In this document: one piece after another, positions 1-64,000 of the stretch
Numbering within the stretch: position 1 is the first letter of the stretch
Layout of the letters: each line of letters opens with the position of its first letter
From: a virus
Taxonomy: Duplodnaviria; Caudoviricetes
DNA length: 64,000 nucleotides
IMG/VR virus record: IMGVR_UViG_3300036546_000172
Span: 64,001 to 128,000 of that record
Reading direction: 5' to 3' (one strand)
Made by a program: the position numbers and the translations under genes
The notes under the pieces: generated by a model
What the model was told of the DNA's origin: nothing
Seen by the model: the letters and a program-made list of their open reading frames with translations, nothing else
The model's database searches: none

Positions 1-232
1 TGTTGTGGACAACGAGGTAAGAGTTCGGGTTGCGATATAGATACTCTAATGCTGCAGAGGTGTGACCGGATTGTCTACCAAACGAGAACGACGTAACACA
101 CAGCTCAGCCCACTGTGCAATTCCACCGACAATAGTGTCTCTGTACTGATCATTCTTAAGCTCTGAGATCTTTAACATAGACTCCAGGATCTCGTAAACT
201 TTATATTCAACCGTCTGTGTGTAAAGTTTCAT
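1..232 (-). CDS. partial hypothetical protein running off the window edge, with a P-loop-like GRQSGHT motif
   Basis: Manual translation from the ATG at 232 (MKLYTQTVEYKVYE...FGRQSGHTSAA...) is open to position 1. Confidence 0.55.
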   Translation of the reverse strand, partial: MKLYTQTVEYKVYEILESMLKISELKNDQYRDTIVGGIAQWAELCVTSFSFGRQSGHTSAALEYLYRNPNSYLVVHN

Positions 233-240
233 ACCAAACC

Positions 241-501
241 TCAATACAAGTTTTCAGAAAATAACATGCCAGCAGCTGACACATCACGAATAATTTGTCC
301 ATTCTTCTCAGCAATCACCCATGCCTCTTCTCTATTATAGAACCGACCATACTGATCAATGAACCCCTGGATATGAGGATCAGAGCCTTTAACTCCCATA
401 TACGACATTTGAACATGCATATGTTGATCGAAGTGTCTTGCTCCGATCAACAGTGGTCCGTTCTCAAATTTGTTAGCTGCACAAACAATGCGTGGTTCCA
501 T
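241..501 (-). CDS. conserved phage hypothetical protein
   Basis: ORF with IVCAA...QGFIDQYGRFYNREEA pattern, packed in a minus-strand operon. Confidence 0.7.
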   Translation of the reverse strand: MEPRIVCAANKFENGPLLIGARHFDQHMHVQMSYMGVKGSDPHIQGFIDQYGRFYNREEAWVIAEKNGQIIRDVSAAGMLFSENLY

Positions 502-695
502 TACACACCCCAGATTACCCCAAGAATGAAGAGCAGTAGTCCTGATGTAATAGAGAATAGAACCAAAGCACCACCAATCAAATTATAATACTCAAACTTC
601 TTCTCACCCACAGCTTGTTTAACTGGAGTATCTATGAACATCATGACAATAGCTATTAGAGCTGTCGTCAATGTAATCTTAAACCAAATATCCAT
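501..695 (-). CDS. small membrane protein
   Basis: Two hydrophobic stretches; abuts neighbouring ORFs. Confidence 0.6.
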   Translation of the reverse strand: MDIWFKITLTTALIAIVMMFIDTPVKQAVGEKKFEYYNLIGGALVLFSITSGLLLFILGVIWGV

Positions 696-974
696 TTACC
701 ACCTCTTCGTTTTCACTTTAACCACATCATCCCAATACAGATTAGGGTAGCGCTTTTCATAGTATTGCACGGAGTTTGTGTTCTTGGTGCCATAGAGTTC
801 TAGTGTCATGGTATCACTGTAATGAATACCAATAAACTCCTTACCTTGCCAAACAACAGTGCCTCTATCGTCAATAGGCTCATTGATAGGCTCACCAGGA
901 ATATCCATAGATTCAATGACACGATGACACACAGAGAGATCACTTACATTAGCGTTATACTTGAAGACAATCAC
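696..974 (-). CDS. hypothetical protein
   Basis: Abuts uvsY and the next ORF. Confidence 0.6.
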   Translation of the reverse strand: MIVFKYNANVSDLSVCHRVIESMDIPGEPINEPIDDRGTVVWQGKEFIGIHYSDTMTLELYGTKNTNSVQYYEKRYPNLYWDDVVKVKTKRW

Positions 975-1463
975 TTACATACCTCCTTGGGTAAATCGTC
1001 GCCAATCTACCGCTACTTTACAATGGAAATTACGAGATTGAATCTCTTTCATGCACCGTTCAAGATAATCTACAATAGCTTTTTGAGTGCCAACGATCTC
1101 GCTCACCAGTATCATCTTTTCATCTGCTGACATGTATTTGTCAATGTCTCCTTTGAGTATCTTTTCATGCACCAGTCCATGAGTGGCGTAATACTGGTCT
1201 GTTTGTCGTCCCATCCAATATTTCCAGCGTTCCATCTTGACCTTTTCTCTGAAAGCGTAGAGCTCTTTAAGCGTCAAGGTATGATCAGTCAACAGCCCGT
1301 TGTACTTGTTCATAAGCTTGGGTGTATATAGAACCGCTGAGTCTAGATCAATATCATCTATTTCAAGATCTGTTTCTGCTTGTTTCTTGACCTTATCCAG
1401 AGATTGCCTCAGATCATCTCGAAGCTCTTCCAGGTCAGAACGCGCTTTGTCACTGAGCATCAT
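975..1463 (-). CDS. uvsY: recombination mediator UvsY
   Basis: Coiled-coil protein ending in EIQSRNFHCKVAVDWRRFTQGG, as in T4 UvsY; next to uvsW. Confidence 0.9.
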   Translation of the reverse strand: MMLSDKARSDLEELRDDLRQSLDKVKKQAETDLEIDDIDLDSAVLYTPKLMNKYNGLLTDHTLTLKELYAFREKVKMERWKYWMGRQTDQYYATHGLVHEKILKGDIDKYMSADEKMILVSEIVGTQKAIVDYLERCMKEIQSRNFHCKVAVDWRRFTQGGM

Positions 1464-1956
1464 CTACTCCGTACTGTTCATTGATGATCTCGCCATCGGC
1501 AGTAACCACTTCAAATTGATTATATCGTAGAGTAGCGTCAAATGTCAACACTGTAGATTCATCTAAAGATGTATACTCGATAGCTGAGATGTTAGTGATG
1601 AAGCAATCCTTGTATATGAATTTGGTAGATGGTTGATTCTGAGAGTCTAGTGAGGTGAGTTCACATGTTCGCGCCAGATCTGGGAATATGGTCTGTTTGG
1701 CATTCTTCAATTGAAGCATCCATTTGTAACAGTCCAGCCACTCACGGTGATCCTCGGATAGAAGGAATTGAACAATGAGTGGCGCTGTGTCAATCTTGTT
1801 GGATGGCACAAACAGATCTTTAGGTCGCGCACCATACAACGTTTCACCTAAGGTTAGATCGGCAATGTTAGATGACTGTACGCTGTATGTCACGTCTCGG
1901 TTGTCGCCGAACACGAATAGGTAGTTGGTGGTGCGTGAGGCGTTTCTTTGTTTCAT
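1450..1956 (-). CDS. tail completion / tail tube terminator protein, gp3-like
   Basis: Tail-tube-fold pattern (FLLSEDHREW...YKWM; LTFDATLRY); T4-like gp3-uvsY-uvsW synteny. Confidence 0.75.
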   Translation of the reverse strand: MKQRNASRTTNYLFVFGDNRDVTYSVQSSNIADLTLGETLYGARPKDLFVPSNKIDTAPLIVQFLLSEDHREWLDCYKWMLQLKNAKQTIFPDLARTCELTSLDSQNQPSTKFIYKDCFITNISAIEYTSLDESTVLTFDATLRYNQFEVVTADGEIINEQYGVDDAQ

Positions 1957-2009
1957 GATATTCTCTGTGATAAATGAATGTGTATCAATTTATTCGGAGC
2001 ATAACGATT

Positions 2010-2402
2010 ATGCAGACATTTGCGCAATTTATCAACGAGACGCCGTCATTCTCTGCGTTCTTGATCTCACGTGTCTCTATGCCCCAGATTCGCAACGTCT
2101 CTGATTTCGGTCAATTCTTGGACCAGTTAGGTGTCAGCGGAACATACACTGAAATAGATCCTCAAAATTATAATCCTACTCAAACAGACTTTGATCAATC
2201 TAAGGTGGATCGACTGATCGCAGCTGAGGACCAGGAGACTACCCCTATCATCGTCAGTGAGGATAATTTCGTAGCTGACGGTCATCATCGATTTTATGCC
2301 GCGCTTCAGTCTAGTAGTACGGTTCAAGCTCTGATAGTAAATCTGCCTATCAACAAACTGTTAAAACTCATGTACGATTATACTGAGCTAAGAAATGGCT
2401 GA
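2010..2402 (+). CDS. ParB/Srx-like nuclease-domain protein with an N-terminal capsid-targeting-like sequence
   Basis: PTQTDFDQSKV...PIIVSEDNFVADGHHR; likely start MQTFAQFINE after a GGAG RBS. Confidence 0.75.
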   Translation: MQTFAQFINETPSFSAFLISRVSMPQIRNVSDFGQFLDQLGVSGTYTEIDPQNYNPTQTDFDQSKVDRLIAAEDQETTPIIVSEDNFVADGHHRFYAALQSSSTVQALIVNLPINKLLKLMYDYTELRNG

Positions 2403-3534
2403 TATCACCATTACCAAAATAAGCGATGTTTGGATGAAGGTTGTGTGCTCCGAACGCTGGATGGAGCTCGATCTGAACGATCGCTTCAAATTCGAGGTGC
2501 CAGGCGCTAAGTTTGATCCACGCGTGAGAGCTGGTAAGTGGGATGGATTTAAGAAGCTCTATAACAGAAAGACTCGTCGGATGTACACCGGTCTTCTGTT
2601 CAAGCTTTTAATGTTTTGTGAAGACAAGAAACTGACATACCACATCGATCCTGACCTGGTACCGCCTGGTGATGAGATTGATGATGAGGATTTAGACCAA
2701 TTGATCTCGTTGATTCAGCCTCACTCTGATGGTCATCCGGTCAATCCATACGATTACCAGCGCGAGGCTGTTAAGTACATGCTCAGTATGGATCGATCTA
2801 CAATTCTGGCAGCTACATCAGCTGGTAAGAGTCTCATACTGTACCTGGCCATTCGCATATATCAGTTGCTTGATGAGATGCAGGACAAGACAATCTTTGT
2901 CATTGTACCATCCACTTCATTGGTTGAGCAGCTATACTCAGATTTCGAAGACTATTCTTCATTCAAGGATTCTAACTGGACGGTCAGCTCCCACGTCCAG
3001 AAGATATCTGGCAAATATTCAAAGTTTGTGAACAAGCAGGTAGTCGTTACAACCTGGCAAAGTCTAGACAAATTACCGCACAGTATCTATGAAGATCTGG
3101 GTGCGGTGTTTGTGGATGAGACTCATACGGCATCTGCTAACATTTTGACTAATATTTTGGAGCGATGTACTACCACTCCTCATCGTCATGGGTTGACGGG
3201 CACTTTAGATGGCTCCGAGTGTTTGCACGGCGATTCAGAAGTAAGAATGCATGATAATTCATTAAAGAAAATAAAAGATATTGTTGTGGGTGATTTAGTA
3301 AAAACCTTAAATGAATCTACTGGGGAAATAGAAAATAAAGAAGTTAAATATATATATAAGAATCTATCAATTTCAAAAAAGGAAAGAAGATTTGAAATTG
3401 AGTTTGAAAATGGAAAGGTTCTTAGATTAACAGGAAATCATAAGGTATTTGTAAGATCATATGGGTGGAAAAGAGCTGATCAGCTTGAAGAAGGTGATGA
3501 TATCATTTGTGTAGAGGAGTATTATGAATTATAA
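2395..3534 (+). CDS. uvsW: UvsW helicase N-terminal part fused to the N-half of a split intein (IntN begins at 3220)
   Basis: SF2 motifs ATSAGKS, DETH and GLTGT, then CLHGDS...LTGNHK intein blocks A/B and a stop. Confidence 0.93.
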   Translation: MADITITKISDVWMKVVCSERWMELDLNDRFKFEVPGAKFDPRVRAGKWDGFKKLYNRKTRRMYTGLLFKLLMFCEDKKLTYHIDPDLVPPGDEIDDEDLDQLISLIQPHSDGHPVNPYDYQREAVKYMLSMDRSTILAATSAGKSLILYLAIRIYQLLDEMQDKTIFVIVPSTSLVEQLYSDFEDYSSFKDSNWTVSSHVQKISGKYSKFVNKQVVVTTWQSLDKLPHSIYEDLGAVFVDETHTASANILTNILERCTTTPHRHGLTGTLDGSECLHGDSEVRMHDNSLKKIKDIVVGDLVKTLNESTGEIENKEVKYIYKNLSISKKERRFEIEFENGKVLRLTGNHKVFVRSYGWKRADQLEEGDDIICVEEYYEL

Positions 3535-4402
3535 AAGGATATACAATGAGTTAATATCAAATGCTCTGGAGAGGAATATTGAAGATGGCGTGTATTATGA
3601 GAAGCACCATATTGTTCCTAGATCGTTGGGAGGAACTGATGATGCGATTAATCTTGTTTGTTTAACCGCTAGGGAACATTTTGTTGCACACTGGCTTTTA
3701 TGGAAATTTAGTGAAGGAAGAGACAAATATAAGATGGGGCATGCTTTCTTTAGAATGTGTTACCATAATTCAGATAATAGAAAGATAAAGTTAAAACCAA
3801 GAGATTATCAATATGCGCGAGAAGCACATAGAGAGTCTGCAAGATATTTTCACACCGGTAAAAAGTTATCTGAAGAACAAAGAAAAAGAAGAAAGACCCA
3901 CAACCCAAATGCAAGAAAATGTATAATAGAAGGGAAAGAGTTTAACGCCATTTCATTAGCTGCAGAGTATTATGGTGTCACTTCAGCTAAAGTAAGAAGA
4001 TATCTTGATGGAGATGGAACTTTAGAGTGGTTAAAAGGAGAAACAAGGTATGCGAACAAGGAAATAGAGAACAAGGTATACATCAACAATACAAATAATG
4101 GAAGAAATCACAAGATAACAGAAGATGGAAGAAAACGTGTTATAGAGTCAAATAAGAATAGAAAATGCAGTGAAGAAACTAGAAGAAAGATAGGCGAAAA
4201 AACAGCAAAGAATACATATATTGTACATCCAGACACAAAAGATATTATTATAGTGAGGGGTAGGAAATCTTGGTGTGAAGATAACGGATATAGCAAAAGT
4301 ATGCTACATAATATTGTAAATTCAGAGAACCCTATCCACAAAGGAGAATATATAGGGTATTATGTATATTCTGAGGAAGAATATGAAAATAAAAAAGATT
4401 AA
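3524..4402 (+). mobile_element. free-standing HNH homing endonuclease between the split-intein halves
   Basis: EKHHIVPRSLGGTDDAINLVCLTAREHFVAH; NUMOD-like GKKLSEEQR tail; AT-rich; overlaps both flanking ORFs. Confidence 0.9.
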
Positions 4403-5237
4403 AGAAACTTATGATGATTATGAAACATACAATCTTCATATTGAAGATAATCATAATTATTTTGCTGAAAGTGTTCTAGTTAAAAATTGTAATGAGATGG
4501 TGATTGAGGGACTGCTTGGTCCGGTTAAGAGGATTGTAACGTCACGCGAAATCATAGATCAGGGACGCGCCTCGGACATTGAGGTCAGAATGTCTATGGT
4601 TGAATATCCGCAGTCTGTTTTATATGAGTTAAAAGCCGCCTGTGATCAACTGCCTCCTAAGCAGAGATACGCCAAGGAGATTGAGTTCATCAACAGTTAC
4701 GAACCTCGCTGCAGATTCTTATTGGACATGATTCAGTCTATGCCAGGTAATTCTCTGGTGCTGTTTGATCGAGTAGAAGGATACGGTAAGGAATTGTATG
4801 AAGCTCATCTGCAGGTACATGAGCATGTGTTTCTTATTGTAGGTGATGTAGATGTAGATCGACGTGAAGAGATACGTCAGATCATGGATCAATATGACGA
4901 TGCAGTAATCTATGCCAGTTATGGCACGATGCAGCAGGGGGTCAGCATCAAGAAACTGCATAACCTGTTTCTGATTTCATCATCTAAGTCTGTGATTCGA
5001 ATCTTACAGTCTATTGGTCGAATGATGCGATTGCATGATTCTAAATCCAAGGCTCGGATTTTCGACATCGTGGATAATATGACTATCGATGGAAAAGAGA
5101 ACTACGTGTTGAAGCATGCACAAGAGAGAATCGGAATGTACAGTCAGCAGCAGTTTCCAATCGAATTTGATCAATATTCAATTTCACGATATATCGAAGA
5201 ACCTTCTGAGACTAATTCTCTCCAATTCTATGACTAA
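4383..5237 (+). CDS. uvsW: split-intein C-half (35 aa, 4383-4487) fused to the UvsW C-terminal part
   Basis: MKIKKIK...TYNLHIEDNHNYFAESVLVKN|C, then helicase motifs GVSIKKL and QSIGRMMR. Confidence 0.92.
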   Translation: MKIKKIKETYDDYETYNLHIEDNHNYFAESVLVKNCNEMVIEGLLGPVKRIVTSREIIDQGRASDIEVRMSMVEYPQSVLYELKAACDQLPPKQRYAKEIEFINSYEPRCRFLLDMIQSMPGNSLVLFDRVEGYGKELYEAHLQVHEHVFLIVGDVDVDRREEIRQIMDQYDDAVIYASYGTMQQGVSIKKLHNLFLISSSKSVIRILQSIGRMMRLHDSKSKARIFDIVDNMTIDGKENYVLKHAQERIGMYSQQQFPIEFDQYSISRYIEEPSETNSLQFYD

Positions 5238-5288
5238 GGTATATCCTAACTTACCTATGCTTGTAAAATTGGAGAGCGATAGAGAGAT

Positions 5289-5549
5289 TCAGTCTCTCGT
5301 TTGATTAAACATAGCAGCCATAGCCTGTTGAACGTTGCTGCATCGAATCACACCTCTTTTCATATACTGATCAATTTCTGATCTTGTGATGTTATGATCA
5401 CTCATGAAAGCAGTTTGAATCTGAATATCTGACTCATATCGATGACGATTAGTCTCATTGCGGTTGTGCTCAAACAGATATTCAGATTCACGAGTGTTGT
5501 CACTCAATGTCATGTACTGCTTGATGATGTTCTGTCTTTTGTTATCCAT
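5289..5549 (-). CDS. hypothetical protein
   Basis: ORF downstream of and overlapping the RNase H gene; probable start MDNKRQ. Confidence 0.5.
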   Translation of the reverse strand: MDNKRQNIIKQYMTLSDNTRESEYLFEHNRNETNRHRYESDIQIQTAFMSDHNITRSEIDQYMKRGVIRCSNVQQAMAAMFNQTRD

Positions 5550-6021
5550 GAACGGTAATCCTCTTACAAAGTTCATCTACTCTTTCATTCTCCGGAATTC
5601 CAGAATGACCTCTGATCCATTGGAAATAAAGAGATCCGTATTTCCTTTGATGTGCTAGCTCATACAAAGTCTTCCAGAGTTCAACGTTCTTGGTCTTTTG
5701 GTAATTAACCAGTCTCCAATTATGAACCCACTCGTTGATCCCCTTGACACAATATTGAGAGTCTGAATAGACTGTAATGTGACATTCTAGTCTATTGACA
5801 TCAGACTGTTCTATAAGAGAATTGATATACTGCAGCGCTTTGATGATGGCGGTAATCTCCGCCACGTTACCCGTCCGTTGCCCAGACAGTATTTCTTGGT
5901 AATCTTCTATGAAGAATTCATCGTCAATTTTAATCAGGTATGCATAAGAACATTTATTATTCTTACTTCGGTTAATCGAGCCATCAGTCCATATTTTAAT
6001 ATTCATACAAAGATTCCACAA
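5542..6021 (-). CDS. rnhA: ribonuclease HI
   Basis: IWTDGS, NVAEITA, YSDSQY, KNVELW and WIRGHSGIPENERVDEL motifs. Confidence 0.93.
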   Translation of the reverse strand: MWNLCMNIKIWTDGSINRSKNNKCSYAYLIKIDDEFFIEDYQEILSGQRTGNVAEITAIIKALQYINSLIEQSDVNRLECHITVYSDSQYCVKGINEWVHNWRLVNYQKTKNVELWKTLYELAHQRKYGSLYFQWIRGHSGIPENERVDELCKRITVHG

Positions 6022-6042
6022 AAAGACAAAGAGAAAGAAAAG

Positions 6043-6109
6043 ATATTATTTAAATAATTATTAGAATCAAATGAAATTTTAATTAGTTTCTTAATTATTT
6101 AAATAATAT
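6043..6109. repeat. 18-bp perfect inverted repeat in an extremely AT-rich intergenic tract; possible replication origin
   Basis: atattatttaaataatta (6043-6060) / taattatttaaataatat (6092-6109); each arm contains the palindrome attatttaaataat. Confidence 0.6.
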
Positions 6110-6306
6110 TTAATTAGTAATGTAAATTAAAATAGATGATCATATCATCCTGTTATATTATCAGCACTCTCTTTTATCCCCTAGTATGAATATAATGCTG
6201 CTTCCTCCGAGAAAATCAAGGTCAAAAACTGAAATTTAATGAAAATTTAATATTTGCATTTCATCTCGTATGAGTCTATCATATCAAATCACGAAGGGGA
6301 GGCAGT

Positions 6307-7026
6307 ATGAAACTAACAAAAGAAATAGATAGTGTCGATGATGTTGAATTCGAACTCATTGAAAGCGGTAGACTTAAACCATCCAACGGTGGCAATTATG
6401 TCAACAACAAAGAATTGTACCAGGAATTTATAGAGTACACGAAGAAAAAGCAAGCTCTGTTTGATGAGTTTTTGATCCAGGTACATTCTGAGTTTCAAAT
6501 TCAATCGCCTGATGAACTGAAAGATAGTCAGCGTAAAGATTACCAGAAGCGCATCAAAGAATTCAGACCACCACGCTTGACAAACAAGATCGGAGCGGCT
6601 ATTATCCAGATTGCTACACGTCGTTGCAACGCGCGGCAGTTCGTAGGATATTCCAACAACTGGAAAGAAGAGCTGATTGCTAATGCGATCATGACAGCTA
6701 CCATCCGGTGTCATAATTTCAATCCAGAAAAAAGTGATAATCCATTTGCATACTTGACTCAGATTTGCAACAACGCTATACTGGATCAGCTGAAGAAGGA
6801 AAAGCGTCAGTTGTATATTCGATACAAGTCGATGGAAGAGGCCGACGGTTTTGTCGGTGAGGTAGACGAGAACAACATGGATGAAAGTGAATTGCATCAC
6901 ATGATGGACAGCGCACCTTCAGATCAGCGACGCAAGTACATTGAAGATTATGAAGCATCGAACTTCACCAAGAAGGAAGATGCAAAAGACGAGCCAGATG
7001 ATGGCGTCATGAGTTTTGTAGATTAG
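6307..7026 (+). CDS. 55: late-transcription sigma factor gp55
   Basis: NYVNNKELY, NFNPEKSDNPFAYLTQICNNA and an acidic C-terminal tail. Confidence 0.93.
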   Translation: MKLTKEIDSVDDVEFELIESGRLKPSNGGNYVNNKELYQEFIEYTKKKQALFDEFLIQVHSEFQIQSPDELKDSQRKDYQKRIKEFRPPRLTNKIGAAIIQIATRRCNARQFVGYSNNWKEELIANAIMTATIRCHNFNPEKSDNPFAYLTQICNNAILDQLKKEKRQLYIRYKSMEEADGFVGEVDENNMDESELHHMMDSAPSDQRRKYIEDYEASNFTKKEDAKDEPDDGVMSFVD

Positions 7027-7038
7027 TTGGAGATACAC

Positions 7039-7392
7039 ATGAATGCTTATGAACGTGAACAGTTGCGGGATGTTACAGCTCAACTCAACGAATCATTGAC
7101 AGGAGTGGACTTCAGCACCACTTTCAGTGTCGTATTCTTTCGTCGTCTAGCTGTCAGGTTGAAAGAAACACTCGGGCTCTCATATCCGAACGCGATCAAA
7201 GTTGCTAGCAAGGCCAAGTGCGACGTGCAACTGCTGATCGAAACTGATGAGGATCGAGACGTATTGTACGAGATGGTTGAGCTATATATCCATTCAATTA
7301 CATCTATTGCTGATGAGATATGTGACGATGACTCAGTAATGGTTGACGTTCTTGAGAATATAGTGTCGCAGTCTCACGTGACTTTTTCATAA
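7039..7392 (+). CDS. hypothetical protein
   Basis: ORF with a GGAG RBS, between gp55 and the nucleotidyltransferase gene. Confidence 0.6.
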   Translation: MNAYEREQLRDVTAQLNESLTGVDFSTTFSVVFFRRLAVRLKETLGLSYPNAIKVASKAKCDVQLLIETDEDRDVLYEMVELYIHSITSIADEICDDDSVMVDVLENIVSQSHVTFS

Positions 7393-7400
7393 GGTGTGAA

Positions 7401-8285
7401 ATGAGTAATATCAAATCGCTGTACAAATCAAAACACATTAAGAACATTGAGCCTTGGATCGTTGAGAATATCCAATACGAGACTATCATGGGATCTCAAG
7501 CCTACGGAGTCTCCTCTGATAACAGCGATCTGGATCTGTACTCATTCACTGTACCTCCTCGTGGAATAGTGTTTCCTCACACTCAAGGGTTCATATCGGG
7601 GTTTGGCAAGCAACCTCCAAATTTCAAAGTGTATCAACAGCACCACATTGAGACAGATGGCGTGTCTCACGATATCAACGTGTACAACATCGTCAGCTAT
7701 TTCCAGTTATTGATGGACAATAATCCCAATCTGATTGACAGTCTCTTTACACGCACACAGTCTGTGACTCATTCAACCAAGATTGGCAACATGGTGAAGG
7801 ATCAACGTCGTATTTTCCTGCATAAGGGAGCATGGCACAGGTTTAAAGGCTATGCTTACGCTCAGATGAAGAAGCTCAGGAGCAAACACGTTGAACCTGA
7901 GAGTAAGCGCTTTGAATCCATCATGAAATATGGCTACGATGTCAAGCACGCGTATCACGTAGTTCGTCTCCTGAATGAGGTTGAGCAGATCTTGATGTAC
8001 GGTGATATTGATCTCATGCAGAACAACGACCAGTTAAAAGATGTGCGTAATGGTGAATGGTCACTGGAGTTCTTGGAACAATATTTCGAGACCAAGGAGG
8101 TTGCGCTTGAGAAGTGTTATCACCAATCGGAGTTGCAGAAATATCCAGACGAGACTAGAATTAAGCAATTATTACTAGATTGTCTGGAAGAATTCTATGG
8201 CCAGGTTAGCGAAGAGGAGGTGCGTTTAGTGTCTGAGCACGAACGCGCCATTGAAGAGATTAAACAGATCATGAGGAAGCTATAA
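7401..8285 (+). CDS. nucleotidyltransferase (Pol-beta superfamily, T4 NrdC.11/RlaP-like)
   Basis: GSQAYGVSSDNSDLD, NNPNLID and GYDVKHAYHVVRLL. Confidence 0.85.
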   Translation: MSNIKSLYKSKHIKNIEPWIVENIQYETIMGSQAYGVSSDNSDLDLYSFTVPPRGIVFPHTQGFISGFGKQPPNFKVYQQHHIETDGVSHDINVYNIVSYFQLLMDNNPNLIDSLFTRTQSVTHSTKIGNMVKDQRRIFLHKGAWHRFKGYAYAQMKKLRSKHVEPESKRFESIMKYGYDVKHAYHVVRLLNEVEQILMYGDIDLMQNNDQLKDVRNGEWSLEFLEQYFETKEVALEKCYHQSELQKYPDETRIKQLLLDCLEEFYGQVSEEEVRLVSEHERAIEEIKQIMRKL

Positions 8286-8749
8286 TGAGTGATAGAGCGG
8301 AGTTTGAGAAGTATTTTCGGCGACCCGACGGTGTGTTTTGGGATAATGAATTTTGCCGGTATGAAGCTAATGAAATGGAGTATGAGCTTGACGCAGATGA
8401 GTATAATACGATGTGTCAGGTCTGGGAAGCTGCTTGTGCCCAAAGTAGGCAGGATGTGGAGCGGGTGACAAACGACCGTAGAGCTTTCTGGCAAGAGCTT
8501 CAGTCGTTCGTTGATGACTATGTAAGCGGCTACGAATTTCAGGGAGACGGTGACTATACGCCAAACGAAAAAGAGCAGTTCTTGATTGAGGATTACGTAG
8601 CCGGACTGCTGTATGAGTTGCGTCAGGAGGGTTATTTCTACGCCCAACCTCAGCTACAAGGTCAGCAAGGGAGTGTGTCGGATTACGTAAACAAGGCATT
8701 TCAGAGACTCATTGAGAATGGTGGCAACCTTGGTCCAGCAAGCAGATAA
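8285..8749 (+). CDS. modular hypothetical protein
   Basis: MSDRAEFEK...VWEAA...QQGSV modules. Confidence 0.6.
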   Translation: MSDRAEFEKYFRRPDGVFWDNEFCRYEANEMEYELDADEYNTMCQVWEAACAQSRQDVERVTNDRRAFWQELQSFVDDYVSGYEFQGDGDYTPNEKEQFLIEDYVAGLLYELRQEGYFYAQPQLQGQQGSVSDYVNKAFQRLIENGGNLGPASR

Positions 8750-8927
8750 AGACGCTTTGGTAGTTGTTCAATACCGGCGTGAGTTCCTTACCACACCCCA
8801 GCCAGAGGGAGGCCATAACAATGAGCATTAAGTGCAAGCCATTAGATATACATCTCCTTCAAAGCCTTCTGGCTTACGATCCGGTTACCAGTCTCAAGTG
8901 CCCACAACCACCACAGGAGGGTGAGTG

Positions 8928-9188
8928 ATGGCAAAGGCAATAGCGCGACTCTGCGATATGAGAGAAGGCAAGGCCCTTCAGTTATTCGTTGAAGACGATG
9001 GCGATGTGATCGTGTCCGTTATCCCAGAGGATGGGATCTATGCAAGAGGCGTCCAATTCTGCGTTTCTGGATCTCAGTCACGCCGCACGGTTCGTGCATT
9101 ACATGAGCTTTTCGAGGCGATGGCCGAAGACGAGAAATCACTGCCCCATGGCGTTGGCATGAGGTTGGAGGACGAAGGCGATGAGTGA
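8928..9188 (+). CDS. hypothetical protein
   Basis: GVQFCVSGSQS motif; overlapping start and stop with neighbours. Confidence 0.6.
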   Translation: MAKAIARLCDMREGKALQLFVEDDGDVIVSVIPEDGIYARGVQFCVSGSQSRRTVRALHELFEAMAEDEKSLPHGVGMRLEDEGDE

Positions 9189-9450
9189 TGTGAGAGATGC
9201 GTTTGAGAAGTGGTACGTAAACAACTTTAATAGAAGGCCGACAGAAGTTGGTTATGAAACTGATATCTGCTGGCAGGCATGGCAAGCCGCCCGCGCCAAG
9301 AAAGTGCGTGTACCGGAGGGATGGAAGTTGGTGCCGGTTGAGCCAGATGAGTATATGCGTAATGCTGGAGTAAGTGCATTTTGTGGGGGTGGGAAGGTGT
9401 TTCAGGCCATGGTCAATGCCGCCCCACAACCACCACAGGAGGGCGAGTGA
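9181..9450 (+). CDS. modular hypothetical protein
   Basis: AWQAARA, VPEGWKLVPVEP and AAPQPPQEGE modules. Confidence 0.65.
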   Translation: MSDVRDAFEKWYVNNFNRRPTEVGYETDICWQAWQAARAKKVRVPEGWKLVPVEPDEYMRNAGVSAFCGGGKVFQAMVNAAPQPPQEGE

Positions 9451-9651
9451 TGATTTCAGCGTACATCCCGAAGGTGGGTGATCCGTGCGAAATACGGAGT
9501 AACGGGGTCAAGTGGAGGTCATCTTGGGTCAAAGTGCAGTTGTTGTTTGCGACGGATCAGATTTTTGTTTTTGAACTCGCAGCGTCAGGAAATCATTTTT
9601 GCGTGAGACTTGGCGAAGTTGAGATTCGAGAACCACAGTAGGACTCAAGTG

Positions 9652-10206
9652 ATGAGTGATAGAGAAGAGTTTGAGGAGTTTGCAAAAGACAGGGGATTGA
9701 GTATTGGTAAGCTGCCGCACGGCGACTACCGACTGTTTAGCACTGGTGAAGCATACGCAGCATGGCAAGCCGCCCGCGCCCAGTGTGGACAGGGAGTGGA
9801 GCCGGTGGCGTGGTGGAACGGCTTCGGCCTACTAACGCGGCACGAAGAGCTGCCGGTTAATCACAGATGGGCCAAAATAATCCCCCTCTACACCCACCCC
9901 CAGCCGGTCGTGCCGGATAAGAAGCCTTTGCCTGATCTGTTTATGGCCTCGTACCACGAGGCTATAGGCTGGAATGCTTGTGTAGACGCGATACTCACCG
10001 CCGCCCAAAGTGGGCAGGGTGTGGAGCCGGTAGAGTTTCAAGACTACGACGCGGGAATGCTTAATGATTGGGGTGGAGGAAATGTGTCTTGGTGGCTGGA
10101 CTATTTGAGGGCCGAGATAGATAGAGCCAACAACCACTGGCGGGAACAGACCGGCCCTCTACCTCTCTACACCCAATCCCAGCCGCCCAAGTCGAAGGAG
10201 GATTGA
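9652..10206 (+). CDS. modular hypothetical protein
   Basis: MSDREEFE, AWQAARAQ, GQGVEPV x2 and PLYT x2 modules. Confidence 0.65.
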   Translation: MSDREEFEEFAKDRGLSIGKLPHGDYRLFSTGEAYAAWQAARAQCGQGVEPVAWWNGFGLLTRHEELPVNHRWAKIIPLYTHPQPVVPDKKPLPDLFMASYHEAIGWNACVDAILTAAQSGQGVEPVEFQDYDAGMLNDWGGGNVSWWLDYLRAEIDRANNHWREQTGPLPLYTQSQPPKSKED

Positions 10207-10685
10207 TTATGTGGGACCACAGGTACAGACAACTGGAAGAAGGCGAAACTGTGCAGGAAGGCGACGAGGTAGAGATAAGTAATGATGGATGGCGCGATCC
10301 GCCGAAGTGGGTGAAGGCTACCGGAAGTATCGGGCACAAAGCTCCCTGCCCACATTATCCGTCACACCGCAAGTTTCGCAGGCTTAAATCTAAAGAGGAC
10401 CGCGACCATGGGTGATCCAGTAATCCGGCGAGTGCGCCGGTCAATCGACGAAGCCAAAAACCGTGGCGGGATGCAGGCAGGAATGCCCAAGGTGACTATT
10501 GATGCAGGTGATGCCGAACGGCTATGCATTGTGACGGAAGCCCTCACCACTACCCAAGCCGAAAACAAGGCGTTGCGGGAGGCTTTGGAAGACGCCTTAG
10601 AGGCATGGAATTACGGGGAGTCGGTTAACCAGACTGACGCTTACGTAAAGGCCCGCGACCTGTTAATAGAGCTGGAGAAAGGATC

Positions 10686-11429
10686 ATGAGTGACAAAACA
10701 GAGTTTGAGAAGCGACTTTCGGTGCCTGAAGACGCTACCTGGAGCGAGAAGAAACAGGGCTACTACTGGAGCAACTATCCGACCGTAGCGCACCCGTTCA
10801 ATGATGACTGGTAAGTGTGGCAGGAGGCACTGGAGTATGTTCGTGATCAGCAGTGGGTGCCATCTGGAATTGATTACGATCGGGCAATTCATCATAACCC
10901 TGACGCAAAAGCATGGGCCGACCTTTTCATGCAGACGTTCCCTCATTGCGGAGCCGATCCTGAGACAATGCACGGCTGGTTTGCCAATTCCATGATGGCG
11001 ATGTATGACCACCTGAAAAACAATCAACCCGCCCAGCAAGGGAGTGTGCCGGATGTAGGTTCGATGGCTGAAGTGCTTGGCGAGTGGGTGCGGAACACTA
11101 CAGGCACCGCTCTTACGCATGTAACCCTTGTTGACATGGTTCGCGTAATGCTTGCCACCACCGCGCCCCAGCCAGGGAGTGATGGCAATAAGCGTCATTG
11201 GTACGCCCTCAGCTACCGAGGCAGAGACCGGGAATCCGGATACACTGCCGACGCAGTTACATATACCGGTTACCCGGAGAATGCTCTGACATTAGCAAGG
11301 ATCCAGGCCGCAAAGGCTGACGCTGGTGTTGACGACAAGGCCGTTCTCGTTTGTGCAACCTACCTCGGGCACATGACCAAAGAGGAGTTCACCGCACAAC
11401 CACCACGGGAGGGCGAAGGTGATGAGTGA
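10686..11429 (+). pseudogene. modular hypothetical gene interrupted by an in-frame TAA at 10812-10814
   Basis: MSDKTEFEK...NDDW*VWQEA continues in frame into ORF 10815-11429. Confidence 0.6.
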
Positions 11430-11898
11430 TTTTAAGAGCTGCGATGAGCTGGTTGAACACTTTGATAACCACACAAAGTACCTAATTGACAGCGACACAT
11501 ACGACATGATCCGTTTTGCATGGGAAGAGGCAAGCTCTGCGGTGCGGGACGAGATTAAAGCCGATCTTGAGCAGACTCAAGCAAGGGTGGCGGAGTTGGA
11601 GTCGATTCTTATCAGGCAACAATGTGAATATGTGAAAGGCCCTGACGGCTTTGAGACATGGAGAGATGCCGCGGTTTCGGAGAGGGCTTGGAGGGTATCA
11701 ATGAAGCCTCTTAATGAAGTTGTAGACCTTGCGCGCGAAGCGATGGACATATTCACCGGACCAAACATGAACGAAAGAAAGCTTTGCGCCGAACTGGTCA
11801 GACTGGATGAATTTTACACCAGAGAGGCTCAGCGCCTCCGTCAACAAGCCGACGAACTAGAGCAACACCCGGATGGTGATGTGCGTCGGAAATGCTAA
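11422..11898 (+). CDS. modular hypothetical protein
   Basis: ATGAGTGA start; AWEEA and ARVAELE modules. Confidence 0.6.
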   Translation: MSDFKSCDELVEHFDNHTKYLIDSDTYDMIRFAWEEASSAVRDEIKADLEQTQARVAELESILIRQQCEYVKGPDGFETWRDAAVSERAWRVSMKPLNEVVDLAREAMDIFTGPNMNERKLCAELVRLDEFYTREAQRLRQQADELEQHPDGDVRRKC

Positions 11899-11990
11899 CC
11901 TTTCCGAGAAAGACATTTACTACTTTGCTTAGAGATGTCACCAATATCTACCGCCAAGTCGATGAAATTGAAAAATATGAGAGGTTAAAA

Positions 11991-12497
11991 ATGAGTTGTA
12001 TTTGGCTGTGTTCTGATTGGCATCTCGGGCATCAAGGTATATCAAAGAAGTTCCGTACTCAGTTCAGTTCTGATGAAGATCACGATCAATTTTTCGTTGA
12101 TGCTTATCACCAAGCTGGTGTCAAGAAACGAGACATAATCTTTATGCTCGGTGATATGGTGATCACTCAACGTGGATTCGATAGCTTGAGTCAGCTACAC
12201 GGTGACAAGAGGATCATTCTAGGTAATCACGACCTGGAACGAGGGTGCAGTCTTGAACAGTTTCAACAACACTTCACTCAAATTCACGGAGCTTTGAAAT
12301 ACAAAGAGTTCTGGATGACTCATATTCCTATTCATCCGAACGAGCTCTTTGGTAAGATTAATCTTCACGGACACGTACACAACAAAACGGTTCAGGATGA
12401 GCGGTATATTAATCTTTGCCCTGAATTCTTAATGGAAGAGTTCGGAACACCGATCATCAAACTACAAGATCTTAGACAATGGTTGAGAACAAGATGA
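11991..12497 (+). CDS. calcineurin-like metallophosphoesterase
   Basis: SDWHLGH, LGD, LGNHD, THIP and HGHVH motifs; GAGG RBS before 11991. Confidence 0.88.
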   Translation: MSCIWLCSDWHLGHQGISKKFRTQFSSDEDHDQFFVDAYHQAGVKKRDIIFMLGDMVITQRGFDSLSQLHGDKRIILGNHDLERGCSLEQFQQHFTQIHGALKYKEFWMTHIPIHPNELFGKINLHGHVHNKTVQDERYINLCPEFLMEEFGTPIIKLQDLRQWLRTR

Positions 12498-12961
12498 GAA
12501 TTTGGATAGATACAGAGTTCAACGGGTTTGGCGGTAAGCTGTTATCCATTGCGCTCGTGGCAGAAGATCAGTCGTATTTGTATGAAGTACTTCCTGCTGC
12601 TATGGAAGAATGTGTTGAATGGGTACAAGAGAACGTGCTGCCTCAGATTAAAGCCGATCCTGAAGGAGGTGAAATAGAATTCTATACTCCGTTGATCACA
12701 GTTAAACACAAGATCTCTGAATTCTTATGCAAATATGACCACGTAGAGATCATTGCTGACTGGCCAGATGATATTCGATATCTGATGGAGCTGCTCATCG
12801 TTGGTCCTGGACTGGCTGTGTCTACTCCTACTATAATGAATCTAACCATAGATCGATCATTGAACGGTCTGTCAATGCTGCCTCATCATGCCTATTTCGA
12901 TGCTGTAGGTAACATGATGCAACAACTGAATAACGAATACGGAACAAAACCTTATGTGTGA
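12494..12961 (+). CDS. DEDD 3'-5' exoribonuclease-like protein
   Basis: IWIDTEFN...SIALV...ADWPDD...HHAYFDA. Confidence 0.75.
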   Translation: MRIWIDTEFNGFGGKLLSIALVAEDQSYLYEVLPAAMEECVEWVQENVLPQIKADPEGGEIEFYTPLITVKHKISEFLCKYDHVEIIADWPDDIRYLMELLIVGPGLAVSTPTIMNLTIDRSLNGLSMLPHHAYFDAVGNMMQQLNNEYGTKPYV

Positions 12962-14027
12962 TAGGATCTTAGTACTTGGAGATATTCATATTGGAGCTAG
13001 AAACAGCTCGCACGTATTTCGTGAATTGTTTCGCAGCTACTTTCGAGATTGTGTGTTTCCATCAGTCAAAGAACGTAAGATTAAGAAGATCATTCAACTG
13101 GGCGACTTTTTCGACAATCGCAACAGCGTGTCTCTGCATGACATCGACTATGTGTTGCGTGAATTCTTGCCTCAGCTTGAAGAGACAGGCGCACACATGT
13201 ACGTTCTGGCTGGCAATCACGACGTAGCCTTCAAGAACACCAACCGCGTACATTCTCTGTCTATTCTCGAAACATCTCCTAGTGTCACGATTGTTCATGA
13301 CCATGTAGAATCGATCCGTACTGAGTCTAAGACGTTCGTTCTATGTCCGTGGATCAACAACGAGAATGAAGAGCAGTTGATGGAGGACTTGAAGGCGTAC
13401 GCTACGAAGAATCACATCTTGTGTGGTCACTTTGAGTTCGAAGGCATGCGCATGAACAAGACATCCAAACCATGCGAACATGGACTTAATCCAAAAGACT
13501 TTAAGAAATACGATCGTGTGATCAGCGGTCACTTCCATCATCCGTCTACGTATGGTAATGTAAGCTACATGGGATCGGTGTTTCATCTGACGTGGCAAGA
13601 TCACGACGATTCCAAGTTCATCTACATCTATGATACTAACACCGATGAGTTCGAACCGATTGAGAATCCGTACTCGCTCTATACTCAGATTGATTATCAC
13701 GAGTGTAACATGACCGACGATGAGCTGTCTGATGAATGTCGTGGTAAGTTTGTACGCATCATCATAGATCAAGAGTACAAGCGCGTGGAGCTCAAGGATC
13801 TGATTCATCGTATTGAGAAGGTCAAGCCTCTGTCTGTAGATGTCATTGATAACACGATCCTAGATGTACAAGTTAATGATACCTCAGAGGTTGAACTATC
13901 TGACTCTAAGGATATCAAAGACTACGTGGATGAGTTCTTAAAAGACTCTGAGAGTAAAAGCACTCTGGTATCTATGTTCGATGAGATCTATACTGAAGCT
14001 CAGCAACGTATGAAAGAGATTGAATAA
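12954..14027 (+). CDS. 47: recombination endonuclease subunit gp47 (Mre11/SbcD-like)
   Basis: GDIHIG, LGDFFD, AGNHD and SGHFH; directly upstream of gp46. Confidence 0.93.
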   Translation: MCDRILVLGDIHIGARNSSHVFRELFRSYFRDCVFPSVKERKIKKIIQLGDFFDNRNSVSLHDIDYVLREFLPQLEETGAHMYVLAGNHDVAFKNTNRVHSLSILETSPSVTIVHDHVESIRTESKTFVLCPWINNENEEQLMEDLKAYATKNHILCGHFEFEGMRMNKTSKPCEHGLNPKDFKKYDRVISGHFHHPSTYGNVSYMGSVFHLTWQDHDDSKFIYIYDTNTDEFEPIENPYSLYTQIDYHECNMTDDELSDECRGKFVRIIIDQEYKRVELKDLIHRIEKVKPLSVDVIDNTILDVQVNDTSEVELSDSKDIKDYVDEFLKDSESKSTLVSMFDEIYTEAQQRMKEIE

Positions 14028-15727
14028 TGCCTTATTTCACGTCATTAGAATACAAGAACATCCAGAGCGTCGGTAATCACCCAGTTAAGATTCAACTGGA
14101 TCGCAGCCCCAATACGCTAATAGGCGGTCCTAACGGAGCGGGAAAAAGCACCATGCTTTACGCGTTCGCCTACTCATTATTCGGTAAGTTTCCATCAGGT
14201 GCTAAACTGGCTGATGCGATCAACAGCGTCAATAAGAAGAATCTGCTGGTGACTATAGAGTTCTCCGAGCGTGGAGATAATTACCGTGTCGTCCGAGGTG
14301 AGAAGCCCAAGAAGTTCGAGATCTATAAGAACGATGAGCTTGTAGATCAACAGGCTAACTCACGTGATCAACAGAAGATGCTTGAAATCATACTGGGCAT
14401 GGACTACAAGACGTTCACTCAGATCGTCATGCTCAATAAAGAACGGTACGTTCCGTTCATGGAGATGAACGCAGCCGAACGACGGAAGGTGATCGAGGAT
14501 ATACTAGGCATCTCTATCTTCTCAGAGATGAATGAGGTGTTGAAAGTTAGGCTCAAAGATAGCCAAAGAGAGTTGGCTAACATCGAGCGTCAAATCGAGG
14601 TTAAGACTACTGAGCTTCAAGGTCAACAGAGACTGGTCAATCAGATTCAAGACAGCATGAAGGTTGCGTCTGCTAATAACCAGACTAAAATAGATGAGCT
14701 CAAGGTCAGTATCGTCGATCTGAAGCAGCAGAAGCAAGATCTAGAATCACAACTCAGTAAGCTATCTACTGACGGTCATGACAGCATTAAGAAGCAGAAA
14801 CGTGAATTTGAGACTCTAGCTATACAATTTGAGCAGAAGATCAACAATGCTAAGAAGAACTCATCGTTCTTTGAGCTGAACGATCACTGTCCTACGTGTG
14901 GTCAAGATATTGATGATGCGTTAAAGCATGATAAGAAGCATGAGTGTGATATCGAGGTTCAAAAGATACAGGACGTAGTAGCTGAGATGATGGTCGAGCT
15001 TGAATCTGTGATCAAGCAGGATGCTCATTACAAAGACATCATCGAACATCAACAGAAGATCAATACTGAGCTGAACAGTATCAATTTTGAAATACGATCG
15101 GTTACGTCACAGTTAAACAGCTATTTGAAAGAAAGCACATCTATTGATCAGCAAGAAAAACTTGATGAGGCTGTGTCAGAGTACAACAGCCTTGAATCGC
15201 ACATCAGTGAACTGAGACAGCATTATACTGATAGTGATAAGCAGAACGACGTACTGGAGTCTATGAAGGCTGTATTAAAGGATGATGGTGTAAAGGCGAT
15301 CATTATCCAAGAGTATATGGCTCTGATGAATCGTAAGGTTAATGAATATCTTCAAGCTATGAACTTCTATATCAATATGACACTTGATGAGAACTTCAAA
15401 GAGACGTTCGGTGCCATGCATAAAGAGAAGTTCACGATGAACAATCTATCCACGGGACAGAAAGCTCGTGTCAACATAGCGATATGGTTGGCGTTGCTTG
15501 AGGTGGCTGCGATCAAGAACAGTGTGGTCTCTAACGTAATCCTAATGGATGAGATTCTCGAGAACGTAGACTCTGAAGGGGTCAAAGATGTGATGAACCT
15601 ATTCAAGGAGAAACTCAGTGACAAGAACATCTTCTTGATCACTCAGCGCTTTGATGAGTTTGAAGATCTGTTCAGGTCATCTATTAAGTTCAAACTGAAC
15701 CAAGGCTTCACAGAGATGTGTAACTGA
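14027..15727 (+). CDS. 46: recombination ATPase subunit gp46 (Rad50/SbcC-like)
   Basis: GPNGAGKS, CPTC zinc hook, LSTGQ signature and LMDE. Confidence 0.95.
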   Translation: MPYFTSLEYKNIQSVGNHPVKIQLDRSPNTLIGGPNGAGKSTMLYAFAYSLFGKFPSGAKLADAINSVNKKNLLVTIEFSERGDNYRVVRGEKPKKFEIYKNDELVDQQANSRDQQKMLEIILGMDYKTFTQIVMLNKERYVPFMEMNAAERRKVIEDILGISIFSEMNEVLKVRLKDSQRELANIERQIEVKTTELQGQQRLVNQIQDSMKVASANNQTKIDELKVSIVDLKQQKQDLESQLSKLSTDGHDSIKKQKREFETLAIQFEQKINNAKKNSSFFELNDHCPTCGQDIDDALKHDKKHECDIEVQKIQDVVAEMMVELESVIKQDAHYKDIIEHQQKINTELNSINFEIRSVTSQLNSYLKESTSIDQQEKLDEAVSEYNSLESHISELRQHYTDSDKQNDVLESMKAVLKDDGVKAIIIQEYMALMNRKVNEYLQAMNFYINMTLDENFKETFGAMHKEKFTMNNLSTGQKARVNIAIWLALLEVAAIKNSVVSNVILMDEILENVDSEGVKDVMNLFKEKLSDKNIFLITQRFDEFEDLFRSSIKFKLNQGFTEMCN

Positions 15728-15794
15728 CGTCGAGTTGATTTAAAGTTGTTATCTATATACAATGAAAACACTATTCATTATTTGAGGTTATATC

Positions 15795-17051
15795 ATGGAT
15801 TCTTATAGACAAGCTCTTCAGTACTGCCGAGATGGTTTGTTAAAAATGACAGACGATGGCGAGGGTCATCGTCTGTTCTGCTACACCAAGTCTTGCTTTT
15901 TTGGTAAAGATACATGGGACGATGTCACTAAGACTCATCGCGGCAAGCTGTACTATGAGAACAAGCCCGTTAATCACCCATTCACTAAGATCTTTAACGT
16001 AGATGAAGTTACAGAGACTGAGCATAACCTCATCTACAATCGCATGCAGAATGAACCATACGAGATCCTAGATAAGGCTAATGGACATTTGTTCATAGTA
16101 TCGATGTTCCAGGACTCCAAAGGTGAGCAGCACGTGGTATTCTCTACCAAGGGCTCAATGCCGAACCCCGAGAACGATCTACTGAATGATGACATTCGTA
16201 TATTCGCTCACAAATACTCAGAACAACTGGATAAGCTGTGTTTTGTGATGCCTAATGTTACATTGATGTTTGAGGCTATCGTCGCTCATGATAAGCACTC
16301 AATGTATGATCTGCAGGTCGAGCAGTATGGATCTGAAAACGACTTTGTTCTGCTCGGTGCTGCAATCAACCTAGGACGCGAGCACATCGACCTCGGTAAC
16401 GAAGATGAGTTAAAGAACATCCAGCATTCAGAGCACAATACAACTACACTGGCTGACTATCCGTGGGTAGAAAGTGATTGGCACCAATTGTTGAAGCTAT
16501 CACATTTCATCGGTTGTCCTGTTGTCCATTGCTACGATTTCATTGAAGGCTCACCTGAGACCTGGAAAGAGCATACTGATCGTGAAGGTTATGTGATTCG
16601 TTTCCTGACAGATAACGCAAGAGTTAAGATCAAGACTACTGAATATTGGAAGAATCGATTCAAAAAAGATCTGACACCTGAGGTATTATTATCTACGTTC
16701 GCTAAAGGCGGAGCTGCATTGATGCAGGAGAAGATCGCTAACAAATGCATTGCTAAAATCGAAAGTTATTTCATCTCATGGTACATGGATGATCTGATTC
16801 GATGGAAATCTGAAGTGCTGCCATACCTGAAACAGAAGAACAATCAATTGTCATCTAAAGATCGCAAATGGCTGTTCACTGAATCCTACTTCTGCAGTTT
16901 CCAGCGTCAATACATTGCAGCGATAGTAGATGGTAAGAATCTGGATATCACACAGAACAAAACTCTGCGTCAGATGTTCGTAGATGATGTAGCTCTTGAG
17001 CGTGCAGATATCAAACAATCGCTTGAACAGATTGTAGTGAATGCTCTATAA
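15795..17051 (+). CDS. RNA ligase, Rnl1-like
   Basis: PFTKIFNVDE, DKANG (motif I), STKGS, MFE and EGYV...VKIK. Confidence 0.8.
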   Translation: MDSYRQALQYCRDGLLKMTDDGEGHRLFCYTKSCFFGKDTWDDVTKTHRGKLYYENKPVNHPFTKIFNVDEVTETEHNLIYNRMQNEPYEILDKANGHLFIVSMFQDSKGEQHVVFSTKGSMPNPENDLLNDDIRIFAHKYSEQLDKLCFVMPNVTLMFEAIVAHDKHSMYDLQVEQYGSENDFVLLGAAINLGREHIDLGNEDELKNIQHSEHNTTTLADYPWVESDWHQLLKLSHFIGCPVVHCYDFIEGSPETWKEHTDREGYVIRFLTDNARVKIKTTEYWKNRFKKDLTPEVLLSTFAKGGAALMQEKIANKCIAKIESYFISWYMDDLIRWKSEVLPYLKQKNNQLSSKDRKWLFTESYFCSFQRQYIAAIVDGKNLDITQNKTLRQMFVDDVALERADIKQSLEQIVVNAL

Positions 17052-17054
17052 TGA

Positions 17055-17579
17055 ATGAAACGTGAGGACATAACTATGATATTTTTAATGAGAGCTACCA
17101 CTTGTTCAGGCAAGAGCACATTCATTGCTCAAAACTTTCCTAATTCAAATGCAGTATTCTCATCAGATGATTTCCGTGAGATGCTGACCGGTGATAGGAC
17201 AAATCAGCAGTTCAATAAGCGAGTGTTTGAGATCATGCATTCGATTATTGACTTCCGTCTGCACAATCGAGCTGAATACACAGTGTATGATGCTACTAAT
17301 CTGCGCATTCGTGATGCTTCAATGATGATCGAATTGTCCAAGAAACATCAGATTCCATTGACGGTGATTTCAATCGAACCTCCTACACTGGATGAACTGA
17401 TCAGACGCAACCGCATTCGTAATAACGAGACTGGATTCAACGTACCTCAGAATGTGATAGAGAAGCATCTTCATCGATACTATGAGTGTATGGATCCTTT
17501 CTTGGAGGAGAGTAAAAATAATCTTCTGTTCAAGTTTATTGAGATAAACCAAGATCATGAGGTGATTCGTGAAGTATAG
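17055..17579 (+). CDS. polynucleotide kinase (AAA_33 family)
   Basis: CSGKST, SSDDFR and YDATNL. Confidence 0.85.
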   Translation: MKREDITMIFLMRATTCSGKSTFIAQNFPNSNAVFSSDDFREMLTGDRTNQQFNKRVFEIMHSIIDFRLHNRAEYTVYDATNLRIRDASMMIELSKKHQIPLTVISIEPPTLDELIRRNRIRNNETGFNVPQNVIEKHLHRYYECMDPFLEESKNNLLFKFIEINQDHEVIREV

Positions 17580-18330
17580 TCCAATACATTCACAATCTGT
17601 GACTATGGGTCATCACATACGCACGTTTGGTCAAGATGTGTGGATTATTGGTGACGTACATGGATGCTATCGTGAGTTTAGAGATCTGTGTCATCAGATC
17701 AGACGTCTAAATTCACAAGCTATCATTATACAACTGGGTGATCTCATCGATCGAGGACCTGGGATGTCTCAAGTGTTTGATGTGATTGAAGATTATAATG
17801 TGATATGCACCATTGGAAACCATGAGTTGAACTTTCTGATGGAGCATGATGGAGTCAAGCGATGCAACAGCAAAGCACGACACATCAATCATGATCGCAT
17901 GGCTTCATACTCCATCGGTGAACAAGATCGTATCTTAACTCACCTGCGAAGCATGTATAATGTCATAGTGGTAGATATTGAGCTCAAAACAGGTGAAATC
18001 GAGCGCTGGTGTCTATCACACGCTCCGGTCAAAGGGTATGAGCAGGCCTGGCCTTTCCATGGTCTGCAATCACGCAATGCCTGGACCTATTGCTCACGCA
18101 CAGAGCCTTATGATGAGACTTACCTACACAGTGATGACAGAGCCGCTCACGGACATCAGCATTGGAACTATATTCCAATTGAGGATCAGATTGCTCAGAT
18201 ATTAGCTGGTGAGAGAAAAACATTGAACGTGGATGGAGGCTGTGTGTACGGCGGTGAACTAGCGGCTGTTAATCTCAACAGTCTATTTGCATTAAAAATC
18301 GGTGCATATGAGAGTTACTGGAAACAGTGA
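17569..18330 (+). CDS. metallophosphoesterase (Pnkp-type phosphatase)
   Basis: GDVHG, GDLIDRG, GNHE, HGH and DGGCVYGG. Confidence 0.88.
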   Translation: MKYSPIHSQSVTMGHHIRTFGQDVWIIGDVHGCYREFRDLCHQIRRLNSQAIIIQLGDLIDRGPGMSQVFDVIEDYNVICTIGNHELNFLMEHDGVKRCNSKARHINHDRMASYSIGEQDRILTHLRSMYNVIVVDIELKTGEIERWCLSHAPVKGYEQAWPFHGLQSRNAWTYCSRTEPYDETYLHSDDRAAHGHQHWNYIPIEDQIAQILAGERKTLNVDGGCVYGGELAAVNLNSLFALKIGAYESYWKQ

Positions 18331-18373
18331 CCTATATCATGTACAATAGTGTTCTTTATAACAGAGGTGAACT

Positions 18374-19075
18374 ATGAAATTGAATCTTAGCAAGCAAACC
18401 ATCGATACATTGAAGAAAGTGTATGAAGTCAACCAAGGCATCAAGTTCGTAGAAGGTGACAAGACTCTCAAAGTCAAATCCACTGATAACACGCTGCTGA
18501 TGCATGCGCCTATCGACGAAGAGTTTCCACGTGATTTCTACGTGTATAACCTTCGTGAGTTTCTGTCTGTGTTGTCTATCATTGAGGATCCGACTCTGGA
18601 TTTTTCAAATGATCAGTTTATGACTGTGACATCCAAAGACGGTAAGCAGAAGCTGCGCTACCTGGAATCAGATCCACAATTTGTCACATCATACACAGAC
18701 AAAGAGCCTCGTGTACCGTCTACGGAGTTTATTGCTGATGTGACAGCTGATCAATTTGCATCGGTAATGAAAGCTGCTCAAACCATGCGATTGGAATTCG
18801 TAGGCTTTGTCTGCGATGGCAGCACAATCACCTTGACAGCATTCAATCGCAATAACGGTGATCAAGCCATCACCAATAACTTTGCCATTGAAATGGGAGA
18901 TCACGACACTCCGTTTGAAATGTTCTACAAATTGGATTCTCAGAACATTGGTGTACTGCTCGGTGAGGGTGATTTGTCATTTGAGGTCTCTGAGAAGAAG
19001 ATCAGCAAGGTGTCAACCGACAGTGGTAAGACTTTCTGGATCGCCATGAACGCTAATTCCAAGTACGGTGAATAA
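18374..19075 (+). CDS. 45: sliding clamp gp45
   Basis: Similar to T4-type clamps (LSKQTIDTLK...NQGI; FYVYNLREFLSVL); upstream of gp44. Confidence 0.9.
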   Translation: MKLNLSKQTIDTLKKVYEVNQGIKFVEGDKTLKVKSTDNTLLMHAPIDEEFPRDFYVYNLREFLSVLSIIEDPTLDFSNDQFMTVTSKDGKQKLRYLESDPQFVTSYTDKEPRVPSTEFIADVTADQFASVMKAAQTMRLEFVGFVCDGSTITLTAFNRNNGDQAITNNFAIEMGDHDTPFEMFYKLDSQNIGVLLGEGDLSFEVSEKKISKVSTDSGKTFWIAMNANSKYGE

Positions 19076-20021
19076 TATGGATTTTGATGCAACACAATCT
19101 TTATGGGTTGAAAAGTACAGACCGCGAACCATTGATGCTTGCATTCTGAAACAGAGCACGAAGGTTGAAGCCAAGAGCATGGTGAAGGAGGGTAAGATTC
19201 AGAATTGTCTGTTCTACGGCCCTCCTGGTACAGGCAAGACTACACTGGCTCGTGCTCTGTGTAATGAGCTGGATATCGACTACATGATCATTAACGCGTC
19301 TAATGAACGCGGCTTGGATGTTATCCGTGAGAAGATCACAAGCTTCGCCTCTACTGTCTCTATGTCTGGTAATGGTAAGTGCTTCATTCTAGATGAGGCT
19401 GATCACCTGCTTCCCAATACTCAGGCAGCTCTGCGCGGGGCAGCAGAAGAGTTCTCTAAGTCATGCTCGTTTATTATGACAGCCAACTATCCTAACCGGA
19501 TTATCCCGGCGCTGCATTCACGATTTGTAGGAGTGGATTTTGGTGTAGATAAGGCTGAAATGGATCAGATGCAGGCTCAATTCTTCATGCGAGTGATTGA
19601 GATCCTGGAGAATGAAGACATCGAATATGATGAGGCTGTATTAGCTGCTGTCATTCAGAAACACTTTCCTGACAATCGCAAGATCCTAGGTCTGTTACAG
19701 CAGTATGGTCGTCATGGTAAGATTGACGAAGGTATTCTGATGATGATGGAGGAGGTGTCTATTGATAACCTGCTCACATCTATCAAGAGCAAAAAGTTCA
19801 AACAGATCGTACAATGGGCTGAAGACAATAAGGACAACGATACATCTACAGTCTATGACAAGATCTATAAGGCGTTGAAGCAATGGATCGAGCCATCATC
19901 TGTACCGGATGCTATTATGATCTTAGAAGAGTACCAGCGTCACGATTCTATTGTACCTAGCAAAGAATTGCATCTGGCGGCTATGTGTACTGAGCTCATG
20001 ACTACTGTGGACTTTAAGTAA
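19068..20021 (+). CDS. 44: clamp loader large subunit gp44
   Basis: LWVEKYRP, GPPGTGKT, DEAD and SRF. Confidence 0.95.
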   Translation: MNNMDFDATQSLWVEKYRPRTIDACILKQSTKVEAKSMVKEGKIQNCLFYGPPGTGKTTLARALCNELDIDYMIINASNERGLDVIREKITSFASTVSMSGNGKCFILDEADHLLPNTQAALRGAAEEFSKSCSFIMTANYPNRIIPALHSRFVGVDFGVDKAEMDQMQAQFFMRVIEILENEDIEYDEAVLAAVIQKHFPDNRKILGLLQQYGRHGKIDEGILMMMEEVSIDNLLTSIKSKKFKQIVQWAEDNKDNDTSTVYDKIYKALKQWIEPSSVPDAIMILEEYQRHDSIVPSKELHLAAMCTELMTTVDFK

Positions 20022-20446
20022 TGGCTAAGAAGAGAGAGCTTGATCAGAAACAGGAGAAGAATGTCACTCTGTTTGACTTCATTAACGATATCTCTTGTGA
20101 TAAGCGCTACCTTCTCAATGACGACACGATCGGAGCCTATAACGCGTTTATGGTGAATCGTGGATTGTCACAGCATATGGATACTATACTGCTGGCGAAT
20201 GAAATGAATAAGAGATCCGGTGTAACAGACGAGATGCATCATGACTTTTTGTTCTTTGCTGTCGATAGTAAGAAGCGATATGGTAAATGGGCTAAGAAGA
20301 CTGAGACAGATGCAGAGGTGATAAATCACATCAGGCTCCAATACAACATTGGTCCTGAACGTGCAATTGAATATTTTAATCTGATGTCTGATGATGAAAA
20401 AGATCAGATTGAGAAACTCTTGAAATCAAAAGGTGGTAGAAAATGA
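20021..20446 (+). CDS. 62: clamp loader small subunit gp62
   Basis: FMVNRGLSQH...ANEMN...KKRYGKWAK. Confidence 0.9.
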   Translation: MAKKRELDQKQEKNVTLFDFINDISCDKRYLLNDDTIGAYNAFMVNRGLSQHMDTILLANEMNKRSGVTDEMHHDFLFFAVDSKKRYGKWAKKTETDAEVINHIRLQYNIGPERAIEYFNLMSDDEKDQIEKLLKSKGGRK

Positions 20447-20865
20447 AGTACACTGTTAATACCGATCGTAATGTTGTGCTGTCTAATATGGTCGAAATCG
20501 AATTCTGTGATAATGTACAGGATGGCTTTCGCAAGGTTAAAGAGACGCTTGAGCGCATGGGCATTCCGAAACGCGAGAGCAACGTCTTGATCCAAACAGC
20601 TCATATTTTGCACAAGCAAGGACGATACTACATCTGTCACTTCAAGGAGTTGTTCGCGATGGATGGCAAAGCAGCTGAGCTGTCTGAAGAGGATGTAGGT
20701 CGTAGAAACCTGATCGTGAAGTATCTCACAGATTGGGAACTGATCAAACCGATTACCAGTAACAGCGAACGTCCAGTATGCTCACCTCGTCGATTGAAAG
20801 TGATCAAGCACATCGATCGTGAAAACTGGGATTTCGAGAGCAAGTACAGTATTGGTAATCGGTAA
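20443..20865 (+). CDS. regA: translational repressor RegA
   Basis: KVKETLERMGI...QTAHILHKQGRYYICHFKELF. Confidence 0.95.
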   Translation: MKYTVNTDRNVVLSNMVEIEFCDNVQDGFRKVKETLERMGIPKRESNVLIQTAHILHKQGRYYICHFKELFAMDGKAAELSEEDVGRRNLIVKYLTDWELIKPITSNSERPVCSPRRLKVIKHIDRENWDFESKYSIGNR

Positions 20866-20872
20866 TAATACA

Positions 20873-20949
20873 GGGTCTTTAGCATAATTGGTTAATGCCG
20901 CGGCCTCATAAGCCGTACTATCTCGGTTCAAGTCCGAGGGGACCCACCA
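20873..20949 (+). tRNA. tRNA with CAT anticodon (Ile2/lysidine-type or elongator Met)
   Basis: Cloverleaf GGGTCTT/GGGACCC, anticodon loop CTCATAA, TTCAAGT T-loop, encoded CCA. Confidence 0.9.
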
Positions 20950-20975
20950 TTTTAAATCATGTAGAAGGTCTATAT

Positions 20976-22262
20976 ATGCAACTGAATGACAAACAATCGT
21001 ATGCGATGAAACAGGTGATCTCAGGCGCTAACCTGTTTATTGACGGCCCGGGTGGCGTTGGCAAATCTGTGCTGGTTCGTGAAATTATGGACAAGTTCAG
21101 CACATCGACGGTGTTCCTGGCACCAACTGGTATCGCAGCACTGAATATCAACGGGTCTACGATTCACTCCGCCTTCAAGCTCCCGTTCAATGTGTTGACC
21201 AAGCGCGATCATTTAAGAATCAACGACAAGACATTGGAGCTCTTTGACAAAGAGGGTCCGGTTAAGCGCATCGTCATCGATGAGATCTCTATGGTGAGGG
21301 CGGATCTATTCACCTGCATGGATCAGCAGCTCAGGCGCATTCGTCGTTTGAACCAACCGTTTGGCGGGTTGCAAGTGATCGTAGTGGGTGACTTCTATCA
21401 GCTGCCTCCGGTTCTGACACCTAAGGATAAGCACTGGTATGAGAAGGAAGGATTTACTTCACCGTTTGCATTCAGCACCGAGAGCTGGAGCGCCGCTGAC
21501 TTCGTTCATGTTGAGCTGGATCAAATCATGCGTCAATCAGATGAGCAAATGATCTCAAACCTCATGAAGATTCGACGCAAAGCTGATGGTTGGGAAAAGT
21601 CGGTTCAATTCTTCAACAGCATCGGTTCTGATAACAAAGAGACAGTGCTCGATGAAGATCCAATCTTTTTATGCGCTACCAACAAGAGCGCCAACACCGT
21701 CAATGAACTGAACTACAGCGAACTCGACGGTGAAGAACTGGTATCGTTTGCTCAGAAGAGTGGTCAGTTTACATCAGAACCAGCACCATTTGAGCTTCGT
21801 CTCAGATATGGTACCAAGGTGATCCTAACAGCTAATACTGAGAGCCATAAGAACGGCCAGGTAGGATACGTCATTGGCTTCATCGGTGATAAGATTGAGG
21901 TCCTGCTTGAAGATACTGAAGTGAAGATCCTGGTTGAGAAGTACAAGTGGGAAGAGATGGATTATGAGCTTGGAGCCGAGGGTCAGATTTCAAGAGTGCC
22001 GAATGGAACATATAAACAGTATCCGATGAAACATGGCTGGGGCATCACTATTCACAAGAGCCAGGGTCAATCTATCAATCACGCTATGATAGACACCGGA
22101 CGTGGATGTTTCGCTCATGGTCAAGCTTATGTGGCTCTATCCCGACTGCGCACACTTGAGGGTCTGGCTCTGTTGAATCCTCTGATGAAGCAGGATATTA
22201 TAGTGGCTCCTGAGATCAATGACTTTTACGAGAACGGGTGTCGAGGTATAGGTCTGTTCTAA
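20976..22262 (+). CDS. Pif1/Dda-like SF1B helicase
   Basis: GPGGVGKS, APTGIAA, DEISM, GDFYQLPPV, TIHKSQG and YVALSR; true start follows the tRNA. Confidence 0.92.
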   Translation: MQLNDKQSYAMKQVISGANLFIDGPGGVGKSVLVREIMDKFSTSTVFLAPTGIAALNINGSTIHSAFKLPFNVLTKRDHLRINDKTLELFDKEGPVKRIVIDEISMVRADLFTCMDQQLRRIRRLNQPFGGLQVIVVGDFYQLPPVLTPKDKHWYEKEGFTSPFAFSTESWSAADFVHVELDQIMRQSDEQMISNLMKIRRKADGWEKSVQFFNSIGSDNKETVLDEDPIFLCATNKSANTVNELNYSELDGEELVSFAQKSGQFTSEPAPFELRLRYGTKVILTANTESHKNGQVGYVIGFIGDKIEVLLEDTEVKILVEKYKWEEMDYELGAEGQISRVPNGTYKQYPMKHGWGITIHKSQGQSINHAMIDTGRGCFAHGQAYVALSRLRTLEGLALLNPLMKQDIIVAPEINDFYENGCRGIGLF

Positions 22263-22268
22263 CCGTCT

Positions 22269-22296
22269 GAGCCCGGGTCTCCCCGGGTTTCTTTTT
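22269..22296 (+). terminator. intrinsic terminator
   Basis: cccggg-tctc-cccggg hairpin followed by a T-run. Confidence 0.75.
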
Positions 22297-22314
22297 GAGT
22301 GTGTTAGCGTATAG

Positions 22315-22947
22315 GTGGAGATAGAAAACGTGATAGAGCGTATATATGATGGAGAGACGGTAATATGCATGGCCAGCGGCCCTAGCATTACCGAAGAGCA
22401 AGTAGAAACAGTGAGACAATCTGCACATCCGGTCATTGCAGTCAATAACACGTTTCAACTGGCACCCTGGTGCGATCATATCTTCGCAGCTGACATATTA
22501 TGGTGGTATCGATACTACAATGAAGTCACTGAAGTATCTGATGCCAAGAGATGGACACTGGAGGGAGTAGGACGTCATTTTCAGAAGAAGCGAGGGTATG
22601 ACAAGATATTACATGAGCTTCCATTTGATCGTGAGATGGGATTAGGCAAGACCAGAGTCAATCATGGCGGTAATTCAGGCTATATTGCAGTGAATCTAGC
22701 TTACCTGATGGGTGCTAAGAAAATCATCCTCATTGGGTACGACCACCAGCACACCAACGGCCAGCGACATTTCCACGGTGATCACGATCCTAAGCATTTC
22801 CGAACGAACGCTGATGACATTGATCGATGGGTCACTAATTTCGCTTGGCTGGATTGGGATCTGAGGAAAGAGGGAGTAAATCTAGTAAACTGTTCTACAG
22901 AGACAGCCTTAAACTGCCGTCGTGGTAATCTAGAGGATGAAATATGA
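22315..22947 (+). CDS. Rossmann-like sugar/nucleotide transferase-related protein
   Basis: ASGPS, IAVNN, GGNSGY.AVNLA, IILIGYD and NCS motifs. Confidence 0.6.
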   Translation: MEIENVIERIYDGETVICMASGPSITEEQVETVRQSAHPVIAVNNTFQLAPWCDHIFAADILWWYRYYNEVTEVSDAKRWTLEGVGRHFQKKRGYDKILHELPFDREMGLGKTRVNHGGNSGYIAVNLAYLMGAKKIILIGYDHQHTNGQRHFHGDHDPKHFRTNADDIDRWVTNFAWLDWDLRKEGVNLVNCSTETALNCRRGNLEDEI

Positions 22948-23576
22948 AGATCGTCACAGTGTTAAAGACTGGTGGAGACTTTGATCTCGAGTATGTTGAA
23001 GCCATAGCACAATCTGTACCTTCATGCTATGAGTTTGTGTGTCTCAGCGATGATCCTCGCGTTCCGGGCTATATCCCACTAGAGCGTAGTTATTCCGGTT
23101 GGTGGTCTAAGATGGAGATCTTTCGACCGGGTATTATTGACGATGATATGTTCTATCTGGATCTAGACACTGTCATTCTTCATGACATATCAGAAGAATT
23201 GCGTCAGTTGGAGCAAATAGATCACATTGTTATGTTGTCTGACTTCTATTTTCCGGAAAGATCCGCGTCCGGGATCATGTACATACCAGAATACTTGAGA
23301 TTAGCTGTGTGGTGCTCCTGGCTGAAACATAATCCTCAGCTAATCATGAGTCAGATGCGAGGTGATCAAGACTTCCTCAACACCCTGTATGATTCCTATC
23401 TGCGATTTGATGATGTAATTGACAAGGACTGGATCTGCTCATACAAAGCTCATATTGCTAAAACATATCCAAAACACCTCAAACCATCAGATGTAGATGT
23501 GTCTAAATCTAAGATCATCTGCTTCCACGGTAAACCAAGACCACGTGAAATCAGTGGTATATGGAAAACGAGATGA
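22944..23576 (+). CDS. GT-A fold glycosyltransferase
   Basis: GWWSKMEIF, YLDLD (DxD), GDQDFL and FHGKPRP. Confidence 0.8.
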   Translation: MKIVTVLKTGGDFDLEYVEAIAQSVPSCYEFVCLSDDPRVPGYIPLERSYSGWWSKMEIFRPGIIDDDMFYLDLDTVILHDISEELRQLEQIDHIVMLSDFYFPERSASGIMYIPEYLRLAVWCSWLKHNPQLIMSQMRGDQDFLNTLYDSYLRFDDVIDKDWICSYKAHIAKTYPKHLKPSDVDVSKSKIICFHGKPRPREISGIWKTR

Positions 23577-23926
23577 GGTGGAGATCAAGGACAGCGCTAC
23601 GACGGCTCTCAATGTAAAGGTTCTCTATCTCACTTGCCTCGGTTGTTTGAGACTGCGCATCAACAGTTGATCGATAATGGAATTACAGTATACAATGGAA
23701 ACATAGAGAGTCGGATTGAATGTTTCCCGAAATTTGACTATGTTAAGGAAGGGTATGAAGGATTCTATCGAGCAATGGCTCAAAGAGCTGGAGCCTCTGA
23801 GTTCACAGCACCAAGATCTGATGGAAAAATATACGACCGGGTCTGATAATGTTTCATTGAAGCAAATAGATCAGACATTCAGAAAGATGAAGCCACTGAT
23901 GAAGCAGCTCAGAGCTGCAGCTAGGA

Positions 23927-24397
23927 GTGATCATGATTAACGTTGAATATACTAATGCAGAATTGGATCATATGTTGATATCCAGAGAAGCTGATGTCAT
24001 TGCTGTTGGTATGAACTGCTTTCATCACATGCTGGGCATCAACAACCGGTTAAACAAGATGACCGGCGGTCAACTGATTATGACAGACTATCAAACACCA
24101 TACGCTGATATCAATAAACTCGGCACTCAGATATCCATCGAAGAGTCTATCTTTGGTCATCGTATTCAATTGGCTCTGCTCTATGTCAGTTACACCATAG
24201 CATCAGATGATCATAACTGCATCCATTATGTCTCGTTGTATGATTCGTTGGTCAGTCTGATCTCTGAGATGGAATCTGGACAGACGTTGTGTTTGCCGGT
24301 TATAGGCAATCCTGAATCTTTTAATCAGGCGCTGGACGTGATTGTCAGTGAATCAGACGATCTGCCTGACATCAATATTTTGGTATCGAGGACGTGA
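23927..24397 (+). CDS. degenerate macrodomain-like protein
   Basis: VGMNCFHHM...ADINKLG resembles the intact macrodomain gene at 52002. Confidence 0.5.
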   Translation: MIMINVEYTNAELDHMLISREADVIAVGMNCFHHMLGINNRLNKMTGGQLIMTDYQTPYADINKLGTQISIEESIFGHRIQLALLYVSYTIASDDHNCIHYVSLYDSLVSLISEMESGQTLCLPVIGNPESFNQALDVIVSESDDLPDINILVSRT

Positions 24398-24398
24398 C

Positions 24399-24863
24399 AT
24401 GCAAATTATGTTTATGAGTCGACATGAGTTTACAAATTTATGCTCTCAACTAAATTCGACACAATCGGCTATCATCTCTATCTCAGATAATACCGAAGAG
24501 ATGGAAGAAATGCAGCGGCTGGTTGAGACGCAAGCACCAACTGCACGTGTCATCTACTTGGCGTTTCAAGACGTAGATGATCATGATTGTGGTGGAATCA
24601 CGAACAATCAAGCTCGTAAGTTGTTCAAATTCATCAAGCAGAACAATGACTGCTCGTTCTATGTGCATTGCTTTGCAGGTGTCTCAAGGTCGGCGGCTGT
24701 TGCAAAGTTCATTCAAGAATATTACGATGTACAAGGCACAGTTCTTGAAAACTACAGGATCTATAACAATCGAGTATTCAGCAAGCTGATGTCGTTTGTA
24801 GGATCTATGAGTATCGAAGACTATTATCGTCAACTGGAAGCAGAGGAGCGTGGTTATGAGTGA
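24399..24863 (+). CDS. protein tyrosine / dual-specificity phosphatase-like protein
   Basis: VHCFAGVSRS CX5R motif. Confidence 0.85.
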   Translation: MQIMFMSRHEFTNLCSQLNSTQSAIISISDNTEEMEEMQRLVETQAPTARVIYLAFQDVDDHDCGGITNNQARKLFKFIKQNNDCSFYVHCFAGVSRSAAVAKFIQEYYDVQGTVLENYRIYNNRVFSKLMSFVGSMSIEDYYRQLEAEERGYE

Positions 24864-25203
24864 AGTTAGTAAGGTGAAGCAGCATCTGAAGCGTACAATG
24901 AAGCGTCCGATGAAACCAAGATTGGATGATTGTCCGGTGTGTGGTGCAAAGGATCAAGCAACTGACATCATCGCACACGGTCCAGGAATTGGAGTGCTAG
25001 GATATGAATGTGGTTGCTCAGTAGCCTCTGAAGAAGGAAAACTTACAGAGTATCGTAAATACGATGGAACAATAACTAAAAAGGAATAGACATGATCGAC
25101 TCAGTGTTACATCACGTACTGGTAGGTATCGCTTCAATAGGTCTGTGGATGATGCGTATCTTCTTTGATGTACTGAGTCGATTGTTTCCGTCCTTTTTCT
25201 GAG

Positions 25204-25524
25204 GTGACTATGAAACTGTTATTATGCACCAAATGTCAATCTATTTTCAGCTTAGTACAATCTAAAGTTCGTTCGTGTGAATGTGGTAACGTCAAAGGTA
25301 TCTACATCGATGACCTTAACGCCAGATTCACGTCCGATACTGAGGACTACTTCATGCTTGGCTTCGCCAACTACACGGTGAGCAAAGCTATTTCTGATTA
25401 TAGCAGGTATGGCAGTCCAGACGGAATGGGTCTAAACTTTACCGCCTTTGTCATACCAGAACCGTGTGATACCTTCATTCGTGTTGGTGCAGATGAGTTT
25501 AGTGAAATCGAGGCAAATTTGTAG
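25204..25524 (+). CDS. zinc-binding hypothetical protein
   Basis: CTKC...CECG. Confidence 0.6.
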   Translation: MTMKLLLCTKCQSIFSLVQSKVRSCECGNVKGIYIDDLNARFTSDTEDYFMLGFANYTVSKAISDYSRYGSPDGMGLNFTAFVIPEPCDTFIRVGADEFSEIEANL

Positions 25525-25980
25525 TAGATTTTATGCTCAGTGTAGTGTAATATGTGGTTGTCCATTGAGAAAGGAGCTGTATAATGAATGATTATATGCG
25601 CGGTAAAATTGAAGCTTGTATTGAACTGTCTGACGGTGATGCTGAGAAGTTTAAGCAAGACGTGATTAAGGTTACTGGACTCACAGATCAAGGTTTTCAC
25701 AATCTGAACATGACGGACGTAGCATTCGATATGCTGAACCGTGGAGAGGATCTCAACGAGATCATGGATGCTGTCCTATGAAGAAGATTATCAGATTCGG
25801 TCTCGCTTGGACAGTAGGTGTTCCATTTATACTGATCGCTTTGGGTCTTCTGGGATTGATGGCCGCAGTGTTCTCGTTGGTAGAGGATGATGATGAAGTC
25901 ACCGATTGTGGTAATTACATCAAAGAGATCGTTGCAGCCTGGTGGAAGTGGGCAAGTTTCTCGTCTCTTAAATAGGGTGT

Positions 25981-26049
25981 GGTGGGTGCTCTTAGGACGC
26001 TGACAGGGTATGGCATAAGCCGTCTGAATCGCAGCACCCACTCTTTTTT
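25981..26049 (+). ncRNA. candidate small structured RNA
   Basis: 10-bp closing stem ggtgggtgct/agcacccact, inner atggc/gccgt hairpin, preceded by TAAATA and followed by a T-run. Confidence 0.4.
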
Positions 26050-26078
26050 GCTCGGGTAGCCCAATAGGCAGAGAAATC

Positions 26079-26162
26079 GGGGGAGTGGTGAAATGGCAGA
26101 CACAGCGGTGTTAAGTACCGTCGCCTTAGCGCGTGTGGGTTCGAATCCCACCTCCCCCACCA
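26079..26162 (+). tRNA. tRNA-Leu(TAA)
   Basis: GGGGGAG/CTCCCCC acceptor, long variable arm, CCA; atypical loop GTTAAGT. Confidence 0.9.
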
Positions 26163-26198
26163 AACAACTCCCGATAGCTCAGCTGGATAGAGCAACAG

Positions 26199-26322
26199 AG
26201 ACAACAAAGCCTCGCGCTAGCTCAATTGGATAGAGCACCTCCCTTCTTTTGTGCATTCGTGTAGTGTACAAAAGAAGGAGGTGGTTACTGGTTCGACTCC
26301 AGTGCGCGAGGCTTTGTTGTCT
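26199..26322 (+). ncRNA. tRNA-Arg(TCT)-like RNA with a 27-nt anticodon insertion, an extended acceptor stem and no CCA
   Basis: Intact D and T arms; cttct-[27 nt]-aa; agacaacaaagcctcgcgc/gcgcgaggctttgttgtct stem. Confidence 0.7.
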
Positions 26323-26377
26323 TTAAAAATACAAAATATGATTCCCACTCGGGAATCCAATATAAGATAGGTGACAT

Positions 26378-26656
26378 ATGAATTCACATTTGAGTTTACT
26401 CGGATGCCGAGCAAGAGATAAAGTAACAGGTATCGAAGGTGTGGTAACTACTGTATCATTTGATTTGTACGGTTGCATTCAAGCAGTACTGACTCAGAAG
26501 GCAGATGAGAAAGGTGAGTATAAGATGTCACCGTGGTTTGATGTTACACGCCTTGACATCGTTGACCATAACCCGGTTATGACACAGCCGAACTTTGAAC
26601 TGGGATATGTTGCAGAAGGTAAGAAGGGAGCTGCAGAAAAACCTCAGCCTATGTGA
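26378..26656 (+). CDS. conserved phage hypothetical protein
   Basis: ARDKVTGIEGVV...DLYGC...WFDVTRL. Confidence 0.7.
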   Translation: MNSHLSLLGCRARDKVTGIEGVVTTVSFDLYGCIQAVLTQKADEKGEYKMSPWFDVTRLDIVDHNPVMTQPNFELGYVAEGKKGAAEKPQPM

Positions 26657-26703
26657 TGTTAAATCGACAGTTAGATAAATAGAAAGGTATAAACAAGGAA
26701 CCA

Positions 26704-26811
26704 ATGATGAACACTCAAAACACCATCGATGCGTCCAATATGCATCCCGGATATAGTAATTCGATGGCTCTCTGTGGCTATAAGCCAGGATACAGAGAAC
26801 GAGGGTTTTGA
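26704..26811 (+). CDS. 35-aa leader peptide (MMNTQNTIDASNMHPGYSNSMALCGYKPGYRERGF)
   Basis: AAGGAA RBS; the stop codon lies inside the antiterminator 5' arm. Confidence 0.7.
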   Translation: MMNTQNTIDASNMHPGYSNSMALCGYKPGYRERGF

Positions 26812-26864
26812 GCTGATATTGCAGTCATAGTTCATCAAACCCTCCAGTTGGAGGGTTTCTTTTT
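26801..26864 (+). promoter_or_regulatory. mutually exclusive antiterminator/terminator (transcription attenuator)
   Basis: gagggttt-tgagct-gat pairs with gtc-agttca-aaaccctc; the alternative is aaaccctcc/ggagggttt followed by cttttt. Confidence 0.75.
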
Positions 26865-26892
26865 ATACTCGGATAAGGTACAATGAGTTTTC

Positions 26893-26978
26893 GGGTAAGC
26901 GGTGAAGTTGGAGAGTCACACCAGATTGTAACCCTGGCGCCATGTGCTGAGTAGGTCCGAATCCTACCTTACCCACCA
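26893..26978 (+). tRNA. tRNA-Tyr(GTA), slightly atypical
   Basis: GGGTAAG/CTTACCC acceptor, long variable arm, CCA; T-loop TCCGAAT and an A-C mismatch in the anticodon stem. Confidence 0.8.
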
Positions 26979-27051
26979 ATAACAGTTGCACAACATCACA
27001 GGACATCATATAATATTTGTAAGTTAAGATGACCTAGAGAAGGAATCAGAG

Positions 27052-27537
27052 ATGAACGCAACTACCTATATCATGAGCAAGCTGGATGAAGTTTTCGCGC
27101 CAATGGATGCAAAAGTACTGGAAGCTTCAAAGAAGTGGGGCGTTGAGCGTTTTGAGGCGATCAAAGAGCTGAGAGCTTCAGGAGAACTGAACGGTTTGAA
27201 CTCAGCTGAGAAATATGATCGTCTCTACGCGGTAGCTGGTGGTAAGACTTGGTACAATATCTTCAACGGTCGTAATGCTAAAATGATCGAAGAGATCATG
27301 GAAAAGAATTGCAAGATGACCGCTGAGAAGCGGAATGCTAAGATTGCAAGTAAGTTGGAGAAGGCTGGCGTTACAGAGGTGCTCAGCTCTGACTTCAGCG
27401 ACACACACGATGGATTCAACGGCTACTTCGGCGTCGAAACCAACAAAGGTAAGAAGACAGTAGAAGTAGAAACAATTTATGCAGGTGGATACAACATTCA
27501 ATGCCTGCATCTGAGAGTACTGGTGAGGGTCAAATGA
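27052..27537 (+). CDS. conserved phage hypothetical protein inserted in the tRNA array
   Basis: TIYAGGYNIQCLHLRVLV C-terminus; own promoter (ttgcac...tataat) and terminator. Confidence 0.75.
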   Translation: MNATTYIMSKLDEVFAPMDAKVLEASKKWGVERFEAIKELRASGELNGLNSAEKYDRLYAVAGGKTWYNIFNGRNAKMIEEIMEKNCKMTAEKRNAKIASKLEKAGVTEVLSSDFSDTHDGFNGYFGVETNKGKKTVEVETIYAGGYNIQCLHLRVLVRVK

Positions 27538-27546
27538 CCCTCCTTT

Positions 27547-27623
27547 CGGAGCTTAGCTCAGCTTGGTAGAGCATCCGGTTTGGGACCGGAAGGTCGAAGG
27601 TTCAAGTCCTTCAGCTCCGACCA
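27547..27623 (+). tRNA. tRNA-Pro(TGG)
   Basis: Canonical cloverleaf with CCA. Confidence 0.95.
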
Positions 27624-27630
27624 TTTTTAT

Positions 27631-27718
27631 TCCCAGGTAGACAAACTGGTAAAGTCGCCGGACTGTTAATCCGGTTTCCGAAAGGATATTGTAGGTTCGA
27701 AGCCTACCCTGGGAGCCA
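27631..27718 (+). tRNA. tRNA-Asn(GTT) with a long variable arm
   Basis: TCCCAGG/CCTGGGA acceptor, CTGTTAA loop, tcc-gaaa-gga variable hairpin, G73 then CCA. Confidence 0.88.
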
Positions 27719-27724
27719 GACAAC

Positions 27725-27813
27725 AGAGAGTGATTCCAGCTGGTGCTGGAGACCGCCTGCTAAGCGGTTCGCCTGATTCATCGGGTGTGGTTCAATTCCA
27801 CCGCTCTCTGCCA
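27725..27813 (+). tRNA. tRNA-Ser(GCT)
   Basis: CTGCTAA loop, long variable arm, GCCA end. Confidence 0.88.
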
Positions 27814-27814
27814 T

Positions 27815-27913
27815 GGAGAGGTAAGCCGAAAGATCCGGGGTAGCGGCAACGGTCGTGAAAACCGAGGGTTTACGAAAGTAGACGTCAGGGTTCGAATCCC
27901 TGTCTCTCCGCCA
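27815..27913 (+). tRNA. tRNA-Ser(TGA)
   Basis: GGAGAGG/TCTCTCC acceptor, long variable arm, GCCA end; loop CGTGAAA has G33. Confidence 0.82.
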
Positions 27914-27919
27914 TATTGT

Positions 27920-27998
27920 GGTGAAGGTGGCCGATATTGGTTAAGGCGCAAGGTTGTGACCCTTGTATATGCGAGTTCGATTCTCGTCCTTCACACCA
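27920..27998 (+). tRNA. tRNA-His(GTG)
   Basis: G-1 present, TTGTGAC loop, CCA. Confidence 0.9.
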
Positions 27999-28003
27999 CT
28001 TAT

Positions 28004-28081
28004 AGGGGCGTAGCTCAGCGGTTTAGCAGCAACCGGCTTTTAACCGGTAGGTCGTGAGTTCGAATCTCACCGCCCCTACCA
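28004..28081 (+). tRNA. tRNA-Lys(TTT)
   Basis: CTTTTAA loop, CCA. Confidence 0.92.
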
Positions 28082-28082
28082 T

Positions 28083-28156
28083 GACGAGTTGGCCGAATGA
28101 CCAGGCGACGAGCTGCAACCTCGTTCATGTGAGTTTGAATCTCACACTCGTCTCCA
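28083..28156 (+). tRNA. tRNA-Cys(GCA)
   Basis: CTGCAAC loop, U73 then CCA. Confidence 0.9.
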
Positions 28157-28294
28157 ACATTGATGGTCTTTCGAAATGAATAGTAGTTATCACATATAAA
28201 TGACGCTACAATGTATTTCGAAAGTTAAGAACACCGCCGGACTGGCCCATCCGGGTACTGGTAGGGATTGAAGTTCCTAGGGCCACGCTCTTTA

Positions 28295-28679
28295 ACAAAC
28301 ATCATTGAGGTAGTCTCTAGGTGAGTTAACGGCCATTGACTCATTGAGGATTGGCGGAATAAAGTCGGAGGTCTTGGGCTTAACGCACGTTCAAAGAGGT
28401 GGTTCTCGGTCATCTATCAAATGGTAGATGACGCAGTCTGAAAAGGCTTGAACGGTTCCTTGCATACACTACAGGCTACAGACCCTACTCTGTTAAGCAT
28501 GTCAACAGTTCTCTCACCCTCATGCATGACTTGAAGATATTCTTCATAGTCGATGTCTGGCAACAGATGAGACAACAGATGACCAATCTAAGTCAGTCAG
28601 AGTCAACAAAGAGAGATGCAGGGGTGTTGGTAATAAGCTAGTCCAGCATTCTCACAGAGACTACCTCAATGATGTTTGT
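28295..28679 (+). ncRNA. unknown large structured RNA closed by a perfect 24-bp stem
   Basis: acaaacatcattgaggtagtctct / agagactacctcaatgatgtttgt, many nested helices, no credible ORF; strand inferred from the tRNA operon. Confidence 0.7.
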
Positions 28680-28684
28680 ATTAG

Positions 28685-28762
28685 TGCAGGGTGGACTGGA
28701 GATGGTTCCAGCTCGGTCTCATAAGCCGAATGACGGGGGTTCGAATCCCTCCCCTGCTTCCA
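28685..28762 (+). tRNA. tRNA-Met(CAT), initiator-like
   Basis: 1:72 mismatch, TCGGT/GCCGA anticodon stem, CCA. Confidence 0.88.
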
Positions 28763-28840
28763 TATAATCGAAAACCTGGTGCGGTGTGATGATACATCTA
28801 CTACAGGGTACCGAGGATGGTAGTTCACTCGGATCTTTTA

Positions 28841-28916
28841 GCCCGGTTAGCACAATTGGGAGTGCAATCGCCTTGTAAGCGATAGGTTGTAGGTTCGAGT
28901 CCTACACTGGGCACCA
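28841..28916 (+). tRNA. tRNA-Thr(TGT)
   Basis: Canonical cloverleaf with CCA. Confidence 0.93.
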
Positions 28917-28955
28917 TATCTGCATTTGATAAATACAAATAAATGCAGGTGATCT

Positions 28956-29807
28956 ATGTTTAAAGTAACTCTTCCTTCTAACGATGACTTCTACTGTCTG
29001 TGTAATCTGACTGGGTTACCACTTGGTCAATCTCTCATCATCACCAACAATACCAACTCACAAATCAGAGTCAATCGAGTATCGGTTAAGCCAGAAGATC
29101 CTCTATTAGGATTCCCAGTATGGCCTGGTCAGACTATTCTAGTTCATGGTAATGAAGAGCAACCGGTCTGGACCAGAGGTAATACCAACGGCTACATTCT
29201 GGTACAAACTCTGACTGAAACCATGATGCCCCTAACCGGAGTAGAGTTTCCACAGGACATCGTGACATCAGGCATTGAGGGTTTTCGCAGACTTCAAGTC
29301 GATACAGGACAGACCGGATTCTTCGAAGGTCGTGAGTTTCGTTTTCTGCGTAAGATAAGATCCGGCATTACTTTCAAGTTCGTATCGGCTGTAGATTTCG
29401 TGTTGTATGAACAGGTGTTCGGTATCTCTTCAGGAGCTTACGAGTTTCATGCCTGGCGTGTAGATAATGTAGAAGAGACGGCGTCCTTTGGTACTGATCT
29501 GTCACAACACATCATTAACAAAAACGCCTCTGGCGAATACCGAGATTATAATGGAGATAGATATCAAACTCAGGTAAGCATATCATCAGGAGGAACGCTG
29601 GCTATTAACGATGTTGAATTATATACTGACTATGCTGAAATGAGAACGGCAGGTTCTACAGCACAACGAGCGAGTGTGAATCAAGGCGGTAACACACAGC
29701 GATATCTACCAGCAGGTACGTATTACCTATCGTTTACTGTTCTTGATGCACTAGTTCGCGGTACGTATCAAATTGGATGGGAAGAAAGACCATCGGGAGT
29801 GAAATAG
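28956..29807 (+). CDS. hypothetical late protein, possibly structural
   Basis: TAAATA upstream; DTGQTGFFEGREFR and YLPAGTYY motifs. Confidence 0.65.
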   Translation: MFKVTLPSNDDFYCLCNLTGLPLGQSLIITNNTNSQIRVNRVSVKPEDPLLGFPVWPGQTILVHGNEEQPVWTRGNTNGYILVQTLTETMMPLTGVEFPQDIVTSGIEGFRRLQVDTGQTGFFEGREFRFLRKIRSGITFKFVSAVDFVLYEQVFGISSGAYEFHAWRVDNVEETASFGTDLSQHIINKNASGEYRDYNGDRYQTQVSISSGGTLAINDVELYTDYAEMRTAGSTAQRASVNQGGNTQRYLPAGTYYLSFTVLDALVRGTYQIGWEERPSGVK

Positions 29808-30454
29808 TGACACATGCATTAGTGAATAAAGTGAAATTAATTGATGATCGAGACATGGTGATTCGTGCATCTATCGACGGTCAGTTTGAAGCAGATACCT
29901 TCAAGTTCGTTGATCATCATATGCCTGTAGGTGGTCTGTTTATGGATATCGGCGCGTATTCTGGTATCTACTCACTGTACGTGGCTCAGTTCAAAGATGC
30001 AGTAGCTTATGGATTTGAGCCTAACCCATTATTGTTTGAGCGTTTCAATCAGAACATTGAACTGAATGGATTGAGATCTAACATTCAACCGCTCAACTTC
30101 GGATTATCAAACAAACAACAGAAAGCCTCGTTGTACGTCAATCCAAACACACACCTGACATCCGCTGGCAGTCTATCACCAGAACGCGGTAAGACCTCTG
30201 TATTCGAAGTAGATATAGAGGTGTATGATGACATGCCGTTCTCCGTGCTGTCTATTGACATGGTCAAGATAGACGTTGAGGGTCACGAGTCTCAGGTGAT
30301 TGAGGGAATGATTTACACGCTTAAACGTGATCATCCAATTGTCATTGTAGAGTGCTTAGATGAGCAGGCGGTGAAGCAATGTGATGATCTTCTACTACCT
30401 CTTGGATATGAAAGGACTGGTTGTCTCGATGACAGAAACTACACGTACCAATAA
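29807..30454 (+). CDS. FkbM-family SAM methyltransferase
   Basis: DIGAYSG, FEPNP and KIDVEGHE. Confidence 0.88.
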   Translation: MTHALVNKVKLIDDRDMVIRASIDGQFEADTFKFVDHHMPVGGLFMDIGAYSGIYSLYVAQFKDAVAYGFEPNPLLFERFNQNIELNGLRSNIQPLNFGLSNKQQKASLYVNPNTHLTSAGSLSPERGKTSVFEVDIEVYDDMPFSVLSIDMVKIDVEGHESQVIEGMIYTLKRDHPIVIVECLDEQAVKQCDDLLLPLGYERTGCLDDRNYTYQ

Positions 30455-30670
30455 CATCACGGTAGGTGTCCTATGGGCATCTTCATATAATGATTTTGAG
30501 CGAGCGACCATCATTGAGCACTGGCTTGGCGTCGACAGAGACGACATAATGGACATAGTAAATGAGTACATAGAAGGAAGAGAGGATGTGTTTTATTGGG
30601 TACACATCTTTGATGGAGAACCAACATCGGTTAAGCCGAGTCTTGTAACGATAAGTGAAGGAGAGTCATA

Positions 30671-31075
30671 ATGGCAGGTAATAAAGGTCGCGGTCAGAAG
30701 GCAGCGAAGAAGCAGTATTACAGCTCGTACAACTATGAAAAGAACCGCAAACTTCGTCTTGAGCGTCATCTGAGCAAGCACCCTGAAGATGCTCAGGCAA
30801 AAGCTGCGCTCAAGAACATCCATCATCGCGGACCTCGTCCGTCTACTAACAAGATGGGATGGGTAGATCGCTCCATGACCATCCAGGGTGGATACACCGA
30901 TAAGAAAGATGATTACAGTCTGGTATTTGCTAATGTCAGTGGGTCAGCTGAAGCTAAAGCACTGGCACAAATGGCTGCACATGTTCGCAAAGTCGAGCGC
31001 ATGAAGCAGCATGGAGTAGACTTCTTGAACGAAAAGCCCAAGAAGAAGTCTAAGAAATACGGCATGCCTCAGTGA
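30671..31075 (+). CDS. basic hypothetical protein
   Basis: KNRKLRLERHLSKHPEDAQA; GGAG RBS. Confidence 0.65.
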   Translation: MAGNKGRGQKAAKKQYYSSYNYEKNRKLRLERHLSKHPEDAQAKAALKNIHHRGPRPSTNKMGWVDRSMTIQGGYTDKKDDYSLVFANVSGSAEAKALAQMAAHVRKVERMKQHGVDFLNEKPKKKSKKYGMPQ

Positions 31076-31083
31076 GATAACGT

Positions 31084-31332
31084 ATGAGATGGATTGTACT
31101 GATATTAGCGTCCGTCGGAGTGTACCTGTCTGCATTGGCAGGTATCACTTTTTTCCTAACCTTAATATTTTCAATGGGATCGTATTTCATCTACGGTGAA
31201 TGGATCTGGCTCTGGGAGATGAGATCCACGCCAGGTCTCATGGTTCTCATCCTATGCGTCGGGATCTCTAATTACCTGATTGAAGACTACATCAAATGTG
31301 AATGCGGTATCGATGAGCATAAGGATAAATAG
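31084..31332 (+). CDS. membrane protein
   Basis: Two hydrophobic segments. Confidence 0.55.
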   Translation: MRWIVLILASVGVYLSALAGITFFLTLIFSMGSYFIYGEWIWLWEMRSTPGLMVLILCVGISNYLIEDYIKCECGIDEHKDK

Positions 31333-31353
31333 AAGCATCATTCACTAAAGGAT

Positions 31354-31656
31354 ATGAACATGCTATCATTCAAAGAACATCAGATGCTGTCAGAGATGGT
31401 GCAGTCTATGGACGCTCAATTCACAGACGATATCATTGACAAGGCTGAGTACTATGACATTGAAGAAGATGAGATCACTCTTCAAACCACCGTCACAATC
31501 TATGACGCTAACGGTGGTGTACTGACTACGGTCACTGTAGAAGATTATGACATGGCTGAGACCTACCTTGAAGATATGTTTGATCTTGAGCCTTACGAGC
31601 CTTCTGATGCCAATGATGAAGCTGCTGCATCTAATTCTCGTTACGGCCATGCTTAA
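31354..31656 (+). CDS. acidic late protein, possible internal head protein
   Basis: GATAAATA upstream; MLSFKEHQMLSE N-terminus. Confidence 0.6.
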   Translation: MNMLSFKEHQMLSEMVQSMDAQFTDDIIDKAEYYDIEEDEITLQTTVTIYDANGGVLTTVTVEDYDMAETYLEDMFDLEPYEPSDANDEAAASNSRYGHA

Positions 31657-31716
31657 GAGTTGATCTCCATCTCCATTCAATCTATTATATTATGGTAGAT
31701 TGAATGGAGACACATC

Positions 31717-32031
31717 ATGATAGACAAGCAATACATTGTTAACCTCCTGAAGACCAATGACAAGGCTGTAGCTCGCGCGTTGGTTGTGCTCACCGAACGT
31801 CAAACACCTCAAGAACAAGCTAATCAAACCACAGTTGTTGAAAACGGCGAAGGCTTTCGCCCGTGTCATGCGCGGATGGGAACCTCTATGGCTGAGTTCT
31901 ATAAAAACCGCGGCTTTCTCACGGAGAAGCAGATAAACTACTGGCGTCATACTCAGAAAGACGGTAAAATGCGCATTGAAGTATACGCCAATCAGTTGCT
32001 TGGCATTGCTAAACTAAAACAGACAAAGTGA
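31717..32031 (+). CDS. conserved phage hypothetical protein
   Basis: NDKAVARAL...RQT.QEQ...NGEGF. Confidence 0.7.
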   Translation: MIDKQYIVNLLKTNDKAVARALVVLTERQTPQEQANQTTVVENGEGFRPCHARMGTSMAEFYKNRGFLTEKQINYWRHTQKDGKMRIEVYANQLLGIAKLKQTK

Positions 32032-32039
32032 GATATATT

Positions 32040-32570
32040 ATGAAGCACAACCACATGAACGTCACCTACGACGGAATTGGTTTCGTTAACAACCGTGGTA
32101 CATCCAAGTACTGGGGAGTGTGTAAGACTCTGAATGACGACAAGAACTATCGCATCACCGTCAATGACCTGAAGAATACATACACGTTCCATCCACACCA
32201 GGAATTGGGTCGTATTTCTGAGGAGACAGCTGCAAAATTGGCTGCAGCGCTTTACAAGTATCGTGTCGGCAATCTTCCTATCCATGTTAATGTAGATGTA
32301 GACGGCACAATCTATCGCCTGGATGCTGCGACGAAGAAGATTTACAGGATGGTTGGTAGCTTGTGCGTTAATGTTGAACCGCCTATTGATGAAGCAGTGG
32401 CTCAAAGCATTACTGCCAAGCCAGAAGATGTAGTGAATCGTATGCTGGATATGTATAATGTCCACGGTGAAGAGCGTCAGTTTATTACCGATGCATTTCA
32501 TAAAATGACTGGTGATATGAGCATGCGCGGCCGCAAAGTGCTGGCTGCAATTTTGCGCAGCACCGTGTAA
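32040..32570 (+). CDS. hypothetical protein, possibly DNA-binding
   Basis: SKYWGV...EETAAK, reminiscent of AP2-like domains. Confidence 0.55.
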   Translation: MKHNHMNVTYDGIGFVNNRGTSKYWGVCKTLNDDKNYRITVNDLKNTYTFHPHQELGRISEETAAKLAAALYKYRVGNLPIHVNVDVDGTIYRLDAATKKIYRMVGSLCVNVEPPIDEAVAQSITAKPEDVVNRMLDMYNVHGEERQFITDAFHKMTGDMSMRGRKVLAAILRSTV

Positions 32571-32649
32571 ATAACGTACTATTCAATGGAGGTGTTAGTA
32601 TATTAACAACCCCTCCCTGCATAAATAAACCTACAAGGGGAGGGTACAA

Positions 32650-33903
32650 ATGAATAAACATTACTTCGAAAGATACACAAAGTTTATGCTTCGTTGCAAA
32701 GCCAATAACCTAGAGCGGGAAAGTGGAGCAACAGAAACACATCACATTATTCCACGCTGTCGTGGAGGTGATAATAGCCCTGATAACTTAGTTGTGCTTA
32801 CTTTACGTGAGCATTATGTTGCTCATTGGATGTTGTGGAGAGCATATCCTGAAGACCAAGCACTCGCTTTTGCTCTTTATCAAATGAGCAATAAAAATGC
32901 TCAAAAGTATGAAGGAAAAGTAAAAACTATTCCATCAAGAGTATACAGTAGCTTAAAATCACAATGTGTACAGGCTATATCTGAAAACAATAGAGTGTGG
33001 GTATACGTTAAGGATTCAGACAACAACTTAGTTAAGCTATCAAAACAAGAGTACCAAGAATCCGAATTAAAATTCCATACTAGTGGGATGGTTTATTGTT
33101 ATGATGTAATAGAGGAGGAATATACATATATCACCTCTGACCTGTACCAATCTAGTGATAGATATGTTAGGCGGGTTGATCACGTCACACGATTGTGGAT
33201 AAACGAAGACACGGGTGAAGTCCGACGAATGAGTTTTATAGAGCGGCGTGAGTTAAACCGTGAGCTGGGTTATGATGGGTGGAAGTACCTATATGCTCAG
33301 AAAACGAGTGTTTATAACGAAAACGGCGACAAAATAAGCATTCCACTAAACACATACAAAGAAAACCGTGGCAATTATACGCACATAAATCACGGATCAT
33401 TTGTTGTACTGGACCAGGTAACAAAAACCCATATTAAAGTGACACACGACGAGTACGCCAGTGATCCTGACCGATACCTAACATCAACTAAAGGTAAAGT
33501 GTTGTCGCGAGATGATGAGGGGAATGTGGTATTGGTATCCAAAGATGAATTTGACAAAGGAAACTTAGAAGGACTTACTAAGAACATGACATCCGCCAAG
33601 AACATAAAAACGGGATTGTACGAAAAAATTACTGTAGAAGAATTTGAGAAAAACAAAGACTTGTATTCTGGTCCGTGTTTAGGTAAAGTTAACGCAAGAA
33701 ATAAATTAACTGGTGAAGTCAAACAAATACCGAGAGAATACTTCCTTAATCATAGAGACGAATGGGCTGGAGCTTCTCACGGTGTATTTAAGATTAGAAA
33801 TCGTTTAACAGGTGAGACAATGCGTGTTACTATATGGGACGACTTGAGTGAATATGATACCAATGAATGGTATACTACAAGCAAAAAATACAGAATCCAA
33901 TAA
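32650..33903 (+). mobile_element. free-standing HNH homing endonuclease with a repetitive C-terminal DNA-binding region
   Basis: HHIIPRCRGGDNSPDNLVVLTLREHYVAH; AT-rich; upstream hairpin with a late promoter in its loop. Confidence 0.88.
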
Positions 33904-33914
33904 TGGAAGATAAT

Positions 33915-34787
33915 ATGCTATACTCAGAAATTTTTAAGAGTCTTGCTGGTGAAGGGCACTATACAGGATACCCTTCTTTATGGCTTAGGACTTTTTACTG
34001 CAATCTTACTTGTGCTGGTTTTGGTCAACCTGATCCTACAAACAAAGAAACTTATAACCCAGTAGGTAAAGATGTTAACTTGATCGATATTAAGGATATT
34101 ACAGATCTCCCAGTATTTAAATATGGTTGTGATAGTGCGTATTCAGTAGCTAAGGAATTTAAACATCTTCAGTACGACGAGACTCCTGAGCAGATAGCCG
34201 AGCGTTTGGATGCTTTACTTCCGACTCATGGTGTGTGGTCTAATGAAGATTATGATTTCCACATGGTATTTACTGGTGGAGAGCCCCTTTTAAAGAAAAC
34301 ACAGAAGGGATTAGTGGAACTTTTTGATTTGTGGAGCAGGCGTGAGGATGGTAGCCGTCCCAAGTTCATTACGTTTGAAACTAACGGGACTCAAAAAATT
34401 ACTCCTGAATTAGCACAACGACTAAACAGTTCTTGGATTGAAGAAGTTTTGTTTTCGTATTCTCCTAAGCTCTTTACTGTATCAGGAGAGTCCAATAAAC
34501 GAGCGGTTAAGCCTGAAATTATACAACACAACATTGATGCAGTCGATAGGAGTGCTTATACGTTGAAGTTTGTAGTAAACGGCCAAGATGCAGCATGGAA
34601 CGAACTTGACGATGTAATCAATCAAATAGGACTAGGTAAAAAACATGTGTGGATCATGGCAGTTGGAGGACGAGTTGAAGATCAAGAGCTTTCTGCAGGA
34701 GATATAGCTAATAGGGCCATTGACCAAGGGTATAAAGTGAGTGCGCGGGTTCACTCTTATCTGTGGGGGAATACTCCCGGCACGTAA
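33915..34787 (+). CDS. queE: 7-carboxy-7-deazaguanine synthase (radical SAM)
   Basis: SEIFKSLAGEG, CNLTC...GCDS, FTGGEPLL, ETNG and SPK. Confidence 0.9.
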   Translation: MLYSEIFKSLAGEGHYTGYPSLWLRTFYCNLTCAGFGQPDPTNKETYNPVGKDVNLIDIKDITDLPVFKYGCDSAYSVAKEFKHLQYDETPEQIAERLDALLPTHGVWSNEDYDFHMVFTGGEPLLKKTQKGLVELFDLWSRREDGSRPKFITFETNGTQKITPELAQRLNSSWIEEVLFSYSPKLFTVSGESNKRAVKPEIIQHNIDAVDRSAYTLKFVVNGQDAAWNELDDVINQIGLGKKHVWIMAVGGRVEDQELSAGDIANRAIDQGYKVSARVHSYLWGNTPGT

Positions 34788-34818
34788 ATACTGCATATCC
34801 AACCAAACGAGATGTGAC

Positions 34819-35310
34819 ATGAAATTCAAGCAATTCCTAAACGAGCAAATCGATCGCACGAAGATAGCTGTATCTAACGCATCGAAGTTCAACACATTAA
34901 AACGAGCTATTGATGCTATGTACCGTCAGAAGATGGTCACTGGTGTCTTGCTGGGTGACGATAATCAATACTGGGTACCAGCTACCAATCGTGAAATGAG
35001 CCTGCTGGTTAAAGCCGGGTATGAAGAACTTGATACCAAAGGCATGAACGAGTCTCAGACGCTGACCAAGACTCACAAGTCCATCATTGATGGCAAGAAA
35101 GGATCTGTGGTCATCACCACCTGGGGATCAGTTCCAAGACCAGACGTAGATGATTTAGTATCTATCAGTCATAATGGGGTTGAGCTGTATCGAACGCGAT
35201 ATGACAGCAAGCGGATAGATAGCGGAGAGAAGGTATACGAGTTTCGCTCAGACGATGACTCTATGCGTATGTGGGTCAATAAAGACCTTTCAAGAATGTG
35301 GCATGATTAA
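34819..35310 (+). CDS. late protein with a capsid-targeting-like N-terminus
   Basis: TAAATA upstream; starts MKFKQFLNE. Confidence 0.6.
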   Translation: MKFKQFLNEQIDRTKIAVSNASKFNTLKRAIDAMYRQKMVTGVLLGDDNQYWVPATNREMSLLVKAGYEELDTKGMNESQTLTKTHKSIIDGKKGSVVITTWGSVPRPDVDDLVSISHNGVELYRTRYDSKRIDSGEKVYEFRSDDDSMRMWVNKDLSRMWHD

Positions 35311-35322
35311 GAGGATTATTAA

Positions 35323-35910
35323 ATGACGTGGGAAATCCATAAGGACTTTTACCTGGAGTACGGACATCGTGTGTGGAGTCAAGAACTTCATTCGGACTTC
35401 TGCGCCACGGGTGATGATAAATGCGCCTGTCGACATCTGCATGGTCACAGCGGTAAGGTGTCCATTCATCTGGAAGCTGATGAGCTTGAACGCGGAATGG
35501 TCACTGATTTCAAGCACATTGGATTCATGAAGAACTTCATCGATCGTTACCTGGATCATAAAATGCTGATTGATCTTGATGATCCGGCTTTCGATCTTGT
35601 GACGGGCGGTCTTGTAGATAAGCGACGCGCAACCTTCATGATGTACGATCGCTCACTGCCTCTGTCTCGAGTCATGATGGACGATTACGTGTGTGGATAC
35701 GTGATAGCAGATCTAGATAAAACGGATCTCCCATCACACCAGATTGAGCTGCTCGAGGGCTTCTTTTTCGTAGAATTCTTGCCTACGTCTGAGAATCTGT
35801 GTAAGTACATCGCTGAAGTAGCTGGTGCTAAGCTGAAGCAGCTGGGTGTCAAGGTGTCTAAGGCTATGTGGCACGAGACTCCGAAATCACACGCCTCGTA
35901 TATTCTGTAA
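35323..35910 (+). CDS. queD: 6-carboxytetrahydropterin synthase
   Basis: GHR, CRHLHGHS, MVTDF, LDH, PTSEN and ETP. Confidence 0.92.
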   Translation: MTWEIHKDFYLEYGHRVWSQELHSDFCATGDDKCACRHLHGHSGKVSIHLEADELERGMVTDFKHIGFMKNFIDRYLDHKMLIDLDDPAFDLVTGGLVDKRRATFMMYDRSLPLSRVMMDDYVCGYVIADLDKTDLPSHQIELLEGFFFVEFLPTSENLCKYIAEVAGAKLKQLGVKVSKAMWHETPKSHASYIL

Positions 35911-35988
35911 AAAGTAGTTGATCTCCTGGTCATCTTTTCCTATAATGTAATGGTAGGATAGAGATAACACTGACCAGGAGATTATATT

Positions 35989-36369
35989 ATGAACAAGCTG
36001 ACCACTGAAGCCAAAGTTGAAATCGTTGTTGCTGCTCTGAAGAAGGGTGATAAGCTGGTAAAATCTCATCTGGCTAAAGAGAAGGGAATTGATCCCAAGA
36101 CTCTGAATCGCTACATGAAGCAGTATCACAGTGAGGCGAAGAAGCGTCTGGAAGTGAAACCAGCCTCTATGCCAACCAAACGTGGTGGCAAACCTCGCAA
36201 CGGCCGAGTCAGTCTGATCCTGGATTCTATTTCCAAGTTCGGAGTAGATGGGAAGACTGCTGAGATCTACAAAGACGCGCTTCAAAAAGCTGAAGAGCAG
36301 AATATGCGTGAGATTTCTAAGTACAGCTGGTACTCTATGATCGCGCAGATTCGCAACAACCTGAAGTAA
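35989..36369 (+). CDS. basic HTH-like protein
   Basis: LAKEKGIDPKTLNRY; own promoter and terminator. Confidence 0.6.
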   Translation: MNKLTTEAKVEIVVAALKKGDKLVKSHLAKEKGIDPKTLNRYMKQYHSEAKKRLEVKPASMPTKRGGKPRNGRVSLILDSISKFGVDGKTAEIYKDALQKAEEQNMREISKYSWYSMIAQIRNNLK

Positions 36370-36559
36370 TATTCAGACGAATTAAAAGGCCAGATGAGGA
36401 AACTTATCTGGCCTTTTGCTATAAATAGCGCTACAATCCTACAAGCAACAGATTTTCTGAAGGTTGCACCTGACTCCCTTGTTAGGTTTTTCTTCAGCCA
36501 AGGTTGACCGCCCTTGTCTCTTCCACGGTCATTAAACATTCAAATGAAGAGGAAATGCA

Positions 36560-37225
36560 ATGTCTAAAAACAATCCGCTGCTAGGTAGTGAAGTGAATAA
36601 ACACCTGCGTAAACTGGGTATTCAGACTCCTATGACTGATCGCGTTATGGAAGATCGTGATGTTAAGGTTGAGAAGATCACTCACCTCATGGCAGAAGTG
36701 CTTGAAGTTCTGGGACTGGATCTCACAGATGATTCATTAGAAGAAACACCTCTACGGGTCGCTAAGATGTATGTAGATGAGGTCTTCAGTGGTCTGACTG
36801 ATGAGGCTTTCCCCAAATGCACAACGGTAGAAAATAAGTTTTCGTCCGGTGATGAGTTTGTACAAGAAAAGAATATAACGTTATATTCAGACTGCGAGCA
36901 TCACCTGCGTCCAATATACGGGGTAGCTCATGTGGCGTATTGTCCGGCAGATAAGGTACTGGGTCTGAGTAAGATGAATCGGATCGTACAGTATTTCGCC
37001 CGACGTCCGCAGGTTCAGGAGCGTCTGACTCATCAGATTGCTGCTGCTATTTCATACATTACTGGCTCTGAAGATGTGATTGTGGCTGTTGATGCCAGAC
37101 ACATGTGTGTATCTCAGCGTGGTGTATCTGACACTAACAGCTCTACACAAACTATCGCAGCTCTTGGTCGATTCGGTAAGCAAGATTCCCACCTACGCAG
37201 TGAGTTCATAAACTCCATCCAATAA
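36560..37225 (+). CDS. folE: GTP cyclohydrolase I
   Basis: ETPLRVAKMY, CEHH, GLSK, RPQVQERLT and HMC. Confidence 0.96.
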   Translation: MSKNNPLLGSEVNKHLRKLGIQTPMTDRVMEDRDVKVEKITHLMAEVLEVLGLDLTDDSLEETPLRVAKMYVDEVFSGLTDEAFPKCTTVENKFSSGDEFVQEKNITLYSDCEHHLRPIYGVAHVAYCPADKVLGLSKMNRIVQYFARRPQVQERLTHQIAAAISYITGSEDVIVAVDARHMCVSQRGVSDTNSSTQTIAALGRFGKQDSHLRSEFINSIQ

Positions 37226-37287
37226 TCCTTTCAATCGAGTTGTAGCGTGACTATAATGTACGCTACAACTCCGTAAAGAGGTTCTAT

Positions 37288-38073
37288 ATGAAAATAAGTC
37301 ATGAAGCACCGTTATACATGTTTGATGAGATTGACGCTCATACAGATTACAACTACGCGCTGGTTCATCTGTTTGAAGAGAGCGAACAATACTACGACAA
37401 ATTTAAAGCCTTAGTAGATCGAGGACGTGAAGTCATTCTAGACAACAGCATCTTCGAGAAGGGAGAGGCGTTTGAATCTGAACAATTTGCAACATGGGTT
37501 AATAAGCTCCAGTCTGAATGGTACATCATACCGGATAAACTCGAAAATGCCGAGATCACAGTATCTAATGTTCAAGATTGGAATCGTGATTATCGATCTG
37601 ACCTGCCGGGGAAGACCATTGGTGTGGTTCAGGGTAAGACGTTTGAAGAGATCGTCTGGTGTTACAAGATGATTGAGCCGTTGGTAGACAAGGTAGCGAT
37701 TTCATTTGACTACTCAATGTTCAACCAATGGTTTCCAAATGAACCAACCAAGTATCACGCGTGGATGAAAGGTCGTGTTCGTCTGATCAACATGCTTGAG
37801 AGTCGTCGTATTATCAACACTGATAAACCTCATCATCTGCTTGGATGCGGTCTGCCTCAGGAATTCATGTACTATCGCAATAAGCCATGGATCGATAGCT
37901 TAGATACCAGCAATCCTGTGGTTCACGGTTTGATGAATATTCGATATGAAGCTCACGGACTGGATAACAAAGAGTCCATCAAGCTGTGTGATCTCATCGA
38001 TGTGATTCCTACACCGGAGCAGTATCACACGGTCATGTCTAATGTGGCATCTTTTCGGAGACTGTGTCAATGA
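37288..38073 (+). CDS. dpdA: DpdA-like (TGT-fold) deazaguanine insertion enzyme
   Basis: ILDNS, IGVVQG, HHLLG and DSLDTS; sits in the que cluster. Confidence 0.75.
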   Translation: MKISHEAPLYMFDEIDAHTDYNYALVHLFEESEQYYDKFKALVDRGREVILDNSIFEKGEAFESEQFATWVNKLQSEWYIIPDKLENAEITVSNVQDWNRDYRSDLPGKTIGVVQGKTFEEIVWCYKMIEPLVDKVAISFDYSMFNQWFPNEPTKYHAWMKGRVRLINMLESRRIINTDKPHHLLGCGLPQEFMYYRNKPWIDSLDTSNPVVHGLMNIRYEAHGLDNKESIKLCDLIDVIPTPEQYHTVMSNVASFRRLCQ

Positions 38074-38576
38074 GGTGGATCGCTTTATTTTCACAGACGG
38101 GATCTGAGCTTGAAATGCTGTGTCAAGCTCTAGGACGTCGACCAGATCAGGTATATACTAACATCTCCGATGTCTCCTCAATGAGATACAAGGGCCCGTA
38201 CAAACAGCTGTCGCACTCTAAGATCGAAAAGAACCTGAGAGAGACGGTCTCTGAAGGGGACATGGTCACACTGCATGGCTACCTTCGTATTTTGTCACCG
38301 GATGTTTGTGATCTGCCATGTACTATTCTAAATGGACACCCGGCGCCTCTTCATTTGGCACCAGATTTGAAAGGCAAGGATCCGCAAGATCGCATCTTTG
38401 AAATGAAGCACCCATTGGGTACGGTTATTCACGAGGTAACCTCTGTAGTAGACGACGGTGAGGTCTTGTATTATAATGATGCGGTGAATGATTGCGATAC
38501 GGTAGATGACGTCTACGCATCACAGAAGATTTTGTCATTTCGTCTGTGGTTGCAATGCTTACAGGAGAGGTTATGA
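38070..38576 (+). CDS. PurN-like formyltransferase (DpdN-like)
   Basis: ALFSQTGS, GYLRILS, NGHPA and GTVIHEV...VDDGEV. Confidence 0.82.
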   Translation: MRWIALFSQTGSELEMLCQALGRRPDQVYTNISDVSSMRYKGPYKQLSHSKIEKNLRETVSEGDMVTLHGYLRILSPDVCDLPCTILNGHPAPLHLAPDLKGKDPQDRIFEMKHPLGTVIHEVTSVVDDGEVLYYNDAVNDCDTVDDVYASQKILSFRLWLQCLQERL

Positions 38577-39094
38577 GAATAGGACTGCTGGGCGCTCAAG
38601 GTACGGGCAAGACCACGCTTCTTGAAGCCTTGTGTCAAGAGCCTGAGTTCAAGGGGTATACCAAGTGTGTTGAGGTGACGCGGTGGATACTTAAGCTCAA
38701 CATGCCGATCAATGAAGGTGGCTCTGACATGGGTCAGCGCTTAATCATGATGAAGCTTATTGAGAATGCCGTGCTATATCCAGACATGATTACCGACCGC
38801 ACTATCGTGGATTGTCTGGTCTATACTCAGTGGTTATATAATCAAGGCAATGTGTCACAAGAGACGCTGGATCTGGTTAAACTGGCGTTTGATCGTGTCA
38901 TTGGAATGTATGACCGTTTGTTCTATATTCCGGTAGAGTTCGATATTGAGGATGATGGTGTGCGCTCATCCAGTAAACAATTTCAACAAGAGATTGAACA
39001 GCTGTTTGAGCACAACATCAAGGATATTAACGTCATCAGGTTGAGTGGTTCTGTTGAACAACGAATGAATCAAGTCAAAGAGGGTATTAAATGA
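38573..39094 (+). CDS. NadR/AAA_28-type nucleotide kinase
   Basis: GAQGTGKTT, TDRT.VD and EDDGVR. Confidence 0.8.
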   Translation: MRIGLLGAQGTGKTTLLEALCQEPEFKGYTKCVEVTRWILKLNMPINEGGSDMGQRLIMMKLIENAVLYPDMITDRTIVDCLVYTQWLYNQGNVSQETLDLVKLAFDRVIGMYDRLFYIPVEFDIEDDGVRSSSKQFQQEIEQLFEHNIKDINVIRLSGSVEQRMNQVKEGIK

Positions 39095-40005
39095 ATATTA
39101 ATGAAATCGCGGGTAAGCATCTGGGTAAGGCTGGTGATGGCTCAGTAGTTAAACCCTATGTAACACCAGACAATATCGACGCTTCCTTGCTGGTGGGAGT
39201 GCCTCGTCACTTCAATCGAACAGATTATGATATCAAAGAAGATGACCTCCCGTTCGTTGGTATGGATGTGTGGAATGGATATGAGTTTTCATGTCTACTG
39301 GACAATGGATATCCGGTGTCTGGTCTCATCCGATGGTCCTATCCTTCTGACTCAAAGTGCATCGTTGAATCTAAGTCAGTGAAGCTGTATCTGAATAGCT
39401 TTAACATGGCTAAGATGGGATCCACTGTGGATGAAGCAATTGAGGCTGTAGAGAGTCAAGTCAAAGCCGATCTTGAGAAATGCGTTGAAGGTGAGGTAGA
39501 GGTCACGCTTCATACCGAAGAAGACGGGTTCCCTTGCACTCCAATGGATTACGGTTTCGATCGATTGGATGACTTGGTCGATGTAGAGTCCATGACCTTC
39601 ACCACATACAACGAAACACCAGACACTCTGGATGTCTCTGAAGGTTCATGCTACATCGAAGTCTACACCAGCAACCTGAGATCCAACTGCCGTATCACCA
39701 ATCAACCAGACTGGGGTGATATCTACATCTATGTCAAGTCTGATACTCATTCTGTGACTTATGAATCTCTGCTTCAATACATCGTGTCTATGCGTAAGGA
39801 ATCACACTTCCACGAAGAGATTTGTGAATGTGTATATAAGCGACTGTATGATCTTCTAAAACCAGAAGAACTGATGGTAGCTTGTCTCTATACTCGTCGT
39901 GGTGGTATTGATATCAATCCTATTCGAGCCACACACCAGGAGCTCATTGACGAACATCCGATGACAGATGTTGAAACACAAGTCAACAAGACTATGAGGC
40001 AATAA
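39091..40005 (+). CDS. queF: preQ0 reductase (bimodular QueF)
   Basis: IVESKSVKLYLNS, SNCRITNQPDWG, FHEEICE and YTRRGGIDINP. Confidence 0.95.
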   Translation: MNINEIAGKHLGKAGDGSVVKPYVTPDNIDASLLVGVPRHFNRTDYDIKEDDLPFVGMDVWNGYEFSCLLDNGYPVSGLIRWSYPSDSKCIVESKSVKLYLNSFNMAKMGSTVDEAIEAVESQVKADLEKCVEGEVEVTLHTEEDGFPCTPMDYGFDRLDDLVDVESMTFTTYNETPDTLDVSEGSCYIEVYTSNLRSNCRITNQPDWGDIYIYVKSDTHSVTYESLLQYIVSMRKESHFHEEICECVYKRLYDLLKPEELMVACLYTRRGGIDINPIRATHQELIDEHPMTDVETQVNKTMRQ

Positions 40006-40745
40006 TGGACATTAAACAGGCATTAGAACGTCTGCCCGATACTGATCATAAAGTGATTGTGACACACAGCGGTGGACTAGACAGCTCCACCGCCGTATGT
40101 CTTGCTGTGAAGAAGTACGGTGCAGATAATGTAATCTCTGTAGGATACAACTACGGACAGAAGCAGCAGATTGAGCTTCAACGAGCGTCAGAGCTGTGTG
40201 ATCTATTAGGCGTGCGACGTGAGATCATCGATCTGAATGTGCTGGGTGATATTGTCAGATCAGTGAGCGCTAACATCAGCGGATCTGATATCGAGATGCC
40301 CACGATCAAGGACGTGCTTGGTAATCCTCAACCTCCCACGTACGTTCCGTGGCGGAATGGTGTCATGTTCATGTTGACAGCTGCTTTCGCTGAAGCTAAT
40401 CAAGCCTCTCATGTGATCTGTGGTCTTCAGGTTCATGATCAGTATGGGTATTTTGATACTACCCAGGCATTTGTAGATGGCATCAACCATCTGTGGTCTC
40501 AGAATCGTATGTGGCCATTAACACTGGTAGCTCCGTTCTCTGATCTATCTAAGACTCAGGAGCTTGAATTGATTGCCGATATGGGTCAGATGGATCTCAT
40601 GAAGCATACTCTGACATGCTACAATCCAGATGACAGTGGACGCTCATGTGGTCAATGCCCATCGTGTGCCGAACGCATTAAGGCTTTCATGGACATTAAA
40701 ACTCCTGATCCTGTTGAATACAGTCTAACTATCCCCTGGAGGTAA
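40005..40745 (+). CDS. queC: 7-cyano-7-deazaguanine synthase
   Basis: SGGLDS, YGQ, TYVPWRN and TCY...CGQCPSC. Confidence 0.95.
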   Translation: MDIKQALERLPDTDHKVIVTHSGGLDSSTAVCLAVKKYGADNVISVGYNYGQKQQIELQRASELCDLLGVRREIIDLNVLGDIVRSVSANISGSDIEMPTIKDVLGNPQPPTYVPWRNGVMFMLTAAFAEANQASHVICGLQVHDQYGYFDTTQAFVDGINHLWSQNRMWPLTLVAPFSDLSKTQELELIADMGQMDLMKHTLTCYNPDDSGRSCGQCPSCAERIKAFMDIKTPDPVEYSLTIPWR

Positions 40746-40746
40746 T

Positions 40747-41364
40747 ATGTGTGGTTTGTTTGGTTCAAATGATGTGAGTGAGTTCAAGCAGTTGTTTCAT
40801 CTTAACACCGTGCGGGGATCTCATAGTCATTCAGTGTCTGTGTTAGATGGCCTGGATGTTGAAGTTCGAGCCAAACAAATTGGCACTAATCTCGCTGAAT
40901 ATGACTCAGATGAAGATGTGTTGTTATGGATGGGTCATATTCAAGCTCCCACAACATCTGATCGTGATGTAAATTCTATTCACCCGTCAGAAATCAACGG
41001 ATCGTATCTGTGGCATAACGGCATTATTCATTCACAGACTGTGACTCGATGGCAAGAGGAATTAGAGACTGAAGTGTCATGGGACACCAGACTCATGCAT
41101 CAAATGCTGCTCAATAAGAGTTTTGATGTACTGAATGACATTGAAGGTTCATTTGCATGCATATTCTTTCTACGCGGTGATCTCTACATGTTCCGCAATG
41201 ATAATTCACCGCTCTATGTCAAAGATTCATCATACTCGTCAGTGATGTTTGATGGTGCATGCGCGATTGAGCCTAACATTGTATATATACTAGCTGACGG
41301 TACCTGGACTAAAACATCGTACAAATTCGTTAACAAAGATCAGTTCTTCTGGTCACCATTTTAA
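40747..41364 (+). CDS. class II (Ntn) glutamine amidotransferase
   Basis: N-terminal MCG, RG, GH, HP and HNG motifs. Confidence 0.85.
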   Translation: MCGLFGSNDVSEFKQLFHLNTVRGSHSHSVSVLDGLDVEVRAKQIGTNLAEYDSDEDVLLWMGHIQAPTTSDRDVNSIHPSEINGSYLWHNGIIHSQTVTRWQEELETEVSWDTRLMHQMLLNKSFDVLNDIEGSFACIFFLRGDLYMFRNDNSPLYVKDSSYSSVMFDGACAIEPNIVYILADGTWTKTSYKFVNKDQFFWSPF

Positions 41365-41374
41365 AGGAATCATT

Positions 41375-41890
41375 ATGTCTGTAGTCGTAGTTAATACACC
41401 AGAAAGCAATACTCACATCACCAACATCGACGACGATTGTGTACAGCAGGCAGCTGTCGATCTTCGATTAGAAAGAATGTGGGGTATGAACGGACCGTTC
41501 ACCATTGATGAAGAGCAGAAGCAGCATCGCAACAAGTACGAGCTGTCTGTTGATGATGAGGGGTATTATAATCTTGAGCCTGGAGTGTATGAGTGCTCAT
41601 TTGATCATGATATTAAGATGGGCGATGACGAGGTAGCGCTTATCGTTACGCGCAGTACTTTGATTCGTAACGGGATATTCATCGCATCTGGGCTTTGGGA
41701 CCCGTCCTTCAGGGGGAAGGGAGGGTGTTGTTTACATGTTCATGGAGGTCCTGCTAAGATCAAGCCCAACACTCGTATCGGTCAATACCTGGTGTGGAAG
41801 GTAGCTAATGCCCAGGGTCAATACGATGGTGATTACGGATTAGATCGGAACGGACAAGCTAAAGAAATGGAAAAACGTTACTATTCATAA
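41375..41890 (+). CDS. dCTP deaminase / dUTPase-family protein
   Basis: AVDLRL, RSTLIRNG, WDPSFRG and RIGQ. Confidence 0.85.
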   Translation: MSVVVVNTPESNTHITNIDDDCVQQAAVDLRLERMWGMNGPFTIDEEQKQHRNKYELSVDDEGYYNLEPGVYECSFDHDIKMGDDEVALIVTRSTLIRNGIFIASGLWDPSFRGKGGCCLHVHGGPAKIKPNTRIGQYLVWKVANAQGQYDGDYGLDRNGQAKEMEKRYYS

Positions 41891-41899
41891 GGTTACATC

Positions 41900-44800
41900 A
41901 TGTTCTATCTTTTCTATAAGCAGTGGGGGAATAGCATTCTATTCTCCTACGTGGATGATCAAGGCGAGACCAAACACACCAAGGTGACGGATTACAAACC
42001 GTCACTCTTCACCAAAACAGAAGAAGATGGGGATGCTGTCTCCATCTTCGGCTATCCGTTGAAGCAGATCGAATTTGAAAACATCAAAGCTGCTAAGAAC
42101 TTCTATGAGCAGTATAAAGATGTAGATGGAATGACCATTGAAGGCAACTACAAGTTTGCTAACCAGTTCACTATCGAGTTGTGTGAAGGTAAGACTCCAG
42201 ATTACGATCCTCAGAAGATACGAGGCTGTATTCTCGATATCGAGGTCTCTGCTCCGGAGTTCCCCAAGCCTGAGCAGGCTTTGTATCCCATCGATGCTGT
42301 TACATTCTATGACACGATAGCCAACAAGTTCACAGCATTTGGTCTCGGTGAGTATCATCGATCGAAGGATAACACCAAGGTTAATGAGCTTAACCTAGAT
42401 GTAGACTATACTCAATGCTCATCAGAGAACGAGTTATTATTGAGCATTGTCAATTTTATATCCAATGGCAGCTTTCACTTCACATCAGGCTGGAACAGTG
42501 AATCGTTTGATATGCCGTACATTGTCAATCGAATCACAAACATGATGGGAGAGAAAGTAGCTAAGAGACTATCTCCATACGGAATGATCAACTGGACTAC
42601 AGTTCAATCAGATTACTTCTCGTTCCAGAAAGTGGATATTGTGGGACTGCCTCATTTGGACTACATGAACCTGTACAAGAAACACACGTTCGTTCCACGC
42701 GAGTCCTATTCATTGAATTTTATCGCTGGTGCCGAGCTTGGTGATGAGAAATTGTCATATGAAGAAGAGGGATCGCTGGCTAACCTATCTAAAGTCAATT
42801 TCCAGAAGTACATCTCGTACAACATCATTGACGTAGATATTATTCGTCGATTGGATGAAGAACTGGGTCTGTTTGATATTACACAGACTCTGGCTTACCT
42901 AACAATATCCAACTATGAAGATACACTAGGTACAGTTCGGCTGTGGGAACAACTGATCGCCAAGGAGTTGTATGCCAGACAGATTGTACCTCTGTGCTCA
43001 CCTGTTAGTAATACTTATCGTCCATACCCCGGTGGTTATGTCTCTGAGCCTCAGGTGGGCAGACACGAGTGGGTATCATCGTTCGATCTTAACAGCCTGT
43101 ATCCAATGCTTGAGGTACAGATCAATATCAGTCCAGAGACATTCATACCGAGACATGACCTTCCGTCTGAATTGGCTGAGTTGCAAGATCAGTTGAGGAT
43201 ACGTGATATTGATTGTTATTATCAGCAGGTTATGAACTTGGTTGATAAAGAAGTAGACTTATCTGTATTAAAAAAACACAACGTCTCTATGTCTGCTGCT
43301 GGTCAATTCTATCGAAGAGATATCAAGGGCATCATCCCTACTATCAAGGATGAGATTTACAGCAGTCGAAAGCAATTTAAAAAGAAGATGCTGCAGGCTC
43401 AAGCTAAACTTGACCAGCTGAAGGGAATGGAAGACACGGACGAATACCACTACTGGAAGCGTGAAGAGGCTAAAAATAACAACATACAGATGGCATTTAA
43501 GATCCTGATCAACTCAGGATATGGAGCTCTTGCGAACAAGCACTTCACCTACTTTCGAATTGAGAATGCCGAATCGATTACATCTACTGGTCAATTGGTT
43601 AATAGGTGGACGTCTGAGCGAGTCAATAAACTCTTGAATGAACTCGCTACAAATAAAAATTATAAAAACTACGTCATTAATAATGATACAGACTCTGTAG
43701 CTGGAGATAGTGTCATCTATGTTAATGGAGACCCTATCACAATAGAGGAATACTTTAACACTCAACGTGATTTTATAGTGTATGATACATTTAATGAACA
43801 TTACGTCGCATCGGTTAGCGGTGACACTTCCTATGGAAGTGACGATGCATTCTCACTCGTGAAACGACCTGTCAAGTATGTGATGAAACACAAGACACAG
43901 AAACGAATGTACCGTGTTACTGTGAATGGCAAAAGCGTAACTGTAACAGCAGATCATGGTCTGATGGTTAATCGTGGAGGAGAATTAGTTAAGGTCAGAC
44001 CAGGTGATGTTCGTGTCTCTGATAAGCTTATATCGTTAACTTGTGAGTCTGATACGGAAATAGGAAGCATAACACAGCATGACGATTATCAAATTGAAGA
44101 TTTGGGTATAGTTGAAGACTATGTGTATGATATTGAAGTTGAAGATGTGCACAACTTCATAGCTAACGATATATTGGTTCACAATAGTGCGTATTTTGAA
44201 CTCTCAGATATCGCTTCAATCCTGTGCCCCGATGAGGAAGACCCATACGCAGTTACAGACAAACTGGATGAGTTCTTGAAGCAAGTCATCTCACCGTCTA
44301 TTCAGAGTCAAACTGAAGAGCTGTGTGATTATCTCAACAATTACGAGAATAAGATGGTATGGGAGCGTGAGGTTATCTCTACATCATCTATCAACGTAGC
44401 TAAGAAACGCTATGCCATGCTCGTGACTGACTCTGAAGGTGTTCGATTCACCACACCTAAGCTTAAGATCATTGGACTGGATTCTAAACGATCGTCGACT
44501 CCTGCCTGGGCTAAGAAAGGTCTGGAAATTTGCTATCGATTGGCACTAGAGGACAAGAAGGATGAGATGCACCAGTTCATTGAGACCTTCGAGAAGGAAT
44601 TCTACACACTGCCGATATCTGATATTGCTATTCCGCGTTCAGTATCTTCTATTGAGAAGTACATGGATGGTCATGGTGGTTATATCAAAGGCACACAAAA
44701 ACACGTCAAAGCAGCTATTCTGCATAACACCATTGTAGAGCAGAAGGAGCTGAAGCACATTGACAAATTGAAATCAGGCAACAAGTTCAAGTTCATTGAA

Positions 44801-44989
44801 CTCAAGAAGCCGAATCCGTATAATGGTGATGTTATAGGGTTTTTGTCTTATCTGCCTAAAGAGTTTGAAATCGAGAAATACGTGGATAAGCAAGTAACCT
44901 TTGAATCTGGTTTCCTAAAGCCTTTGTCCAACTTTCTAACTGCTATCAACTGGTCAACCGAAGAGAAGATTGACCTGTTTGATTTCTGA
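41900..44989 (+). CDS. 43: family B DNA polymerase gp43 containing a mini-intein
   Basis: DIEV, GWNSESFD, SFDLNSLYP, KILINSGYG, DTD|S and KKRY. Confidence 0.96.
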   Translation: MFYLFYKQWGNSILFSYVDDQGETKHTKVTDYKPSLFTKTEEDGDAVSIFGYPLKQIEFENIKAAKNFYEQYKDVDGMTIEGNYKFANQFTIELCEGKTPDYDPQKIRGCILDIEVSAPEFPKPEQALYPIDAVTFYDTIANKFTAFGLGEYHRSKDNTKVNELNLDVDYTQCSSENELLLSIVNFISNGSFHFTSGWNSESFDMPYIVNRITNMMGEKVAKRLSPYGMINWTTVQSDYFSFQKVDIVGLPHLDYMNLYKKHTFVPRESYSLNFIAGAELGDEKLSYEEEGSLANLSKVNFQKYISYNIIDVDIIRRLDEELGLFDITQTLAYLTISNYEDTLGTVRLWEQLIAKELYARQIVPLCSPVSNTYRPYPGGYVSEPQVGRHEWVSSFDLNSLYPMLEVQINISPETFIPRHDLPSELAELQDQLRIRDIDCYYQQVMNLVDKEVDLSVLKKHNVSMSAAGQFYRRDIKGIIPTIKDEIYSSRKQFKKKMLQAQAKLDQLKGMEDTDEYHYWKREEAKNNNIQMAFKILINSGYGALANKHFTYFRIENAESITSTGQLVNRWTSERVNKLLNELATNKNYKNYVINNDTDSVAGDSVIYVNGDPITIEEYFNTQRDFIVYDTFNEHYVASVSGDTSYGSDDAFSLVKRPVKYVMKHKTQKRMYRVTVNGKSVTVTADHGLMVNRGGELVKVRPGDVRVSDKLISLTCESDTEIGSITQHDDYQIEDLGIVEDYVYDIEVEDVHNFIANDILVHNSAYFELSDIASILCPDEEDPYAVTDKLDEFLKQVISPSIQSQTEELCDYLNNYENKMVWEREVISTSSINVAKKRYAMLVTDSEGVRFTTPKLKIIGLDSKRSSTPAWAKKGLEICYRLALEDKKDEMHQFIETFEKEFYTLPISDIAIPRSVSSIEKYMDGHGGYIKGTQKHVKAAILHNTIVEQKELKHIDKLKSGNKFKFIELKKPNPYNGDVIGFLSYLPKEFEIEKYVDKQVTFESGFLKPLSNFLTAINWSTEEKIDLFDF
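43694..44185 (+). mobile_element. 164-aa contiguous mini-intein at the polymerase DTD/S site
   Basis: Starts SVAGDS, contains VTADH, ends YVYDIEV...ILVHN|S; no endonuclease domain. Confidence 0.92.
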
Positions 44990-45007
44990 GGTACTATGAG
45001 AGGTACT

Positions 45008-45532
45008 ATGATCAAATTGACACTGAACCCGAACACAGGCAAAGAGGATCAAGTAGAAGGTCTTATTGGGTTGTGTTGTACTCGTGCTGATATTCAATTC
45101 ACATTAAACAAGTCCAAGATACAATCCACCGAAGAGATTGAATATGAGCTCTTGACTTCGAGTGTGAATGATGCTAAAATGTTTGTCTATGAGTGGTTCT
45201 ATGCACTCTCACTCCCCGATCACGAATTCACAGACGTTGTAAAGAGCGAGGTGCAGTTGGAGTCTGAACAAATCCAGGTCACCAACTGCATCAACACCAA
45301 CATGCAACGATCGCTGAACTACGACATTGATCTATTGGATATGGTGGTCAGTGACGTAGCCTTTGATCAAGAATCAGTCAAAGAGCGATTGACTGCTATT
45401 GAGCAATACATTCAAAAGAGCGGCATCATCTACTATCAGCAGTTCATGAAAGAATTGGTTGAAGTGTTAGATGCTCGGGAGATTCTCGATAAAGAGTCTG
45501 TTATTGCTAAAATGTTTAACACTATTCACTAA
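45008..45532 (+). CDS. hypothetical protein
   Basis: ORF with a duplicated gaggtactatga RBS. Confidence 0.65.
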   Translation: MIKLTLNPNTGKEDQVEGLIGLCCTRADIQFTLNKSKIQSTEEIEYELLTSSVNDAKMFVYEWFYALSLPDHEFTDVVKSEVQLESEQIQVTNCINTNMQRSLNYDIDLLDMVVSDVAFDQESVKERLTAIEQYIQKSGIIYYQQFMKELVEVLDAREILDKESVIAKMFNTIH

Positions 45533-45543
45533 GAGGTATTACT

Positions 45544-46476
45544 ATGGGACTGGCTGATCAATTTGTTAAGAGCTCAAAACTCAAAAGAGCTGGAAAACTA
45601 TCAACTATCGTAGAGGAGCCCGAGACACGTTACGACACCGGTGTATATGCATTGAATCTAGCCTACTCTGGAGATCTACTAGGAGGCACAAGTACTGGCG
45701 TGTCTCTGCTAGCCGGTAAGTCACGAAGCTTTAAAACTCTGTTTGGTTTGATCAGTTGTAAATCATACCTAGACGCTCATGATGATTCGTACATGATTTT
45801 CTATGACTCCGAGGGCGGCGCGTCTGAGGAATACTTTGAGTCTGTTGGTATTGATACTGGTCGTGTACTGTACTTCTCTATCATGAACGTTGAGGAGCTT
45901 AAACTCGACATAGTGACCAAACTTGAAGCTATTAAGAAAGAGTATGAAGAGACGGGTGAGTATCCTAAGTTCATATTCTTCATTGATTCGATTGGTAATC
46001 TAGCTTCACTCAAGGAAGTAGAGGACGCTATCAACCAGAAGACTGTAGCGGATATGTCACGTGCCAAGGCACTTAAGAGCTTCTTTCGTATTGTAACTCC
46101 GTATATCAAGAACTACGAGCTTCAGCTGATTGCTATTATGCACACATACGATGAGATTGGCGGTATGGGAGCTCCGAAGCAGATCATGAGCGGTGGTTGT
46201 TTGCTGCCTGGTACTCAGATCTTGACAAGCGAAGGTCTGAAGAACATAGAATGCATCAATGTAGATGACATGGTCGTGTCAGGAGATGGTGGGCTTACTC
46301 GTGTTGTTAATGCTTGGACTCCCGAAACACTTGAAAACGGAGTGCCCGAGTGTCTAGAAATCACTTTTGAAGACGGTCATGTTGTTCGGTGTAGTGAGAG
46401 CCATAAGTTCAGAGTTAACGGAGAATGGATCGAAGCTAAAGACCTAACAGCAGGTGTAGTTACCGATGATGTTTAA
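45544..46476 (+). CDS. uvsX: UvsX recombinase N-terminal part fused to a split-intein N-half (from 46198)
   Basis: GKSRSFKT, YDSE, DSIGNLAS and MSGG|CLLPGT...CSESHKF then a stop. Confidence 0.93.
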   Translation: MGLADQFVKSSKLKRAGKLSTIVEEPETRYDTGVYALNLAYSGDLLGGTSTGVSLLAGKSRSFKTLFGLISCKSYLDAHDDSYMIFYDSEGGASEEYFESVGIDTGRVLYFSIMNVEELKLDIVTKLEAIKKEYEETGEYPKFIFFIDSIGNLASLKEVEDAINQKTVADMSRAKALKSFFRIVTPYIKNYELQLIAIMHTYDEIGGMGAPKQIMSGGCLLPGTQILTSEGLKNIECINVDDMVVSGDGGLTRVVNAWTPETLENGVPECLEITFEDGHVVRCSESHKFRVNGEWIEAKDLTAGVVTDDV

Positions 46477-46524
46477 GTGAGCTTAACGCTAAAATACCTC
46501 CCTTTGTGTGAAGGTATTTTAGCG

Positions 46525-46670
46525 ATGCATATTGTATACATGGTATTGATAAAGAGTTTGACATTACGTTCAAACAGCGATATCATAGTAGAGACACTTG
46601 CAGTACGCATTGTCATAATATGTATTCAACATCAAACATGGTAAAAACGAGGTATGGCAATGAAGATTGA
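46525..46670 (+). pseudogene. internally deleted homing endonuclease remnant
   Basis: RBS-sequestering hairpin, MHIVYMV start, and in another frame a KEF...TCSTHC tail overlapping the IntC start. Confidence 0.55.
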
Positions 46671-47220
46671 GAGTATTAAAAGTATTGGTAAACACGAGGT
46701 GTATGATATTGAAACCGAGTCTCACGACTATGTACTATCCAATGGAGTCATCACCCATAACTCAGGCGGAATGCTATCAGCGGACCAAGTTTTCATAGTA
46801 GGCAAGCGTCAAATCAAAGAAGGTACGGATCTTGTAGGCTGGCAGTTTATTCTCAATGCTGAGAAGTCTCGGACTATTCGAGAGAAGTCAGCTATTCCGT
46901 TTGAAGTTAAGTATGACGGCGGTATGGATCGATACTCCGGTCTTCTGGACATCGGACTAGCCTCTGGTTTCGTTACTGCACCCAAGAAAGGATGGTTTAC
47001 ACGACCGTCTGTATCAGAAGATAAGAATTGGCGTCGGAAGGACACCTCTTGTGAGGAGTTCTGGAAGCCGTTACTTGGTGATCAGAAATTCTTAGACACA
47101 GTCAGTTCTATGTATAAAGTAGGTGGCAATGGTAAACTGCTTCAGGATAAACTTGACGGTCTGCTTAACGAAGGTGAAGATCTAGACCTAAGCACCGGTG
47201 AAATCACACAAACAGAATGA
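46654..47220 (+). CDS. uvsX: split-intein C-half (36 aa, to 46761) fused to the UvsX C-terminal part
   Basis: MKIESIK...VYDIET...NGVITHN|SGGMLSADQVFIVGKRQIK matches the T4 UvsX C-terminus. Confidence 0.93.
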   Translation: MAMKIESIKSIGKHEVYDIETESHDYVLSNGVITHNSGGMLSADQVFIVGKRQIKEGTDLVGWQFILNAEKSRTIREKSAIPFEVKYDGGMDRYSGLLDIGLASGFVTAPKKGWFTRPSVSEDKNWRRKDTSCEEFWKPLLGDQKFLDTVSSMYKVGGNGKLLQDKLDGLLNEGEDLDLSTGEITQTE

Positions 47221-47241
47221 GGGGCATGTCCCCTCTTTTTT
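47219..47241 (+). terminator. intrinsic terminator
   Basis: gagggg...cccctc hairpin followed by a T-run. Confidence 0.75.
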
Positions 47242-47255
47242 CCTGAAGGACTGAC

Positions 47256-48611
47256 ATGACATCTATTGAACAATCCATCTTCAAAGCGCTCTTATATTCT
47301 GAAGAGTTTGTTCGAAGGACCCTACCATATCTTGAACCCGAATACTTTGATGGTACACATCGAACACTGTTTAACATATACAAGAAGTTATTTGATCAAT
47401 ACAACTCTGTCCCTACGTTTGAAGCCATAGCTGTTACATTACAGAAAGAATCCATTGGTGAATCTGAGTTCGATGAGATTGCTGAAATCATCAGCGAGTG
47501 TTACGAAACCAAGGATGACATGCCTAATGTAGACTGGTTGGTAGATGAGACGGAACAATATTGTCGCGATAAGAAGATCTATAACGCTATCTACGAATCC
47601 ATCAACATCATTGAGGGTACCAATAAGAATCTGGACAAGCATGCCATTCCAGACCTGCTGGATGATGCTCTGGCCGTGTCATTCGACTCAACCATCGGCA
47701 TGGAGTTCTTTGATGATGCAGAGAAGCGTTACGACTCCTACACTGCAGAAGACAACAGAGTAAAATTCCCACTTGATGCTTTGAACATACTGTCCAACAA
47801 CGGACATAAAAAGAAGGCTCTGAGCTGTATATTGGCGGGTACGAATACCGGGAAGAGTAGTATGATGTGCTACTTGTCTGGTGAGTTTCTTAAGCAGGGA
47901 CTCAATGTGCTGTACATCAGCCTTGAGATGGACGAAGAATCTCTGATGCAACGTGTAGAAGCTAACCTACTAGGTGTGAGCACGGATGAACTGAGCAGGA
48001 TTGGTAAGGAAAGATATATGGACGGTATAACCAAGGTTAAGAACAAGACTCACGGTCGATTCTTCGCTAAAGAATATCCAACCTCCTCTGCACACACCGG
48101 TCACTTCAGACACTTGATCAAGGAGCTGAGACAGAAGAAGAAGTTTATCCCCGACTTTATCTTTATAGACTATCTTAATATCTGCGCCTCATCCAGGTAC
48201 AAGAGTATGAGCGGCGTGAACTCATATTCATATGTAAAGGCTATCGCTGAGGAGTTACGAGGATTGGCTGTAGAATTTGATGTACCAATCATGACAGCTA
48301 CTCAGGTAAACCGCGGTGGATATGATGATCAATCTCCTGATATGACATCTACATCAGAAAGTTTCGGAGTTCCGGCTACCCTCGATTGGTTCATAGCTAT
48401 CACTCAAGACGAGGTGTTGAAGGAGAATGGACAGCAATGTATTCACCTGCTGAAGACACGATGGGGCAACAAATCTACTGTGAAGCCTCAGCTGGTCAAC
48501 ATCGATTGGGATCGTATGAGATATTCAGATGTCGGGTCAACTCAGGAGATAGCTAACCAAGTTGGTCAGCGAAAGCCCAAGAAGAAAGTGGATGAAATTG
48601 AGTGGGAGTAG
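47256..48611 (+). CDS. 41: replicative helicase gp41
   Basis: AGTNTGKS, YISLEM, IDYLNIC, KAIAEELRGLAVE and SESFG. Confidence 0.95.
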   Translation: MTSIEQSIFKALLYSEEFVRRTLPYLEPEYFDGTHRTLFNIYKKLFDQYNSVPTFEAIAVTLQKESIGESEFDEIAEIISECYETKDDMPNVDWLVDETEQYCRDKKIYNAIYESINIIEGTNKNLDKHAIPDLLDDALAVSFDSTIGMEFFDDAEKRYDSYTAEDNRVKFPLDALNILSNNGHKKKALSCILAGTNTGKSSMMCYLSGEFLKQGLNVLYISLEMDEESLMQRVEANLLGVSTDELSRIGKERYMDGITKVKNKTHGRFFAKEYPTSSAHTGHFRHLIKELRQKKKFIPDFIFIDYLNICASSRYKSMSGVNSYSYVKAIAEELRGLAVEFDVPIMTATQVNRGGYDDQSPDMTSTSESFGVPATLDWFIAITQDEVLKENGQQCIHLLKTRWGNKSTVKPQLVNIDWDRMRYSDVGSTQEIANQVGQRKPKKKVDEIEWE

Positions 48612-48670
48612 TGGATTCACTCAATTTCAGCCTGTATCATGCATAGTGAATTAACAAATTGGAGATTGAT

Positions 48671-50695
48671 ATGAGTGATTTTATTGCTTTTCGTAATGCT
48701 GTCAATGCGCAACTGCAGCAGATGACCAAACACTATGGTCAGTTGTATCGTGTAGATGTCACCAAAGATGAGATATGGGACTGTTATCTGGCTTCATTCC
48801 CGGCTGGAACCAACCCCGTCTACAAAGAGCGTACTGAGCACGATTGTAATTGCTGCAAGCAGTTCATCCGGGATATTGGGCGTGTGGTTGCAATCGATGA
48901 GAACTTTAAGACGGTGTCTGTGTGGGATATTGATGAGACTGGTACGTTCTATGATGTTGTGGCTTCAGCTATGTCTGATCTGGTGCACAAGCATCGTATT
49001 GATCGTGTATTTCGTCATGATGTGAAGAAAGTGGGACACGCGCGCAACCACACCACAGATGATCAAGGCAACGTAGTTGATTTCGATCATTTCAGCACAA
49101 CACTGAACTCTAAGTTTGTGTTTACTGACGGATCTATCGAAACACGCAACAGCCAAGATCAAGGTAATTATGATGTTCTCGCTCGCAGTGTTCGTGAGAT
49201 CACATCTGATGCTATTGACATTGTGTTGGATCTCATCGATCAGAATTCACTGTATCGAGGCGAGGAGCATCGGTCTATCGTTGCTCTGCTGCGACGTGTT
49301 AAGACTGATTTCGTCAAGATGAAGAACTCGGAAAAGGCTCATAACTATCTGTGGTTCAAGTCTGTTGAACTGGGACATGCCGCTCGCTTTCGCAACACCG
49401 CCATTGGAACCCTGCTAACAGATATCTCCAATGACGTTGATCTGGAACAGGCGGTTAAGAGCTTTGAATCTAAGGTAGCGCCTCACAACTATAAGCGAAC
49501 ATCCGCTCTCATTACCCAGCGCATGATTGATGATGCGCAGAAGACGGTGAAAGCTCTGGGACTGGAGGATGCTCTGTATCGTCGGTTTGCCAAAACAGAT
49601 GACTTGACCATCAACAACGTGCTGTTCGCCAATCGCGATGTACAGCCAAAGATGAAAGGTGCATTCGATGATCTGAAGCCAACGGCAGCTAAGAACAAAC
49701 CGTCTGTGGACGCGTTGGAAGAAATCTCTATTCAGGACTTCGTTAACAAAGTGCTGCCTAAGATTGATTCACTGGAAGTTCTGGTTGAGAATAAACACAG
49801 CGGCAATTTCGTCAGCCTGGTAGCTCCTGTGTACAATGATGCGCCGAGTTTGTTCAAATGGGATAATAATTTCTCATGGACCTATCGGGGTGACATTACT
49901 GACTCCATCAAAGAGCGAGTGAAGAAAGCTGGTGGTAAGGTAGATGGTGATGTTCGTGTATCGCTGTCCTGGAGCAACAGAGATGATCTGGATCTTCATG
50001 TGTTTGAAGAGAAAGGAGCTCATATTCACTTCGGAGCCAAGAGAAGCCCAAGATCTCGAGGTCATCTGGATGTAGATATGAACGTGCATGGTGAGTCTAC
50101 AGATCCTGTTGAGAATGTGACCTGGAGTGATCATCGCACCATGCTGCCTGGCAGACATCGCGTTGACGTGCATCAGTTCACCAAGCGTGAGTCTCACGAC
50201 GTCGGCTTCGAAATTGAAATCGAGGTAATGGGTCAGGTAACCCATGTGGTATACGACAGTCCAGTTAAACAGAATCAATACGTTACAGTGGGTCATCTGG
50301 TAGTAGATAAGAATCACAACGTAACATTCGAACCTGCACTGCCGTCTACTACACGATCACGGACAGAGTGGAATATCGATACTCAGGAGTTCCATAAGGT
50401 CCAGATGGTGATGAACTCACCGAACCACTGGGATGATCAAGAAATTGGCAATAAACACTGGTTCTTTATGCTGGAAGGATGCTATAATCCAGATCCAGCA
50501 CGAGGCTTCTACAACGAATTCCTCAATAATGAGCTGAACAAGCATCGCAAGGTGTTGGAAGTACTGGGTTCTAAGATGAAAGCTGAGCCAACTGAAGATC
50601 AACTAAGTGGTATTGGTTTTTCTTCCACCCAACGTAATGAACTGGTATGTAAAGTGACTGGTTCCTTTAACCGCAAACTGAAGATTAAATTCTGA
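48671..50695 (+). CDS. large conserved phage protein with a C-terminal YfaP/DUF2135-like domain
   Basis: HDCNCCKQF; VSLSW..RDDLDLH and LDVDMN. Confidence 0.7.
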   Translation: MSDFIAFRNAVNAQLQQMTKHYGQLYRVDVTKDEIWDCYLASFPAGTNPVYKERTEHDCNCCKQFIRDIGRVVAIDENFKTVSVWDIDETGTFYDVVASAMSDLVHKHRIDRVFRHDVKKVGHARNHTTDDQGNVVDFDHFSTTLNSKFVFTDGSIETRNSQDQGNYDVLARSVREITSDAIDIVLDLIDQNSLYRGEEHRSIVALLRRVKTDFVKMKNSEKAHNYLWFKSVELGHAARFRNTAIGTLLTDISNDVDLEQAVKSFESKVAPHNYKRTSALITQRMIDDAQKTVKALGLEDALYRRFAKTDDLTINNVLFANRDVQPKMKGAFDDLKPTAAKNKPSVDALEEISIQDFVNKVLPKIDSLEVLVENKHSGNFVSLVAPVYNDAPSLFKWDNNFSWTYRGDITDSIKERVKKAGGKVDGDVRVSLSWSNRDDLDLHVFEEKGAHIHFGAKRSPRSRGHLDVDMNVHGESTDPVENVTWSDHRTMLPGRHRVDVHQFTKRESHDVGFEIEIEVMGQVTHVVYDSPVKQNQYVTVGHLVVDKNHNVTFEPALPSTTRSRTEWNIDTQEFHKVQMVMNSPNHWDDQEIGNKHWFFMLEGCYNPDPARGFYNEFLNNELNKHRKVLEVLGSKMKAEPTEDQLSGIGFSSTQRNELVCKVTGSFNRKLKIKF

Positions 50696-50705
50696 GGAGA
50701 ATATT

Positions 50706-51086
50706 ATGTTTGAACGAGCCACTAAAATGAAGCTGCGTTTTGACTCACCGATGGGCCAATTGACCACTGAAGATTTGTGGGATCTACCACTGACTGGTCG
50801 TAAATTCTCATTGGATGATCTGGCTAAGAACCTGAATCGTCAGATCAAGGAAGCTGAAGAAGAAAGCTTCGTGGTCAAGCGTACGTACGCTAACCAGACG
50901 TTGAATCTCAAGTTTGACATTGTCAAGCACGTGATTCAGGTTAAGATGGATGAAGCTGAAGTCAAGGATCAAGCAGCCAAGAAGAAAGCTGAGAAGGCTC
51001 GCATTATGGAGATCATTTCTCAGAAAGAGAACGAAGCGCTTCAAAGCAAGTCCTTGGATGAGCTTAAAGCTCTGCTTAACGGTTGA
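50706..51086 (+). CDS. conserved phage hypothetical protein
   Basis: KLRFDS..GQLTTEDLWDLPL; typical partner of the upstream gene. Confidence 0.7.
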   Translation: MFERATKMKLRFDSPMGQLTTEDLWDLPLTGRKFSLDDLAKNLNRQIKEAEEESFVVKRTYANQTLNLKFDIVKHVIQVKMDEAEVKDQAAKKKAEKARIMEIISQKENEALQSKSLDELKALLNG

Positions 51087-51126
51087 GAATAGAGGGGCAT
51101 TGCCCCTCTCCTTTTAGGAGTTTATC

Positions 51127-52005
51127 ATGCTGTCGCTTGTAATTCGTCAACCCAATCATTCTGCGTATGAGGTATCGTTCACGGTTGATCATTTTCCGTG
51201 CGGAGAGACTAATCTCAGAGTAGATGATCCGCGTGTATCTAAGCTCAAAGAGATCAAACAACACGAAGGTACGTTCATCATTGGCTTCATGTATGAGTCG
51301 AACGATGACCTGATCAACCTGGCTCTTCTATGCGACGCGCTAGACGGGGTCAACTCCTCTCTCCCCAGGGTTCTATCTATCGGGTACGTTCCTTATGGAA
51401 GACAGGATCGACGCTGTAATGAAGGAGAGCCTCATTCATTGAAGGTGATTTCACGTTTTATCAACTCTATGGGATTCTCATCGGTTCTTGTCATGGATCC
51501 CCACAGTGATGTCATCGAGGCTCTGATTAATAATGTGCGTATTGTTGGTGTTGAGAAGATATGCTCCAACTTCATCATTTACAGTGATTACGATTACCTG
51601 GTATCGCCAGACGGTGGTGCGTACAAGAAGGTGAATAAAGTAGCTCAGATGACGAACGTTCCTGTTATTCGTGGCGATAAGGTACGCGACACTGAGACCG
51701 GAAAGATATCTAACATCACGGTTCACTGTGATGAAGGACAATTACAAGGCAAGAAAGTCCTGATCGTGGATGATATATGTGATGGTGGCGGTACTTTCAA
51801 CGGACTGGCACTTGAACTTCTCAACAAAGGAGCTCATACTGTGGATCTGTACGTGACTCACGGTATGTTCACCAAAGGAGTGGAGCAAGTAACTCATCAC
51901 CTGGGGTCTCAAATCATTGATCGGGTGGTTGTAGGTTTCTATCATGGACCTGGTGAAGATCGAGATCTGGTCTATGTTATACCACATTATGAGGTGTTGA
52001 AATGA
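51127..52005 (+). CDS. ribose-phosphate pyrophosphokinase-like protein (Adps-like)
   Basis: FPCGE, YVPYGRQDR, DPHS, SPDGGA and DDICDGGGT. Confidence 0.9.
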   Translation: MLSLVIRQPNHSAYEVSFTVDHFPCGETNLRVDDPRVSKLKEIKQHEGTFIIGFMYESNDDLINLALLCDALDGVNSSLPRVLSIGYVPYGRQDRRCNEGEPHSLKVISRFINSMGFSSVLVMDPHSDVIEALINNVRIVGVEKICSNFIIYSDYDYLVSPDGGAYKKVNKVAQMTNVPVIRGDKVRDTETGKISNITVHCDEGQLQGKKVLIVDDICDGGGTFNGLALELLNKGAHTVDLYVTHGMFTKGVEQVTHHLGSQIIDRVVVGFYHGPGEDRDLVYVIPHYEVLK

Positions 52006-52520
52006 AATACGTTAGCGGTAATCTGTTGAACCTGGCCGAACAGGGTCAATTTGATATCATAGTACATGGATGCAATTGCTTCTGCACCATGGGGTCGGGG
52101 ATCGCGGGACAGATTGCATCACGATACCCTAAGGCTTACGCTGTAGACAATATGACCATCTCCGGAGATGCTAATAAGCTGGGTAAGTTTACTCAGGCTT
52201 ACATCGATGGTTATTCGCTGCAGCAGATCGGATCAAACATCAGAGGGCTGAAGAGAGCGCCATACCACTTCACTCTGATTAATGCCTACACTCAGTATGG
52301 TTTCGATCCGTCAACCAAACCGGTAGATTATGAAGCTATATACAGCGTGTTTAAGCAGATCAAGATGCTGTATGATCTTAATCCTATGGCAATCCAGCGC
52401 ATTGGTATTCCTAAGATCGGTGCCGGTTTAGCTGGTGGTGACTGGGATCGTATTGAGCAGATCATCGACAGTCTGAAATTTAATGACATTACCTGCGTGG
52501 TATACGAGGACAAGCAATGA
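52002..52520 (+). CDS. macrodomain (ADP-ribose-binding/hydrolase) protein, T4 Tk.4-like
   Basis: HGCNCFCTMGSGIA and PKIGAGLAGGDW. Confidence 0.9.
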   Translation: MKYVSGNLLNLAEQGQFDIIVHGCNCFCTMGSGIAGQIASRYPKAYAVDNMTISGDANKLGKFTQAYIDGYSLQQIGSNIRGLKRAPYHFTLINAYTQYGFDPSTKPVDYEAIYSVFKQIKMLYDLNPMAIQRIGIPKIGAGLAGGDWDRIEQIIDSLKFNDITCVVYEDKQ

Positions 52521-54127
52521 ACAATCCAATGACACAGACCGACTTCTACAAGGTCAATCACCGGTTCCAATATCCAGAGGGCACCTCTCTGGTCTTCTCA
52601 AACTTCACCCCTCGTTCAGGTAAACATTTTGAACGTGAAGTAGATGGTGTGGTTTTCTTGGGGCTTCAGAAGTTCATCCTTGAGCATCTGATCGTCGAGT
52701 GGGAAGAAGAGTTCTTCAATGTACCGAAAGAGATCGCTGTTGGTGATTACAAGCGACGTATTGAGACCTCACTGGGACCTAACGCCATTGCATTCGATCA
52801 TGTTGAAGCATTGCATGATCTTGGATATCTTCCTATTCGCATTCGTGCACTACCCGAAGGCTCTGTTGTACCGTTCAGAGTGCCAATGTTCACCGTTGAG
52901 AACACTGATCCTGAGTTCTTCTGGCTCACGAACTATCTGGAAACCGTGATGTCGGCTGAAATCTGGAAGCCCACCACTGTGGCTACCATTGCATTTGAGT
53001 ACCGCAAGATCCTAGAGAAATACGCCGAAGAAACCGGTGCTGATAAGGCCATGATTCCTTTCAGTGTGCATGATTTCTCCATGCGCGGGATGTCCGGTCG
53101 CGCTGATGCTGCCAATTCCGGTGTTGGTCATCTGTTATCATTTGTCGGCTCAGACAACATTCCAGCTATTGATTGCTGTGAGATGTTCTACTACGCCGAT
53201 CCTGAGAACGAGCTTATTGGGACATCAATCCCCGCCTCAGAACACAGCGTGATGTGCGCCGGGGGACATCTCAATGAGTTTGAAACCTATAAGCGTTTTA
53301 TCACTGACCTGTATCCCGGTGGACTGGTAGGTATTGTAAGTGATACATGGGACCTGTGGAAGGTTCTCACAGAGATTGCACCGGGATTGAAAGATGAAAT
53401 TATGGCACGTGATGGTAAAGTTGTCTTCCGTCCTGATAGTGGTGATCCTGTTAAGATTCTGACCGGGTACACATGGAACGGTAAAGAGTACTTCGATGAT
53501 TCTGATTTTGATGGTGAAGATTATCAAGATGCTGTCAATAATTACGAAGTAGTTAAGATGAACGGTAAGTTCTATACTCTGATCCAAGAAGGCTATATGG
53601 CTGGTATGACAGATAAAGAACTATCAGAAAATGAAGTCAAAGGCGCTGTTCAAATCCTTTGGGAGCAGTTCGGTGGAACACTCAACGAGAAAGGATTTAA
53701 AGAGCTAGATTCTCATGTCGGATTGATCTACGGCGACTCTATCACTCTTGAGCGTTGTGAAGCAATCTGTCAGCGTCTGAAAGATAAAGGCTTCAGTTCA
53801 GGTAACGTAGTCTTCGGTGTGGGTTCATATACCTACCAGATGATTACTCGCGACACCTTTGGAATGGCTATGAAAGCCACCTACTGTGAAATCGACGGTG
53901 AAGGTCGTGAGATCTTCAAGGATCCAGTAACAGATGATGGTGTGAAGAAGAGCGCCAAGGGTCTGCTCAAGGTGATCAAGGATTCTCAGTATCGTCTGGT
54001 AGATCAGGTATCCTGGGACGACGTCAATGCTGGCGATAATGAGCTGAAGGTTGTGTATGAGGATGGGCTTCTGCACAAAGTTCACACTCTGGGTCAAATC
54101 CGAGAGCGCGTAGCTCAATCATTCTAA
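52517..54127 (+). CDS. nicotinamide phosphoribosyltransferase-like protein (Nampt/Namat)
   Basis: TDFYK..H, HDFSMRG, ASEHSVM, RPDSGDP, YGDSIT and KKSAKG. Confidence 0.93.
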   Translation: MNNPMTQTDFYKVNHRFQYPEGTSLVFSNFTPRSGKHFEREVDGVVFLGLQKFILEHLIVEWEEEFFNVPKEIAVGDYKRRIETSLGPNAIAFDHVEALHDLGYLPIRIRALPEGSVVPFRVPMFTVENTDPEFFWLTNYLETVMSAEIWKPTTVATIAFEYRKILEKYAEETGADKAMIPFSVHDFSMRGMSGRADAANSGVGHLLSFVGSDNIPAIDCCEMFYYADPENELIGTSIPASEHSVMCAGGHLNEFETYKRFITDLYPGGLVGIVSDTWDLWKVLTEIAPGLKDEIMARDGKVVFRPDSGDPVKILTGYTWNGKEYFDDSDFDGEDYQDAVNNYEVVKMNGKFYTLIQEGYMAGMTDKELSENEVKGAVQILWEQFGGTLNEKGFKELDSHVGLIYGDSITLERCEAICQRLKDKGFSSGNVVFGVGSYTYQMITRDTFGMAMKATYCEIDGEGREIFKDPVTDDGVKKSAKGLLKVIKDSQYRLVDQVSWDDVNAGDNELKVVYEDGLLHKVHTLGQIRERVAQSF

Positions 54128-54171
54128 TCATTAGAGGGTCTTAAGGCCCTCTTCCTTTATAGGAGTGTAGT

Positions 54172-54480
54172 GTGGAAATTATCATTCTGATCATCGTTGC
54201 ATTCGTGCAGAATATGGCATTCACCTGGGTCAGTCGAAGCCGCAACTCAGGAGATCCGGGGTACCATCGATACGCTGCATACTGCTCAAACTCAATCTGG
54301 TTCGTCACTAACGTACTGATCTGGAGACAGGTGTGGACAGCTATTGAGAGTGGCAATTGGTGGTATCTCCTTGTTGCAGGACTGGCCTACACAATTGCCA
54401 CGAGCGAAGGTAGCGTGTTGATGATGAAGCGGTTGCTGAAATCAGAAACAGGTAAGAGGCAGGTGGGCGCAAGAGGTTGA
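54172..54480 (+). CDS. membrane protein
   Basis: Hydrophobic segments; SRSRNS motif. Confidence 0.65.
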   Translation: MEIIILIIVAFVQNMAFTWVSRSRNSGDPGYHRYAAYCSNSIWFVTNVLIWRQVWTAIESGNWWYLLVAGLAYTIATSEGSVLMMKRLLKSETGKRQVGARG

Positions 54481-54823
54481 CATCCCGGCTTAACTGTAGT
54501 TGAACTAAGCCAAGGAAGGCGCTATTATATGTTTAATGAAGAAGGAGATTACATCATGGCACAGTTTCACAAAGTTAATCGTCAGATCAAAAAGCAATTC
54601 CCGGCTTTGGACATCGAAGTCATTCGCGGTGAAGGTTATGTATACTTCATCGGAGAGGACGGTTATAAGCTCGACTCCATCATGACTCATCCAACTTCTA
54701 CCTCAACTGAAGATCTGATCAGAATGTGTGTAGATGAGATTGAATCTTTAGTTGATCTCTGACGTCAGAGCCGTCATAATATATTCATCAAATGAAGACA
54801 TTGACCTAAAGAGGTACTACATC

Positions 54824-55093
54824 ATGCTTACATCCTACGAAGCAACCGCCCTTGATAACGTCCGCGAGTGGTGCAGTGACGTTAACCACGAGACTGCTAC
54901 AGCTGCCGACTACGAAAATTGCTACTGTGGTGCTGACATCTACACCATCAGCAAGGCTTGCAACATCACAGAGAATCAAGCGAAGGGAGTGTTAAGCTCT
55001 TTGGTCAAAAAAGGACTGGTGGTTCAGCACGACGAAGATTACAACTTCATGATTAATCTAACAGAAAAAGGCTTCAATGCGATGGTTAAATGA
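54824..55093 (+). CDS. small winged-helix-like protein
   Basis: QAKGVLSSLVKKGLV...LTEKG. Confidence 0.6.
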   Translation: MLTSYEATALDNVREWCSDVNHETATAADYENCYCGADIYTISKACNITENQAKGVLSSLVKKGLVVQHDEDYNFMINLTEKGFNAMVK

Positions 55094-55149
55094 CCATCGC
55101 ATTTCATATTAAAATGAGTGTGTATAATAACCGAAGAGAGGTAATAACT

Positions 55150-55425
55150 ATGTTCTGTGCAAATTGTGGTACTCAAATGAGCGATGCAGCGGTATCTTGT
55201 CCGTCTTGCGGTCATCCGGTGAAGCGAGCAGGAGTCAAGTCAAAAGCAGTGTTCGTGCTTCTGGCTCTGTTCCTAGGTGGTCTCGGCATCCATCGAATGT
55301 ATATTGGCAACTGGGGTCTTGGTATTCTGTATCTTTTGTTCTGCTGGACCGGCATTCCAATGATCATCGCGGTAGTTGAAGCAATCGTAATCGGGCTGCG
55401 TAACAATGACGAGAGGTTCGAATGA
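55150..55425 (+). CDS. zinc-ribbon plus TM2 domain membrane protein
   Basis: CANC...CPSC; LLALFLGGLGIHRMYIG. Confidence 0.85.
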   Translation: MFCANCGTQMSDAAVSCPSCGHPVKRAGVKSKAVFVLLALFLGGLGIHRMYIGNWGLGILYLLFCWTGIPMIIAVVEAIVIGLRNNDERFE

Positions 55426-55649
55426 TGCGACGAGTACTAGCGATCACTATCATCGTTGCAGCCTTGAGTGGTTGTAGTGTAGCGAAGAACTCCGACACGC
55501 CGAATGGTGTGGTTAAGAACGAGAACGGGATCACCTACATCTTGACGTGTATTGAAGGTCAGACCTTCATAGCTACTCAAGGATCGTATGGATTCTGGCA
55601 GTTTGCAGGTCCCGTTAACTCAACATGTGAAACCAACAAAGGAAGATAA
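55422..55649 (+). CDS. small lipoprotein
   Basis: Signal peptide with LSGC lipobox. Confidence 0.7.
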   Translation: MMRRVLAITIIVAALSGCSVAKNSDTPNGVVKNENGITYILTCIEGQTFIATQGSYGFWQFAGPVNSTCETNKGR

Positions 55650-55650
55650 T

Positions 55651-57690
55651 ATGTTCGAAGTCATTGAACTCGGCGGAATGAAGACCGTGAAGTCTAATTC
55701 TGCCACCAATCACGTGTATCTGGTTGACGTCTCAGGCTCTATGTATGGTTCACTGCCTAAGATGCGTCAACATCTGAAGAATATCGTCAGCATGGTAGCG
55801 CAACCAGACGATACCTTCACAGTGATCTATTTCAGCGGTCGCGGACAGTGCGGAGTGGTGTGCGAATGTGTCCCTGTTGGAGACCTAGCCTCCGTTACAT
55901 CTGTTCAACAAGCTATTGATCGTTGGCTTACTCCTATTGGACTCACCGGGTTTGCCGAGCCCATGGAACTAGCCGTCAATGTAGCATCCAAGTTCGATAA
56001 TGACAAGTACAACAACTTTGTCATGTTGACGGATGGCTATGACAATCAATCCAATCGAACCCAGATCGTAGAAGACGCACGTGCGCTGCCATCGGTGTAT
56101 CAAAGCGTATCCTTCATTGAGTACGGATGGTATTGTGACCGTGAGCTCCTGGCTAAAATGGCTGAAGCATCTGGCGGTGTTCATGTATTCGCTGAAGGTT
56201 ATGACGAATACGAAGTCACTTTCGACGATGTTGTATCTGGTGCTGTTCGTGAGAGTCGAGTCACGGTAGACATCAACAAAAAAGCCAAGCACGCAATCTA
56301 TACACACAACGATCGAATCTTCATCGCTGAAGTATCTGATGGTCAGGTATCTGTACCTGAGAGTGTGGAGCGTGTACATTCGATCGTACCTGGTGATGTA
56401 TTGCAGAAGCATCTGAGTGATGATCACCTGTATCTCATCATGTACTACGCAGCTAAGACAGGCAATAGCAAGCTGGTTTGGCGTTGTCTTGAAGCTACCG
56501 GTGATATCCGACTCATCGACCTCTATACCAATGCCTTCACTCGTCAGGAATTGACGCATTTCACTGAAGTAGTTGAAAATGCAGTACTATATCCAGACGA
56601 GCGCGGTATTCATGGTGTAGATACTGATTACCTGCCACCGGAAGATGCCATCACAGTAATGGATGTATTGAAAGTACTGGATCAATCCGATGTAAAAATC
56701 GTGGTAGATTCACCATACTTCGAATATGCCAAGATTGGACAGAGTCGTGTCGCAGAAGAGGACTTGCCTCGATTTGTTAAGACTCCAGGTCAATATGCAT
56801 CTATTACCGGACTGACATACAACAGCTCTCGACCGAATGTGTCTATCCAGACTCTGATTCAGGGTTCTGTTGAACTGCCTGAGAATGATTTCAATCTCAA
56901 GCGAGTGCCCAGTCATCAATGGCGCAACTACACCATTATTCGAGACGGTATTCTCAATACCAAAGCACTGCCGGTTCTCATTAACCAAGAGACTCTGGCA
57001 AAACTGGATTCTCTGGATGATGCGCTGGTAGATGTGGTTGAAGACGGTGAATCAGTGTATGCTGTATTGAACCTGGACGTGATGCCTGTAATCAATCGTA
57101 AGATGTCTATGTCACCGGACGTCAATGTATTCGCTGAGATGAACAAAGAGCTGATCGAGTATCAGGCTTATATCAAAGGGTTGAAATCCTGCCTCAGTGA
57201 GAAAGATGCTAAAGCCGAGACATTGGCTAAGATCTACGGTGAAGAGGCTGCCAAGTGGCTGTCTTCAATTGGTATCAGAGACTATGGGTTCAGTCCAGTA
57301 GGCACCAAAGGAGCTGAGACATCTGACTTCTATTACGCGACCGATCTTGAAACCAAGATCAAGGGACTCAATAGTCTGCCATCAGCCAATGCTGTTCAGA
57401 AGAAGATTGACAATGGTAAGAAATTCACCGTCAGTGAGTATCTGGTCTCGATTGGTATGAAGGAGGGCAGTGATCTGAGTGACGATGAGTTGAAGACAAC
57501 GATCAAAGCTGTGAATCAGACCATCAAAGACGTTCAAGCACAGTTGAGTTCCATCGTGTATTCTATGATCATTGGTAAGACTTGGTTCAAGGGTGTAGAT
57601 GACGATGAAGTGACTGTCAATCTGAACTTTGATCAACTCTATGACGTACCGATGAATGTGAAGCTGGTACGCAGAGAGATTAAAATTTGA
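55651..57690 (+). CDS. vWA-domain protein
   Basis: DVSGSM MIDAS motif and LTDG. Confidence 0.85.
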   Translation: MFEVIELGGMKTVKSNSATNHVYLVDVSGSMYGSLPKMRQHLKNIVSMVAQPDDTFTVIYFSGRGQCGVVCECVPVGDLASVTSVQQAIDRWLTPIGLTGFAEPMELAVNVASKFDNDKYNNFVMLTDGYDNQSNRTQIVEDARALPSVYQSVSFIEYGWYCDRELLAKMAEASGGVHVFAEGYDEYEVTFDDVVSGAVRESRVTVDINKKAKHAIYTHNDRIFIAEVSDGQVSVPESVERVHSIVPGDVLQKHLSDDHLYLIMYYAAKTGNSKLVWRCLEATGDIRLIDLYTNAFTRQELTHFTEVVENAVLYPDERGIHGVDTDYLPPEDAITVMDVLKVLDQSDVKIVVDSPYFEYAKIGQSRVAEEDLPRFVKTPGQYASITGLTYNSSRPNVSIQTLIQGSVELPENDFNLKRVPSHQWRNYTIIRDGILNTKALPVLINQETLAKLDSLDDALVDVVEDGESVYAVLNLDVMPVINRKMSMSPDVNVFAEMNKELIEYQAYIKGLKSCLSEKDAKAETLAKIYGEEAAKWLSSIGIRDYGFSPVGTKGAETSDFYYATDLETKIKGLNSLPSANAVQKKIDNGKKFTVSEYLVSIGMKEGSDLSDDELKTTIKAVNQTIKDVQAQLSSIVYSMIIGKTWFKGVDDDEVTVNLNFDQLYDVPMNVKLVRREIKI

Positions 57691-57693
57691 AAC

Positions 57694-57712
57694 GGGCCTT
57701 CGGGCCCTTTTT
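57694..57712 (+). terminator. intrinsic terminator with a UUCG-type loop
   Basis: gggccttcgggccc followed by a T-run. Confidence 0.8.
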
Positions 57713-57720
57713 AGGAGATT

Positions 57721-58170
57721 ATGATGAAGATCAATACAAACGCCTGGCACTTTAAAATCCTATCAGAGAAGGATAAGAGTAGAATACTCACAGCTGGTGA
57801 CGTCTCGCTATGTCTCTACTTCTGGAGGGTGGTGTTTGGTACACTGATGCACATAGCTGCATTTGGGGTACTAGCCGCGGCCGCGGTGGTGATCTCGTTC
57901 TTCGTATATGCGACAGGTTACATCTACTACTTCACAATAGCTTATGGGGTATTTGATGTGATGTCGTTTGATCGAGACATGCTGGACTCGTCTATAGCGC
58001 TTAATGTGCTAGGTGTGTTTGTAGTCTCCACGTATCTGATTGTGAGTCATACCATCGAAGTCATTCGGAGGTTCAGCGGTCGAGTTCGTCCTGAGAAAGA
58101 ACCCACGCTGATTGGATCCTACATCCATGCTAAGAAGCAACGTGTATGTCCGTATCTAGAGGTGGAGTGA
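57721..58170 (+). CDS. membrane protein
   Basis: SLCLYFW, transmembrane segments and a K.RVCP C-terminus. Confidence 0.65.
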   Translation: MMKINTNAWHFKILSEKDKSRILTAGDVSLCLYFWRVVFGTLMHIAAFGVLAAAAVVISFFVYATGYIYYFTIAYGVFDVMSFDRDMLDSSIALNVLGVFVVSTYLIVSHTIEVIRRFSGRVRPEKEPTLIGSYIHAKKQRVCPYLEVE

Positions 58171-58228
58171 TGGAGTGGTTGAGTCTCTATTGTCGCTGTA
58201 ATCCTGTGTTGAGTGTTGAGGTAATAAA

Positions 58229-59326
58229 ATGCGTAAACTAGTAACTATCCGAGAAGTTAAAGAAGTTCGACCAATTGAAAAGGCTGATGCTATTGAGTGC
58301 ATTAGTGTTGATGGATGGACCGTTGTTTCAAAGAAGGGTGAATTTCAACCTGGAGACAAATGTGTCTTCTTTGAAATTGACTCCTTTCTCCCTGCCGATG
58401 ACGAAAGATATGCTTTTCTCATTAAGGGTGGTGTGAAGAAAGATCCATCCGGAAAAGAAAGGATTCGACTGAAAACAGTTAAACTACGAGGTCAGTTGTC
58501 TCAAGGTTTGGCACTACCAATTAAGCTATTCCCCGAGTTGAAATATTTTCTTCAAGGTGAAGATGTTTCTAGTGCTCTTAATGTAATCAAATATGAAAGG
58601 CCAGAACCAAAAACGGCAAATGCCGCTGGTCATTTCCCTGACTTTATTAAGAAAACCGATGAAGAACGTATTCAAAATGTCTATGATGACTTCAAAGAGT
58701 TGTATAAGAATACAGACTACTACGCAACAATGAAATTGGATGGGTCTTCATGTACTGTGGCATTTTTGAACCAAAATATGTCATGGCACTGGAGAAATGA
58801 ACCCGAATATGAAGTCATCAAAGATTCTAATAAGATCGGGGAATTCAAAGTTTGCTCACGGAATCTTGAATTGAAACCCGACCCAGAGTCTCACTTCTAC
58901 AAAGCAGTATTGTCTGGTGGTATTGTAGACAAGGCTCGTCTGATTTCAAAAGAACTTGGGTGTTCGGTTGCTATCCAAGGTGAAGTGATGGGGCCAGGTA
59001 TTCAAGGTAACAAAGATAAGTTTAATGACTATCAGTTTTTTGCATTCAATATCTTCAACATTGACAAGCAAGAATACTTACCGTATGCATTTGTTTTGGA
59101 ACTTTTCAATTACTTTGGGGTTCAACAAGTACCACTGATCACACAAAATAAAATTAAACCATTTACTTTGTTTGGTACTCTTGGTAGTATGTTGGACTAT
59201 GCGGATGGTTACAGTATCAATTCAGATTGCCGAGAGGGTATTGTAATGAAGCCTGCATGTGGAGCATCTGGAGAAAGTTTCAAAATTGTTTCAAACAGAT
59301 TTTTGATGAAAGGTGGTGATGAATGA
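58229..59326 (+). CDS. RNA ligase (DRB0094/Rnl2-like family)
   Basis: FEIDSFLP, KTDEERIQN, KLDGSS, QGEVMGPGIQ, EGIV and FKIVSN. Confidence 0.9.
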   Translation: MRKLVTIREVKEVRPIEKADAIECISVDGWTVVSKKGEFQPGDKCVFFEIDSFLPADDERYAFLIKGGVKKDPSGKERIRLKTVKLRGQLSQGLALPIKLFPELKYFLQGEDVSSALNVIKYERPEPKTANAAGHFPDFIKKTDEERIQNVYDDFKELYKNTDYYATMKLDGSSCTVAFLNQNMSWHWRNEPEYEVIKDSNKIGEFKVCSRNLELKPDPESHFYKAVLSGGIVDKARLISKELGCSVAIQGEVMGPGIQGNKDKFNDYQFFAFNIFNIDKQEYLPYAFVLELFNYFGVQQVPLITQNKIKPFTLFGTLGSMLDYADGYSINSDCREGIVMKPACGASGESFKIVSNRFLMKGGDE

Positions 59327-59422
59327 AAATTCAAATGGTACTTTATCCGAGTGAAGGTTCACCGGAAATTGTATCTAATGTTGATGTTCTTGCATATTGC
59401 GAATAAACCAAGAGGAAGTAAC

Positions 59423-59701
59423 ATGTCCGATATTATTGTACCAAGTTCACCAGCCGACCTGGAAGCGATCAACAAGGTAATGAAAGATATTTCTGACTCC
59501 ATGACTCGTGCTGAATCAGAAGCTGAGTACCAGAAAGAGACGTTCAAAGAACTTGAAGAGAAGTACGGCATTAAAGCCAAGCACTTCCGTCGAATGGCGA
59601 AAGATTATCACAAGGATGAGTTCGATCGTAAGGTAGACGAACAAGAAGGATATCAAAGCCTGTATGAAAGTGTGTTTGAAACTAACTTCAACGGAGACTG
59701 A
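59423..59701 (+). CDS. dsbA: double-stranded DNA-binding protein DsbA
   Basis: Size, sequence pattern (EKYGI...RMAKDYHK) and T4-like context. Confidence 0.7.
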   Translation: MSDIIVPSSPADLEAINKVMKDISDSMTRAESEAEYQKETFKELEEKYGIKAKHFRRMAKDYHKDEFDRKVDEQEGYQSLYESVFETNFNGD

Positions 59702-59780
59702 TCATCAAAAATGGGTTGAAATAAAGACTCATTGTTCATATAATATCCTCATTGGTTAAGCTGATGAGGATATTTTTGTT

Positions 59781-60320
59781 ATGAAAGCTACACAGATTCA
59801 CGAGTTTCAAAAACGCGTATTGGATGTCCTGGAAATGGCTCATGAGCTGTACTCCATAGGTGATCTGATGTACACTGAGATTCGTTTTGATCTTAAAGGA
59901 CAGTGTGCCGGTCAAGCTATGATTCAAGGCAGTCGGTTGATTCTCAGATTCAACCAGGAAGCCATGGAGAAGGATTGGGATGATATGTTCAATGACACCA
60001 TTCCTCATGAAGTAGCTCATCTGGTGTGCTTTAAGCGCCCGGAACTCGGCAGAAATCACAACCGTGGCTGGAAAGAGGTGTGTCGGTCACTGGGCGGGGC
60101 TGGGGATCGTTGTCATAAGATTGAGTTGTCACCGGGCAAGAAGCTAACCCGATTCCTGTACGTGTTAGAGGATGGCACTGAGGTAAAACTCACTAAAAAT
60201 GCACATACCAAAGTGCAGAATAATCCAGGTCAGTTGTTCATGAGAGCAGCACACACCAAATCTAGGAAGAGAATTGATCTTCACCCTCATCATTTCGTTA
60301 AGAAGATGATCATCAAGTAG
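59781..60320 (+). CDS. SprT-like metalloprotease
   Basis: PHEVAH...H.RGWK. Confidence 0.85.
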   Translation: MKATQIHEFQKRVLDVLEMAHELYSIGDLMYTEIRFDLKGQCAGQAMIQGSRLILRFNQEAMEKDWDDMFNDTIPHEVAHLVCFKRPELGRNHNRGWKEVCRSLGGAGDRCHKIELSPGKKLTRFLYVLEDGTEVKLTKNAHTKVQNNPGQLFMRAAHTKSRKRIDLHPHHFVKKMIIK

Positions 60321-60390
60321 TTGCATCAGCCACGGATGGCTTCTATAATGATTACATCAAATGAAGACTTAATTGAAGAGGTACTATATC

Positions 60391-60726
60391 ATGAACAAAT
60401 CACGTAAAGACGCTGCTCGTATGATGAGAGTCGATGATAAGGTGGATGTGACTACATCCACCGGAGTGGTTCGCGGTAGCATCATCAAAATTAAAGGACC
60501 TTGGATCACAGTACGCACGAATATCGGAGACTTAAAAAAGTCGTATGTTAATGTACGACCAACTGAGCAGTACAGCACCGATCTCGTCATATCTCGCACA
60601 GAGGGTATGTCATCTGATGAAGCGCTAGATGTTATAGAAGCACTGTATCACCATCAGTATATCAACCGCAGTACTTGTGTAAGCGCTTGTTATCGCAGGA
60701 TGACTTGCGACCCATACCAGTATTAA
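60391..60726 (+). CDS. hypothetical protein
   Basis: Own promoter and GAGG RBS. Confidence 0.6.
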   Translation: MNKSRKDAARMMRVDDKVDVTTSTGVVRGSIIKIKGPWITVRTNIGDLKKSYVNVRPTEQYSTDLVISRTEGMSSDEALDVIEALYHHQYINRSTCVSACYRRMTCDPYQY

Positions 60727-60746
60727 GACTATCTGAGGAGTTTGTA

Positions 60747-62936
60747 ATGAAGCTGGCAGAAACAACCCGTGAAGTGATCACCAACACTGACAACAAGCAT
60801 GACTTCCGCATTCAAGCTAATGCGAAGATGTTTCAGATCTTGTCATCTAAGATCTATTCTTATCCGTTAGCTGCTATTGTTCGTGAGATTAGCTGCAACG
60901 CTTATGATGCGCACGTAGAAGCTGGTAAGTCAGATGTGCCGTTTCGTGTAGTGTTACCAAACGATCTGCACCCGTACTTTGAAATCGAAGACTTCGGTAT
61001 TGGTCTCAGTGAAGATGGTGTGTATGAAGTCTATACCGAATATGGTAATTCCACCAAGACCGACAGCAACGATGTCATTGGCGCACTAGGTCTCGGTTCT
61101 AAGACTCCATTTGCTTATACCACGACTTTCACCATTCAAACCAGAAAGGACGGTGTTGAGTGTCTGTTTAACGCTTACATTGGTGATAATGGCGCACCAT
61201 CAGTATCTTTGTTGCGTAAACGCGATACAGACGAGTCTAATGGAGTCAAGATTAAGATTCCTGTCAAGTCAGGTCAAGAAGATCTATTTCGTAAGGAATG
61301 TGAATTCATCCTGAGCTTCTTCCCTGTCAGGCCAAACGTGGTTGGCAATTCATCGTTCAATTTCAGTCTCTCAGAAGAAGACGCAACATCGATTCATAAC
61401 GGTGACATGACCGTGGTGGATGTTAGTAATGTGGTATCTGAACTTTATCGCTCGCGTCGTCTGTATGCGGTCATGGGCACGGTGTGTTATCCAATTGCTA
61501 TGCTTGACATTGCTGACATGGATGACAAATTATATCGTTATCTTGAGCAAGTAGTGCTTGAGGGTCGTCATTCGAATGCGGCGTTTGTGAACTTCAACAT
61601 TGGAGACTTAGAAGTCAGCGCCTCTCGTGAAGGTCTGTCTATTGAAGATGGTAAGAGCACCAAAAAGACACTGGTTCAGCGGTTCTCAGATGCTGTGACA
61701 TCTCTCATCGATAAGGATAAAGAGCTGATTGAACATTGCACACACCCCAACCAGGCACTGAAGGTACTGAAGGACAAGTATGGTGATGTGTTATCCTTGG
61801 TAGCTGGGCAATTCAAGTACCAAGGACGAACGCTGGATAAGCTGGTACAGAGACAGATGAAGTCTCCGTACGATGAGGTGTATTATAGCGCAGAATCTCG
61901 ACACTGGTGGTCTTCTAGCAATAAAGTGAATAAAACCTACAGCTGTCGTGCAGTAAACATCATTTCTACAGGGTATGTGATCTTAACAGCACGTGATAAG
62001 AAAACTCGCGGGTGGATCAAGCATGCACGAGAGGTGGCTAAAGATAACCATGGACTGCATATTGTATGCACTGAGAAAGCCTGGACTCAGCATCAGATTG
62101 ATCGTTATATTCAGTACATAGGCTTTGAACCCAAAGAGATCGTTTACCTTGAAGATCTGAAGGATACTCCGGTTGCAGTAGCTAAGAAGAAAGCCAAGAG
62201 ACCACCAAAGCAAAAACAGGAGGTGACGGCGTGCAGCTTCGTGGTATCAAAGACAGGTGTACAGTATCAGTCACAAAAGAGATTGGATATTGATGAGTTG
62301 AGAAAGGATTATTCGATCTTCTATGCCACTCGATCTGATTCACTACCTAGGTCTATGGTTCAAACAGATTTCGACGGATATTCTACACTCTCTGATGATA
62401 TTCTGCGAGCACTTACAATGTTCACCGGAGATATGATCATTGTTCTCAAGAACGATAAGAACACAAAATCTATTGAGTACAATGATATTAAGCCCCTGAC
62501 AGGCGAGCTTGAACGCATCAGAGACAATCATAGCCAAGAAGTGCGTGATTTCATGGAGGTGACTCAGTGGTTCACTACATCGAACAGCTATCTTCACTTC
62601 AAATCAGAGTTCATTGAATGTGCGCGGCTGGCTAAATCACCGGTATTGCCTCGGAGAATGCATGATCTGTATGAGCGTGGAACAGAGCTTATTGATCAGG
62701 TACAGCAGTACAGCACAGTAACCAGCTATCGTTTTTTGTCTAGTCTAACAACTATAGATACAGTAGATGCTGAAAATGAAGAGAGTGAACTTGTAAGTCA
62801 ATTGAAGCGAGCGTACCCAATGCTTCACTATGTCAACGGATACCGTCTTAATCCTGAGACGGTAGGTTGCCTCGACACTGAAAGGGTACTACAATATATG
62901 AACCTGGTCGATAGCCAGAACAACCATGAGGAATAA
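60747..62936 (+). CDS. rIIA: rIIA protein
   Basis: KMFQILSSKIYS, REISCNAYDAH, DFGIG, STK and GALGLGSK (GHKL-type ATPase). Confidence 0.93.
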   Translation: MKLAETTREVITNTDNKHDFRIQANAKMFQILSSKIYSYPLAAIVREISCNAYDAHVEAGKSDVPFRVVLPNDLHPYFEIEDFGIGLSEDGVYEVYTEYGNSTKTDSNDVIGALGLGSKTPFAYTTTFTIQTRKDGVECLFNAYIGDNGAPSVSLLRKRDTDESNGVKIKIPVKSGQEDLFRKECEFILSFFPVRPNVVGNSSFNFSLSEEDATSIHNGDMTVVDVSNVVSELYRSRRLYAVMGTVCYPIAMLDIADMDDKLYRYLEQVVLEGRHSNAAFVNFNIGDLEVSASREGLSIEDGKSTKKTLVQRFSDAVTSLIDKDKELIEHCTHPNQALKVLKDKYGDVLSLVAGQFKYQGRTLDKLVQRQMKSPYDEVYYSAESRHWWSSSNKVNKTYSCRAVNIISTGYVILTARDKKTRGWIKHAREVAKDNHGLHIVCTEKAWTQHQIDRYIQYIGFEPKEIVYLEDLKDTPVAVAKKKAKRPPKQKQEVTACSFVVSKTGVQYQSQKRLDIDELRKDYSIFYATRSDSLPRSMVQTDFDGYSTLSDDILRALTMFTGDMIIVLKNDKNTKSIEYNDIKPLTGELERIRDNHSQEVRDFMEVTQWFTTSNSYLHFKSEFIECARLAKSPVLPRRMHDLYERGTELIDQVQQYSTVTSYRFLSSLTTIDTVDAENEESELVSQLKRAYPMLHYVNGYRLNPETVGCLDTERVLQYMNLVDSQNNHEE

Positions 62937-62938
62937 TT

Positions 62939-63937
62939 ATGCCAGTTCAATGTTTGGATTTTGAAGATAAACAAGACATCTATGATGAAATGATGTCTGA
63001 AGATGCACCGTCTATTGCAGCTATGGCTGTCAGCTATGCTGTATCGCGGTCTACTATTCGTCGAGTGATAGATGAGATGGCTGACCAAGTTGTACAGGTC
63101 AGTGAACATGAGGTGCCACTTGTGGACGATGCTTTGAACAACGAGCATGTATCGTACACCTATGTAATGACACCTGATTCGATCTCTATTACACGTGTAA
63201 CTGATGACGATGTAGATACAGCGAACATCGACGATACGCACGATCACTTCGAAATGGTGTTTCAGATGATTGTGAGTGATCCACGTAATCAAGACATTCT
63301 GGATCAAGCGTTTCATCTAGTTAGCAAGAAGCACCACATTGAGTCTATGACACGTGGACGTATCACCGTCATTCCAGAAGAAAATCGACTGGTGTGCAAA
63401 GATGGTGACATTGAGCGTGATTTCAATGGTCGATTGGTTCAGCGTATGATTGAAGCTGTGTCTCAGAACGACGAGACCGCTATCAACGGATTGTTCGCAT
63501 TCACCGAACGTCTGGCACAGAATCCGTCCTTCCGTGCTGTCAATGAGCTCTACGACTTCCTAGAAGCTGTTGACATCAAGATCAATGAGAAGGGAATGGT
63601 GGAGTGCTTCAAAAAGGTGAAATCTGATTTCACTGACGTGTATACAGGCACCATGGATAACAGCGTAGGCCAAACGGTATCCGTGCCGCGCAACATGGTA
63701 GATGAAGACAGTGATCGTACATGCTCCTACGGGCTTCACGTATGCTCATATTCATATCTTGGTTCATACCCAGGTGATGTGATTCTGAAGGTATTGGTGG
63801 ATCCGGCTGATTTCGTGGCGATCCCTAAAGATTACTACTCGCTAAACGGATCCAACCAGGTGAAGGCTAAAGCTCGCGTATGTAAGTATGAAGTAGTGCA
63901 GGATGTTTCTAGCTCATTCGATCACAACTACTTTTAA
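62939..63937 (+). CDS. rIIB: rIIB protein
   Basis: N-terminal HTH, NPSFRAV, TCSYGLHVCS, DPADFV and ARVCKYEV. Confidence 0.93.
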   Translation: MPVQCLDFEDKQDIYDEMMSEDAPSIAAMAVSYAVSRSTIRRVIDEMADQVVQVSEHEVPLVDDALNNEHVSYTYVMTPDSISITRVTDDDVDTANIDDTHDHFEMVFQMIVSDPRNQDILDQAFHLVSKKHHIESMTRGRITVIPEENRLVCKDGDIERDFNGRLVQRMIEAVSQNDETAINGLFAFTERLAQNPSFRAVNELYDFLEAVDIKINEKGMVECFKKVKSDFTDVYTGTMDNSVGQTVSVPRNMVDEDSDRTCSYGLHVCSYSYLGSYPGDVILKVLVDPADFVAIPKDYYSLNGSNQVKAKARVCKYEVVQDVSSSFDHNYF

Positions 63938-64000
63938 TTAACAGGAGCGCCAAATGGACATATACTCGTACGTGAAGAATGTTCTCATCACTGAGAACCC

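Follow-up and report, generated by a model that had tools for sequence, protein, structure and literature searches.

The window analysed here, a stretch of 64,000 nucleotides of viral DNA, contains at positions 26211-26311 a tRNA-Arg(UCU) gene in which the anticodon is base-paired with an insert. This raises the question of whether such a gene can give rise to a decoding tRNA. An earlier note on this DNA had offered two alternatives, namely a non-decoding elbow mimic or decoy for tRNA-targeting defences, and a caged pre-tRNA that is activated by cleavage and religation. Judged from sequence comparisons, the caged pre-tRNA fits the evidence best and is partly supported by a covarying family of inserts, members with normal CCA ends, an insert-less allele, the position of the gene as sole tRNA-Arg and the presence of Rnl1 and Rnl2 ligases. 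The decoy or elbow mimic is disfavoured.

The body of the tRNA is normal. The Rfam tRNA model (RF00005) matched positions 26211-26311 with 51.2 bits (E 6e-10), above its gathering score of 29 bits, and the match accommodates about 30 extra nt in the anticodon loop. ARAGORN missed this gene in its bacterial mode; in its intron mode it called a tRNA-Arg(tct) with a 27-nt intron. When the gene was aligned to its canonical tRNA-Arg(TCT) counterparts in Klebsiella phage LPKP23 and Morganella phage MP1, 27 nt stood out as a clean insert flanked by CTTCT and AA, at positions 26248-26274 of the plus strand, which corresponds to U36/A37 in tRNA numbering. According to Rfam, the alignment and ARAGORN in intron mode, the 5' exon (26211..26247, plus strand) covers tRNA positions 1-36 and ends in the anticodon TCT. 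The 3' exon (26275..26311, plus strand), as delimited by Rfam and the alignment, extends from A37 to the discriminator G73. U33, the anticodon UCU, A37 and the ArgRS identity elements A20, C35 and G/A73 are all present. A 7-nt anticodon loop is obtained only when the insert is removed in silico, and ARAGORN then calls the insert-free sequence tRNA-Arg(tct).

The region 26199-26322 folds with -72 kcal/mol (z = -11.2), and none of 200 shuffled sequences folded as well. In this fold, the anticodon arm consists of 5 bp, a bulged C32 and a further 14 bp, all in one hairpin. The order of pairs in the extended helix, as read from the sequence and the fold, is 33:38, 34:37, 35:i27, 36:i26 and i1:i25 onward, where the last two insert bases, AG, pair with C35 and U36. 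We define a 36/37 hairpin mini-intron as an insert that directly follows position 36, has its last two bases paired with positions 35-36, forms a helix continuous with the pairs 33:38 and 34:37, and has an inner stem of 8-15 bp. The window copy belongs to this class by its 27-nt insert ending in AG and its inner stem of 10 bp, which is closed by a 5-nt loop; this assignment is based on the fold, the alignment, ARAGORN and the covariation described below. All elements of a normal tRNA body with an anticodon-pairing insert that had been listed in the earlier note were recovered at 26211-26311, and so was the lengthened acceptor stem. The acceptor helix comprises 19 Watson-Crick pairs, as the note had stated, or 21 pairs in a longer fold (26197-26217 with 26304-26324). 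Its extension is formed by a leader strand (26197..26210, plus strand), which pairs with 26311-26324 in the minimum free energy fold and shows compensated changes in a related locus (L071), and by a trailer strand (26312..26324, plus strand), which the fold likewise supports and which begins with C74. No CCA follows: the discriminator G73 is succeeded by C74 and TTT, whereas CCA is encoded by all 11 other tRNAs of the window, in agreement with the contrast drawn in the note.

The window is part of a complete virus record of 137,942 bp with terminal repeats, which stems from a shale-gas metagenome assembly. The phage is T4-like, as indicated by a gp23 capsid gene and, within the window, by gp46/47, gp45, gp44/62, RegA and a Dda-like helicase. 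In its intron mode, ARAGORN found no tRNA-Arg in the complete phage genome other than the interrupted gene, and AGA makes up 24% of the phage's Arg codons. Its upstream neighbour is a tRNA-Leu(UAA) (26079..26162, plus strand; called by ARAGORN, Rfam 50.9 bits), and the order tRNA-Leu, tRNA-Arg is common to the Klebsiella and Morganella phages. No promoter or terminator was found between the two genes; sites resembling a promoter and a terminator lie at 25558-25585 and 26837-26858, respectively. The tRNA-Leu(UAA) and the tRNA-Arg element are probably part of one transcript. A weak match to the Y RNA-like YrlA (E 0.085) was dismissed, as it merely covers the T arm of the tRNA-Leu and the D arm that follows.

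A feature absent from the earlier note is that the element lies within another tRNA-Arg gene, now disrupted, whose ends stand on either side of it. The orphan 5' part of this displaced canonical tRNA-Arg(UCU) gene (26168..26196, plus strand) comprises the 5' strand of the acceptor stem, the D arm and the start of the anticodon stem. It is the stretch that blastn matched in the tRNA-Arg genes of the Klebsiella and Morganella phages, and it compares well with intact relatives (L193-L199). The orphan 3' part (26340..26359, plus strand) comprises the end of the T loop, the 3' strands of the T stem and the acceptor stem, the discriminator and CCA. It was recognized by its complementarity and layout: its acceptor strand is complementary to 26169-26174, and the arrangement is that of the intact relatives, with a chance expectation that we estimate at about 2e-4. 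The orphan ends around the element imply that a stem-flanked unit has replaced the middle of a resident gene. The same layout was observed in L100, where a tRNA-Leu and an orphan 5' half precede an extended intron-bearing tRNA-Arg. In L071 the unit stands in a different context that is not a disrupted tRNA-Arg gene. Together, these arrangements suggest that the stem-flanked unit invades or replaces resident tRNA-Arg genes. A megablast search with 25000-27500 gave no match among GenBank phages, and an exact pattern for the window's own arm gave none in viral contigs. The relatives L005-L009, which were found through a neighbouring ORF of 92 amino acids, are without the element.

Some other unusual genes were seen in this setting. 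At 27724-27813 the window carries a class-II tRNA with an encoded CCA and, by eye, the anticodon GCT (Ser); it was missed by ARAGORN, and its best Rfam model is tRNA-Sec with 59.8 bits. Positions 28321-28491, within the tRNA cluster, gave a sub-threshold match to the manA RNA motif (33 bits, E 1.6e-5, the gathering score being 55). Among large relatives, the one closest to the phage, a 149-kb contig (L005), has an odd 96-nt tRNA-like gene and a tRNA-Tyr-like gene (3653-3748 and approximately 2758-2853), of which the former is called by ARAGORN only with a 25-nt intron and the latter is missed.

We examined whether the design recurs by searching viral contigs, metagenomes and species genomes with a pattern describing a tRNA-Arg(TCT) that has additional bases behind its anticodon. 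Matches were obtained in viral contigs, in 75 metagenome stretches and in 43 species-genome stretches, those in cellular genomes being mostly chance matches in coding DNA. Filtering for a paired anticodon stem and a 7/7 acceptor stem left 25 distinct inserts in tRNA-Arg(UCU). The patterns fix parts of the tRNA, and the breadth of the family is therefore what such patterns can catch; since the second pattern fixed CTTCT and AGAA, these positions carry no evidential weight. In all 25 members the insert starts after U36 and ends in AG opposite C35-U36, a regularity that is in part fixed by the pattern. The lengths range from 24 to 42 nt, with 22 of the 25 inserts measuring 24-31 nt, and the inner stem has a mean length of 10.1 bp (range 8-15). 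When the insert was removed in silico, ARAGORN called all of 27 members tRNA-Arg(tct).

The pairs that the patterns leave free covary. In the first four free pairs, 92 of 100 positions were paired, compared with 56±3.8 when the partners were shuffled, and none of 2000 shuffles reached 92. Four pair types occur at i1:i(n-2), which is formed in 25 of 25 inserts; all 25 likewise have i3 paired, and 24 have i4 paired. Each free position shows three to five standard pair types among the 25 inserts. The closest comparison is provided by a contig from a second shale-gas run (X2, identical to L071), in which both partners have changed relative to the window at 26248/26272, 26254/26266 and 26252/26268. 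Compensated changes were also found in its acceptor stem, its anticodon stem and its acceptor extension. The check proposed in the earlier note, a search for homologues with compensatory changes, was thus positive for both extensions. Judged by these comparisons, at least 25 distinct hairpin inserts are under clear selection, and the tRNA-Arg element is almost certainly a real gene under selection. This upholds the view of the note that selection rather than decay is at work, as members of the same design differ in sequence while their pairing is kept. A quasipalindrome template-switch origin was considered as well and was rejected, because it fails to explain the differing inner sequences or their compensated changes.

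The same design was encountered in other isoacceptors: in a tRNA-Leu(UAA) with an insert ending in TT (L060:995-1108), in two copies of tRNA-Gly(UCC) with CCA and inserts ending in GG (L106:6981-7091 and 7565-7675, minus strand), and in a tRNA-Lys(UUU) with an insert ending in AA (L200, approximately 1720-1840). All of these have U34 and A37-A38. As the TT, GG and AA ends show, the two bases that close the intron vary with anticodon positions 35-36, to which they are complementary. No carrier record that was searched gave a tRNA-Arg(UCU)-type match other than the gene with the intron.

Among cultured phages, the element is carried by the Aeromonas phages PX29, AsFcp_1, AsFcp_2, Ah1 and avDM12-TAAL. 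One of the loci from our search (L014, also L206) is PX29 itself, with an element 100% identical to GU396103 101161-101261. The annotation of GU396103 contains there a 'tRNA-Lys' joined from two pieces (PX29t025), the body of which is a tRNA-Arg(UCU); the element is not discussed in the PX29 genome paper. Like the window copy, PX29t025 has an extended acceptor stem, no CCA and a 36/37 insert, which is 26 nt long in PX29. The window copy differs in the sequence of its insert and in its location inside a disrupted tRNA-Arg gene. The genes of AsFcp_1 and AsFcp_2 are identical to that of PX29, and Ah1 and avDM12-TAAL have a diverged copy with a 28-nt insert. The records of Ah1, AsFcp_2 and phiAS5 have no feature annotated under the match, and the AsFcp_1 record is without any annotation. 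The same locus in phiAS5, flanked by gp57B and two tRNA-Leu genes, holds an insert-less form of this tRNA that has the loop CTTCTAA. The presence of an insert-less and an insert-bearing allele at one locus fixes the insert boundaries at CTTCT|AA. The phiAS5 loop is also the one that exact removal of the window insert restores, as the earlier note had foreseen.

phiAS5 also bears on the relation between the two extra helices. An acceptor extension of 11-15 bp without CCA was found in the window, in L071, L100 and L101 and in the Aeromonas phages, and a 9-bp extension without CCA is common to all three Aeromonas phages, phiAS5 included. The occurrence of the extension without the insert in phiAS5 means that the acceptor extension is independent of the insert. 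Conversely, about 20 members have the insert without an acceptor extension, and in ten of these the acceptor stem is of ordinary form and CCA is encoded after it. L101 is extended, whereas L072 and L096, whose tRNAs are nearly identical to its own, end normally with CCA. In all extension-bearing members C74 is paired with G(-2). On these comparisons, the acceptor extension is a separate module that occurs with or without the insert, and the idea of the two extensions as one sealing device is not supported.

A single bacterial carrier was found among one genome each of approximately 185,000 prokaryote species. This is a Chitinophagaceae metagenome-assembled genome (G010), in which the gene, with a 27-nt hairpin insert, lies at C16:136283-136384 (L180 and L217), is surrounded by ordinary chromosomal genes and is the only tRNA-Arg(UCU)-type match detectable in the genome. 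All 40 relatives searched gave matches, and the full-length matches listed are insert-less genes of 75 nt; the six that were examined are all tRNA-Arg(tct). Synteny between G010 and its relatives could not be established from flanks of 1.5 kb. G010 encodes RNase III, RtcB and an Rnl1-family ligase, the last of which had family matches in none of 14 control genomes.

We then asked which enzymes are at hand in the phage. On the plus strand of the window are an Rnl1-family RNA ligase (15795..17051; PF09511, 44 bits), an adjoining polynucleotide-kinase-like P-loop kinase (17055..17579; PF13671, 51 bits), a calcineurin-like metallophosphoesterase that is a candidate 3'-end healing enzyme (17569..18330; PF00149, 43 bits), and an Rnl2-type RNA ligase (58220..59323, or G000 122220-123323; PF09414, 70.6 bits at G000 122718-123287). 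The first three are contiguous at 15795-18330, between gp46 and gp45, and resemble a complete RNA heal-and-seal cassette. Rnl1 and Rnl2 are both present in the two complete phage carriers, the window phage and PX29, the ligase co-occurrence as a whole being based on three complete carriers. No ligase match was obtained in three viral carrier records, a negative of no weight as these are incomplete, nor did tblastn with the phage Rnl1 and Rnl2 give a match within the short metagenome loci. RNase III, EndA and RtcB were not found in the five viral carrier records; for the EndA/Sen family (PF01974), archaeal controls were matched. The ORFs flanking the element have no Pfam match to a homing endonuclease or another nuclease. 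RegB was considered on account of a GGAG in the anticodon stem of the window copy and was dropped, as this motif is not common to the other members.

From these observations, we consider it probable that the insert is removed to yield a decoding tRNA. There is also a reasonable case that the element is the phage's working tRNA-Arg(UCU) gene, encoding a precursor with two extra helices that would be cut and religated. Transcription would produce a precursor with a 27-nt hairpin intron at U36/A37 and a paired leader and trailer that extend the acceptor stem to a length of 21 bp. The cuts, at 26247|26248 and 26274|26275 in the centre of an anticodon helix of about 20 bp, would be made by an endonuclease specific for double strands, most likely host RNase III, and would release the hairpin and leave a U36-3'OH and a 5'P-A37. 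A phage RNA ligase, Rnl1 or Rnl2, would reseal the 7-nt loop CUUCUAA. The acceptor stalk would be cut in the same way or be trimmed by RNase P and exonucleases, and the host CCA-adding enzyme would complete G73-C74 to CCA.

The case for RNase III is one of geometry and end chemistry. RNase III leaves products with 2-nt 3' overhangs and with 5'-P and 3'-OH ends, and such ends are joined by Rnl1 and Rnl2 without healing. The exact splice sites are staggered by 2 bp, so that both products would have 2-nt 3' overhangs, and the distance from the predicted cuts is about 10 bp to the hairpin loop and about 9 bp to the tRNA core. An RNase III substrate offers roughly two helical turns of dsRNA about its scissile bonds; the window element matches this geometry with about 10 bp on each side of the predicted cuts and a 2-bp 3' offset, which the design itself in part dictates. 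Indeed, since a continuous helix around a 36/37 insert makes a 2-nt stagger automatic, the stagger is consistent with RNase III and is no independent proof of it. At the other end of the molecule, 12 bp separate the 5' end of the tRNA from the T loop, and 11-15 bp separate it from the foot of the acceptor stalk. If this position were cut in the manner of RNase III, G73-C74 would be left, which could be completed by the CCA-adding enzyme; in CCA-less T4 tRNAs, CCA is likewise added after trimming. Several points speak against this reading. The bulged C32 of the window copy and the 1x1 or 2x2 mismatches near the predicted cut in several members are sites at which clean double cuts by RNase III may fail. 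Moreover, a nuclease that produces cyclic-phosphate ends would be just as compatible with the kinase and phosphoesterase beside Rnl1, and the RtcB of G010 counts against a combination of RNase III and Rnl. To our knowledge, there is no precedent for splicing by RNase III cleavage and subsequent ligation, and our literature search found no description of 36/37 hairpin introns or of splicing by RNase III plus a ligase. We would therefore put RNase III as the nuclease at somewhat below an even chance. The complete scheme is offered more tentatively still: a protein-only tRNA splicing of bacteria and phages, in which a staggered double cut by RNase III excises the hairpin, an Rnl1- or Rnl2-type ligase rejoins the halves and, in some genes, the same nuclease sets the 5' end and a 3' end at N73-C74.

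An alternative that retains splicing is that another nuclease, of phage or host origin, reads the hairpin, for example through conserved apical U.G and U.A pairs about 10 bp from the cut. It would leave 2',3'-cyclic phosphate and 5'-OH ends that are healed by the kinase and the metallophosphoesterase before Rnl1 seals them, as in T4 tRNA repair and in fungal and plant splicing. This would account for the contiguity of the three genes at 15795-18330, and it draws on the recurrence of U.G and U.A at insert positions 9 and 10 (15 and 14 of 25 members, in ungapped register), which speaks for a reader with specificity for sequence or distance and less for a generic dsRNA nuclease. The mismatches near the cut in many members and the RtcB of the bacterial carrier point in the same direction. 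However, no candidate for such a nuclease was found, EndA being absent and the neighbouring ORFs being without a Pfam match. The carriers are also very diverse, including T4-like phages, jumbo-phage fragments and one bacterium, which favours a universal host enzyme, and defence against anticodon nucleases explains the heal-and-seal cassette well enough. This alternative is, in our judgement, unlikely, yet it deserves to be kept in mind.

Still less likely is that the RNA is never spliced and that a stable tRNA-shaped molecule with buried anticodon and ends serves as a decoy or sponge for defence nucleases or modification enzymes, or has another non-decoding role like T4 rnaC and rnaD. In the window element both ends and the anticodon are indeed base-paired, T4 has two stable RNAs beside its tRNA-Arg, one of which has a T arm and long hairpins, and phage tRNAs have been proposed as a counter to tRNA-targeting defences (PMC10264068). 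Such a role is hard to reconcile with the ten members that have ordinary acceptor ends and an encoded CCA, with flanking residues that always restore a canonical loop and an intron end that tracks the anticodon in four isoacceptors, and with the exchange of insert-less and insert-bearing alleles at one locus. Moreover, the intron-bearing gene is the sole tRNA-Arg(UCU)-type gene found per carrier, including a bacterium that must decode AGA. Finally, the palindromic insert and the stem-flanked unit might be footprints of a selfish or homing process that acts on the DNA of tRNA-Arg genes, the RNA being dead or irrelevant, and the insert might destroy a nuclease target in the anticodon-loop DNA. 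The location of the unit inside a disrupted canonical tRNA-Arg gene in the window and in L100, its different context in the close relative L071 and the precedent of SegB, a homing endonuclease within the T4 tRNA cluster, would fit this idea. We nevertheless regard it as very improbable: no endonuclease gene was found beside the element, compensatory changes keep four RNA helices and the D and T arms are canonical, and a dead gene would leave the phage and G010 without a tRNA-Arg(UCU). It would in any case be compatible with splicing, as introns that protect homing sites are still spliced.

The proposed cut-and-religated precursor can be compared with several known systems. Archaeal and eukaryal tRNA introns are removed by proteins, namely EndA or TSEN and a ligase (reviewed in PMC4090602). 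The element resembles them in being a short insert in the anticodon loop that pairs with the anticodon, is not self-splicing and would need protein-mediated cutting and ligation. It differs in its position at 36/37 instead of 37/38, in the absence of EndA from the phages and in the bacterial nature of the hosts. A bulge-helix-bulge intron, which has two 3-nt bulges separated by a 4-bp helix and usually lies at 37/38, was rejected, as the helix of the window copy is continuous, only C32 is bulged and the insert lies at 36/37. Group I introns of bacterial and phage tRNAs also interrupt a bacterial-type gene in the anticodon loop; a self-splicing intron of this kind was discarded, since the insert has 27 nt compared with a ribozyme core of at least about 200 nt and no Rfam intron family was matched. 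The 'enigmatic' tRNA introns of the Lak megaphages of Prevotella, some of them tRNA-shaped, occur in tRNA-Phe, -Gly, -Thr and -Tyr (Devoto et al. 2019, PMC6784885; preprint 10.1101/356790). They are likewise short conserved inserts in phage tRNA genes for which the means of removal was not given, but their description includes no 36/37 hairpin rule, no covariation and no nuclease geometry (PMC6784885).

The processing helices of RNase III, such as the rRNA stalks, T7 R1.1 and T4 species 1 RNA, are also helices of about 20 bp that are formed by flanking or inserted sequence and are cut in the middle. In these, cleavage only separates or trims RNAs, and the flanks are never rejoined. T4-type tRNA clusters reportedly contain an RNase III substrate. 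T4 rnaC and rnaD, which are tRNA-like neighbours of tRNA-Arg, showed no likeness to the element beyond the T arm when they were folded. In T4 tRNA repair, the cut made by PrrC is healed by Pnkp and sealed by Rnl1 (reviewed in PMC3400036). There, too, a break in the anticodon loop is sealed by a phage Rnl1-type ligase, and the window phage has Rnl1, a kinase and a phosphoesterase together. In T4, however, the break is damage inflicted at 33/34 by a host nuclease, whereas in the window it would be a programmed step of maturation in which RNA is removed.

As far as we know from textbooks, the tRNA genes of bacteria and phages contain self-splicing introns only, and protein-dependent tRNA splicing belongs to archaea and eukaryotes. 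If the inserts are spliced, they would represent a splicing route new to bacteria and their viruses. Phage RNA ligases would then gain a constitutive or housekeeping substrate beyond repair, and a phage could keep rare-codon tRNAs (Arg UCU, Lys UUU, Leu UAA, Gly UCC) masked. Splicing would also mean that tRNA finders in bacterial mode miss or misname real genes, as with the window copy, which was missed, and the PX29 copy, which was named 'tRNA-Lys'. As PX29 and Ah1 with the insert and phiAS5 without it can be cultured in tractable hosts, splicing is directly testable.

Lastly, a second kind of short insert was noted in viral tRNA-Arg, tRNA-Lys and tRNA-Ile genes (L017:6580-6670, L027:2803-2893, L033:2695-2787 and 3247-3344, L015:2266-2363, L019 and L052). 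By reading, these inserts lie at or near the canonical position 37/38, and they show little or no pairing with the anticodon, L015 having a short GAAG:CTTC pairing.

Follow-up and report, generated by a model that had tools for sequence, protein, structure and literature searches.

A putative leader-peptide transcription attenuator ahead of phage tRNA genes

The locus and its elements

The window analyzed here is a 64,000-nt stretch of phage DNA. It spans bases 64001-128000 of an IMG/VR virus record that is 137,942 bp long and carries direct terminal repeats. We label its genome G000; G001, G006, and G007 are the IMG/VR contigs compared with it. The window genome carries T4-type genes for replication and structure (Dda helicase, gp46-like nuclease, DNA polymerase, gp41-like helicase, rIIA, sheath, portal, and major head protein). 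Its nearest cultured relative, Pseudomonas phage pf16, is distant (helicase 56% identity). Within the tRNA region of this genome, downstream of tRNA-Met (20873) and tRNA-Leu (26079), lies a compact cassette made up of a late-promoter motif, a Shine-Dalgarno (SD) site, a short leader ORF, and an intrinsic terminator (Table 1). The tRNA genes 3′ of the leader follow in the order Tyr, Pro, Asn, Ser(GCU), an odd long-arm tRNA-like gene, His, Lys, Cys, Met, and Thr. The tRNA-Ser (anticodon GCU, 27724-27810) was missed by ARAGORN and detected by Rfam (59.8 bits, tRNA-Sec model). With it included, all nine tRNA species that an earlier note on this DNA had placed downstream are present, and all nine are represented in the leader. 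A second long-arm tRNA-like gene missed by ARAGORN (27816-27908, 27 bits) shares 89% identity with a stretch of G001 that carries no annotation (L002:1461-1560).

The 161-aa gene interposed after tRNA-Tyr had been credited with a promoter and a terminator of its own. A promoter-like site does precede it, but the supposed terminator is a hairpin without a proper T run and went unreported by the terminator scan. At the loci examined in other phages, homologues of this gene do not stand beside tRNA genes. Two further features of the region are recorded here. A gene-free gap in the tRNA array (28157-28684) contains a weak Rfam manA match at window 28321-28491 (33 bits, gathering 55, E 1e-5), and window ~26197-26341 is the most structured 141-nt window among those sampled genome-wide (z −9.7).

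Table 1. Positions of the cassette elements and neighboring genes in the window, and of the leader ORFs in Salicola phage SCTP-2
Feature	Position	Strand	Remarks
Late-promoter motif GATAAATA (NATAAATA type)	26674..26681	+	30 nt 5′ of first ATG
Shine-Dalgarno AAGGAA	26695..26700	+	3 nt before ATG 26704, 6 nt before ATG 26707
Leader ORF	26704..26811	+	35 codons + TGA
Region 1, putative anti-antiterminator	26705..26727	+	Start codons and codons 2-8; in the MFE fold of untranslated RNA, pairs with region 2 and 26830-37
Region 2, antiterminator 5′ strand	26801..26817	+	Last three sense codons, TGA, and 6 nt beyond
Region 3, antiterminator 3′ strand	26824..26844	+	Final 8 nt are the terminator 5′ arm
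Intrinsic terminator	26837..26864	+	9-bp stem, AGTT loop, CTTTTT tail; hairpin 26837-26858
tRNA-Tyr (GTA), proposed first regulated gene	26893..26978	+	Starts 29 nt after terminator
Promoter-like site (26987-27014) and 161-aa gene (27052-27537)	26987..27537	+	Between tRNA-Tyr and tRNA-Pro
tRNA-Pro, Asn, Ser(GCU), long-arm tRNA-like, His, Lys, Cys, Met, Thr	27547..28916	+	May share the read-through unit
SCTP-2 cassette A leader	L108:2833-2967		Annotated hypothetical protein gp335
SCTP-2 cassette B leader	L110:1360-1473		
SCTP-2 cassette C leader	L111:1332-1463		
SCTP-2 cassette D leader	L120:11297-11383		Record 316197-316283

A T4-type late promoter ahead of the leader is credible and is backed genome-wide by the spacing of the motif to late genes. 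In distant T4-like phages, NATAAATA has been published as the late promoter (PMC2984593). In the window genome, TATAAATA occurs six times, always in intergenic DNA and always on the + strand, and five of the six copies lie 39-49 nt upstream of an ORF start. Structural genes stand behind five copies (tail tube, baseplate wedge, a 1643-aa ORF with structural-type PHROG hits, sheath, and portal); the sixth, at window 36420, is 140 nt upstream of a GTP cyclohydrolase gene. The scaffold and major head genes are preceded by AATAAATA, and G/CATAAATA is found 28-30 nt upstream of four ATGs, that at 26704 among them. Sigma-70-type promoters, considered as an alternative, showed no enrichment in the window genome (31 vs 24).

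The late motif, the AAGGAA site, and the 35-codon ORF described in the earlier note were all found in their places when the sequence was read; the public gene call starts at the second ATG (26707) and yields 34 aa. SD-like motifs accompany 52% of gene starts in the window genome vs 9% of all ATGs, which favors a real start for the leader ORF. No other small intergenic ORF of the genome combines an SD with a late motif. Its codon usage lies between that of real genes and that of spurious ORFs (coding likelihood ratio 0.41). A phmmer search of the leader peptide against 1.84 billion representative proteins returned only itself, and the ORF occurs on one other contig only, where it is 100% identical. 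A run of one regulatory codon is absent from the leader, and an RNA polymerase pause site was likewise not identified.

The antiterminator and the terminator are mutually exclusive structures. Here GAGGGTTT (26801-08) is exactly complementary to AAACCCTC (26837-44), the arm on which the terminator hairpin also depends. Folded locally, regions 2 and 3 form a 17-pair helix of −16.6 to −17.7 kcal/mol, in agreement with the ~17-bp antiterminator that had been drawn over the leader stop. The terminator that had been proposed to share its arm was detected by the terminator scan, folds at −13.8 kcal/mol, and belongs to a set of just 11 strong terminators genome-wide (138 kb); tRNA-Tyr begins at 26893, the 29-nt distance that the earlier note gave. 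Among 2000 dinucleotide shuffles of the upstream 60 nt, three produced an 8-nt Watson-Crick match as long as that of the antiterminator, seven an equal energy gain, and 54 an equal energy. The antiterminator is within the best 0.2-3% of shuffles, and the window element is fourth of 101 terminator-like hairpins. For the 177-nt unit as a whole, the folding energy is −57.5 kcal/mol (z −4.7 to −4.9); z ≤ −3.2 is reached by 3-4% of random 141-nt windows of the window genome. All of these values belong on a multiple-testing scale of ~250,000 windows read, at which such coincidences are expected by chance. The case from the window sequence alone is only suggestive, weak to moderate. Rfam leader, T-box, and riboswitch families gave no match to 26673-26892 at E up to 1, nor did Rfam match the G001 cassette region described below at E up to 0.1.

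Cassettes of like build in other phages

Megablast and blastn against phages found no related DNA. IMG/VR searches by exact 17-mer, by a pattern fixed to the window's arm sequences, and by a 25-mer from tRNA-Tyr recovered no relative of the element either. No relative of the cassette emerged from blastn against the loci around homologues of the neighboring 92-aa and 161-aa genes, and tblastn of three leader peptides against phages found no relative either. Similarity searches missed the other cassettes because these are too diverged; they were found through the tRNA array of G001, the nearest relative, and a degenerate arm pattern. In IMG/VR, the degenerate three-arm pattern matched 61 loci; a tRNA follows within 30 nt at just three of them. 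Each of these tRNA-adjacent loci, in G001, G006 (L066), and G007 (L088), has a 38- to 41-codon ORF that ends at the arm. Blastn with the G006 cassette reached Salicola phage SCTP-2 (MF360958.1), a cultured 440-kb phage from a solar saltern that carries four cassettes (L108, L110, L111, and L120; record 296.4-317.7 kb). This makes eight cassettes of like build in five phages: the window phage, G001, G006, G007, and, four times, SCTP-2. Seven were measured in full, SCTP-2 cassette D being outside the seven. G006 and G007 are 87% identical in the cassette and are counted as one witness.

The G001 cassette (locus L002) illustrates the shared plan. Its 38-codon ORF (L002:181-297) is followed by a terminator (329-356) and, 27 nt on, by a tRNA-Gly that heads a 19-tRNA array. 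The last codons of the leader, AAG GGC TTC, include AAGGGCTT, the exact complement of the terminator 5′ arm AAGCCCTT. More generally, a leader ORF with an ATG is present in all eight cassettes (28-44 codons), and an intrinsic terminator lies between leader and tRNA in every one. The NATAAATA motif is found 30-60 nt before the AUG in five of the six cassettes having upstream sequence; cassette D, which is not among these six, also carries TATAAATA. The SD is weak in G001, and SCTP-2 cassette A has AAGGAA with a 6-nt spacer, the same as the window. Across the seven measured cassettes, the duplex between the antiterminator arm and the terminator 5′ arm is 8-10 bp long (−11.7 to −14.5 kcal/mol); the terminator hairpin (−13.8 to −16.6 kcal/mol) starts 25-40 nt past the stop codon; and the tRNA begins 18-34 nt after the hairpin. 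Cassette D has the same arm at its stop codon and a tRNA-Leu soon after its terminator.

The position of the arm relative to the stop codon is nearly constant. Counted from the start of the stop codon, the end of the arm falls at −2 to +3 nt in each of the seven cassettes measured, in differing frames, so that the overlap of stop codon and antiterminator pointed out in the earlier note is kept in the homologues. The 17 nt around the stop codon are identical at 16 of 17 positions between the window and SCTP-2 cassette A and are read in a different frame. The C-terminal residues vary among cassettes, and the four SCTP-2 leaders are unrelated in sequence. The conserved element is the RNA and not the peptide.

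The arms also co-vary. Changes in the shared 5′ arm are matched by Watson-Crick changes in its antiterminator partner: position −1 goes from A-U to G-C (G001 and SCTP-2 cassette D), and position +4 from C-G to U-A. Cassette D also has a changed terminator 3′ arm. The pair table behind these comparisons was built by hand around the CCC core, as MAFFT alignments put the arms out of register, and few positions are able to show co-variation because the arms are well conserved. The short ORFs that the earlier note proposed to look for ahead of tRNA arrays in related phages are thus there, with last codons that pair with the terminator 5′ arm and arms that co-vary.

Folding showed unusual stability in each of the seven units measured (z −3.5 to −5.5). 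In five of the seven, the minimum free energy (MFE) structure has the terminator formed and the AUG region paired to the end of the ORF or to nucleotides immediately ahead of the terminator. In three of these (the window, G006, and SCTP-2 cassette B), the partner of the start region is the antiterminator arm itself. The MFE structure of SCTP-2 cassettes A and C is the antiterminator form. When the start region is masked, as it would be by a ribosome, and the terminator 3′ arm is not yet transcribed, the antiterminator folds in all seven. The earlier note had supposed that an absent ribosome, like a stalled one, would allow read-through. The predicted folds speak against this part of its scheme in the window and in five of seven cassettes overall, where the untranslated RNA folds to the terminator form.

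The genomes that carry these cassettes are distant: G000 and G001 have 26 of 162 ORFs in common, at ~36% identity. Since the genomes are otherwise so distant, the cassette travels with tRNA genes. Two neighbors of the cassette were compared separately. The 92-aa gene at window 26378-26656 has 78% aa identity between G000 and G001 (L002), and tRNA-His (27921-27998) has 96.5% nt identity between the same two. Likeness at both places is far above that of the rest of both genomes (~36% aa). Either the G000 and G001 phages exchanged the tRNA region, or it came from a host they had in common. Upstream of the G001 cassette, a ~600-nt stretch without a clear gene (within L036:4950-5700, minus strand) has two T-arm-like hairpins; Rfam gave no match in L036:4950-5700.

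Leader composition and the tRNA blocks behind it

The four cassettes of SCTP-2 allow leaders to be compared with several tRNA blocks in one genome. Leader A contains 12 Asn, 4 Asp, 3 His, 5 Met, and 6 Ile, and the tRNAs behind it are Asp, His, Met, and Ile. Leader B contains 9 Thr, 4 Ser, and 5 Glu, ahead of tRNAs for Ser, Glu, and Thr; leader C contains 6 Lys, 5 Phe, and 1 Trp, ahead of tRNAs for Lys, Phe, and Trp. Leader D, of 28 codons, has 4 Gln, 4 Leu, 3 Tyr, and 2 Pro, and behind it are tRNAs for Leu, Pro, Leu, Tyr, and Gln. In the 4×4 table of leaders against blocks, the diagonal holds 17, 18, 12, and 13 own-set residues for A-D, and off-diagonal cells hold 0-8. Enrichment for the own block is seen in each leader (binomial P of 0.005 for A, 2e-5 for B, 0.013 for C, and 3e-4 for D). 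Among the 24 possible assignments of leaders to blocks, the true one is the best, at 1.66 vs 1.12 for the next. The match between leader and block in SCTP-2 is shown by the sequences.

Elsewhere the match is less marked. The G007 leader matches its tRNA set with P 0.024; by residue fraction, neither G001 nor G006 reaches significance. Of the 18 tRNA species downstream of it, the G001 leader represents 17 (P 0.035); when it is compared with the first tRNA block alone, the result is not significant. For the window leader, the downstream tRNA set holds 20 of the 34 residues after Met1 (P 0.013) and all nine species are covered (P 0.025). A recount returned the earlier figure of 21 of 35 codons for the nine named amino acids, against a background of 38.6% (P 0.008, a post hoc test). 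At the codon level, 17 of 35 match vs 31% background, with P 0.02, or 0.056 without both start ATGs. In the window leader alone, the codon match is modest. A Tyr-only sensor was considered and set aside (3 Tyr in 35 codons, P 0.2).

A proposed ribosome-mediated switch and its alternatives

Taken by itself, the window first favored a small late gene or a small RNA; it is the comparison across cassettes that leads to the attenuator reading. We consider it likely, on the comparative sequence evidence, that the cassette is a trp-type, ribosome-mediated (leader-peptide) transcription attenuator of phage tRNA genes. The trp/his-type geometry and the response to slow translation that the earlier note proposed gain support from the homologous cassettes, their co-varying arms, and the composition of the SCTP-2 leaders.

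In this attenuator, the late promoter would give rise to a ~175-nt transcript bearing the 35-codon leader ORF. With no ribosome loaded, region 1 would pair with region 2, the terminator (regions 3 and 4) would form, and transcription would stop 29 nt before tRNA-Tyr. A ribosome that reaches the stop codon fast would cover region 2, again leaving the terminator to form. A ribosome slow on the leader codons would occupy region 1 and leave region 2 free to pair with region 3. Once this antiterminator had formed, RNA polymerase would continue into tRNA-Tyr and perhaps into tRNAs further on. Because the leader codons sample the amino acids of the downstream tRNAs, the circuit would amount to negative feedback, with transcription of the tRNA genes occurring when those tRNAs limit decoding. 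The phage would thus probably make its tRNAs only when ribosomes run slowly. We infer the translation of the leader, the relative timing of ribosome and polymerase on which such kinetics depend, and the physiological trigger. Since the folds follow the 1:2, 2:3, 3:4 scheme, untranslated RNA is expected to terminate, and termination without translation would match the superattenuation of trp.

The earlier note had the element gating the tRNA array. In the window, the predicted dependence on read-through would be certain for tRNA-Tyr only. tRNA-Met and tRNA-Leu lie upstream of the cassette, and the promoter-like site at 26987-27014 and the 161-aa gene come after tRNA-Tyr.

A first alternative is that the terminator/antiterminator switch is real but is set by a protein, by a tRNA bound as in a T-box, by a small molecule, or by temperature, the ORF being incidental or secondary. 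The alternative helices and their co-variation need no ribosome by themselves, and the weak SD of G001 and the ambiguous codon usage of the leader would sit comfortably with such a switch. Yet an ORF of 28-44 codons with an ATG is present in eight of eight cassettes. Despite shifts of frame, no more than 3 nt separate the stop codon from the arm in any of the seven measured cassettes, and in cassette D the stop codon comes just past the arm. A ligand sensor would have no need for a leader whose composition tracks the tRNA block, as it does in SCTP-2, and the searches of Rfam families found neither a T-box nor a riboswitch match. We regard this explanation as unlikely.

It is more improbable still that the cassette is an ordinary small late gene for a 34- to 35-aa protein with its own promoter and terminator, its arm pairing and tRNA neighbor being incidental. 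Promoter, SD, ORF, and terminator do make a complete unit, the ORF was called by a gene caller, and the window and G001 peptides can be weakly aligned (shuffle P 0.014). However, the peptides are unconserved: the SCTP-2 leaders are unrelated to one another, the nucleotides at the stop codon are read in different frames, and no homologue was found among the 1.84 billion representative proteins. A small late gene would also leave the arm complementarity, the co-variation, and the constant link to tRNA genes unexplained.

A structured non-coding RNA, small RNA, or tRNA-cluster processing element with its own terminator, in which the ORF is a chance frame, is equally improbable: the units are very strongly structured, their 5′ end pairs with the 3′ end just ahead of the terminator as in many small RNAs, and the tRNA cluster of the window genome has other structured non-coding stretches, but ~3-4% of random 141-nt windows of that genome reach a similar z, a ground-state structure does not account for a conserved, co-varying helix that excludes the terminator, and the kept ORFs and codon match are left unexplained. 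The terminated leader of the proposed attenuator could in addition act as an RNA, like rnTrpL, a terminated leader that acts in this way (PMC6614838).

It is useful to set the proposed attenuator beside known systems. Like the enterobacterial attenuators (trpL, hisL, leuL, thrL, ilvL, and pheL), the phage cassettes join a promoter to a short leader and to a 1:2 pairing, a 3:4 terminator, and a 2:3 antiterminator. In both, the stop codon is sited so that a terminating ribosome would cover segment 2, and leader codons are tied to the regulated product, the multivalent thr and ilv leaders sampling several amino acids just like the phage leaders. By comparison, the enterobacterial attenuators control enzymes, whereas the phage cassettes would control tRNA genes, and the proposed signal is the rate of decoding over a panel of many codons, not a run of a single codon. 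The phage leaders are also longer (28-44 codons), stand behind a T4-type late promoter, and have no sequence relation to the enterobacterial ones. The pheST operon, which encodes phenylalanyl-tRNA synthetase, has an attenuator with a Phe-rich leader. It resembles the phage cassettes in using leader-peptide attenuation to control a gene of the translation apparatus, with feedback on the supply of charged tRNA; it differs in that it controls a synthetase, answers to a single amino acid, and is chromosomal. T-box riboswitches likewise choose between terminator and antiterminator before genes of tRNA metabolism and answer to tRNA status. They bind uncharged tRNA directly, through a specifier loop and the T-box sequence and without a leader ORF, whereas in the phage cassette the ribosome is the proposed sensor.

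The reasons for tRNA genes in phages, and the control of these genes, have been a matter of debate for decades. Our full-text literature searches returned no description of leader-peptide control of phage tRNA genes, and no published account of the regulation of phage tRNA expression was found in the literature searched. If the attenuator reading is true, the phage monitors how fast a chosen panel of codons is decoded and produces the corresponding tRNAs when they are needed, and a textbook mechanism is extended to a new class of target gene. SCTP-2 makes this reading directly testable: phage and host are in culture, and each of its four cassettes has its own codon panel. The design of the cassette could also serve synthetic biology as a compact sensor of charged-tRNA pools.

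The trigger of the proposed attenuator may lie in the conflict between phage and host. Recent work describes the rescue of infection by phage tRNAs from tRNA-cutting defences (PMC10264068, PMC11464382, PMC11555353). Given such work on phage tRNAs and defence, a link between anticodon nucleases and the attenuator is plausible. Host shut-off, starvation, or an anticodon nuclease would remove host tRNAs and slow ribosomes on the leader, and the phage would then turn on exactly the tRNA block that decodes those codons. That the codon-panel attenuator is an inducible answer to tRNA loss, at once a counter-defence sensor and a housekeeping feedback, is a tentative proposal, which we regard as possible but doubtful.

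Finally, two observations concern tRNA metabolism in these phages. NAY codons (Asn, Asp, His, and Tyr), which are read by queuosine-family tRNAs, make up 9 of 35 codons in the window leader (26704-26811) and 19 of 44 in SCTP-2 leader A; the window has a GTP cyclohydrolase gene at 36560-37225. Two RNA ligase genes are also found in the window (15795-17051 and 58229-59326): one resembles Rnl1, and the other matches PHROG 968. In combination with the tRNA genes, these RNA ligases suggest a capacity for tRNA repair.

What the first reader, a model, noticed from the sequence alone, without database searches (positions are those of the whole stretch)
28295..28679. Unknown ~385-nt structured RNA inside the tRNA operon, clamped by a perfect 24-bp stem
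Seen: a perfect 24-bp inverted repeat (28295-28318 / 28656-28679). Inside are nested helices: tgagttaa/ttgactca, tgaggat/attctca, gcttaac/gttaagc, cgttcaa/ttgaacg, gtcatctatc/ggtagatgac, ctctc/gagag and gaaga/tcttc. There is no credible ORF, and it lacks tmRNA ends and a convincing RNase P core. Established: large ncRNAs of unknown function (GOLLD, ROOL, T4 species C/D) occur in phage tRNA clusters. Inference: a new or diverged class, with the long stem possibly an RNase III processing stalk or a retron-like a1/a2 mimic acting as a decoy.
Basis: partly seen in the sequence, partly recalled or inferred. Interest (0 to 1): 0.8.

Follow-up and report, generated by a model that had tools for sequence, protein, structure and literature searches.

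The report
Enlarged manA-type RNA among phage tRNAs
The flagged 385 bases encode a real, conserved, intricately folded RNA of a T4-like phage: an enlarged, uncatalogued relative of the known "manA" RNA (reported in a 2026 preprint to build RNA-only cages in the test tube), clamped by a two-turn perfect stem whose role in infection is still unknown.

Summary
The 24-bp inverted repeat is perfect and lies exactly where stated. Three further lineages of the element were found in metagenome contigs. They keep 114 base pairs in 18 helices, and 45 of those pairs show compensatory changes.

It is not a new class. The 5' 135 nt is a diverged manA RNA core (Rfam RF01745). All four copies match the full model at 24-41 bits, below the curated 55.2. 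The match is reciprocal with the canonical manA of cyanophage S-CREM1, which also sits flush between two tRNA genes.

Three things are new relative to catalogued manA:
- a conserved insertion domain of about 170 nt with eight extra helices, placed where manA has its variable region;
- one further conserved hairpin with a 12-nt loop;
- an outer stem of 22-24 bp, conserved in length, strongly covarying and nearly free of G-U pairs.

Best reading: a free-standing RNA made with the tRNAs, probably released at the stem by RNase III, and probably self-assembling like manA. Processing, assembly and function are inferred, not shown. A mobile DNA element, a retron mimic and a coding region are rejected.

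This scan has noted similar enlarged manA-like RNAs with 22-24-bp closing stems on other phage DNA.

The parts
28287..28294 (+). Invariant 8-nt 5' leader GCTCTTTA directly before the outer stem
   Evidence: Identical in all four homologues although the upstream context differs (alignment A5). Its role is unexplained.
28295..28318 (+). 5' arm of the outer stem (H1). 24 bp here; 22 bp (28297-28318) are shared by all lineages.
   Evidence: 22 pairs, 10 with compensatory changes, 100% of cells paired.
28656..28679 (+). 3' arm of the outer stem (H1)
   Evidence: 1 G-U in 88 cells against 44 G-U in 368 cells (4 of them unpaired) of the other helices (Fisher p = 0.0006; p = 0.009 with three lineages).
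28321..28344 (+). P1 hairpin (H2), 9 bp, with the invariant loop CGGCCA, which contains the self-complementary GGCC
   Evidence: 6 of 9 pairs covary; the loop is invariant; it aligns to manA P1.
28345..28350 (+). 5' strand of the core-closing helix (H3). Its partner is 28650-28654, not the nearer ACCCT chosen by the Rfam model.
   Evidence: 100% paired, one compensatory and two one-sided changes. In L196 the near partner would give only about 2 of 5 pairs (read from A5).
28354..28386 (+). Stem H4 with the GAAUAA / UAAC internal loop and the H5 hairpin, the most manA-like sequence block
   Evidence: nearly invariant; one compensatory pair in each of H4 and H5.
28388..28454 (+). Four-way junction: stem H6 plus hairpins H7 (loop GUGGU), H8 (loop AAAU) and H9 (GAAA tetraloop)
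   Evidence: H6: 5 of 6 pairs covary. H8: 4 pairs covary. H7 and H9 are invariant. The region matches the manA junction.
28457..28624 (+). Insertion domain closed by H10 (TCCTTGCA / TGCAGGGG), holding H11-H17, including a GNRA-capped hairpin H17 (loops GCAA, GAAA, GAGA)
   Evidence: H10 has 5 of 8 covarying pairs, H15 has 4, H17 has 5. There is no Rfam match and it is not a second manA core.
28627..28646 (+). Hairpin H18 with a conserved 12-nt loop, UAAUAA(G/A)CUA(G/A)U
28650..28654 (+). 3' strand of the core-closing helix H3
28083..28156 (+). tRNA-Cys, the upstream neighbour in the array
28685..28762 (+). tRNA-Met, starting 5 nt after the 3' arm. A similar tRNA-Met follows the element in L196.
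28235..28283 (+). Small H-type pseudoknot candidate upstream, which may be an associated module
   Evidence: the same topology occurs in all four loci, with compensatory changes between the window and L196. In L196 a tRNA-Asp separates it from the big RNA.
29777..30454 (+). FkbM-type methyltransferase gene, the linked downstream gene
   Evidence: 43% identical to the methyltransferase that starts about 80 nt after the element in L178. Two of the four homologues were found through this gene, so the linkage is biased.

Best explanation
A free-standing, highly structured RNA of about 385 nt of the manA type, transcribed on the + strand together with the phage tRNA array.

Architecture (shown): a two-turn outer stem encloses a three-way arrangement of the P1 hairpin and a core-closing helix. 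Inside that helix lie the manA core (the GAAUAA/UAA internal-loop stem and a four-way junction), an insertion domain of about 170 nt sitting where manA has its variable region, and one further hairpin with a conserved 12-nt loop.

How it most likely works (inferred): the flanking tRNAs are trimmed by the tRNA-processing enzymes. The regular, G-U-free 22-24-bp duplex is cut by host RNase III, as with the stems that flank rRNAs. This would release an RNA whose ends stay paired and protected. The released RNA then acts through its shape. By analogy with canonical manA RNAs it probably self-associates through its conserved loops (CGGCCA, GUGGU, two GNRA loops, the 12-nt loop) into defined oligomers.

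What this does for the phage is unknown.
For: Real RNA structure: four distinct sequences in three lineages (window; L178 and L193; L196), 60-75% identical. They keep 99.1% of 456 pair cells, against 31-41% when partners are slid. 45 pairs have changes on both sides, against 1-5 when slid and 17.3 +/- 2.9 when shuffled, with 0 of 500 shuffles reaching the observed value.

Strand: 45 G-U cells would be A-C mismatches on the other strand.

manA kinship: full-length RF01745 matches of 33.1, 37.1, 41.3 and 24.4 bits. Every manA helix is present, and most are supported by covariation. Model R1, built from these RNAs, finds the annotated S-CREM1 manA as the only foreign hit in 150 kb (18.1 bits, E about 0.01).

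Context: canonical manA lies flush between tRNA-Leu and tRNA-Asn in S-CREM1. The window copy lies between tRNA-Cys and tRNA-Met, and the L196 copy between tRNA-Asp and tRNA-Met.

Stem: 22-24 bp in every lineage, 10 covarying pairs, G-U depleted.

Assembly precedent: manA RNAs form pentamer-based decamers and a 60-mer cage through kissing loops and a GNRA-receptor contact (bioRxiv 10.64898/2026.07.01.735769).

No terminator lies between the array and the element.
Against: - All Rfam scores fall below the curated threshold of 55.2 bits, and the reciprocal hit is weak.
Transcript ends, RNase III cleavage and oligomerisation are therefore untested.
- The phage encodes no RNase III of its own, and the host is unknown.
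- In L178 and L193 the element has no tRNA neighbours and lies about 80 nt before a methyltransferase gene, which leaves room for a leader role.
- Canonical manA needs no outer stem, so the stem may be architectural rather than a processing site.
- Only three independent lineages are available.
Confidence: 0.6

Rival explanations
1. A cis-acting leader or riboswitch that controls the downstream FkbM-type methyltransferase gene.
For: Rfam types manA as cis-regulatory (PMC2864571). In L178 and L193 the element ends about 80 nt before the methyltransferase start, with no terminator between them. L178 was found by a DNA pattern alone, yet it carries a homologue (43% identity) of the methyltransferase that lies 1.1 kb downstream in the window.
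Against: In the window two tRNAs and a 283-aa gene intervene, and in L196 three tRNAs do. Both ends of the RNA are locked in the outer stem, and no alternative pairing reaches a ribosome-binding site. Other methyltransferase homologues lack the element. Two of the four copies were found through this gene, so the linkage is biased.
Confidence: 0.15
2. A self-processing or circularised RNA. The paired ends are cut and then joined by one of the phage RNA ligases, giving a circular manA-type RNA.
For: The stem holds the 5' and 3' ends together. The phage encodes Rnl1-type and Rnl2-type ligases. Earlier notes of this scan report joined ends for other enlarged manA-like RNAs (not checked here).
Against: There are no read data for this RNA. 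T4-like phages carry these ligases anyway. No ribozyme family matches.
Confidence: 0.1
3. A DNA-level element, such as a MITE-like transposon or a cruciform site, whose terminal inverted repeats merely resemble an RNA stem.
For: The arms are perfect and almost free of G-U, so both DNA strands stay complementary.
Against: It is single-copy in the genome, and I saw no target-site duplication in the flanks. The arm 21-mer is absent from the other JGI metagenome contigs. The arms change by paired substitutions between lineages instead of being conserved. The interior holds 17 further helices, many with G-U pairs that work on one strand only.
Confidence: 0.02
4. A retron-like a1/a2 mimic or decoy, or a small protein gene.
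For: None beyond the long terminal stem and a 39-codon ORF.
Against: No reverse transcriptase is among the neighbours examined, and the region holds only short ORFs. The ORF is interrupted in L178 (read from A5). A search with an antisense ORF found no protein.
Confidence: 0.02

Closest known systems
manA RNA motif (Rfam RF01745; Weinberg et al. 2010, PMC2864571; cryo-EM assemblies in Ren et al. 2026, bioRxiv 10.64898/2026.07.01.735769)
   Same: P1 hairpin, closing helix, GAAUAA/UAA internal-loop stem, four-way junction with a GUGGU-type loop and a GNRA loop. It occurs in T4-like phages and inside a tRNA array, as in S-CREM1. The model matches are significant and full-length.
   Different: It is twice the size. 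Scores of 24-41 bits fall below the 55.2 cut-off. The variable region is replaced by a conserved insertion domain of about 170 nt with eight helices, followed by one extra hairpin. A 22-24-bp outer stem and an invariant GCUCUUUA leader are added. The loop that carries ACCA in canonical manA is a GAAA tetraloop here. Assembly is untested.
rRNA precursor stems cut by RNase III (long-range pairing of the flanks of 16S and 23S rRNA in rrn operons that also hold tRNAs; own knowledge)
   Same: A long regular duplex formed by sequences flanking a structured RNA within a polycistronic stable-RNA transcript. The stem is about two helical turns long.
   Different: The enclosed RNA is 340 nt rather than 1.5-2.9 kb, and cleavage has not been shown here.
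Phage T4 stable RNAs species 1 and 2 (rnaC, rnaD) in the T4 tRNA cluster (own knowledge; the RNase III cleavage of species 1 that I recall was not verified)
   Same: Small stable RNAs of unknown function, encoded among the tRNA genes of a T4-type phage and matured from the same transcript.
   Different: No sequence or fold similarity was found. The T4 RNAs are about 120-140 nt.
ROOL and GOLLD large RNAs (Rfam)
   Same: Ornate RNAs often encoded beside tRNA genes in phages. They are reported to form RNA-only multimers (as cited in the 2026 preprint and in earlier notes of this scan).
   Different: No Rfam match to either. They are much larger and have different folds.

Membership tests
manA RNA (RF01745) | Score at or above Rfam's gathering threshold (55.2 bits) | tested here: not met
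   33.1 bits (window), 37.1 (L178), 41.3 (L193), 24.4 (L196).
manA RNA (RF01745) | Statistically significant full-length match to the covariance model | tested here: met
   Model positions 1-192 are matched in all four copies. E = 4.4e-8 on the 138-kb genome and E = 4.1e-8 for L193.
manA RNA (RF01745) | Consensus helices: P1, closing helix, internal-loop stem, four-way junction with three hairpins | tested here: met
   H2-H9 of the consensus are all 91-100% paired, and H2, H3, H4, H5, H6 and H8 show compensatory changes. The closing helix uses a distant 3' partner.
manA RNA (RF01745) | Reciprocal recognition of a canonical member | tested here: met
   Model R1 hits L168:1714-1831, inside the annotated S-CREM1 manA, at 18.1 bits with a rough E of about 0.01. 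It is the only foreign hit in 150 kb. The match is weak.
manA RNA (RF01745) | Size under about 220 nt with a short variable region | tested here: not met
   The element is 385 nt. About 195 nt lie between the junction and the 3' strand of the closing helix.
manA RNA (RF01745) | Homo-oligomerisation through kissing loops (2026 preprint) | not testable with these tools
   Only conserved loops are seen, including the self-complementary GGCC in L1.
RNase III processing stalk | Regular duplex of about two turns or more formed by the flanks of the RNA | tested here: met
   22-24 bp, no bulges, 1 G-U in 88 cells.
RNase III processing stalk | Cleavage by RNase III with staggered ends | not testable with these tools
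   No read data were available.
MITE / transposon | Several copies, target-site duplication, conserved terminal repeats | tested here: not met
   One copy, no duplication that I could see, arms absent elsewhere and covarying between lineages.
Retron ncRNA | Adjacent reverse transcriptase gene | tested here: not met
   The neighbours are tRNAs, a 283-aa protein of unknown function and a methyltransferase.

The most novel reading that the evidence does not exclude
The two-turn, G-U-free stem together with the conserved insertion domain defines a new architectural class of natural self-assembling RNA. In this reading, a manA core builds the shell or ring while the long stems and insertion domains project as struts or spikes. 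Alternatively, the stem is cut and the ends are sealed by the phage RNA ligases, giving a circular cage subunit. Either way, phages would deploy this RNA from their tRNA operons for a purpose still to be found, such as sequestering a host factor or serving the linked FkbM methyltransferase.
Probability: 0.15. Interest if true: 0.8.

Novelty: new variant of a known kind. Interest (0 to 1): 0.55.

Why it matters
manA was filed for 15 years as a possible riboswitch. A 2026 preprint reports that it builds RNA-only cages in vitro, but gives no biological setting.

This RNA adds three points:
- The manA core is used by non-cyanophage T4-like phages.
- It occurs as a stand-alone gene product of tRNA operons.
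- It exists in a much larger form, with a strictly conserved two-turn closing stem and a new domain of about 170 nt.

That supplies natural variants for asking how core, stem and insertions set assembly geometry. It also offers a defined, testable processing step (the stem) that could link the fold to phage RNA metabolism. In addition, Rfam's manA model and threshold miss a whole branch of the family.

Tried and rejected
Searches that found no homologue:
- blastn of the spacer against 50,697 phage records.
- Synteny through the downstream 283-aa gene. Relatives exist, but their tRNA regions lack the element.
- IMG/VR relatives reached through protein patterns: none close, and none with manA.
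- Four cyanophages and Pseudomonas phage pf16: no manA by the genome tool.
- DNA patterns GGAATAA..TAACG..AGGTGGTTCT (0 hits) and a looser one (114 hits, none beside a tRNA and none similar, so all taken as chance).
- The arm 21-mer in metagenomes (0 hits).
- The core pattern in IMG/VR and in species genomes (chance hits only).
- A pattern from the insertion domain in IMG/VR (chance hit).
- A protein search with an antisense ORF as bait.
- Two further methyltransferase loci.

Searches that worked:
- The core pattern in JGI metagenomes found L178.
- Methyltransferase homologues led to L193, L194 and L196.

Ideas tested and dropped:
- A second manA core in the 3' half: rejected, with negative scores.
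- Promoter and terminator scans were uninformative.
- A phage-encoded RNase III is absent.

Not possible or not found:
- A paper on T4 species 1 RNA and RNase III was not found in the library.

Full report
**The observation.** The window lies in a complete 137,942-bp IMG/VR phage record with terminal repeats. The phage is T4-like: it has gp43-type DNA polymerase, RIIA, a Dda-like helicase and an SbcC-like nuclease. Its polymerase is closest, at 49% identity, to that of Pseudomonas phage pf16. The flagged stretch lies in a tRNA array between tRNA-Cys (28083-28156) and tRNA-Met (28685-28762). The inverted repeat 28295-28318 / 28656-28679 is perfect over 24 bp. The 385 nt fold far better than shuffled controls (z = -6.3). 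The element is single-copy in the genome.

**Identity of the 5' half.** No Rfam family reaches its curated threshold here. With E-value reporting, positions 28321-28491 match the whole manA model (RF01745, positions 1-192) at 33.1 bits. On the 138-kb genome this corresponds to E = 4.4e-8. manA was described from marine metagenomes, T4-like cyanophages and two gamma-proteobacteria as a riboswitch candidate (PMC2864571). In cyanophage S-CREM1 the annotated manA (100.6 bits according to PMC9964418) fills the whole spacer between tRNA-Leu and tRNA-Asn. A manA RNA inside a phage tRNA array is therefore an established setting.

**Homologues.** Most searches failed (see Tried and rejected). A core pattern scanned over JGI metagenomes found L178, which is 75.5% identical over the whole element. 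L178 carries an FkbM-type methyltransferase gene about 80 nt downstream. That protein is 43% identical to the window's methyltransferase at 29777-30454. Its relatives led to L193 (identical to L194, about 90% identical to L178) and to L196 (about 60% identical to the window). In L196 the element again sits in a tRNA array, between tRNA-Asp and, 115 nt further on, a tRNA-Met resembling the window's. In L178 and L193 it lies between two protein genes with no tRNA nearby. All copies hit manA as their best non-tRNA family, at 37.1, 41.3 and 24.4 bits.

**Structure.**
- RNAalifold on the four-sequence alignment A5 gives 114 pairs in 18 helices, 45 of them with compensatory changes.
- Counting on that structure, 99.1% of cells are paired, against 31-41% when the partners are slid.
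- There are 45 double-change pairs, against 1-5 when slid and 17.3 +/- 2.9 when shuffled. No shuffle out of 500 reached the observed value.
- An unbiased scan of all column pairs recovers the same helices at the top of the list.
- Helices H2-H9 reproduce the manA plan: P1, a closing helix, the GAAUAA/UAA internal-loop stem, and a four-way junction with loops GUGGU, AAAU and GAAA.
- The closing helix pairs 28345-28350 with 28650-28654, not with the nearer ACCCT that the Rfam model chose. The distant pairing is complete in all sequences and has one compensatory change. The near pairing largely fails in L196 (read from A5).
- The stretch of about 195 nt between the junction and the 3' strand of the closing helix therefore occupies the position of manA's variable region. 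Most of it is a conserved domain of its own: H10-H17 (28457-28624), with several invariant blocks and a GNRA-capped hairpin. It is followed by hairpin H18 with a 12-nt conserved loop.
- This domain is not a second manA core.
- A model of the 5' core built from these four RNAs (R1) finds the S-CREM1 manA as its only foreign hit in 150 kb.

**The outer stem.**
- It is 22-24 bp in every lineage and has no bulges.
- Ten of the 22 shared pairs change on both sides.
- Only one of its 88 cells is a G-U pair, against 44 of 368 in the other helices (p = 0.0006; p = 0.009 when the two close relatives count once).
- The arms are absent from the other metagenome contigs.
- Taken together, this shows selection for a regular two-turn duplex rather than for a sequence. 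It argues against a transposon end.
- G-U pairs elsewhere in the RNA show that the + strand is the functional one.

**What it probably does.**
- Shown: a conserved, single-strand-specific fold of the manA type with added modules. It lies on the tRNA strand, with no terminator separating it from the array.
- Inferred: it is co-transcribed with the tRNAs.
- Inferred: it is released by the tRNA-processing enzymes and by RNase III cutting the two-turn duplex. The analogy is the stems that flank rRNAs (own knowledge). The phage has no RNase III of its own, so the host enzyme would do this.
- Inferred: it acts as a shaped RNA particle.
- Precedent for that last step: a 2026 preprint, which I read, shows that manA RNAs under 200 nt assemble in vitro into pentamer-based octamers, decamers and a 60-subunit T=1 cage. 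The contacts are kissing loops (L5-L7', L8-L9', L3-L8') and a GNRA loop-receptor contact. The preprint gives no biological role.
- The loops conserved here fit such a mode but do not prove it: CGGCCA with the self-complementary GGCC, GUGGU, two GNRA loops and a 12-nt loop.

**Rivals.**
- A leader role for the methyltransferase fits L178 and L193. It does not fit the window or L196, where tRNAs and a gene intervene. The linkage is partly an artefact of how the homologues were found.
- Circularisation by the phage's Rnl1-type or Rnl2-type ligases is possible but untested.
- A mobile element, a retron mimic and a coding region are rejected.

**Comparison and novelty.**
- This is a new variant of a known kind. 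It has the manA core but fails Rfam's threshold. It is twice the size and carries three conserved additions that the family description lacks.
- Earlier follow-ups of this scan reported enlarged manA-like RNAs in other phage tRNA arrays, two of them closed by 22- and 24-bp stems. Those are unchecked AI notes on other DNA. They gave me the lead to the preprint, which I verified. They also suggest that the architecture recurs.
- I did not compare those sequences with this one. A word-based look-up found no shared sequence outside this genome.

Noticed in passing
window 28235-28283; L196:1372-1420; L178 (- strand) about 1541-1569; L193 about 992-1023: An H-type pseudoknot candidate lies just 5' of the big RNA: a hairpin whose loop pairs with a downstream segment. 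The same topology occurs in all four loci. Between the window and L196 both stems change by compensation (CCGGA/UCCGG to CCAGA/UCUGG; UGGCCC/GGGCCA to UGGCUC/GAGCCA). L193 has the topology with an unrelated sequence. In L196 a tRNA-Asp separates it from the RNA. It may be a tRNA-like processing handle. There is no Rfam hit.
   Followed up: partly
window 28287-28294: The 8-mer GCTCTTTA is invariant directly before the outer stem in all homologues. It can pair with an internal AAAGAG, but without covariation. It also resembles the T4 MotA box TGCTTtA with one extra base (own memory). It remains unexplained.
   Followed up: partly
window 28168-28224: A 19-bp imperfect hairpin whose loop holds TATAAATG, close to the T4 late-promoter consensus TATAAATA (own knowledge).
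   Followed up: no
window 27724-27916: An Rfam 'tRNA-Sec' match at 27724-27810 (59.8 bits, above threshold) was not called by ARAGORN. A further tRNA-like stretch at 27817-27916 ends in GGTTCGAATCC...CCA. Both are probably long-variable-arm tRNAs, so the array holds more tRNAs than were listed.
   Followed up: no
window 15795-17051 and 58229-59326: The phage encodes both an Rnl1-type and an Rnl2-type RNA ligase.
   Followed up: partly
L198:4001-4603: The methyltransferase gene of a 143-kb ENA phage contig translates to its database protein only if TAG is read as Gln. This suggests a stop-codon-recoded phage.
   Followed up: no
L170 (Logan SRR11805452 contig end) = window about 28866: An otherwise identical 44.8-kb assembly of this phage breaks inside tRNA-Thr, just downstream of the element. 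A second JGI contig (L169) is identical across the element.
   Followed up: partly
L008 / L197 (GCA_033721355.1, JAWWAS010000001.1): A 148-kb contig binned as 'Nitrosopumilaceae archaeon' carries gp23-like, Thg1, tRNA-array and FkbM genes related to this phage group. It looks like a mis-binned phage genome.
   Followed up: no
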